From: an uncultured Methanosarcinales archaeon
GTDB lineage: Archaea > Nanobdellota > Nanobdellia > Woesearchaeales > UBA12501
Direction of reading: 5' to 3'
NCBI GenBank assembly: GCA_964397315.1
Contig: CAYNHV010000016.1
Location: forward strand, 1 to 32,178
Length of the DNA stretch: 32,178 nucleotides
Position 1 is the first letter of the stretch, and each line of letters opens with the position of its first letter. Shown piece by piece: positions 1-32,178 of the stretch. A program made the position numbers and the translations under genes. The notes below the pieces were generated by a model, which worked only from the letters and a program-made list of their open reading frames with translations, did no database searches and was not told the origin of the DNA.

Positions 1-19
1 AGGGTGTGGGACAGTAAAA

Positions 20-1024
20 CTATTTTCCTACCCAAAATAGATTATGCCATAATGTAGTAAGTCCATAAGCAGTTTCTATTCTATCCTCCCTTTTTTGAGC
101 GAATTTCCATCCAGTTCTTTTTTTATCTTCAGAGAAACCACTTTCTGACTGGTTTCTTTGGAAGTAATCCTCAAGAAAGGTTTCTGTATCATCAGTAAAA
201 CGGTATACCATCCTGCACCATTCTCCAACACCCAATGTGGCAATATTCTTCTTTGGAAGAATAATGGTTTTTACGTTGCCAAGATATTTTCTACACATCT
301 CAACATATGCTTCAGCACTATAATACTTGTCGAGCCTTATTGATTCAACATCAATCCCCATCTCTCCAGCCACCTGTAACCCTCTCTCAAAAGCTTCTTT
401 CTCGCTCTTTAAACTTGTCCCGAACCCAACATACATCCTTTCTTTTATATCCATAAGGGCAAAAGAATACACAAATTTCATTGTCCCAGATGATTTTTTT
501 GCTTTATCTTTCAGTTTCTTCGCACTTGTGGCATAATGTTGGGATACGACGACAGCATGGCCTGTTCCATCCCCGCTACAGTTAGCTTTCCTCAATCCTT
601 TCTTCTTTAACAATAAAGAATGGAGATTGAAAATGGCCAACTGGACAGCTTCATCTGAATAAAGCCTCTCTATCGTTTTATAGCTTACATCTATTTTTGT
701 GAGCCATAAAAAGAGAACAGTCATCCATTCCATCGTTCTGTTGCTTTTTCCACAAAAATGCTTGAGGAGAAGGAGGAGTACTTTCTGCTGGAGTGTGAGT
801 TTTGGTTCATTCCCTCTGTTTTCTGTTTTGACTATTTTTATTGTTGAGACTGCTTCCTCAACCAATGGCTCAAGATCAGTGAAACAAGTTCTTGCTCTAA
901 GAGCAAACTCTTGCTCGTAGGTTCTCCAATCTCGTTTCTTTTTTGGATGTTTTCTCTTGTATTCCTCTATAATCTCATCAAGCTGTGCCACCACTTCTCT
1001 AACTGACTTTGTTCTTTTAGTCAT
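20..1024 (-). CDS. DDE transposase (ISA1214-like)
   Basis: N-terminal RDWRTYE motif, HTH-like VSYKTIERLY segment, and candidate catalytic triad in SGDGTG, RLDKYY and RNQSESGFS. Lies between the TIRs. Confidence 0.9.
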   Translation of the reverse strand: MTKRTKSVREVVAQLDEIIEEYKRKHPKKKRDWRTYEQEFALRARTCFTDLEPLVEEAVSTIKIVKTENRGNEPKLTLQQKVLLLLLKHFCGKSNRTMEWMTVLFLWLTKIDVSYKTIERLYSDEAVQLAIFNLHSLLLKKKGLRKANCSGDGTGHAVVVSQHYATSAKKLKDKAKKSSGTMKFVYSFALMDIKERMYVGFGTSLKSEKEAFERGLQVAGEMGIDVESIRLDKYYSAEAYVEMCRKYLGNVKTIILPKKNIATLGVGEWCRMVYRFTDDTETFLEDYFQRNQSESGFSEDKKRTGWKFAQKREDRIETAYGLTTLWHNLFWVGK

Positions 1025-1078
1025 CTGAGGGAAGAAAAACCGAAAAATATATAAAGTTTGTGTTTATATGTACATACT

Positions 1079-1243
1079 ATGCCTAGAAAAGTTAAAGCCG
1101 TTGCAGGAGGAAAGATAACGATTCAAGACGAAGTAGAAGAAATTTTTGAACGCCGGGTTACTCCTTATGGTAATGGAGCAAAGATTGATGCTCAGAAAAG
1201 GCAAATAGGAAAAAGAGCATATATTATAGTTCTCAAAAAATGA
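1079..1243 (+). CDS. DUF2080-family transposon-associated small protein (AbrB-like)
   Basis: ERRVTPYGNGAKID..KR.IGKRAYIIV matches the DUF2080 pattern. It is divergent from the transposase inside the IS, with ATG at 1079. Confidence 0.8.
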   Translation: MPRKVKAVAGGKITIQDEVEEIFERRVTPYGNGAKIDAQKRQIGKRAYIIVLKK

Positions 1244-1329
1244 TTATAGGTTTTTACTGTCCCACACCCGAGCTGGCAGATGATTTCAGAAACATTTTTA
1301 TATGCTGGTGCAGGGCACTGTAAGCAGGC

Positions 1330-1476
1330 GCGAGGGTAGCAAAGCCTGGAGACTGCATGCAGGAGTATGCTGTCAGGCAATCAAATGCGCAGGACTTAAG
1401 AGGGGCAGCAGGCGCGTGCCTGCCTTGGATATCCTGTCCCTTAGTGGGTTCCGGGGTTCAAATCCCCGCCCTCGCA
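1330..1476 (+). tRNA. tRNA-Leu(UAA) with two introns (D-loop 1350-1380, 31 nt; canonical 37/38 1401-1430, 30 nt)
   Basis: Acceptor stem GCGAGGG/CCCTCGC, anticodon stem CAGGA/TCCTG with TAA at 1397-1399, long variable arm, and T arm CGGGG-TTCAAAT-CCCCG. Removing both introns gives a typical archaeal tRNA-Leu. TTTTATAT box at ~1296-1303. Confidence 0.93.
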
Positions 1477-1490
1477 TTCACTAAAGCAAT

Positions 1491-1506
1491 CAAAAGGTGA
1501 TACAAT
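1491..1506 (+). repeat. 16-bp direct repeat, copy 1 (CAAAAGGTGATACAAT)
   Basis: Identical to 2543-2558. Confidence 0.9.
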
Positions 1507-1535
1507 TTATATAATCTTCAAGTAGAAGATAAGCC

Positions 1536-2384
1536 TTGATAATTATAATGGGTATCTTTATGTGCTTTAAAATATCAAAACCAAAAGGATTATCCGAATG
1601 TTTAAGGAATAATTACGAACTTTTTGCTCTTATTATCCTCATACTTTTGTCTTTAGGATATTTGTGGGGTTCAAACAAGATTGAATCAGAGAAATTATAT
1701 CCTAGAGAATATAATGAATTCTCTCTGAGTTTTAAAAGATCGGATAATTCCAGAGAGTGTCTTGAAGTTTCTCCTATTTCAGTATATTACTTTGAAGATT
1801 CTAGTTACTTAAGGCTTGACACACACCTTGAAAAGAAATGTGAATTTGAGGGCATAAACCTTTTCTTATTCCTGCCCAATGGATCATATAGCAAAGGGAC
1901 TTCAGAGATAGATAATGAGATAAGCCCTAATTGTTTTGATGCTGAGATAAATGATACAATGAATCCTATTAGGATTACAGTCAATGGAACTACAATGAAA
2001 AATGATACTCCTTGTCCTTTTATCTTCAAAGTTGATATGGTTAATAAATTTTATAGTGATTTTGATATACACTCTGGAAGCCATGTACGTTCTTTTGAGT
2101 ATGTATTCAATAATGACATATGGGATGGTTATGTTTGCGAGAATTGCTTATCAGTTATTGTTGGAAGAGAACACATAAAAAGATATATTCCTAGAGGAGA
2201 TAATAATATTGAGTATGAGTTTAATGAATCTGTTACAAGAGATGCATTATTAATATTCAATCCCAAAATGAAAAAATATGTTTTTATACAAAAAATATTA
2301 GATAGTGTGATATTGGGGCTGATTGTTGTCTTATTCTTTGAGATAATAAGTTTTATTGTCAAAAAGCCAGACAAAGCCGGATGA
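1536..2384 (+). CDS. Hypothetical membrane protein (N- and C-terminal TM helices, extracellular middle domain)
   Basis: 282-aa ORF with hydrophobic LFALIILILLSLGYLW and SVILGLIVVLFFEII segments. AT-rich. The true start may be 1548 or 1560. Confidence 0.75.
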   Translation: MIIIMGIFMCFKISKPKGLSECLRNNYELFALIILILLSLGYLWGSNKIESEKLYPREYNEFSLSFKRSDNSRECLEVSPISVYYFEDSSYLRLDTHLEKKCEFEGINLFLFLPNGSYSKGTSEIDNEISPNCFDAEINDTMNPIRITVNGTTMKNDTPCPFIFKVDMVNKFYSDFDIHSGSHVRSFEYVFNNDIWDGYVCENCLSVIVGREHIKRYIPRGDNNIEYEFNESVTRDALLIFNPKMKKYVFIQKILDSVILGLIVVLFFEIISFIVKKPDKAG

Positions 2385-2542
2385 AATTTATCATCGCACA
2401 AGATGCCGGAGAGAGCATCACAAGGATAAAAGTATCTGGTACAAACATAAGAAATACAGAAGATAATGGTCAATATGCTTTTAATTGTTTAGTATGGAAA
2501 AGTCTGCCTCAACAACAGTTACATATCTCTTAATATTAAATC

Positions 2543-2558
2543 CAAAAGGTGATACAAT
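2543..2558 (+). repeat. 16-bp direct repeat, copy 2 (overlaps RBS and ATG of the next gene)
   Basis: Identical to 1491-1506. Contains the GGTGA RBS and the AT of ATG 2557. Confidence 0.9.
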
Positions 2559-2722
2559 GGAAAACACAGAAGAAAATCTGAGCATAGAAGAGCTTGAAGA
2601 GGAGACAGATGACAAGCTTGATGTGCTTTTAGGCTTGCTCATAAAGAAGACATCATAACAGGGATGAGTTTGAGAAGGCTTATGAAGAGCTGTATGAGGA
2701 TAATGATTCAGAAAGTGAGTAA
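2557..2722 (+). pseudogene. Small acidic protein with two apparent 1-bp deletions
   Basis: GGTGA RBS, then MENTEENLSIEELEEETDDKLDVLLGLLIKK. Coding-like IIT and DEFEKAYEELYEDNDSESE* continue in shifted frames around 2650-2665. Confidence 0.6.
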
Positions 2723-2727
2723 TCTTT

Positions 2728-3630
2728 TTATTCCTTATATCTTTCAGGCACAAACACTGTGCCTTCAAGTTTTCCATCAAGCATGTCAAGGACCGCGTTC
2801 TCTTCTCTTCCGTCTATTATGAAATAAGGGATGTTGTGCTCCTGCAGCTTCTCTGCTGCATTGAGTGTTGCCCCCATCCCTCCTCTTCCGTTTTTGGACA
2901 TCTCTGACTTTATTGCCTCGCATTCTCTCATGGAGGCGATGTCATCCACCACTTCAACAAGGCTTCTGTCATCATAGCTTCGCCCACACTGTTTAATGCT
3001 CCTGCCTGAATAATTCATCACCCCTCTCTTTGTTGTAAGCTTTATCACAGCGTCAGCGCCCATTGCAATGCCCACAAGAGCTGAAAGCCTGTCATTGTCT
3101 CCCACTGTTATCTCATACGTTGAGGTGGTGTCATTCTCGTTAATGTCAGGGACAATATTATTATGGAGGAGTATCTCAAGAGTGTTCTTTGTGTTCTCCT
3201 TGTTGGGCGAGCGGCTGAAGTCCTGGTCTGTGACAAGGCACTGTCCCATTATTATGTTTCCCTCGCCTGAAGGCAACTTGTATGATCTTATGGCCCTTGA
3301 GTACTCGCTGCACAGCACAGGCTGGCCTATTGCAGCATATGCCTGCTCCAGGGCTGTTTTCTCCTGCTTCTCATCCATTCCCTGCCTTAAGCTTTCAGGT
3401 ATCTTAAGACTGCTTGTGCCCTGGCCCGTGAGTATGGCTCCTGATGATACAAGCATGACTCCTGCCTGCTTCTCTGCGACAAGATATCCCACCTGGTCGC
3501 ATATGTCCGCCACCTTCTTCTGGGAGAGCCTGCCCTGCCATCCCCTGAGAACATCAGATCCTATTTTGATGACAAAACGCCTCCCATCCCTTATTCTCTT
3601 TGCGTAATCTGCAAATGTCTCCCCTGCCAT
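2728..3630 (-). CDS. proB: Glutamate 5-kinase (no PUA domain)
   Basis: VIKIGS, LVSSGAI, QAYAAIGQ, PDINENDT, GDNDRLSALV and GRGGM motifs. Confidence 0.92.
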   Translation of the reverse strand: MAGETFADYAKRIRDGRRFVIKIGSDVLRGWQGRLSQKKVADICDQVGYLVAEKQAGVMLVSSGAILTGQGTSSLKIPESLRQGMDEKQEKTALEQAYAAIGQPVLCSEYSRAIRSYKLPSGEGNIIMGQCLVTDQDFSRSPNKENTKNTLEILLHNNIVPDINENDTTSTYEITVGDNDRLSALVGIAMGADAVIKLTTKRGVMNYSGRSIKQCGRSYDDRSLVEVVDDIASMRECEAIKSEMSKNGRGGMGATLNAAEKLQEHNIPYFIIDGREENAVLDMLDGKLEGTVFVPERYKE

Positions 3631-3767
3631 GAGGCTTCTCCGACATGATGCTTATATATAAACTTTTTTTCTTGATTGCCCCTGATAATCATTCCGCAAA
3701 TCCGCAAGTGCAGGGTAACGCCCGATAGCACAACCTTTAAAAAAGAATTGTTTTCCTTCTGAGGCAG

Positions 3768-3890
3768 GCCCTTGTAGCTTAGCCGGTAGAGCACACGCTT
3801 GGTATGGCCAGCCCAGCAAAGAGCGTGAGGTCCCGGGTTCAATCATGCAATGTGCGAATGGCACTTGCGTTGGAAGTCCCGGCAAGGGCT
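3768..3890 (+). tRNA. tRNA-Thr(GGU) with two introns (37/38 at 3805-3821, 17 nt; 59/60 at 3844-3876, 33 nt)
   Basis: Acceptor GCCCTTG/CAAGGGC, D arm GCTT/GAGC, anticodon stem CACGC/GCGTG with GGT at 3801-3803, and T stem CCGGG/CCCGG. The T-loop intron forms a strict BHB. TTTAAAAA box at ~3736. Confidence 0.93.
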
Positions 3891-3919
3891 TTTATGTTCA
3901 GCTTGTTATCCATCATAAC

Positions 3920-4495
3920 TCACAACCACCCTCCTTTGAGCCTTCCCTTCACAGGCCCCCCCTCTCCGATGTGGGAGTGGATGTTCAGGAAACCTCTTAT
4001 CTCATTGATGATCTTGAACGTGTCTGAGGAAACTATGCCCCTGTAGGCGGGCCTGTCTATCTTGTAGATGAACTTGTCTATGACTCCCCTTATGAAGTAG
4101 GCGTATGCTTTTGTCTCCCATCTCGCCTTCTCGCTGGTCATCAGGTAAGCGTGGAAAACCGCATCAACAGAACCCCGGTTGAGATTCCTCCTCTTTCCGC
4201 TGTCAAGCTCAACCTCAGCATCTTTCATGTTGCTTATTGAAATCTCCATGTTTATGACAGTGAAATGCTTCTTGTCAAACTTTCTCTGCAGGGTGTATCC
4301 TATGCTTATATCCCTGCCATCTGCAGTGACCTTCTCCTTGTGCGAGTCTATCTCCCTGTAGAAGCCGTTGTCATCGCACCACTTGTCTATGAGCTTCAGG
4401 AGGCCCCTGTAATCAAACACTCCCTCATAGTCAAGGCAGTACCTGTCCACCAGAAGCTCCTTTTCCATGTCCTCAAGTATCTCTCTTTCTGTCAC
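3920..4495 (-). CDS. Conserved hypothetical protein, paralogue 3 of 3
   Basis: YEGVFD..GL.K.I..W motif shared with the two upstream ORFs. Probable GTG start at 4495 after AGGTGA RBS (alternative ATG 4468). The ORF-track extension to 4654 overlaps the upstream gene. Confidence 0.75.
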   Translation of the reverse strand: MTEREILEDMEKELLVDRYCLDYEGVFDYRGLLKLIDKWCDDNGFYREIDSHKEKVTADGRDISIGYTLQRKFDKKHFTVINMEISISNMKDAEVELDSGKRRNLNRGSVDAVFHAYLMTSEKARWETKAYAYFIRGVIDKFIYKIDRPAYRGIVSSDTFKIINEIRGFLNIHSHIGEGGPVKGRLKGGWL

Positions 4496-4499
4496 TCTC

Positions 4500-5051
4500 T
4501 CACCTATAGAATCCTGGAGCCTTTTTTCCGTAGCCCCACAATTGGTATTCCTGGGAGTTGAGGTATGACTGCATTGCTGTGGAGAGCCTTTCCACGTCCT
4601 CAACAACCATCCTCTTGTACTTCTTTGTGTACCTATAAAACGCGTACTTGTCAAACAAGTCCCTTATGAAATAGAATACAGGGTTTGACCACTTGCTTCC
4701 GAAGAACCAGGGATAATCAACAAAAAGATATCCGGTGAACTTTACCTCTATCCTTCCCTGCTGGGCATTGGCTTTCTGGCTGTTGTACTCAACCTCAACA
4801 TCCTTGATGTCTGTTGCCATGACCTCCGTCTTTATCGCCCCCTTGAAATAGTCAGTGAATTTCTTCCAGGGTATGAACTCAAAAGCCATCTGTTTTGTTC
4901 CGTCAGGCCTTACCTTCTGCTCATTCAATTTCTCAAACTTGTCATACCAGTTCTCCCTGAACCAGACATCCATCTCATAAAAGAAGTGCTTGAAAACAAA
5001 CATCCCCTCGTATGCGAAGGATTTTCCGACAATCTTCTGTTTTTCTCCCAT
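4500..5051 (-). CDS. Conserved hypothetical protein, paralogue 2 of 3
   Basis: YEGMF....WFRENWYDKFEK, WKKFTDY, DVEVE..GRIEV, DY..KW..FIRDLFDKY. Confidence 0.85.
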   Translation of the reverse strand: MGEKQKIVGKSFAYEGMFVFKHFFYEMDVWFRENWYDKFEKLNEQKVRPDGTKQMAFEFIPWKKFTDYFKGAIKTEVMATDIKDVEVEYNSQKANAQQGRIEVKFTGYLFVDYPWFFGSKWSNPVFYFIRDLFDKYAFYRYTKKYKRMVVEDVERLSTAMQSYLNSQEYQLWGYGKKAPGFYR

Positions 5052-5068
5052 CCCTCATCACCAGTGTC

Positions 5069-5596
5069 TCACCAGTAATCATCAAATGCCTCGCTCTCTG
5101 ACTCCATCTCAAGGTACCTTTTTGCAAGCTGGTGGAGCTTGTTTGTGTTGTACCACAGCTTGTCCTGCCATAATGACTCTATCTCAACCCTGTAGAGGAA
5201 CCTCTCATAGAAATCCCTCAGCTTTCTCTTGAGGAAAGAGCCCTCCCACCTGCCCTCATAATCTGTCTCCACCTTCGGGAGTATCTCTATGAGCATCCTT
5301 GCCTTGTTGAGCTTTTTCTTCTGGCCGTTCTTTATGACCTCAACCTCTTTGAAATCCCAGATGTGAAAGTAAACATATATCCAGTTCTTGACATACTCTG
5401 TCTCCTCCCTCCAAGCCTCCCAGTTTACCTCAATCTCTGCAAAGCCTCCTGACTGGGTCTTGTGCTTGTACCTCTTCTCAAGAAAGTCGTATTCCCTGTC
5501 CTTGAACCAGTTTCTCATTATCTTATAAAGCCCTTCCCAGTCAAACACCCCCTGGTAGCGGAGCCTGAGGGTTGCAAGAGGCATTAGGTGTGACAT
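5069..5596 (-). CDS. Conserved hypothetical protein, paralogue 1 of 3
   Basis: YQGVFDWEGLYK.M.NWF...YDFLEK, EVEV.K.G.K..LN, DYEGRW..LRDFYERF. TATA-like box ~25 bp upstream. Confidence 0.85.
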   Translation of the reverse strand: MSHLMPLATLRLRYQGVFDWEGLYKIMRNWFKDREYDFLEKRYKHKTQSGGFAEIEVNWEAWREETEYVKNWIYVYFHIWDFKEVEVIKNGQKKKLNKARMLIEILPKVETDYEGRWEGSFLKRKLRDFYERFLYRVEIESLWQDKLWYNTNKLHQLAKRYLEMESESEAFDDYW

Positions 5597-5720
5597 GTGT
5601 ATACTAGAATACTGTTTGGTATATAAATATTTTGCTTTAAAAAGGCTTGAGATGCCCCTCCTGTTAAAGCATACACTGCATTTGAGAGTTCTTCCTGGCT
5701 TTTATTGATTGTTTTCTGGC

Positions 5721-6953
5721 TCATTTTATCTCTGGAGGAGGGTAGAACTTATTGAAGAGGTCTATATAGTCCTGCAGGTGCCTTGTTATGAGGAAATTCT
5801 TCCTCACGTGCTCATGCCCCTGCTCTCCAAGCTTTTTCCTGAGCTTGTCATCCTTCAGGAGCTTGAGGCCCTTTTTGACACCCTCCTGCCTGCTTTTTAT
5901 CAGGTATCCTGTCTTTCCGTCCTTAACCTGCAGGGGTATGCCTCCGGCATGCGTCCCTATCACCGGTGTTTTCTTCCACAATGCTTCTGAAACTGTGAGG
6001 GCAAACCCCTCCCTGAGCGAGTTCTGGAACACGAAACGGGACTCTTTCTGCAGCGCATTCACAAGAAGGTCGTTCTTCTCTGTTATTATGCGCACGTCAG
6101 AAAGGCTCTCGCACTTCTGCTCCACCTTGTGGTATATTTTCGGCCCCTGCGGGTCGTCTGCTGCCATGTCTCCCAGGAGGACAAGCTGGCAGTCTGTCTG
6201 CTTCTTCATCCTCTCGTACATTTTTATGACGCCGAAATGGTCCTTCCATGGGTCAAACCTTGATATCTGGGAGATGATGGGCTTGTCAGTGTCAATGCCT
6301 CTCCTGGACAGCATGCTCCTTGCTTTCTTGTGTGTTATGTTCTTGTTCTTTGTGGACAGAGGGTCAATGCTTGGGTGGATTATGAAGTGCGGCTTTCTTA
6401 ATCCCTTGACCCTGAACTTCTTTGTTGATATTATCATGCCGTCATAGTTTTTTATGAACGGGAGAAGGAAGTCAAGGGTTTCCTTCTGAGGGTGGGAGAT
6501 GTCAATGTGGCACCTCCATATCCAGTGCGTCTTTTTCTCATAATCCTTTATCATGCCAAGGGGCTGGGGGTCGTGGATTATGACAATGTCATGATCCTGT
6601 ATGTGGTTTATTATTGAGTTCCTCTTGCAGTACTCAAGATACAGCTTTTTCCTGTTCCCTGTCATCTTCCACTTTCCTCCCTGAAGGGAGTTGTGGAGCC
6701 CTTTTGTCACCTTGAAGAATGAGTGGCTTCCCAGCAGTATCCTCCATCCTGTGTCAATGCCCACATCATTCATGAGAAACACCAGTGTGTTGAGTATCTC
6801 AGCAACACCTCCTCCGACTGCGGTTGAGCTTATGTTCACGACATGCTTTCCCTGCAGGTGCTCTGAACTCTGCCTGAGCTTGTCAATGACATCTTTTCCC
6901 ACTATCCTCTGGTAATCATGAAGCTTTGGAATCGTGGGTATCTTTGGCCTCAC
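5721..6953 (-). CDS. treT: Trehalose synthase (TreT-like GT4 glycosyltransferase)
   Basis: NISSTAVGGGVAEIL, FFKVTKGLHNSLQG, HDPQP, WRCHID, SRFDPWKD, DDPQG and EGFALTVSEALWK motifs. GAGGTGA RBS. Confidence 0.92.
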   Translation of the reverse strand: MRPKIPTIPKLHDYQRIVGKDVIDKLRQSSEHLQGKHVVNISSTAVGGGVAEILNTLVFLMNDVGIDTGWRILLGSHSFFKVTKGLHNSLQGGKWKMTGNRKKLYLEYCKRNSIINHIQDHDIVIIHDPQPLGMIKDYEKKTHWIWRCHIDISHPQKETLDFLLPFIKNYDGMIISTKKFRVKGLRKPHFIIHPSIDPLSTKNKNITHKKARSMLSRRGIDTDKPIISQISRFDPWKDHFGVIKMYERMKKQTDCQLVLLGDMAADDPQGPKIYHKVEQKCESLSDVRIITEKNDLLVNALQKESRFVFQNSLREGFALTVSEALWKKTPVIGTHAGGIPLQVKDGKTGYLIKSRQEGVKKGLKLLKDDKLRKKLGEQGHEHVRKNFLITRHLQDYIDLFNKFYPPPEIK

Positions 6954-7130
6954 ATTATCACCTCTTTGCCGCTCTCAGCAGGCCTTTGAAAATCTCCTGT
7001 TGCGCTATGCCCTGTTTGCGTGCTGTACTGCGGTTATGCCTGCAATAATCATGTAATGTATTCGCAGGTTTTTTAATATTGCGGTTTCAGCCTTCATATT
7101 GCTGCCTTCTGCAGCAGAAAAGCCCCTGCC

Positions 7131-7982
7131 TCACTTGAGTATTTCGTAAAACACGTCAAACAGCGGCTTGTCTGTGGTGACAGTGTGGAATTCAATGCCC
7201 AGCCTGCTGCAGGTCTTCTCAATCTCCATCATGTGCCTCTGGAGCCTGTTCCTGTATTCCATCCTCATCCTCGGGCTTATGTGAGTCTTGAGCATGTCCT
7301 TTGTCTCTGAGTCATGCAGCCTCAGGTCGCCTGACACTGCAAAATCCTTCTCAACAGGGTCCAGCACCTGTATGAGCTTTATCTCATGCTCCTTTCCAAA
7401 GAAGTACAATGACTTCTTGACCTCCTCAGCATCTATGAGAAAGTCGGATATTATGACAATGAGGGACCTTGAGTTTATCATCCTCTTGTACCTGAACATT
7501 GACTCTGCAAAGCCTGACTTGCCGTCAACCTTCACGCTGTTGAGGCTGTCCACCATGCTGGCGAGCTGGCTCTTGCCCCTCTTGGGCCTGAAAACCCTGA
7601 GGTCTTCCGCAAATGTGGAGACCTGAAATCTTTCATTGCTCTTCATGGCGAGATATGCGAATCCCACGCCCAGCATTGAGGCGTAGTCAAACTTCTTCAC
7701 CTTGTTCCCGAAGTTCATGCTTGCTGAGGAGTCTATTATGATGTGCACAACCAGGTTCCTCTCCTCCTCAAACCTTCTCACGTAAAGATCGTCTGTCCTG
7801 GCGTAAACCCTCCAGTCAATTGACCTTATGTCATCGCCGGGCACGTAAATCCTATGGTCCTTGAAAACCAGGCCCCTTCCTTCTGCTATGGATCTCTTCT
7901 CTCCGGTGTACTTGGATGTCACTCTCTTGTTTACTATAAGGTGGAACTTGTCCAGCTGTTCAAGGAAGTCTGTTGTTATCAT
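7131..7982 (-). CDS. DUF58 family (VWA-like) protein
   Basis: G.G..FKDHR.Y.PGDDIR.IDW.VYAR, DSSASM and IISDF motifs. MoxR operon context. Confidence 0.92.
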   Translation of the reverse strand: MITTDFLEQLDKFHLIVNKRVTSKYTGEKRSIAEGRGLVFKDHRIYVPGDDIRSIDWRVYARTDDLYVRRFEEERNLVVHIIIDSSASMNFGNKVKKFDYASMLGVGFAYLAMKSNERFQVSTFAEDLRVFRPKRGKSQLASMVDSLNSVKVDGKSGFAESMFRYKRMINSRSLIVIISDFLIDAEEVKKSLYFFGKEHEIKLIQVLDPVEKDFAVSGDLRLHDSETKDMLKTHISPRMRMEYRNRLQRHMMEIEKTCSRLGIEFHTVTTDKPLFDVFYEILK

Positions 7983-8013
7983 CGTGATGGTTTTATGCTA
8001 ATTGCTTCATGCA

Positions 8014-8170
8014 ATGCTTGATTACTCCTGGCACTGCCCTGCCTTAGGAGGGCTTGCTTATGATCATAACTCCTGGCGCGTCCTTGGGAATATTGAGTTT
8101 ATGATTGTTATTCCTGGCGCTTCCTTGGGGATAATAAGTTTATGCTTATAAGTCAGGGTGCTTCCCTCCC
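8014..8170 (+). repeat. Degenerate 41-bp tandem repeat (2 clear and 2 partial units)
   Basis: 8058-8098 and 8099-8139 match at 33/41. Weaker units at ~8014-8057 and 8140-8170. Confidence 0.75.
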
Positions 8171-8359
8171 TTACTGCACAACCACTTAGTAGGTTTTTTG
8201 ATTCTTTTTCCGCACAACTCCCCGCTTCTGCCATTAATAAGCCCACCCAATGATATGCTCGGTGCGCTTTGGGTGGTTTCTGTGACTAGCACATTGAAGG
8301 GGGTGGGTGGCGGGCTTTGTCCATATGTAATTGTGATGAGGGCGGTGGTAAAATCTGGA
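8157..8359. repeat. ~205-bp dispersed repeat, copy A
   Basis: Aligns nearly without gaps to 27658-27862. Shared blocks include TTCCCTCCCTTACTGCACAAC, TTAATAAGCCC, TGATATGCT and TGTAATTG. Confidence 0.85.
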
Positions 8360-8423
8360 GGAACCATTATATTCACATAACGTTCCCGCAACCTCTGCAG
8401 ATTCGCCCCTGTCTGTTATAACT

Positions 8424-9359
8424 TCATTTAACCTTGTCCAGTATCTCCTTGATCGCGTCGTCTGTTGTCATGCCTTTTCTCTCTGCCTCAAAGTTGAGGA
8501 TGATTCTGTGCCGCAGTATGGGGTACGCCATCCTGCTGATGTCCTCTGAGCTGACATGATGCCTTCCATTGATAAGAGCCATGGCCTTTGAGGCAAGCAC
8601 AAGCCCTATGGTCGCCCTTGGCGAGGCTCCGTACTCTATGAGCTCCTTGTTGTTCCTCGTGGCGTCAACTATCTTCACCACCCTCTGCTTGAGGTCATTG
8701 GCTATTGGTATCTGCCTGGCTATCTTCTGCAGGGCAAGAAGGCTTTTCTTGTCCAGCACCACTCTCGGCTTTCTCTCATGCTCCTCTGCAGTGTACATGT
8801 CAAGTATTTTCATCTCCTCTTCCTGACTGGGGTAATTCACCTTGATCTTGAGGAGGAACCTGTCTGCCTGCGCCTCAGGCAGCGGATAAGTCCCTTCCTG
8901 CTCTATGGGGTTCTGGGTGGCCAGAACGAAAAAGGGAAGGTCAAGCTTGAATGTGTTGTTTCCCACTGTGACCTGCTTCTCCTGCATTGCCTCAAGGAGC
9001 GCGGACTGCGTCTTTGGCGTTGCCCTGTTTATCTCGTCTGCCAGGACTATGTTTGAGAATACCGGGCCGTGCTGGAACTTGAACTCCCTCCTGCCGTCCC
9101 TTTCCTCTATTATGTAGGTGCCTGTCACGTCAGAAGGCATAAGGTCCGGCGTGTTCTGTATCCTGCTGAACTTGAGGTCCATAAGGTCCGCGAGGGTCCT
9201 CACTATCAGCGTTTTTGCAAGCCCGGGGTAGCCCTCAAGCAGCGCATTGGCATCGCAGAGTATCGCCGCTGTTATCTGCTCAACAGGCTCCTTCTGCCCC
9301 ACCACAACCTTTCCTATTGACTTGAAAAGCGTGTCAAAAGCCTCTTTATAGTTTCTCAT
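8424..9359 (-). CDS. moxR: MoxR family AAA+ ATPase
   Basis: LLEGYPGLAKT Walker A, RIQ.TPDLMPSD, LADEINRATPKTQSALLEAMQE, ATQNPIEQEGTYPLPEAQ.DRF and GASPR motifs. Confidence 0.95.
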   Translation of the reverse strand: MRNYKEAFDTLFKSIGKVVVGQKEPVEQITAAILCDANALLEGYPGLAKTLIVRTLADLMDLKFSRIQNTPDLMPSDVTGTYIIEERDGRREFKFQHGPVFSNIVLADEINRATPKTQSALLEAMQEKQVTVGNNTFKLDLPFFVLATQNPIEQEGTYPLPEAQADRFLLKIKVNYPSQEEEMKILDMYTAEEHERKPRVVLDKKSLLALQKIARQIPIANDLKQRVVKIVDATRNNKELIEYGASPRATIGLVLASKAMALINGRHHVSSEDISRMAYPILRHRIILNFEAERKGMTTDDAIKEILDKVK

Positions 9360-9361
9360 GC

Positions 9362-10171
9362 TTATCCCTCCGCCAGTTTCTTGAAATAATTCTTTATTAG
9401 CTGCTGCTTGTCTTTCTCCTCAGGTATATCCTCCTTGTAATTCCTTGCCTCAACAGCTGTTATGTCAGGGGGCAGTTGTGAGTTGAATTCCTCTGCCTCC
9501 TCCAGCTCTCCTGACTCCCTGATTATGAACTCGTATGATGATGGGCGCATCTGCATCTCTATATCCTCATCTCCCAGGACAGCCACTGACTTCTGGCCGT
9601 ATATGTCAGAGTTATCCCCTGTTCCTGCAAGAGACTCTCCCTGCAGGTCCGTGTCCTCTCCTCCCCCTCCTGCATCTGATAAGCTGTCCCTTATGCTGTC
9701 AAAGAGCCTGCCCTTGTAATCCCCAAGGTTGAAGTTGAGTGATGTTATGAATATTATGACAAAGCAGAGGAGGACAACAGAGGCTATTTTTGTTATTGTC
9801 TCCTTCCTGTTGAAGAATGAGGAGGCGCTCACATTCCTGACCTCTGCCATTACTTCCCTGTGAAGCTCGTCAACAACCTCATTTTCAGCTGTTGCATGGT
9901 CTGCCGCTGTCCTCAGCTTTTCATTCAGCTCAGGATAATACTTCTCCACAATCCTTATCTTGTTAAGCTTTGTTTCCCTGTAGAATGACATGCCCGCATA
10001 GAACAGCGCGGGTATGAGCGCGGAAACAGGGTAGAGGTCAAGTATTGAGAGTAGGAGGTACACAATAAGAAAGACTATTGTTGAGTCCAGTATTATGAAG
10101 AAGATTATTATGCTCGCAAGAGTCCCCCTTATCTCCCTCACCACATCCGCAAATCTTTTCATCAGCCGCAC
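9362..10171 (-). CDS. Membrane protein of archaeal MoxR/VWA operons
   Basis: N-terminal TM helices, VEKYYPELNEKLRTAAD, and an acidic C-terminus ending IKNYFKKL. Probable start 10162. Confidence 0.85.
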   Translation of the reverse strand: MRLMKRFADVVREIRGTLASIIIFFIILDSTIVFLIVYLLLSILDLYPVSALIPALFYAGMSFYRETKLNKIRIVEKYYPELNEKLRTAADHATAENEVVDELHREVMAEVRNVSASSFFNRKETITKIASVVLLCFVIIFITSLNFNLGDYKGRLFDSIRDSLSDAGGGGEDTDLQGESLAGTGDNSDIYGQKSVAVLGDEDIEMQMRPSSYEFIIRESGELEEAEEFNSQLPPDITAVEARNYKEDIPEEKDKQQLIKNYFKKLAEG

Positions 10172-10680
10172 TCTCCTGGCTTTTCAAGCTCTTTTTCCTC
10201 TATGAAGCTGCACAGGCTCTCAACATCACCCTCAAGATCATCCTTGTCATCCTCAAGGTCGTCAATGTCAGACTGCAGCTCTGCAACATTTGAGGTCAGC
10301 GATGATATCTGGTTCTGCGCGCTCTTCAGCTCCTTGCTCCTGGCAGCAAGGTCTGCTTTTGTTGTCTCAAGCTCTGACTGTGTCTTCTCAAGCTTTTTCT
10401 TGACCTCATCATGCTTTTCTTTTATCTCCTGGTACTGCCCGCTCAGCTCTGTCTCCCTCTCTTCCTTTACCTCCAGCTTGTATGCTGTCTGGTTGAGCTC
10501 TGCCCTCTGCTTGTTCAGGTCCTCAAGGAGGTCATTTATCTTCTCAAGCTTCTGCTCGTATGATGTTGAGAGGTTCTCGTAAGTGGACTGGTAATAGCTT
10601 GTGAGGCCTGCCAGGGCCACCACAATCAGGACTATCACAAACATGAGAAATATGTTCACGTTCTTTTTTATGTAAGCCAT
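10162..10680 (-). CDS. Membrane-anchored coiled-coil protein
   Basis: One N-terminal TM or signal helix followed by a long heptad-rich E/K/L region. Confidence 0.85.
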   Translation of the reverse strand: MAYIKKNVNIFLMFVIVLIVVALAGLTSYYQSTYENLSTSYEQKLEKINDLLEDLNKQRAELNQTAYKLEVKEERETELSGQYQEIKEKHDEVKKKLEKTQSELETTKADLAARSKELKSAQNQISSLTSNVAELQSDIDDLEDDKDDLEGDVESLCSFIEEKELEKPGECG

Positions 10681-10808
10681 TATCAGCCTCTTTTTGGATG
10701 TCTTCCCTGGATGTTCAGGCTTGCCCTCTTCTTTCTCTGCAGGGTTTACTTGGTTAGGGCATTGTTTTTAAATATTTTGCCTGTCCAGCTTGTTAAAGCC
10801 GCTCGCAG

Positions 10809-13268
10809 TCATCGCATCTCGCTTATTCTCCTGACAGCTATCTCAATGAGGAATATTATGATTGCGGCAGCGAGGAAAGGCCATCTCAGGCTTTTTTCTG
10901 TCATCTCCCTCCTTGTTGAGACAGACTTTGTCTTGTTTATTATTCCCTTGATGTCATCAGGACGGAATACTTCCCCTCCTGTGGCCCTCACAATCCCCTT
11001 GATGTCATTGTTAAATCCTGTTTTCTCAAGCTCTTTTATGTAGTTTACCGCTGCCAGCGAGCCGAAGAAGTCATAGAATCCTGTCTTTCCAGGGGTGAAG
11101 GTGCCCTCATAAAGGCGCTTGTCAACCTTTGAGAAGTCAACAAGGTCAGACTTGGGCTCTTTTTCGGACCTGACAGTGACCTTTACAGGCTCCCCTATGT
11201 TTGTGTCGCTGACATCAACGTCAAAATCATTGTTCCTTGTGGGATCACCTATTGCCCAGTTTATCATCCTGGTTATGAGCTCTGAGTTCTTTGCTGACAG
11301 AAGCTCTCCGCTCCAGCTGCTTCCGTCATCTGTTGACACTGCAACAACCCTGCCCAGCCCGTACCTCCATGCTGTTATCACCGGCTTTCCGTCGCACGTT
11401 GCTATAAGCACGTTAGCTGTTGACTTCGGAGCCACGTAATTGTGGCCTGTCAGTACAGCGTCAACCTCAAGCCCTTCTGTTACGAAATGGTTGGGCTCCA
11501 TTATGACAACCTTCTTTCTCTCGTCATTGCACGTGTCATCCTGCTCAGGCTCTCCGAACAGTATCTTGAGCCTCTCTGACTGCTTTGGCCTGTAGTAATG
11601 ACCGCCGCCTGCGCTTGCTATGTTCTTGAGTGTTATCTCTGAGGTGTCCCCTCCAACACCCACTGTAAAGGTGCTTATTCCCTTTTCCCTTGCGCTCTCT
11701 GCAGCCTTAACAGCATCAGATGGCGACCTTGTGACGCCGTCAGATATTATTATCATGTTGTTGCTTCCCTTGGCTCCCTCAAGCATGCCTGCTGCTTTTC
11801 TTATGCCTGCTGAGATGTCAGTGCCGCCCCCGTCCCTCAGCCTTGATATCCTGTCCTCCAGGTCATAGCTGTTGTCAAGAGGCGAGAGGGGCCAGACAGT
11901 GTAAGCGTCTGAGTTGAATGCCGCAATCCCTACCTGGCTCTCGTCCTTTATGTAATCAAGCAAGCTTATTGCAAGGGATTTCTCAACATCAACCTTGCTC
12001 TCCCCGCCTTGGGTGCTGAAGAGGCTGCCTGTGCTGTCTGATATGTCCATGACTATGACAATGTTTATCTTCTCCTCTTTTGACTCATCAGTCTCTGCAG
12101 CCCTTATCTTCACAGGAAGCATCCTCTCAAACAGGGAGCTGGCATACCCTCCTTTCTCGTAGGAGTTCTCCCCTCCGTAGACCACAAGCCCGGAGCCGTT
12201 AAGGACAAAGTCAACAAGCCCCTCATAATCCTTCCCTGATATCTGGCTTATGCTTATGTCATTCATTAGCACCGCGCTATAGCCGCTCAGGTCAGAGGGC
12301 AGCTCTTTCTCCCTGGCAAAGTTGAATATCTCTGTCATGAAGCTGTAGAAGTATGACTCCTTCCCGGACCACATGAATGTCTTTGGCCTGGGCAGTATCT
12401 CAACAGTCTTATAATATTTGTTGTTGGCCTTGAAGTAGTCCTCCTGCTCGCCCTTTGGTATCACCTCTGCTGTTATCTTGTGGTATCCCTCTCCGAGCTT
12501 TCTTGAGAAGGTGTATGACTGAGAGCCTGTTCCGTCCTCATCCACCACTTTCTTGTGGCCCAGCTCTATTGTCACGTGATAAGGCCTCTCTTTCCCAGCC
12601 TGCGTTATCTCAGCCGCAAAGCTCAGCTCTGTTCCCCTCACTGCCTTGTCAGGACCTTTTATCACTATGCCTGTGTCGCTGTGCAGGGGCTCTGGCTGGA
12701 CCGCGTTTATTGTGGCGTTCAGGTTTGCCAGGGTCAATGCCACGTCCCTGAGGCTCTTGCCATGGTTGTTGTTGCCGTCGCTGACGAGCAGGATGTTGTC
12801 ATCGCCCTTGAGCCTTCCCAGCAGGCCCTCTGCTATGGGGGATGTGTTGCCTCTTGCAATGTATTTAAGCTGGGCCGGAAAGCTCATCTCAAGCTTTTCC
12901 TTCAGCTCCGCCGCAAGACCGGTGTCATAAAGCTCAAATGATGTTGAGTTGTCTGCCATTATCACTATTGACATGTCTCCCTGCACTGTCTCCTCATTAA
13001 GCGTGAAAGGGGTTGCGAGAGCGATGAACAGGCAGAGCAGCGCGATGGATCTTGCGAGAGTAACGAATATCCTGAGCAGCCTTCTCTTCTTCATGTAAGC
13101 CTTCTTCTCCTCCTCATTCTTGAATGTGACAAAGTTTTTTCTTATGAGGATAATAATCCCTATCAGGGCGATGACAAAAAGGAGCATGACCCATGGGTGT
13201 TTCAGGTGGGTGAAATCCGACACTTTTCCTGGAATCCAGGCAATGAGGGCCTGCAGCCTGTCCAGCAT
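10809..13268 (-). CDS. Membrane protein with VWA domains and a class I glutamine-amidotransferase-like region
   Basis: MIDAS-type motifs DNSTS, DISDS, GGGTD and IISDG; GLVVYGG.NSY..GGY; W.YGLGRV; terminal TM helices. Confidence 0.88.
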   Translation of the reverse strand: MLDRLQALIAWIPGKVSDFTHLKHPWVMLLFVIALIGIIILIRKNFVTFKNEEEKKAYMKKRRLLRIFVTLARSIALLCLFIALATPFTLNEETVQGDMSIVIMADNSTSFELYDTGLAAELKEKLEMSFPAQLKYIARGNTSPIAEGLLGRLKGDDNILLVSDGNNNHGKSLRDVALTLANLNATINAVQPEPLHSDTGIVIKGPDKAVRGTELSFAAEITQAGKERPYHVTIELGHKKVVDEDGTGSQSYTFSRKLGEGYHKITAEVIPKGEQEDYFKANNKYYKTVEILPRPKTFMWSGKESYFYSFMTEIFNFAREKELPSDLSGYSAVLMNDISISQISGKDYEGLVDFVLNGSGLVVYGGENSYEKGGYASSLFERMLPVKIRAAETDESKEEKINIVIVMDISDSTGSLFSTQGGESKVDVEKSLAISLLDYIKDESQVGIAAFNSDAYTVWPLSPLDNSYDLEDRISRLRDGGGTDISAGIRKAAGMLEGAKGSNNMIIISDGVTRSPSDAVKAAESAREKGISTFTVGVGGDTSEITLKNIASAGGGHYYRPKQSERLKILFGEPEQDDTCNDERKKVVIMEPNHFVTEGLEVDAVLTGHNYVAPKSTANVLIATCDGKPVITAWRYGLGRVVAVSTDDGSSWSGELLSAKNSELITRMINWAIGDPTRNNDFDVDVSDTNIGEPVKVTVRSEKEPKSDLVDFSKVDKRLYEGTFTPGKTGFYDFFGSLAAVNYIKELEKTGFNNDIKGIVRATGGEVFRPDDIKGIINKTKSVSTRREMTEKSLRWPFLAAAIIIFLIEIAVRRISEMR

Positions 13269-15109
13269 TATAGATCACCCCTGTACTTCACTATGAAAAG
13301 CTCTGCAAGTATCGCTGCCAGCGCAGCTATTATGAGATAAGCGGAGATGTTGACATCCCTTCTTCTCTCCACCTCTCTTGCAGTGTAGGTGCTGCGGGAT
13401 TCTGTGGTGAAGTCAGTCTCTGCGCTGATGTCTGACTCTGTCTCGTCAAGAAGGTTTGCGGCTATTGTCCCTCTGTTGAATGTGTAAAATCCTGCCCTGT
13501 CCAGCAGCAGCCTGCTTGTTGTTCTTGTTCCTGAAGGGGTCCTGATTCTTGTGTCAGGGGCGAGGCTCATAATCTTGCCTGTGGGGTAATTGAAGCTGGA
13601 GATGTCCTCTGTTCCCACAAGCGCGTTGAAGAGCTCGTTCCAGAATACAGGGTAGGATGGTGATGACTTGAATGTTGAGAACCTGTCTATTATGCCGTAA
13701 TAGATTATGCTTCCGCTGCCCCTCTTCATTGACACGATCATCGGAGAGGAGTCAGCTGCCTCGGCGTATATGACAGAGCCGTTCAGGGCCTCTGCCTTGA
13801 AGTACTGGTTTGAGGTGCCGAACTCAATATCCTCCTCTTCTGCAAAATCGTGCTTTCCCTCCATGGGCTGGGAGTAGAGGCTGACGCTGGTCGGGGACTT
13901 GTCCACCCTCTCCTTGGGCCTGACAGGAAGCAGCCCCTTGTAATCCACCTCTGCCATGTCTGTCCTTGCCATTATCACCGCTGACTTTCCGTTTCTCACC
14001 TGCTCGTCAATGCCCTCCAGAGTGCCTGTAAGCAGCTTGTCGTGATAATAATTCCCCAGTATTATTATGTCATAATCCCCTATGTCTGGAAGTATGGGCG
14101 GGTTGGCTATGTCAAGGCTTATCTCTTTTGATGACTCAAGAGCTTTCTTCAGGTAGATGTTGATCTCATTGCTTATGAGAAGGGCCTTTATCTTTGTTTT
14201 CTCTGGCGCGCTTACGTATGCCGTGTTGTCTGCCATCAGGTCGTCTTTCCTGTCCAGCTTTATCTCTGTCCTCCCTCCAGGAGTCTCAAAGCTGAATGAG
14301 CTGACTGAGTCCTCTGCAATCTCCATCTTCACTTTTTTTATCTCCTTGTTGTTGTTGATGACTGCTGCAGTCACTGCCGCAGGCTCTTCATTGAAGTTCC
14401 TGATGTAAACCTCTGTGTAATATTTGTTGATGAGCAGGTCTGTTATGCCTATGTTGTCGCCTTTTGACCCCACATTCACAAAGTCAACAACAGCTCCGTC
14501 AGCCTCAAGTATCTTTCTCACAACATCAGGGTCAGGGCCTGTTGTGTAGATGAAGTCAGAGAGCACGAGAACCCTTCCCTCCTCGCCCTCAAGAAGGTCC
14601 TTGGCAAGAAGCATGGCATCCCCCAGGTTGGTCTTGGTGTCCTTCGGCTTAAGCCCTGAGAGTATGCTGCCTGCCTTGCCCCTCCTGCCGTTGTCAAGCA
14701 GCAGCACAGGGAATTCCTGGGCCAGCACAATGCTCACATCACCCTTCATTGAGCCTTTTGCTGTGCTCACAGCCTCCTTGAACCTCGCGTTGTCATCTGC
14801 AGACATGCTCGCGGATGCGTCCAGCACAATTACGGTGTTTGAGGATGCCGCATCATATGATATGTTGAATATTGGCTGAGTGAGGGCGAAAGCAAGGCCT
14901 GAAAGGGCTATGAGCTGGAGCAGGAAAACAAGGTTCCTGAGCAGCTTCTCAAGAAAAGAGCTCTTCACAGGCTTTCCAGAGTCCCTTATTATGAACATGA
15001 GAGATGGCATGGTCATGTCCTTGGGCCTGGGCCTGATGAGATAGATTATGATAAGTGCAAGTACAGAGAGAAATGCGATAAATCCCGTTACAGAGCCGAA
15101 CTCAACCAT
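13268..15109 (-). CDS. BatA N-terminal plus VWA domain membrane protein
   Basis: IIIYLIRPRP....PSLMF (BatA-like), LLQL..L..L.FAL.QP, VIVLDASASM, VLSDF, and a C-terminal TM. Confidence 0.9.
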   Translation of the reverse strand: MVEFGSVTGFIAFLSVLALIIIYLIRPRPKDMTMPSLMFIIRDSGKPVKSSFLEKLLRNLVFLLQLIALSGLAFALTQPIFNISYDAASSNTVIVLDASASMSADDNARFKEAVSTAKGSMKGDVSIVLAQEFPVLLLDNGRRGKAGSILSGLKPKDTKTNLGDAMLLAKDLLEGEEGRVLVLSDFIYTTGPDPDVVRKILEADGAVVDFVNVGSKGDNIGITDLLINKYYTEVYIRNFNEEPAAVTAAVINNNKEIKKVKMEIAEDSVSSFSFETPGGRTEIKLDRKDDLMADNTAYVSAPEKTKIKALLISNEINIYLKKALESSKEISLDIANPPILPDIGDYDIIILGNYYHDKLLTGTLEGIDEQVRNGKSAVIMARTDMAEVDYKGLLPVRPKERVDKSPTSVSLYSQPMEGKHDFAEEEDIEFGTSNQYFKAEALNGSVIYAEAADSSPMIVSMKRGSGSIIYYGIIDRFSTFKSSPSYPVFWNELFNALVGTEDISSFNYPTGKIMSLAPDTRIRTPSGTRTTSRLLLDRAGFYTFNRGTIAANLLDETESDISAETDFTTESRSTYTAREVERRRDVNISAYLIIAALAAILAELFIVKYRGDL

Positions 15110-15209
15110 TATAGACCTCTTTTTGCCTGTGCGCCTTTTCCCGCCTATATATCAGTTGTATATAAAGGTTTTGAAGAAACAGGAGGTTGCTGGGCATAGA
15201 TCCTGCAGG

Positions 15210-15473
15210 TTAGTTCCTCTGGTAGGCATTGTCGTGATGATCTATGGCGATGAATTCCACTGTACTGCCTTTTATGCTGAACATTATTACGTAGCTTCCT
15301 GCGTGGAAGCGTCTTAGTCCTTTCAGATCATATTTCAGAGGTTTGTAGAATTCGGGTTGCTGGAGCACTTCTTTTATCTTTTTGCATATTCTTCTAAAGG
15401 CAATGCTGTCTTTTTTCTTTATTTTTGAGAGTTCCTTTTCAAATTCTGGGGAGAATCTTCTTTGGTAAGGCAT
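15210..15473 (-). CDS. relE: RelE/ParE-family toxin
   Basis: FSPEFEKELSK, YKPLKYDLKGLRRFHAGSYVIMF and IDHHDNAY, typical of archaeal RelE. Confidence 0.88.
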   Translation of the reverse strand: MPYQRRFSPEFEKELSKIKKKDSIAFRRICKKIKEVLQQPEFYKPLKYDLKGLRRFHAGSYVIMFSIKGSTVEFIAIDHHDNAYQRN

Positions 15474-15485
15474 TTTGGGAGTTTT

Positions 15486-15686
15486 TTAGAGAGAATTAAG
15501 GTATTCCTCCATCTCTTTATCATCCTTGCAGGTCTTTCCCTTGCCCTGTTCCAGCTGTTTCTGCGCTTTTTTCACTTTCCTGATGAAGCTTTCGCTGAAC
15601 TTTTCTTCAGAGTCCTCATACAGGACTTCCTCGCACTTCTTCAGGAATTCGTACTCTTCCTTTGGTATTGACACTGTCTCTCCCAT
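15486..15686 (-). CDS. Cognate antitoxin (RelB-like)
   Basis: Small charged ORF directly upstream of relE, starting METV-like MGETVSIPKEEYEFLK. TTTAAAAATA box ~25 bp upstream supports a leaderless start at 15686. Confidence 0.75.
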   Translation of the reverse strand: MGETVSIPKEEYEFLKKCEEVLYEDSEEKFSESFIRKVKKAQKQLEQGKGKTCKDDKEMEEYLNSL

Positions 15687-15800
15687 TGTAAGGGTTTGTT
15701 GAAGCTTTGGTATTTTTAAAGGTTTTGATTTCTTGGATGCCATGGCAACAACCAGCAGCTTATAAAGGGACACTCCCTGTATAGATGAGGTTAAAACAAG

Positions 15801-16211
15801 CTAAAAATCTTCAGGTTTTTTCACATAACTGAGCCTGAAGTTCCTGCCCGAGCTGAGGATTATGCCGCTTTTGCTTCTTTTCGGGAGTATGAATCTTCTG
15901 AACTGCTCGTTTCTCTTTTCCAGCGCCGGCCTTATCTCATCTTCAGGCCTTTTTCTCTCAACAGTATCCCTCCTGAGTCTCCTCTCAAATTGTGTTTCAT
16001 CATCGCATTCAATGAAGATTACCATATCATACATTCCTGTATCAGGGACAAGAAGCGCCGGAAGCCCGTCTATTATATTATACCGGGAAGGCTTGTAATG
16101 CTTCACACTGTCCTCAGGGCTCACACTTGAAGTGGGCTTGTCAAATTCAATTCCTTCCCTTATCTTCTTCAAGTCCTCATCCAGCGTTTCCACCATTAGC
16201 GAGTCAGGGTG
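15801..16211 (-). pseudogene. Uridine kinase/phosphoribulokinase-like, 5'-truncated (no P-loop)
   Basis: HPDSL..L, IIDGL.AL, YD..IFIECD and RRLRRDTVER..QFRRFILP motifs are present. The Walker A region is absent. Confidence 0.7.
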
Positions 16212-17048
16212 GGCCTGATAAGCCTTAAGGACTGCCTGAATGCCATAAAGAGATCCGGCCTTTCACGAAAGAATATGCTTGAGACAGCCATACTTCTCAG
16301 GGAGCCCCTTGCAATAGATTACTTCAGCAGGAAAAAAAGCGCTCTTGAAATCTTTTCAGAAATAATAATGAGCACAGCAATGACAGTTCCCGCCCTGGTG
16401 GGCGAGGTATTCACAGAAGAGCAGAGGGAGATATCAGGCGTTTATGAGGGGATACTGAGAGCTGTTGCAGACGGAAAAGGCGTATCCACAGAGATATCAG
16501 ATTATCTCTTCTCAAGAAGGCTCATCAGGAAGAACGACCCGAGCGCAGTGCAGCAGTACCTCAATAACCTCATATCATTCGGGATAATAAAGAGGATTCC
16601 TGTCTATGGCAGGAAGAGATTCTCTTACAGGCACGCATCCCCTCTCCTGAAGCTTTTCTACTACTCTGACGAGAAATACAACATTTCAGAAAGATCACTC
16701 TCTGAAAAGGAGATCAAGGAGATAATATCAGTTCTCATGCCCCGTTTGATTGAGGATAATATCAGGGAATTCTATGCTGAGGCGCTCGGATTGGGAGAGT
16801 CAATCATTGAAGCAAAAGACCACGAGATTGACGCGTGCCTCCTCAAATTCAGGAAACCGCAGGCTGTCATGGAAGTAAAGTGGAAGAGCCTGAAAAATGA
16901 TGATATCCTCAAAGCAGAGGAGAACCTCAGAAGATACAGGGTGAGGAAAATACTTTTTGTTCCTGAAAAAGAGAAAGCAGAATCGTCATCCCTTGAGGTT
17001 AATGACCCTTCTGACCTTCTTGAAACTGCTGGTAAAGCTGAGCTTTGA
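16209..17048 (+). pseudogene. Archaeal ATPase (wHTH plus PD-(D/E)XK-like C-terminus, DUF234-like), 5'-truncated
   Basis: YEGILRAVADGK..STEI, YLNNLISFG and EIDACL...MEVKW are present. There is no Walker A/B domain and no room for a promoter. Confidence 0.7.
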
Positions 17049-17213
17049 GCAGCAGCTTGATAAGGAGATAGAAGAAGCCCAGAAAAGAGTGGAAGAGGAA
17101 ATGAGATAAAGCCGAAGGCTTTTTAAACCTTAAAGAATATTTATAATTTTAACCAAATCAGAGATTTGGAACGTTGAAGAGTTTTTTAATGCGAGCGTAG
17201 CGAGCATTGGGGT

Positions 17214-18491
17214 TTAATTATCGCTGACATCCAACAATTCTAAATATTCTGATTTGGAAAAGCATTTTTGGCCTTCTTCTTTTTTTCCAGCATCCCGATA
17301 AATCACTGAAAGAAACTTCCACCCCGATGGGCTATTTGGAAATAAATCTAACCATTTCATCATTAACTCTTCTGCCCAATCATAATATCCTTTAGCATGA
17401 TATGCAACAGCAAGCTCGTTTAAGGACTTTTCATCTTCTGGATTAATCCTTAAGGCCTCGTTGTACATTTTAATTGCTTCATCATAATTTCCTTTTATAG
17501 AATGCACATAACCAAGACTTCCCCATATTTTGAAATTTTCTGGTTCTTTTTCTGCTGCTCTTTTAAACATATCCATTGCATTGTCATAATCTTCTATTGC
17601 AACATAAAAATCTCCGTTATTTCTTAAAATTAAAGGATCATTAGGATCAAATTCTAATGCTTTATTAAAAAATTTAAGTCCATTATTAAAATCTCCTTTA
17701 CTGCAATAAGTACTCCCAATGACCCTCAGGCATTGAGGGTCATTGGGATTTTTTTCTAATATTTTTTCTAGACTTTTTATTGCGCTATCATGCTCTCCTT
17801 TTTCACGATAAGCCAAGCTCATAAGATAACATAAATCCTCACTTGGGTTTATTTCAAATGCCCTTTCTAATATACTTAATCCTTTATCACATTCTTTTTT
17901 TTCAACAAAAACCTTCCCAAGATTAAATAAAAGCGCATAATTCTCAGGATTAATTTTTAATCCCTCTCTTAATATTTCAATTGATTTTTCTAAATCTCCT
18001 TTAATACAATAAGCATCACCAAGATTATTCCATAAAATCTCATTATTAGGGTAAAATTCTAATGCTTTTTTGTATATTTTAATTGCTTCATCATATTCTT
18101 CATTCATAACATAAATCTTTCCTGTGTTATCCCATGCTATTGGATTATAAGGGTTTATTTCTAGTGATTTTTCATATGTTTTCACTGCACTTTCATAGTC
18201 TCCTTTATAAAAATAAGAATTCCCAAGATTGCCCCAAATCATAAAATTATCAGGGTTTGTTTTTATTCCCTTTATAAAACTCTCTTCTGCTCTATCTCCA
18301 TCTCCCTTATAAAAATAAGCAATTCCAACCCAATTCCATAAAATATCATTATTAGGGTCAAATTCTAATGCTTTTTTGTATATTTTAATTGCTCTATCAA
18401 AATTCCCTTTTTCAATATGCTTTTTACCTTTTTTTAATTGTTTATCTAAAAAGAAATTATGGGCTCTTTCTTTAGTTTTTTTAAATACCAT
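17214..18491 (-). CDS. Tetratricopeptide repeat protein
   Basis: About 11 TPR units (W.NLG..Y...G.Y..A...Y.KALE..P). Very AT-rich. Confidence 0.95.
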   Translation of the reverse strand: MVFKKTKERAHNFFLDKQLKKGKKHIEKGNFDRAIKIYKKALEFDPNNDILWNWVGIAYFYKGDGDRAEESFIKGIKTNPDNFMIWGNLGNSYFYKGDYESAVKTYEKSLEINPYNPIAWDNTGKIYVMNEEYDEAIKIYKKALEFYPNNEILWNNLGDAYCIKGDLEKSIEILREGLKINPENYALLFNLGKVFVEKKECDKGLSILERAFEINPSEDLCYLMSLAYREKGEHDSAIKSLEKILEKNPNDPQCLRVIGSTYCSKGDFNNGLKFFNKALEFDPNDPLILRNNGDFYVAIEDYDNAMDMFKRAAEKEPENFKIWGSLGYVHSIKGNYDEAIKMYNEALRINPEDEKSLNELAVAYHAKGYYDWAEELMMKWLDLFPNSPSGWKFLSVIYRDAGKKEEGQKCFSKSEYLELLDVSDN

Positions 18492-18701
18492 ATTTAAAAA
18501 TAAATAAAAAATAATATATAAATCTTTCTCTCAATTCATATTCCAATTACATCTTTTCTCTTATTTAAACATTACGATTGCAAACTCCAATCTTTAGATT
18601 GGTTTAATATTATTTAATAAAAATTGAAATAGAAAGCTAATATCAACAAAAACTTCTTTTTTGTGCTCTTCCTTTAGGAAGTTAAAAATCACTTATTCCT
18701 C

Positions 18702-19376
18702 TTAATCCCCCACAAATACATTCCAACACCTAACATAAATGTTTTTAAGTTTTGGATACCTGTTAATGTCAAACATATCACTATCTTTCATCATTGATAT
18801 ATATCCTTCTAAGGTATATTCCTCTACTGCATCAATAGTAACGCATCTACAAAAATTATGAGCTTTTCTTCTAGATGAGATTCTGGAGCTGGTGCCCTCT
18901 ATACAACCACTCATAAGGGCATCAAGGGCATCAACCGCATTTAGATTATCTTCATGCATATTAACTCTATTATCTTTTTCAGTCATTGAACATTCTTCTT
19001 TACATTTTGTAAATATTTCTTCAAGTTTTGGATATTCATCCATTGGGCTTAATCCCTTTTTGTCTATACTATCCATAATATCAAAAAATTCTTTGAATGT
19101 ATATTCTTTTTGGAATTCATCAATACTACATTTACAGAAATTGTAAAAATTATTATAAGACCCTGCATACTCTTCTATACAAAGACTCATCCATGTATCA
19201 ACAACTTCTTTTGGATATTCTTCTTCTTTTTTACACCCTGCTAAAGAACCTAATGCGAAACTAGCTGCTATTCCATAAGTTGCTATTTTAATTGTAGCAG
19301 ATTTCTTTATTTTATTACTAATTCTACTTAGAAGACCTTCATTTTCTTTAGTATTTAAGTTTTTTTCAAGAGACAT
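18702..19376 (-). CDS. Putative lipoprotein with two Cys-rich helical repeats
   Basis: Lipobox LAGC. Repeated unit C....NFC.C.....EYT..E....M.....YPKL..I...C occurs twice. Start at 19376 preferred because TATA-like boxes lie upstream. Confidence 0.8.
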   Translation of the reverse strand: MSLEKNLNTKENEGLLSRISNKIKKSATIKIATYGIAASFALGSLAGCKKEEEYPKEVVDTWMSLCIEEYAGSYNNFYNFCKCSIDEFQKEYTFKEFFDIMDSIDKKGLSPMDEYPKLEEIFTKCKEECSMTEKDNRVNMHEDNLNAVDALDALMSGCIEGTSSRISSRRKAHNFCRCVTIDAVEEYTLEGYISMMKDSDMFDINRYPKLKNIYVRCWNVFVGD

Positions 19377-19547
19377 GGTTTTTAGTAAAATGTAGGTACT
19401 AAAATATAGATATTTATAAACATTTTTATACTTCACTACATACATTTTATAAACTTGTTTAGAATAAGTCCCTTTAACTTAACCATGCACTTATTGCGGA
19501 AAATTTATATAACCTGATTTACACATATTATCCTGCAGCAGAAAACC

Positions 19548-20183
19548 TTGCAGGTGATGACCATGAAGGGGCTTAAGACAGCAGACAGGGAGCAGTTAAG
19601 GCAGTTCTTCAGCGCAAACCTCCAGCCAGTAGACAGCCAGCGCGCAAGAGATTACATGCTGGGGGTTCTGATGAAGTATGTTGACGGCGCTGACTTTGAG
19701 AAGGTGTTCTCTGAAAGGCCAATCTCTCTTATTGCAGATGACCTGTGGAGGAACCCCAACAGAAGCGCTGCGTACGAGGGTTTTAGGGGTATCGGCGATG
19801 CAATGCTCATTCTTTGCGGCCTTTTCCCCCACAGGCTCTCAAAATACAGGAGGAAAAGAGGGACTCATGAGGTCATGAGCCCCGGCCTGGGATGGTACGT
19901 TGACAAGGGCAGGGACTCATACAATGCCGCGCTGCACATATCCAACGAGATGAGGCTTGGGGGAGACATAACAAGCGCCTTAAGCATTATGAGTGAGGGT
20001 TTTGAGCAGTATTCCAGGGCAATACTTGAGATGAGAGTGAGGATGAACGAAGGAGCCTGCATATCAGATCCTTATGTGGCAAGTGAGGTGTCAGCAGTGC
20101 TTTACCATGGAGGGGATGCGGCAGCAAGGCTTGCTGAGATTGCAGGAAAGGAAAGGCCGGCTCTCAGCATAGTGGATGATTGA
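19548..20183 (+). CDS. Conserved hypothetical protein
   Basis: Good codon pattern and a GD..L...GLFP......Y...GR.SY motif. The start may be 19557 or 19563. Confidence 0.8.
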   Translation: MQVMTMKGLKTADREQLRQFFSANLQPVDSQRARDYMLGVLMKYVDGADFEKVFSERPISLIADDLWRNPNRSAAYEGFRGIGDAMLILCGLFPHRLSKYRRKRGTHEVMSPGLGWYVDKGRDSYNAALHISNEMRLGGDITSALSIMSEGFEQYSRAILEMRVRMNEGACISDPYVASEVSAVLYHGGDAAARLAEIAGKERPALSIVDD

Positions 20184-20223
20184 CATGATCAGTATCATCC
20201 GCTCTTTCTATTTTTCCCCTTCT

Positions 20224-20242
20224 TTATTCACCAAACACGGAC
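20224..20242 (+). promoter_or_regulatory. Purine-gene upstream motif, variant copy (TTATTCACCAAACACGGAC)
   Basis: 15/19 match to the two identical copies. Lies 8 bp upstream of TATAAAAG (20251). Confidence 0.55.
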
Positions 20243-20281
20243 AGCAAAGGTATAAAAGGTAGCAATAATAACCCCTGGCAT

Positions 20282-21805
20282 ATGGTTACTGCAAGGCAAT
20301 ATCTTGATGATGTGGTTGCAAAAGGGGATGAAGGTTCTGATCTTTTAAGGGCGATTTGTTCAGAAACACTGGTGGATCCACAAACTGGAAAAAACAGAAA
20401 GTATGTTGACATAATAAGCCATGGAGAGGGAGATAACAAGGTAGTGATTCCTGTGCTGAGGCTCCCCAGGGAATATCTGGTGGTGGTTCACTCTGCTGTC
20501 GGAGCGCACACTAACGATGTGGGGGATCATGCAGCCTGGCTTGTTGACAGGCTTGTGGAGGGAGCCAAAAATATAGGCGCTGTGCCTGTGGGATTTGCGG
20601 ATGTTGTTGACTCTTATAGTGGGGACACAGAAATGCTGAGTAAGATAGGGAACAGCCTGGTTGACAAGGCAAACGAATACGGGCTTGTGATCTTAAACGG
20701 AGAAAATGCAATCCTGGGAGACAGGGTAAATCCGGATATCCAGGCAAATGTCTCAGGAACAATGATAAGCATAATGAATAAAAACAGTCTGTTTACTGAA
20801 AGAGCCAATATAGGTGTGAAAGGCAATACACGCATAGAAGAGGGGCTTCCCTTTGAAATATCGGGGACCAGTTACGCTGTGTTTGATCATGGGGGCGATG
20901 CGGTATTCATCAATTCTGACGGCATAGGCACAAAGACAGAGTTCTACGAGAGAACAGGAGAACATTTCAAAGGACTGCTTGATTCGCTTGCAATGAAGCT
21001 TGACGACACAATAAAACTCGGAGCGAGAGCAAAGGCAGTCTCTGATGTTGTGGAGACAAGAGGGGATATTGATTTCCTTATGATGGAGGAGGCTGCTTCC
21101 GTGTTCTTTAAAAAGACAGGCATTACTTACATTCTTCAAAGAGAGCGGAGCGAAAACAGGATAAGGGGCTACAGCGATAACGCACCTTCATACAATGTAA
21201 GCGGCTCAGTTGTCAGCACAATAGATGAGCAAAGGCTCATGAATCCTCCAATGCCAAGAGAGGGAGACAGCCTTATTGCAATAAGAGGCAGGCCCAACCC
21301 AAGGTCAAACGGCATAACAGGCAGAAGGAAAGCCATGGTGGACATGTTCGGGGAGAACTATCACAAGACAGATATAGGGGCTGAGTTCCTTGAATATCTT
21401 GCAGAGCCATCCACAGTGTTCTATCCTCTATTCATGGATCTTCTTGACCAGGGAATTGCAAGCAGCGTGTATCACATGAGCGGCGGAGCATACAATGGCA
21501 AGCTTGCCAAGCCTCTTGCAAAACAAGGCTTGTTCGTAAGGATGAGCAACCTGTTCACGCCTGACTGGAGGGATTTTGTGTTCATGGGCCACTCAGGCGC
21601 CACTGTAAATGAAGCTTATGGGACATGGCCTATGGGCAATGAGGGATTTATCACAACAGACGGCCCTGCAAGAGCAATGGATGAAATTACAAGAAGAGGT
21701 TATGATGCAAGGGAGGCTGGGCGGATAAAAAGAACGCCCTCCCAGACAGGTGTTGAGATAGAGACCTACACAGGAAAGAGCATAAGATTCTCAGGCAAGG
21801 ACTGA
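20282..21805 (+). CDS. purM: AIR synthetase (PurM-like) with duplicated N-terminal domain
   Basis: SDGIGTK, AM..DD..GA, RSNG, YHMSGGA and TWPMG motifs, plus an extra upstream N-domain with GA.PV.FAD and NGENA. Confidence 0.82.
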   Translation: MVTARQYLDDVVAKGDEGSDLLRAICSETLVDPQTGKNRKYVDIISHGEGDNKVVIPVLRLPREYLVVVHSAVGAHTNDVGDHAAWLVDRLVEGAKNIGAVPVGFADVVDSYSGDTEMLSKIGNSLVDKANEYGLVILNGENAILGDRVNPDIQANVSGTMISIMNKNSLFTERANIGVKGNTRIEEGLPFEISGTSYAVFDHGGDAVFINSDGIGTKTEFYERTGEHFKGLLDSLAMKLDDTIKLGARAKAVSDVVETRGDIDFLMMEEAASVFFKKTGITYILQRERSENRIRGYSDNAPSYNVSGSVVSTIDEQRLMNPPMPREGDSLIAIRGRPNPRSNGITGRRKAMVDMFGENYHKTDIGAEFLEYLAEPSTVFYPLFMDLLDQGIASSVYHMSGGAYNGKLAKPLAKQGLFVRMSNLFTPDWRDFVFMGHSGATVNEAYGTWPMGNEGFITTDGPARAMDEITRRGYDAREAGRIKRTPSQTGVEIETYTGKSIRFSGKD

Positions 21806-21844
21806 ACAGCAAATTATTTAAACCACTCCTGTTTAAGCCAGAAA

Positions 21845-22636
21845 GTGGTCCGCATGAGCATAAGAATAAAAAGGCTTCTCAAGAACATGCCCAGAATGAA
21901 CAGCCCTGTTCTCATTGAGGGCCTGCCCGGCATAGGCAATGTGGGCAAGGTCGCGGTTGATTACATGATTGACAGGCTCAAGGCCAGGAAGATAATGGAG
22001 ATATCATCCCACTCATTCCCTAACTCTGTTTTCGTCAATGAGGATAATCTTGTTGAGCTGCCAAAGATAGAGGTCTTCTACAAGAAGAGGGGCAAGGGAA
22101 AGAAAGACCTGCTTCTGCTTTCAGGAGACATACAGCCTCTTGACGAGGGCTCATCCTACGAGTTCGCGCACAAGATACTTGAGCTCATGAGGGGCTTCAA
22201 TGGGTGTGAGCTTGTAACCATAGGGGGCATAGGGCTTTCTGACATACCTGAAAACCCGAAGGTATACTGCACAGGAACGTCAAAAGAGGCAATAAGCAGG
22301 TTCAGGAAAGGGCAGAGGAATGTCAACAAGAAGCTCTTTGGTGTTGTGGGCCCTATTGTCGGAGTAACCGGACTGCTTGTGGGGCTTGCGAGAGAGAACA
22401 ACATGGAAGGAGTCTGCCTTCTGGCAGAGACCTACAGCCACCCGATGTACCTGGGTGTTAAGGGAAGCAAGGAGATACTCCGAATACTCAACAAGAAGCT
22501 TGAGCTTGGCATTGATGTTGAGGCTGTGAGCGCGGAGATACAGGACATAGAGGAGGAGCTGAAGAAGAAGACAAAGGACATCAGCGAAGTGATGAAGCCG
22601 AAGAAGGAGGGAGAGCCGACCAATTACATAGGGTGA
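21845..22636 (+). CDS. PAC2-family proteasome assembly chaperone
   Basis: LIEGLPGIGNVGK, SHSFP..VFV, GDIQP, G.IVG.TGLL, LLAET and C-terminal YIG. The start may be 21854. Confidence 0.92.
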   Translation: MVRMSIRIKRLLKNMPRMNSPVLIEGLPGIGNVGKVAVDYMIDRLKARKIMEISSHSFPNSVFVNEDNLVELPKIEVFYKKRGKGKKDLLLLSGDIQPLDEGSSYEFAHKILELMRGFNGCELVTIGGIGLSDIPENPKVYCTGTSKEAISRFRKGQRNVNKKLFGVVGPIVGVTGLLVGLARENNMEGVCLLAETYSHPMYLGVKGSKEILRILNKKLELGIDVEAVSAEIQDIEEELKKKTKDISEVMKPKKEGEPTNYIG

Positions 22637-22685
22637 ACAAAACTTATTAAGAACCAATGGCTTCTTAATCATGCCTTAACCGCGT

Positions 22686-22704
22686 TTACTCACCAAACTG
22701 TGAC
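22686..22704 (+). promoter_or_regulatory. Purine-gene upstream motif (TTACTCACCAAACTGTGAC)
   Basis: Identical to 23975-23993. Core TCAC-N6-GTGA palindrome upstream of the purC TATA box (~22740). Confidence 0.65.
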
Positions 22705-22794
22705 TAAGAAGCAATGTCTTGTTCTTGAGTATAGAAATTAATATAAAGCATTTTAGGAATCAACAATGTATTAAATATGGCGGGGTGTGTTTTG

Positions 22795-23919
22795 ATGAAA
22801 GATGGCTATATGTCTGAGGAAGAAGCAGAAGGTTTGGTTTCTGATTACCTTGATAAGGAGGGGCCCGTAACACCTGCCCAGGAGCTCATAGACTCAGGAG
22901 CTGTTCCAAGGCTTAAGGGATACACTGTCAAGCCGGGCAAGGTTTCTGATTCTATCTTTGGAGGCAGGGGAAGCTATACTGACAAGAAAACAGGGGAGAC
23001 AGTTGAGTTTGAGAACCCTCCCCTCTATGCTGCTGATGGAACACCACTCAGACTGATGGTAAGGACACAGCGAATATCAACACATGACATTAACAGGGGA
23101 GAGATTCCCTTCAAAGATCAGATCTTAGCAGCAAACCATCATTACATGAGGGACATGGTAAAAGATATCCTGGGCACTTCACAGTACGGGCCTGAGGAGC
23201 TGGGCATGGAGCAAAACAGCGTTGTTGTTGCAGCAGAGAATGTGGATCTCATAATGCTGGAGAATGTCCTGAGAATGTATAACGCAAAAAGCTCAACATC
23301 AACCTCGCTATATCAGGCATGGCAAAGAGGGGAAGACACCTTTGCGGGCCATCCAATGCCTGAAGGGATCATAACCAACGGAATCCTGCCCTATCTTATG
23401 GACACCCCATCAACCAAGGATGAAAATGACATGACCGTCAGCCCTCAGTGGCTTTTTGACAAGGGAATCTGCACTCCTGAACAGTACACCCAGATAAGGA
23501 ACTCTTCAATGATGGCTTTTGGAGCTGTGTCCAAATTTGCAGATGACAATGGCCTCATATTTGTTGACACAAAAACAGAGCATGGAATAAACAGCAGGGG
23601 GCTTATTGTTTCAGCAGATGAATTATACACCCTGGACTCTTCACGATGGTGGATTAAAGAGGATTACCTGGATCAGGTAGCTAAACTGGCTTCAGGAGAG
23701 ATTGAGGAGATATCTCCAAGATCATACTCAAAAGAATTCGCCAGGGGATTCTCAAAAGGCGATCAGGGCTATACTGACGAGCAGAGGGCAAAGATTGGGG
23801 TCAGGTACATAATGGGGCTGCAGCACCTTACTGGAAAGAGATTTAACCCTGACATGAGACCAAGGGATGAGAGAGTGGTTTCAGGATTGGAAACAATTGT
23901 GGAAAGGCTGGCTGCTTAG
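22795..23919 (+). CDS. purC: SAICAR synthetase
   Basis: GKV, RISTHD, IPFKDQIL, TPSTK, GLIFVDTK.EHG, DELYTLDSSRWW and SKEFAR motifs. The ATG at 22795 follows GGGGTG (alternative start 22777). Confidence 0.93.
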   Translation: MKDGYMSEEEAEGLVSDYLDKEGPVTPAQELIDSGAVPRLKGYTVKPGKVSDSIFGGRGSYTDKKTGETVEFENPPLYAADGTPLRLMVRTQRISTHDINRGEIPFKDQILAANHHYMRDMVKDILGTSQYGPEELGMEQNSVVVAAENVDLIMLENVLRMYNAKSSTSTSLYQAWQRGEDTFAGHPMPEGIITNGILPYLMDTPSTKDENDMTVSPQWLFDKGICTPEQYTQIRNSSMMAFGAVSKFADDNGLIFVDTKTEHGINSRGLIVSADELYTLDSSRWWIKEDYLDQVAKLASGEIEEISPRSYSKEFARGFSKGDQGYTDEQRAKIGVRYIMGLQHLTGKRFNPDMRPRDERVVSGLETIVERLAA

Positions 23920-23971
23920 GATACCTCCTCCTTAAGATACAGCAGAACAGCCTGCTGGCTTGGCGTATCCT
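23918..23971 (+). terminator. Extended hairpin after purC (possible terminator or RNA structure)
   Basis: AGGATAC/GTATCCT outer stem and CAGCAG/CTGCTG inner stem. Confidence 0.4.
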
Positions 23972-23974
23972 CTC

Positions 23975-23993
23975 TTACTCACCAAACTGTGAC
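23975..23993 (+). promoter_or_regulatory. Purine-gene upstream motif (TTACTCACCAAACTGTGAC)
   Basis: Identical to 22686-22704. Upstream of TATATAAA (24040). Confidence 0.65.
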
Positions 23994-24182
23994 GAACAAT
24001 AATCATTTATTTACTATTCCTAAATGAATAAAAGAAAACTATATAAATGACCTTTTTCCATCTTATTACATGGGGGCTCCGGAATATTGCAGGATGAGAG
24101 CGAGATTCTTGAACCAGGAGATTACTTCTATTATAGTGGGTGATCCTGTCTGCAGAGAGTACGACAAACAAAAACAAACAAA

Positions 24183-25871
24183 ATGAAGAAGAACAAATCA
24201 GGCGTAGACAAATCAGGTGTAAATCTGCTTGAGCAGGTGAGAAAAGAGCTAGATAATAACCCTGAGTTATATGATATGCTTAAGAAGGAGTTAAGCCACA
24301 GGGAAGGAGATAAAGGTGAAAAATATTATTCAAAGCTTGAAGCTGCTGCTGAGGGGTGCACTTTTGAGGATGTCCTGGTTGTGCCCTCATGGTCTGATAT
24401 CCTTCCTGTAACTGCAAATATAAGCACGAATCTTACTGACGAACGGGAGATAAAAATCCCCATAATATCCTCTCCAATGGACACTGTGACAGATTATAGA
24501 ATGGCAAGATTCATGGCAGAAGAGGGGGGCATAGGCATAATCCATAAGAATCTTACTGAAGAAGAGCAGGAAAGGCAGATTGAAATGGTTAAGAGGACTG
24601 GAGGCGACATTGTAATCAAGCCTTACAGCATTGAAGAAAACAAGACAGTGGGCACTGCAAAAAAGAAGATGGAGGAGCTGGGCATTGCAGGCCTCCCTGT
24701 TATGAGGGGAGGAGAGCTTGTGGGTCTTTTTACACAAAGGGATATCTATAACAGGTCCTCACGAGAAAGAATATCCAAGTGCATGACTCCGAGAAAGGAC
24801 CTGCATGTTCTTGAGGTGGGGGATGATGTCACATCCTCAAACATACATGAGATTGCCGCAAAAAAGCTGTATGAGCCAGCAAAAAAAATAATCAAAGAGT
24901 ATAGGGTGGAAAAGGTGCCTGTCCTGCAAAAAGGAAAACTCATAGGCATAATCCACAAGAAAGATATAGAAAATGTCAATCCCAAAAGAGCAGTTGATGA
25001 CAAAGGAAGGCTTCTTGTGGGAGCGGCCATAGGCCCCGGAGAGTGGGATCGGCTGGAAGCAGTTTATTCTGCAGGCGCTGATGTCATTGTTCTGGACTCA
25101 GCGCATGGCTATTCAAAAAACATTTATGAGTTCACAAAAGGGATCAGGAGGCAAAAAAGATATAATGAGGATATCCAGCTTATAGTTGGCAATTTCTCCA
25201 CAAAGGAGGGTGTTTCCCTGTATCTTGAGCCTTACCACATAGACGGAAAGGCAGTCAGGCTGGTGAACGCAATAAGATTAGGCCAGGGGCCCGGAGGAAC
25301 CTGCACTACAAGGCAGATGGCAGGAATAGGCGTTCCACAGGTAACTGCAATAGAATACGGGAGGATGGCAATGCACGAATCCAGGTTTTACAGGAATAAC
25401 CCTGCGCCGATAATAGCTGATGGAGGAATAAAGTATCCTGGAGACATAACCAAGGCTATAGCTGCAGGAGCTGATTCTGTGATGATAGGCACAGGATTTG
25501 CAGGGACAGATGAAGCTCCGGGAGAGGTTTTCATAAACGAGGAAGATGGAAGACCTTACAAGGCCCACAGGGGGATGGGCTCTGCAGGAGCCATGCAGAA
25601 TAGGTCAAGCGCTGCAAGATATGGCCAAAAATCTCTCAGTAAAGAAAAGCGCCAGGCAGAGGGGGTTGAAGGAAAGGTAGAATATAGGGGGATGGCCTCC
25701 ATTGTTTTAGGAAGCATGATAGGGGGGCTCAAGGCAGGCATGGGTTATACTGGGTCAAGAACAATAAAAGAATTAAAAGAGAAATCAAAACTGATAAGAG
25801 TTACACCTTCTGTGGCAAATGAAAATAAGCCTCATGGGGTTCTCATGGGAGGTCCGGCTTACAGGGATTAA
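24183..25871 (+). CDS. guaB: IMP dehydrogenase with CBS pair
   Basis: [54 protein letters not shown] flap and EGVEG motifs. Confidence 0.93.
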
Positions 25872-26834
25872 TCACCACACGTTCTTCTCCATGCCTATAA
25901 CCGCTCTTGCGATGTTCTTGACCGACACTGTCATTGACTTCATCTGCTCAACAACCATGTGGGTGTGGGCGTTCTGCCTTTCCTTGATGAAATCATTGAG
26001 TCTTGTTATTTTTTCCGCGCCTGCATTCTCCATCTTCAGCGCAAGGTTTATGTCCTTCTTGTAATAGGCTTTCATGACATCCGAGTAGCAGTCTCTTATT
26101 GCCTTGTAGATGCTCTCAACCTCCTTCTTTTCCCCCTCCTTGAGGTTTGCATCCCTGAGGAACCTTGCCACTCTTTTTGACTTGTCAGCGACCTTTTCCA
26201 GCTTTTCAATCAGTATGTACTCATAAAGTATCTCCACGTTCTTCTTGCCGAGCTGTTTCGCTATCCTTGAGTCTATCATTGCGGCTCTGAGGACCCTGTA
26301 TGCGAGGTAGACCAGCCTGTTCACGTCCTGGTCCCTCTCGTAAACGTCCTCGTACACGTTATCACGTATGCTGCTGATTGAGTCAGTGAGCATTGACCTG
26401 ACTATGTTGTCCATCCTTCTGATGAGAGTCCCTATGGAGATTTCTGCAATGCTGAGCAGGTCCTTTGCAACTATCTTCTCTGAGTCCTGCCTTATGATCT
26501 CAATCCCTGTCAGGTTCCTCAGGATTGCCTTTACTTTAGAGGCTGACTCGCTCTTCATCCTGCCCCTTATCTCCATGATGTCATAATTGTTGAGATATGA
26601 TGATATTATCTCTGTCTGTATCATCTCTATGTCCTTGTCAGCTATGTTTATGGTGACTGTCTTGGGCTGTATCTTCTTCTCGCCATTATCCCCTGTGTAC
26701 AGCACTATCTCTCCGTCTTTCTCCTCCAGGTTCACAACATCGCCCTTCTTAAGCTTGTTCTCAGAAATCCACGCCTTTGGAAGGGAAATGACATAAGAAG
26801 AGTTCCCAAATGAGATTATCTTTCTCGTATCCAT
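25872..26834 (-). CDS. phoU: Phosphate uptake regulator, AbrB-PhoU fusion
   Basis: RKI..FG.SSYVISLPK.W....LKKGD (AbrB), then RD.DVNRL and LEKVAD (PhoU). GGGGTG RBS before ATG 26834. Confidence 0.9.
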   Translation of the reverse strand: MDTRKIISFGNSSYVISLPKAWISENKLKKGDVVNLEEKDGEIVLYTGDNGEKKIQPKTVTINIADKDIEMIQTEIISSYLNNYDIMEIRGRMKSESASKVKAILRNLTGIEIIRQDSEKIVAKDLLSIAEISIGTLIRRMDNIVRSMLTDSISSIRDNVYEDVYERDQDVNRLVYLAYRVLRAAMIDSRIAKQLGKKNVEILYEYILIEKLEKVADKSKRVARFLRDANLKEGEKKEVESIYKAIRDCYSDVMKAYYKKDINLALKMENAGAEKITRLNDFIKERQNAHTHMVVEQMKSMTVSVKNIARAVIGMEKNVW

Positions 26835-26954
26835 ACCAAACACCCCCGCTTTTTACGTGCAGGCATATACCTGCTATGCTATATATATAATATATGGATA
26901 AATTATATATTAATAAATGTTTCTATTGTTATTGCTCCAAAAGGGGGTGGCACA

Positions 26955-27068
26955 ATGAGAAGAATAAAGCTGATAAGGCTTGAGGACGAGGAATTCTCTG
27001 ACGAGCTTTCGCAGGAGGGAATGCTTGTACACCCTGACTTTAAGGATGAGCTGGCATCAGGAAGCTGA
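26955..27068 (+). CDS. Small acidic protein (37 aa)
   Basis: MRRIKLIRLEDEEFSDELSQEGMLVHPDFKDELASGS with a GGGGGTGG RBS, an upstream AT-rich promoter and a downstream T-tract. Confidence 0.6.
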   Translation: MRRIKLIRLEDEEFSDELSQEGMLVHPDFKDELASGS

Positions 27069-27227
27069 CTTTCTTTTTTAAAAGAAAAGGCCCTGCAGAA
27101 CCGGCATGCAGGGCCGCGATAAAACCGCCTGATTGGGCTCCGGCCTGTATGTAAGTTTAGGCTATAAAACAAAATCTTAATAAGAAACAACGGTCTTAAA
27201 ATTGTCTACCCTAAGATATTTATCAAT

Positions 27228-27644
27228 AATGGCTTTTATGATGAGAGCGGCTGCAGCCCTTATGATTACTGCTCTGCCACCTATGGCGCTTACTGCAACG
27301 GCTGTCCAGAGCCTTCATGCGGCGAGTGCGAGACTCCACACTGCCCTGACACAGGCCAGCCAGCCTGCCAGGCTGACGAGGGCGCTTCATGCGGAACAAA
27401 GGATTGCGATGACCTTGACACCGCGTGCAGGGATTATGATGACTTGACAAGGTACTGCGATGGCTCTGGCAGCTGTGGTGACCCTGAATGTGACTCATAC
27501 ACTGACGCTCCAGAGGGAACGTCCTGCGGTGACAGCAAGGAATGTGACGGCAGCGGGAATTGCGTTGCAGAGTCAGGCTGCGTTGATGAGTGCGGTGAGG
27601 GAAGCTCATCAGATAATGATTTTGTGGGTGTTGTGTTTTCCTGA
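27228..27644 (+). pseudogene. Internal fragment of a Cys/Asp-rich surface protein
   Basis: Open frame NGFYDESGCSPYDYC...YCDGSGSC...CDGSGNCV has no ATG and no signal peptide. It ends at the dispersed repeat. Confidence 0.7.
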
Positions 27645-27657
27645 GTTTTCTTTTCCT

Positions 27658-27862
27658 GGTGTTTCCCTCCCTTACTGCACAACTATTTAGCAGGCTTATT
27701 GCTTCTGGAACAGCACAACTTTCCTCTTCTGCCTTTAATAAGCCCGCCCATTGATATGCTTAAAGCGCTCTGAATGATTTGCTGCTCTCAAGCTGTTAAA
27801 GGGGGAGGGGGGGTGGGATTTATCCCTCTGTAATTGCGTCTGGGGCGGCGGTTATGCCTGGA
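27658..27862. repeat. ~205-bp dispersed repeat, copy B
   Basis: Homologous to 8157-8359 in the same orientation. Confidence 0.85.
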
Positions 27863-27976
27863 TTATTCTTTTTGCTCTTGACTCAGAACAAAACATTGGT
27901 TTATTATCACTTTTAAATGACGAAAACCTAAAGCTTTAAATAGGAGTAATACCTAACAGGTGTTGCAAGGTGGTTT

Positions 27977-28996
27977 ATGATGTTTGGAAAGCTTGAGAGC
28001 ATTCTCAACAGCGCTTTGGGACTTTCTACTACTCCAAATACCTTCACAAGAAGGAGCTTTCTCTACGCAACAGGAATCTCTGCACTTGCAGCAGCCTGCA
28101 GCGGCTCTGGAGGAGGCTCAGGCAATAATGACACAACACCTTCTGACACAACGCCTCCCGCAGCCACCGACATTTACGCTTACGAGTCTAACGAGCATGG
28201 AGAGCTTGTTGACCTTGTCTGGCAAAGCCCTGGTGATGACAACCTTGAGGGAACTCCATCCTATTTCCTGATTAAATACTCAGCAGACCCCATACTCACA
28301 GAAGAAGCATGGGACAAAGCCTCGGACCTTGGAAGCATTGATGCAGTAGGCCCTGTCGGAACTAATTATGACGAGACACTGCCCTGCCCTGCAGGAGAGT
28401 GGTACTTTGGAATAAAAACCTTTGACGAGGCAGGCAACGCAAGCGAAGTGTCAGACTACCCGCAAGGAACACCAGTCAAAGTCCCAACAAGAGAAGAGTT
28501 TTACGTTGATAAATGGCTTGCTCCAGGAGGATTTGACCTTAACTATGACGAGTCCGTGCTTCTTATAAGAGGCGATGCCTCAAAAGGAATTGACTATAAT
28601 GCAGACGCTCTCGCGCAGATACTGATAAATACTGATGCCTCATCAGGAACACCCTGGTCAGACTTTGCAACATGGGAGGACATAAGAGACCTGCTGCTTC
28701 AATATACAGACGGACAGCCAGTAACTGCGGAGAACAGCGAATTATTGGAAACCTCTTCAAACGCTACCACTCTAAACTCAAATATGCTTTATAATTGTTT
28801 GATAAAGATCTGGGACCCGGTTGAGGAAGAGGAGGAGTTGAGAAATCAAGAATTCAAGAATATGACTCAATCTGAATGGGATGCTGTATATGACATCCAC
28901 AGAAATGCCCTCATCCAGATAGTTGAGGCCTTCCCTGAGAATTATGGCGGAACTCCTGGAGGAGACCCTGACATAAACTTTGCTCCTGGATGGTAA
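27977..28996 (+). CDS. Twin-arginine-signal lipoprotein with fibronectin III-like domain
   Basis: TRRSFL motif, lipobox LAAAC, Gly/Ser linker, and DTTPP...LVWQSPGDD...YFGIKTFDEAGNAS.VS. Confidence 0.85.
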   Translation: MMFGKLESILNSALGLSTTPNTFTRRSFLYATGISALAAACSGSGGGSGNNDTTPSDTTPPAATDIYAYESNEHGELVDLVWQSPGDDNLEGTPSYFLIKYSADPILTEEAWDKASDLGSIDAVGPVGTNYDETLPCPAGEWYFGIKTFDEAGNASEVSDYPQGTPVKVPTREEFYVDKWLAPGGFDLNYDESVLLIRGDASKGIDYNADALAQILINTDASSGTPWSDFATWEDIRDLLLQYTDGQPVTAENSELLETSSNATTLNSNMLYNCLIKIWDPVEEEEELRNQEFKNMTQSEWDAVYDIHRNALIQIVEAFPENYGGTPGGDPDINFAPGW

Positions 28997-29010
28997 ATTT
29001 ACATTAGGAA

Positions 29011-29030
29011 ATATTTGCCTGTGCAAATAT
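29011..29030. terminator. Hairpin between convergent genes
   Basis: ATATTTGC-ctgt-GCAAATAT. Confidence 0.4.
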
Positions 29031-29407
29031 CATTTCTTCTTTTTGAACAATAACCATTTTTTATCAAGCAGAGCTTCCTTATCTGCTGCCTGGAATATCT
29101 TTCCATACTTAGTTTTTGGTTTCAGGCCTGACCTATGATTAATAATACAATCTTTTATTTCAGTATAAAGTCCTTTATACTCTGGGTTCTCTTCCATAAA
29201 CTTATCCAAATAATAAATACTATAAAGATGGTGTTTCTCTTTATTCTTCAGCTTGCCCATATCATGCAGCCAGGATGAAATAATAAATACATCCTCATCA
29301 AGAGAGATGTTTTTTGCTTTTAAGCATGCTCTCAAGACTGCTTTATTATGTACAATATGCTTCTTGTCATTCCACTCTTCCCTAAATAATCTCTCAGCGG
29401 GATGCAT
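29030..29407 (-). CDS. HD-domain phosphohydrolase
   Basis: H..V ... WLHDMGK ... HH ... IINH ... AADK metal ligands. The start is probably ATG 29407. Confidence 0.88.
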   Translation of the reverse strand: MHPAERLFREEWNDKKHIVHNKAVLRACLKAKNISLDEDVFIISSWLHDMGKLKNKEKHHLYSIYYLDKFMEENPEYKGLYTEIKDCIINHRSGLKPKTKYGKIFQAADKEALLDKKWLLFKKKK

Positions 29408-30302
29408 ATTCTTCCTCAATCCTTTTTTTCCTTACATCAATAAGTCTTATGAACTCATTATATGGATTGATATTCTCTGCTTTGCATCCCTGAAGGAAGT
29501 TCCATACTGCAACGCTTCTATATGTCCTAAGCTCTTCATTATAATCCATCGCCTGGGCTACAAAGTCAGCGTAATTCCTAAGTTCTGGGTTTTGGGATAT
29601 AAATTCATCTCTTTCCATTCTGTTTTTTGCAGAGTTTATTAATTTATTGCGATGAATTTCTTTCATTCTATTATATATATCATTCAAGTTGTCATATCTT
29701 GGCTTATTAGACTCTATAAAATCAGCTATCCAAGCCTCTGAGAAGTTCTCAAGAATATCAATAAGCCTATGTTTTGTGAGAGCATACTTGGCAAACCATT
29801 CATCATTCCACTGGGAGAACCATTGGCTTCTAGGAGAATACTTATCAGTTGTATTTGCTACTTTGTATCCCTGATGCATAAGCTTGAACAGATAGTTTCT
29901 CTCAAAAAAGGTCATATTCTCTGATGTAACAAGAATATTTGCTGGTACTCTGTCAAAATCAATAAGCTTGTCCATAATCAGGCTTTCATAATCCAGATGG
30001 ACAAACCAGTCTTCTCTGAAATCATCGGTAGGATTAGTTAATATTGATTCCAACCTTTTCTTATGTTCTTTTCTTACTTTTGATATGTTTGTGTTCCCTT
30101 TGTCTGAATTCAGGTATTTAAAGCAGCATTTTCCTGCAAGTTTCCCTTTATACATAACTTCAGTTATTGAATCATCAAATCTAAGTTTGTTATCTGGAAA
30201 CCTATAAATAACTGATATTTTAGTTTTATGGCAGTCAAGAAACATCTCTCTTGCTTTCATCTGATATAAGCTAGGCCCCTCCCTTCTGGAATTCTTATTC
30301 AT
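29394..30302 (-). CDS. Hypothetical protein
   Basis: 302-aa ORF overlapping both neighbours. Contains DKLIDFDRVPANIL, a weak resemblance to a kinase catalytic loop. Confidence 0.8.
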   Translation of the reverse strand: MNKNSRREGPSLYQMKAREMFLDCHKTKISVIYRFPDNKLRFDDSITEVMYKGKLAGKCCFKYLNSDKGNTNISKVRKEHKKRLESILTNPTDDFREDWFVHLDYESLIMDKLIDFDRVPANILVTSENMTFFERNYLFKLMHQGYKVANTTDKYSPRSQWFSQWNDEWFAKYALTKHRLIDILENFSEAWIADFIESNKPRYDNLNDIYNRMKEIHRNKLINSAKNRMERDEFISQNPELRNYADFVAQAMDYNEELRTYRSVAVWNFLQGCKAENINPYNEFIRLIDVRKKRIEEEYASR

Positions 30303-31051
30303 TTATATCCCTCTTCATACCTCTCCCAATAATTAACTGCGTCATCGTCATATTTCTTCAATACTTCCAGACTGGCATCCTTAAAATCAATATCTGAGAA
30401 CTTACTGCTTTTAAGCCAGAACCTTCTTGCTACCTTCTTTGGGTTCCTAAAAAAAGAATAGTCTGGCCTATCTGAGAAATCCTTCTCAAAGTCTCTTAGG
30501 TAGAATACTTCTCCAAAACTTATCTCTGATGAGGTATAGAATGGGGGGAAAGTATCAATAAACACCCACCCTCTCTTTTCTTCTTTAATCCAGTTTTCAG
30601 GTTTCTGGTCTATACCAACTATTTTATCGCTAGAACAGACAAAATTAAGGGCATAATCAAGTAGTTGCTGATATGCCTCAATTGTCTCTTTTTCATTTGC
30701 TTGTTTAAGGAAAGCTTCAAAGGTATCTCCTTTTATAAGATTTTGTTCTAGATGGTATTTCCTGCCTTCTTTAACCTCTCTTACCTCTTCAAATGGAATA
30801 TACTTTCTCAATTCATCAGTGTATGCTTTGTGTAATACAGACAATCTTTCAATTGTACTCTCATCTGCCTCAAAGAATCCTTTGACTACAACATCTCCAT
30901 ATAATCTTGGAACTCCATAATTTCCTCTAAAATTCCTTAGAGGCAGCAACCTGCAATAATAGGATTCTCCAAGAACCGTGCGATAGTCTTCTACCTGCAC
31001 TACATCAAACAATGTCTTATGACTCTTGGACGTTTCTGTTTTTCTATTCAT
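30299..31051 (-). CDS. Protein-kinase-like fold protein (DUF6206-like)
   Basis: VVVKG (beta3 Lys), LEQNLI hinge, GIDQKPENW catalytic loop and VFID metal-binding motif. The start is probably 31051. Confidence 0.7.
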   Translation of the reverse strand: MNRKTETSKSHKTLFDVVQVEDYRTVLGESYYCRLLPLRNFRGNYGVPRLYGDVVVKGFFEADESTIERLSVLHKAYTDELRKYIPFEEVREVKEGRKYHLEQNLIKGDTFEAFLKQANEKETIEAYQQLLDYALNFVCSSDKIVGIDQKPENWIKEEKRGWVFIDTFPPFYTSSEISFGEVFYLRDFEKDFSDRPDYSFFRNPKKVARRFWLKSSKFSDIDFKDASLEVLKKYDDDAVNYWERYEEGYK

Positions 31052-31529
31052 AATAATCAGATCCTGCTTTTTGAGAACGACCCGTATCATAATACAGTTT
31101 TGCTTCTCTGAGCATTCCTAGATGAACATACCTATCTCTTATAGCATTGCAGATAACAGGTTCATGGATTCTTCCAGCTATCTCGGCAACAGCATAATAT
31201 GCCTTTGCAGCATGGTATTTCCTCATCGCATAAAGATAATCCTGCAGAATATTTGGGATATACCTCTTGTCAGGCATTAATCTGTCTCCTATCTTTAGGC
31301 ATTCATTCCAGTCATTGGATTTTAGGGCTTTTTCAAGCAGTCTCTCCTGCTCTGATATGAGCACTTTCCATTCAAGCATATTCAGAGACTCAGAAACCAT
31401 AAATTTATCCTGCTCTGAACCAATGTTTTGCGCTTTTCTCTCTGCTGACTTCAGCCTTTGAAATGCTTTCCTGTAATTTCCCCTTACAGCTTCAAAGTTT
31501 CCTATGGGGTAGTCTATGTCTGATTTCAT
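31044..31529 (-). CDS. Hypothetical all-helical (TPR-like) protein
   Basis: 161-aa ORF with RGNYRKAFQRL and YVHLGMLREAKLY helical-repeat-like segments. First gene of an overlapping operon. Confidence 0.72.
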   Translation of the reverse strand: MKSDIDYPIGNFEAVRGNYRKAFQRLKSAERKAQNIGSEQDKFMVSESLNMLEWKVLISEQERLLEKALKSNDWNECLKIGDRLMPDKRYIPNILQDYLYAMRKYHAAKAYYAVAEIAGRIHEPVICNAIRDRYVHLGMLREAKLYYDTGRSQKAGSDYYE

Positions 31530-31775
31530 TCTGGCACCCTACCCTCTTGGTTATCTCATCTCTTTTAGCAATTACTTTATGTTACACGACCATTTTTATA
31601 TGGGTTTCTTTGGTGTTTCCGTAATAGTTTCATCTTTTCCGCAATATTTTCAGTATCTTAGCAGATTTTTCAGATTAAAGGCGAAAAAGAGAATTATTTC
31701 TATCTCAGATGTATTATATCCATCCCAATCCAGCTAAGCACAAACTTTTAATAATAGTTAAATATCTTCATATAT

Positions 31776-32178
31776 ATGAAAAAGAGGTATTTGCTGTTAA
31801 TTGTGATAATTGCCCTTGTGGTTGTATTTGCAAAAGGTACTTTTTCTGCAACATGCGGAAATGGTATGTGTGAGCAGGGAGAAACTGCATTGAATTGTGA
31901 GTTGGATTGCACAGGAAGTTATATATGTGGAGATACTTATTGCCAACCAGAAAACAACGAAGACTGCTCTTCCTGCTCCATAGACTGCGGAGCCTGTGAT
32001 GGAGAGCCTTGCGAGTCTCATTCAGATTGCAACAGCGAGAATTGCCAGTACGACTGTGCAGAGCAACAGAAGATTTGTATGCCAGAAGGGGAAACCACTC
32101 CAGAATCCTGCGATGGAAAGGACAATGATTGCGACGGCCAGGTTGATGAGGGCTTTGATAATGACAATGACGGCTTTA
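31776..32178 (+). CDS. Secreted Cys-rich protein with MopE-like putative metal-binding repeat (partial, runs off window)
   Basis: Signal peptide MKKRYLLLIVIIALVVVFAKG, CGNG.CE.GE...NC..DC repeats, and ESCDGKDNDCDGQVDEG. Absent from the ORF track because there is no stop in the window. Confidence 0.88.
   Translation, partial: MKKRYLLLIVIIALVVVFAKGTFSATCGNGMCEQGETALNCELDCTGSYICGDTYCQPENNEDCSSCSIDCGACDGEPCESHSDCNSENCQYDCAEQQKICMPEGETTPESCDGKDNDCDGQVDEGFDNDNDGF

Follow-up and report, generated by a model that had tools for sequence, protein, structure and literature searches.

The 32,178-nt stretch of DNA analysed here (the window) carries three genes of purine synthesis, each preceded by a 19-bp motif. 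Small DPANN-type archaea are usually regarded as nucleotide scavengers. An earlier note offered two readings: the binding site of a purine-responsive transcription factor, probably an activator, or the scar of a site-specific system that inserted purine genes one at a time. We favor an operator bound by a dedicated protein, which would switch purine and pyrimidine operons on jointly (probability about 0.62). G000 is the genome carrying the window, and G001 to G013 are related genomes of the same family.

Motif copies and genes in the window

The motif TTACTCACCAAACTGTGAC occurs exactly at 22686-22704 and 23975-23993 (any match in shuffled sequences: 0/100), and a 15/19 variant is located at 20224-20242. 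As previously described, all three copies, hereafter nucleotide boxes, lie on the + strand 5' of TATAAA (at 20251, 22742, and 24042), with 8, 37, and 48 bases between. Each of these promoters has a single nucleotide box. The features are as follows.

20224..20242, +, nucleotide box of purM; abuts the BRE, 8 bases to TATA; place and spacing alike in G001, G002, and G003
20244..20256, +, BRE (GCAAAGG) and TATAAA of purM, predicted from sequence
20282..21805, +, divergent purM-like gene, 507 aa (PF00586; TIGR00878 below cut-off)
22686..22704, +, nucleotide box of purC; 37 bases to predicted TATA
22742..22747, +, purC TATA box, predicted from sequence
22777..23919, +, divergent purC (SAICAR synthetase), 380 aa (PF01259)
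23975..23993, +, nucleotide box of guaB; 46-48 bases to predicted TATA; identical to the purC copy
24010..24031, +, global palindromic box of the YACT-N4-AGTR type; lies 3' of the nucleotide box and 5' of the guaB BRE/TATA
24040..24047, +, guaB TATA box, predicted from sequence
24070..24186, +, upstream ORF of 38 codons within the leader of guaB; its stop overlaps the guaB start
24183..25871, +, divergent guaB (IMP dehydrogenase), 562 aa (PF00478)

The identities of purM, purC, and guaB stand, with all three below the NCBIfam cut-offs; the best outside matches of guaB have 41-45% identity. The first 10 bases of the 38-codon ORF are common to leaders in G001-G003. A 211-aa gene upstream matched unnamed clusters only. 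Elsewhere in G000, guaA gave no PF00958 match and was recovered through relatives, and neither purA nor purB was found. The earlier note saw the motif before no other gene, PAC2 included; the window also contains a related, distinct palindromic box at 24010-24031 and 27903-27924.

Consensus and extent of the putative regulon

The nucleotide box has the consensus TTnnYC(A/C)CCRAACnnnGAY(R)A (19-22 bp) with a conserved CCRAAC core and was found in four genera, all from a single archaeal family. The TCAC-N6-GTGA palindrome reported earlier is present in both exact copies, but its right half is variable over 28 sites (columns 14-16); judged from these sites, the palindrome is not the conserved part of the box.

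With a matrix from 16 non-G000 sites, the three window copies rank 1-3 in 1.47 Mb. A matrix from 23 non-G000 sites, applied to 737 candidate promoters of G000, placed guaB, purC, purM, and the pyrD operon at ranks 1-4 and the purL operon at rank 7. The box combined with a phased TATA gave 5 matches, versus a mean of 0.43 with 30 column-permuted matrices. Upstream regions of nucleotide genes contain the box in 29 of 45 cases in eight related genomes and in 0 of 14 in eight other family members; these counts are not independent because many promoters are homologous copies and most positives had relatives in the training set. The pyrD box is present in all five close orthologues and in none of three distant ones. 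Genome-wide pattern matches lie 5' of guaA (G001 and G007), purD (G002), and a dGTPase gene (G013), and the box before the purE-purC operon of G004 is outside the training set.

The 16 regions without a box include that of purF in six of seven genomes. A conserved non-nucleotide site precedes an APH-kinase-like or unrelated gene in G000, G001, and G003, and several more such sites occur in G001 and G013. Outside the family, the exact pattern was found in 11 of 394 genomes, versus 21 for the reversed control, and in 10 of these 11 (leaving out G128) no locus precedes a pur or pyr gene. Among 25 metagenome PAC2 loci there was no purine gene and just two weak box scores (12.4 and 13.3). The putative regulon most likely covers both purine and pyrimidine synthesis and reaches beyond the three genes of the earlier note. 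The data support the operator reading and add the purL, guaA, and pyrimidine operons to its scope; "purine-responsive" is too narrow.

Promoter geometry

In 31 promoters with predicted TATA boxes, the distance from box to TATA is quantized at 8-11, 35-38, 46-50, and 60 bp; spacings above 30 bp are 35-38 (n = 9), 46-50 (n = 9), and 60 (n = 2). Orthologous pyrD promoters have spacings of 37, 46, 47, 60, and 37. The helical phase proposed for the window copies holds for 37 versus 48 bases, which is one turn, but not for 8 versus 37, where the offset is about half a turn. The box of purM is thus not in phase with those of the other promoters. The arrangement box-AGCAAAGG-TATA at purM is kept in four genomes. 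Like archaeal activator sites, the box stands 5' of the BRE/TATA at a constrained distance, measured to predicted TATA boxes. We consider it very probably a protein-binding operator, and its position suggests that the factor is probably an activator recruiting TBP/TFB.

Riboswitches are frequent in purine operons, and the box could be imagined as part of a riboswitch or attenuator acting as RNA. The chance of this appears negligible: the box is 5' of the predicted TATA, the window has no Rfam match at E<=1 and no structured leader RNA of the purine, ZTP, or PRPP riboswitch type, and folding is no better than that of shuffled sequences (z = -0.15, -1.35, and +2.08).

Identical copies and gene turnover

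The identity of the purC and guaB boxes would be expected at ~7e-5 for two random sites, and a local duplication or conversion is the probable origin of these copies. The box might instead mark where a strong promoter module begins on its left side, a module copied between loci; the box would then persist through common descent, or because it serves as a constitutive element, without nucleotide-dependent control. A 100-bp unit (box, global box, TATA, and leader start) does precede five different genes in seven promoters. However, promoters with unrelated spacers (purM, purL, guaA, pyrB, guaB of G007, and purM and purL of G013) have the box alone in common, and a constitutive element is not expected to concentrate at nucleotide genes, which makes this explanation improbable.

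Gene turnover bears on the second proposal of the earlier note, a scar of a system inserting purine genes, taken here to include a crossover site for swapping them. Purine genes at fixed slots vary widely among relatives, the purC unit is bracketed by two exact copies, and in two contigs of G002 the differences extend as far as the box, ending in its left part. Nevertheless, as a function of the motif this proposal is very unlikely. No box occurs at IS ends or downstream ends of gene units (best score 0.2), and identical copies of the kind seen with IS terminal repeats or att sites bracket just the G000 purC unit. No recombinase was found among the 24 window proteins scanned. Turnover and box do not go together: purF is equally divergent between relatives, yet lacks the box in most genomes, whereas a single box precedes the pyrD operon, whose pyrD is 66-79% identical across five genomes without turnover. 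Similarity at the purM slot runs through the BRE and TATA whichever purM comes next, and a fixed TATA phase is not expected of a scar. The promoter-like AAAACTTATTAA (22639-22650) and the dead ATG-CCT-TAA (22671-22679), cited in support of insertion, are indeed present, but the three-codon ORF is not conserved, and the spacer from PAC2 to the box is 0-337 bp long and of unrelated sequence in relatives. Contigs from three DNA runs of one study contained no joint at the repeats, a weak test as contigs lose rare variants. What persists is the box itself, although the types of purM, purC, and guaB that it precedes often have <35% identity.

A second box and candidate binding proteins

The TCAC-N6-GTGA palindrome resembles a separate, genome-wide TrmB-like box at approximately 50 promoters. 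One alternative to a dedicated nucleotide regulator is that the global TrmBL2-like protein itself binds the nucleotide box as an asymmetric site, either by itself or together with a partner reading CRAAC. Both boxes are 22-bp dyads, and the left half of the nucleotide box, TTnnYCAC, corresponds to the half-site of the global one. In 9 of 11 genomes the conserved TrmB gene has the global box in front of it, and a prs-like gene adjoins that gene in 5/5 box-positive genomes with sequence there and in 0/4 box-negative ones, a link that may reflect kinship alone. Furthermore, Halobacterium TrmB regulates purine genes (PMC4158304). Conversely, leave-one-out scoring fully separates the two classes (28/28 nucleotide and 49/49 global sites), the global box holds 13-15 bp to TATA, and it also occurs in genomes, and in other families, that have no nucleotide box. 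We therefore regard a shared global protein as unlikely and retain a dedicated regulator as the preferred explanation.

This regulator is possibly a TrmB-family paralogue whose site derived from the global box, although somewhat less than even odds attach to this. The TrmB domain (PF01978) has 16 matches in G000, but its presence is not discriminating because all 17 family genomes have some; profiling across them singled out no paralogue among the matches listed, a set that excludes 55 weaker ones, and TrmB proteins clearly common to box-positive genomes occur in box-negative ones too. Firmicute PurR and HTH-PRT proteins were also considered: PuR_N (PF09182) has no match in G000 (93% complete), the five PRT hits there are apt/hpt-like, pyrE, and purF without an HTH-PRT protein, and the PRT hits of five relatives include no clear shared candidate. 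The adjacent AbrB-PhoU gene says little, because it also follows PAC2 at locus L099, where purine genes are absent.

Proposed mechanism and significance

We propose that a dedicated protein would dock on the box and activate purine and pyrimidine operons when nucleotides are scarce. At purM, it would abut the BRE and recruit TBP/TFB, and at promoters with 36, 47-48, and 60 bp it would do so from one helix face; at 11 of 31 promoters, its partner would be a global factor occupying a second site adjacent to the BRE. The signal is, at a guess, PRPP or a nucleotide pool, as PRPP is consumed in both pathways. A more speculative scenario, doubtful as a whole, is that a DPANN lineage respecified a global TrmB-like operator into a single purine and pyrimidine activator site. 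Operator and promoter would then form a fixed socket behind which very distant purM, purC, purL, purD, and guaB were swapped in and controlled at once, with paired boxes sometimes serving as microhomologies for the swaps.

In one family, the operons for de novo purine and pyrimidine synthesis share a conserved putative operator, and regulation appears to outlive repeated turnover of the regulated genes. The box also provides a defined DNA bait for finding the nucleotide-synthesis factor. In the literature surveyed, mostly outside subscription papers, there is neither a regulon described for Woesearchaeota nor an archaeal factor that serves the two pathways specifically.

Comparison with known systems

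The Thermococcales glycolytic motif of TrmBL1/Tgr is TATCAC-N5-GTGATA, and that of Halobacterium TrmB is TACT-N7-8-GAGTA (PMC4158304). The nucleotide box shares with TrmBL1/Tgr a TCAC-type half-site and the position 5' of the BRE/TATA, which means activation there, and with Halobacterium TrmB the purine genes among its targets (PMC4158304). It differs from both in spacer (N6 at best) and sequence, with a degenerate right half and the conserved CCRAAC core, and in targets, which, as read from the genomes, are nucleotide synthesis rather than sugar metabolism. In haloarchaea, a non-TrmB factor seems to co-regulate purine genes (PMC4158304).

Firmicute PurR is a repressor in Bacillus subtilis and a PRPP-dependent activator in Lactococcus lactis (PMC8789054, PMC10912719), and its PurBoxes are paired 14-bp elements with a central CGAA, 16-17 bp apart (PMC8789054). 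The present system similarly has one putative factor over dispersed purine operons, and a G at the core position, mostly as CCGAAC, recalls the central CGAA in 9 of 28 sites. However, A is commoner at that position (19/28), the boxes are single with archaeal promoter geometry, pyrimidine operons are included, and no PuR_N domain was found in G000. GfcR, an archaeal HTH-PRT activator homologous to PurR (PMC10838023), would suit PRPP-linked control, but it controls sugar catabolism, and the G000 PRT hits include no such protein.

Sites 5' of the BRE/TATA mark activation by TrmBL1/Tgr, Ptr2, TFB-RF1, and Tar (PMC4158304, PMC6737238). With Tar (TK0271), Ptr2, and TFB-RF1, the box shares a dyad in this position common to the operons of one biosynthetic pathway (PMC6737238). 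It differs from these sites in its unrelated sequence (the Tar motif is TGGACA-N8-TGTCCA), in standing at more than one phased distance, and in being combined with a second box in composite promoters.

A nucleotide-gene box in the window and its relatives

The earlier note described a 19-bp motif upstream of three purine genes, here called the nucleotide box, and both exact copies and the 15/19 variant were found where it had placed them. The features concerned are listed below, together with a second, genome-wide TrmB-like palindromic element, the global box.

20224-20242: nucleotide box, 15/19 variant, before purM
20282-21805, plus strand: purM
22686-22704: nucleotide box, exact copy, before purC
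22777-23919, plus strand: purC
23975-23993: nucleotide box, exact copy, before guaB
24010-24031: global box
24183-25871, plus strand: guaB
27903-27924: global box

None of 100 shuffles produced a match to the exact 19-bp repeat. Just five places in the genome holding the window (G000; 1,471,575 bases in 61 contigs, 93% complete) lie within four mismatches of the motif, and three of these are the window copies. G000 is an archaeal genome, and its size and gene content suggest that it belongs to the Woesearchaeota/DPANN. A degenerate copy stands upstream of the purL-Q-D-N-E-H operon, as it does for the counterparts in G001 and G003, and the pyrD-pyrK-pyrC-pyrE-pyrF-pyrB operon is also preceded by a box. 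The nucleotide box is real and restricted to this lineage, and is most likely an operator for both purine and pyrimidine synthesis.

Among the same-genus relatives G001, G002, and G003, box variants are present in the purM slot and in the slot after PAC2, and G003 has one upstream of guaB-purA. In other genera, boxes occur before guaB and guaA (G007), after PAC2 (G011), and before purL, purM, purF, and pyrB (G013). The pyrD box was found in all five genomes with close orthologues and in none of the three with distant ones. Twenty-eight distinct sites gave the consensus TTnnYC(A/C)CCRAACnnnGAY(R)A, in which CCCCC is preferred at pyrimidine-gene sites; columns 14-16 are variable, and the palindrome is therefore not the conserved feature of the box. 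A dGTPase gene in G013 (L185, C28:20244, minus strand), with a box 35 bp before its TATA, is a possible further regulon member. Two box-like sites in G001 (L077, C50:1828-1989) lie within a 141-bp-spaced duplication and have no in-phase TATA.

Specificity of the box

With a matrix built from 16 sites outside G000, the window copies ranked 1-3 of 190 matches scoring at least 7. When 23 such sites were used, guaB, purC, purM, and pyrD ranked 1-4 and purL 7 of 737 ORFs (at least 150 aa with a TATA-like hexamer upstream, spurious frames included). The box with a phased TATA gave five matches, whereas 30 permuted matrices averaged 0.43. In eight genomes, 29/45 upstream regions of nucleotide genes reached a score of 10 or more (own site left out) and had a TATA, compared with 0/14 in eight other family members; these counts overstate independence because orthologous sites were kept in training. 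Among the 16 misses are purF in six of seven genomes and the weak purM site of G007, together with salvage genes and some genes internal to operons. Outside the family, the exact pattern was at background (11/394 genomes versus 21 for the control), and no match preceded a pur or pyr gene in the ten genomes read.

Genome-wide scatter, which the earlier note had named as grounds for dismissing the motif, holds for the loose TCAC-N6-GTGA pattern and not for the specific nucleotide box. Two observations count against the operator reading: G001 and G013 have further non-nucleotide sites, and G000, G001, and G003 share a conserved nucleotide-type box whose downstream gene has no nucleotide function. 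That gene is APH-kinase-like in G000 and different in G001 and G003, while the promoter is kept. At these loci (L042, G000:C1:14713, minus strand; L076; L082), the box lies 9 bp before TATA, beside Lrp and AbrB-PhoU genes.

Spacing and direction of control

The distance from box to predicted TATA is 8 bases at purM, 11 at pyrB, 35-38 at nine promoters, 46-50 at nine, and 60 at two. The last three classes are spaced at intervals of about 11.5 bp, and pyrD promoters that are orthologous switch among them; at purM the box abuts the BRE, out of phase with the others. Sites upstream of BRE/TATA signal activation for TrmBL1/Tgr, Ptr2, and TFB-RF1 (PMC4158304) and for Tar (PMC6737238); by analogy with this placement, the box likely acts in activation.

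Promoter persistence and gene turnover

The alternative in the earlier note, that the motif is the scar of a site-specific system inserting purine genes, is poorly supported. The box stays with the promoter: the purM slot retains box, BRE, and TATA regardless of which purM follows, and five different genes are preceded by one common promoter module. Boxes were absent from IS ends and downstream gene ends, and no recombinase was found among the 24 window proteins scanned. In addition, purF is variable without a box and pyrD stable with one. On the other side, the two exact window copies are identical (chance of about 7e-5 for two random sites) and in two G002 contigs sequence differences stop inside the box, so that the box may have a secondary role in recombination. 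Both patterns would be accounted for by duplication at the locus, by gene conversion, or by crossovers that occasionally take place between paired boxes.

Purine enzymes at fixed slots (window 20282-25871 versus L033, L035, L075, L081, L155, and L159-L173) are often just 22-38% identical within the genus, which looks like repeated in-place gene replacement. Within-genus identity is 25-38% for guaB (one pair 57%) and 22-29% over long alignments for purF (one pair 47%), compared with 68-81% for PAC2 and 69-81% for the neighbouring PhoU-like gene. Among the best 7,996 candidates scored in a protein search, no listed match to the window guaB exceeded 45% identity. A quick guaB tree, made unsure by long branches, requires three changes for the genus, at least two of them forced by well-supported branches. 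Cross-genus pairs such as purF of G002 and G013 (67% identical) would favour gene replacement over fast drift.

Several other features were observed in the window. A 38-codon upstream ORF (24070-24186) overlaps the guaB start, and similar leaders starting ATGGGGGCTC occur in G001-G003. An ORF at the contig end (20-1024) reads as transposase-like with no Pfam match, and the end of contig C30 carries another copy of its first 55 bases. A ParE-type toxin with a small ORF upstream (15210-15773) is likely a type II toxin-antitoxin pair. A 123-nt direct repeat (8157-8279 and 27658-27780; 79% identity) is separated by 19.5 kb, and three small tandem ORFs of similar appearance (3920-5596) have no Pfam match.

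The global box and candidate binding proteins

The global box, TTWAYYACT-N4-AGTRRTnAA, is fully palindromic and related to the nucleotide box. It lies 13-15 bp before TATA at about 50 places in G000, before genes of mixed function, and likely marks a global TrmBL2-like regulon. Its presence before a conserved TrmB gene in 9/11 family genomes suggests that this gene is autoregulated. Leave-one-out scoring separated the two types correctly (28/28 nucleotide and 49/49 global boxes); both occur together in 11/31 promoters, and purF mostly has a weak global-type site alone, at 14 bp.

Because the nucleotide box resembles the global box, our best guess for its putative binding factor, from sequence, is a TrmB-family paralogue. 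The conserved TrmB gene has a prs-like neighbour in all five box-positive genomes with sequence there and in none of four box-negative ones, a pattern that may reflect kinship only. Two TrmB paralogues with an identical helix-turn-helix region were seen (L225-L227, L236, and L238, also prs-TrmB neighbourhoods). G000 has no PuR_N match, and none of its five PRT matches is an HTH-PRT protein. Among known systems, L. lactis PurR is a PRPP-dependent activator (PMC10912719) and GfcR an archaeal HTH-PRT activator (PMC10838023). Firmicute PurBoxes are paired 14-mers with a central CGAA (PMC8789054), whereas just 9/28 nucleotide boxes carry G at the corresponding core position.
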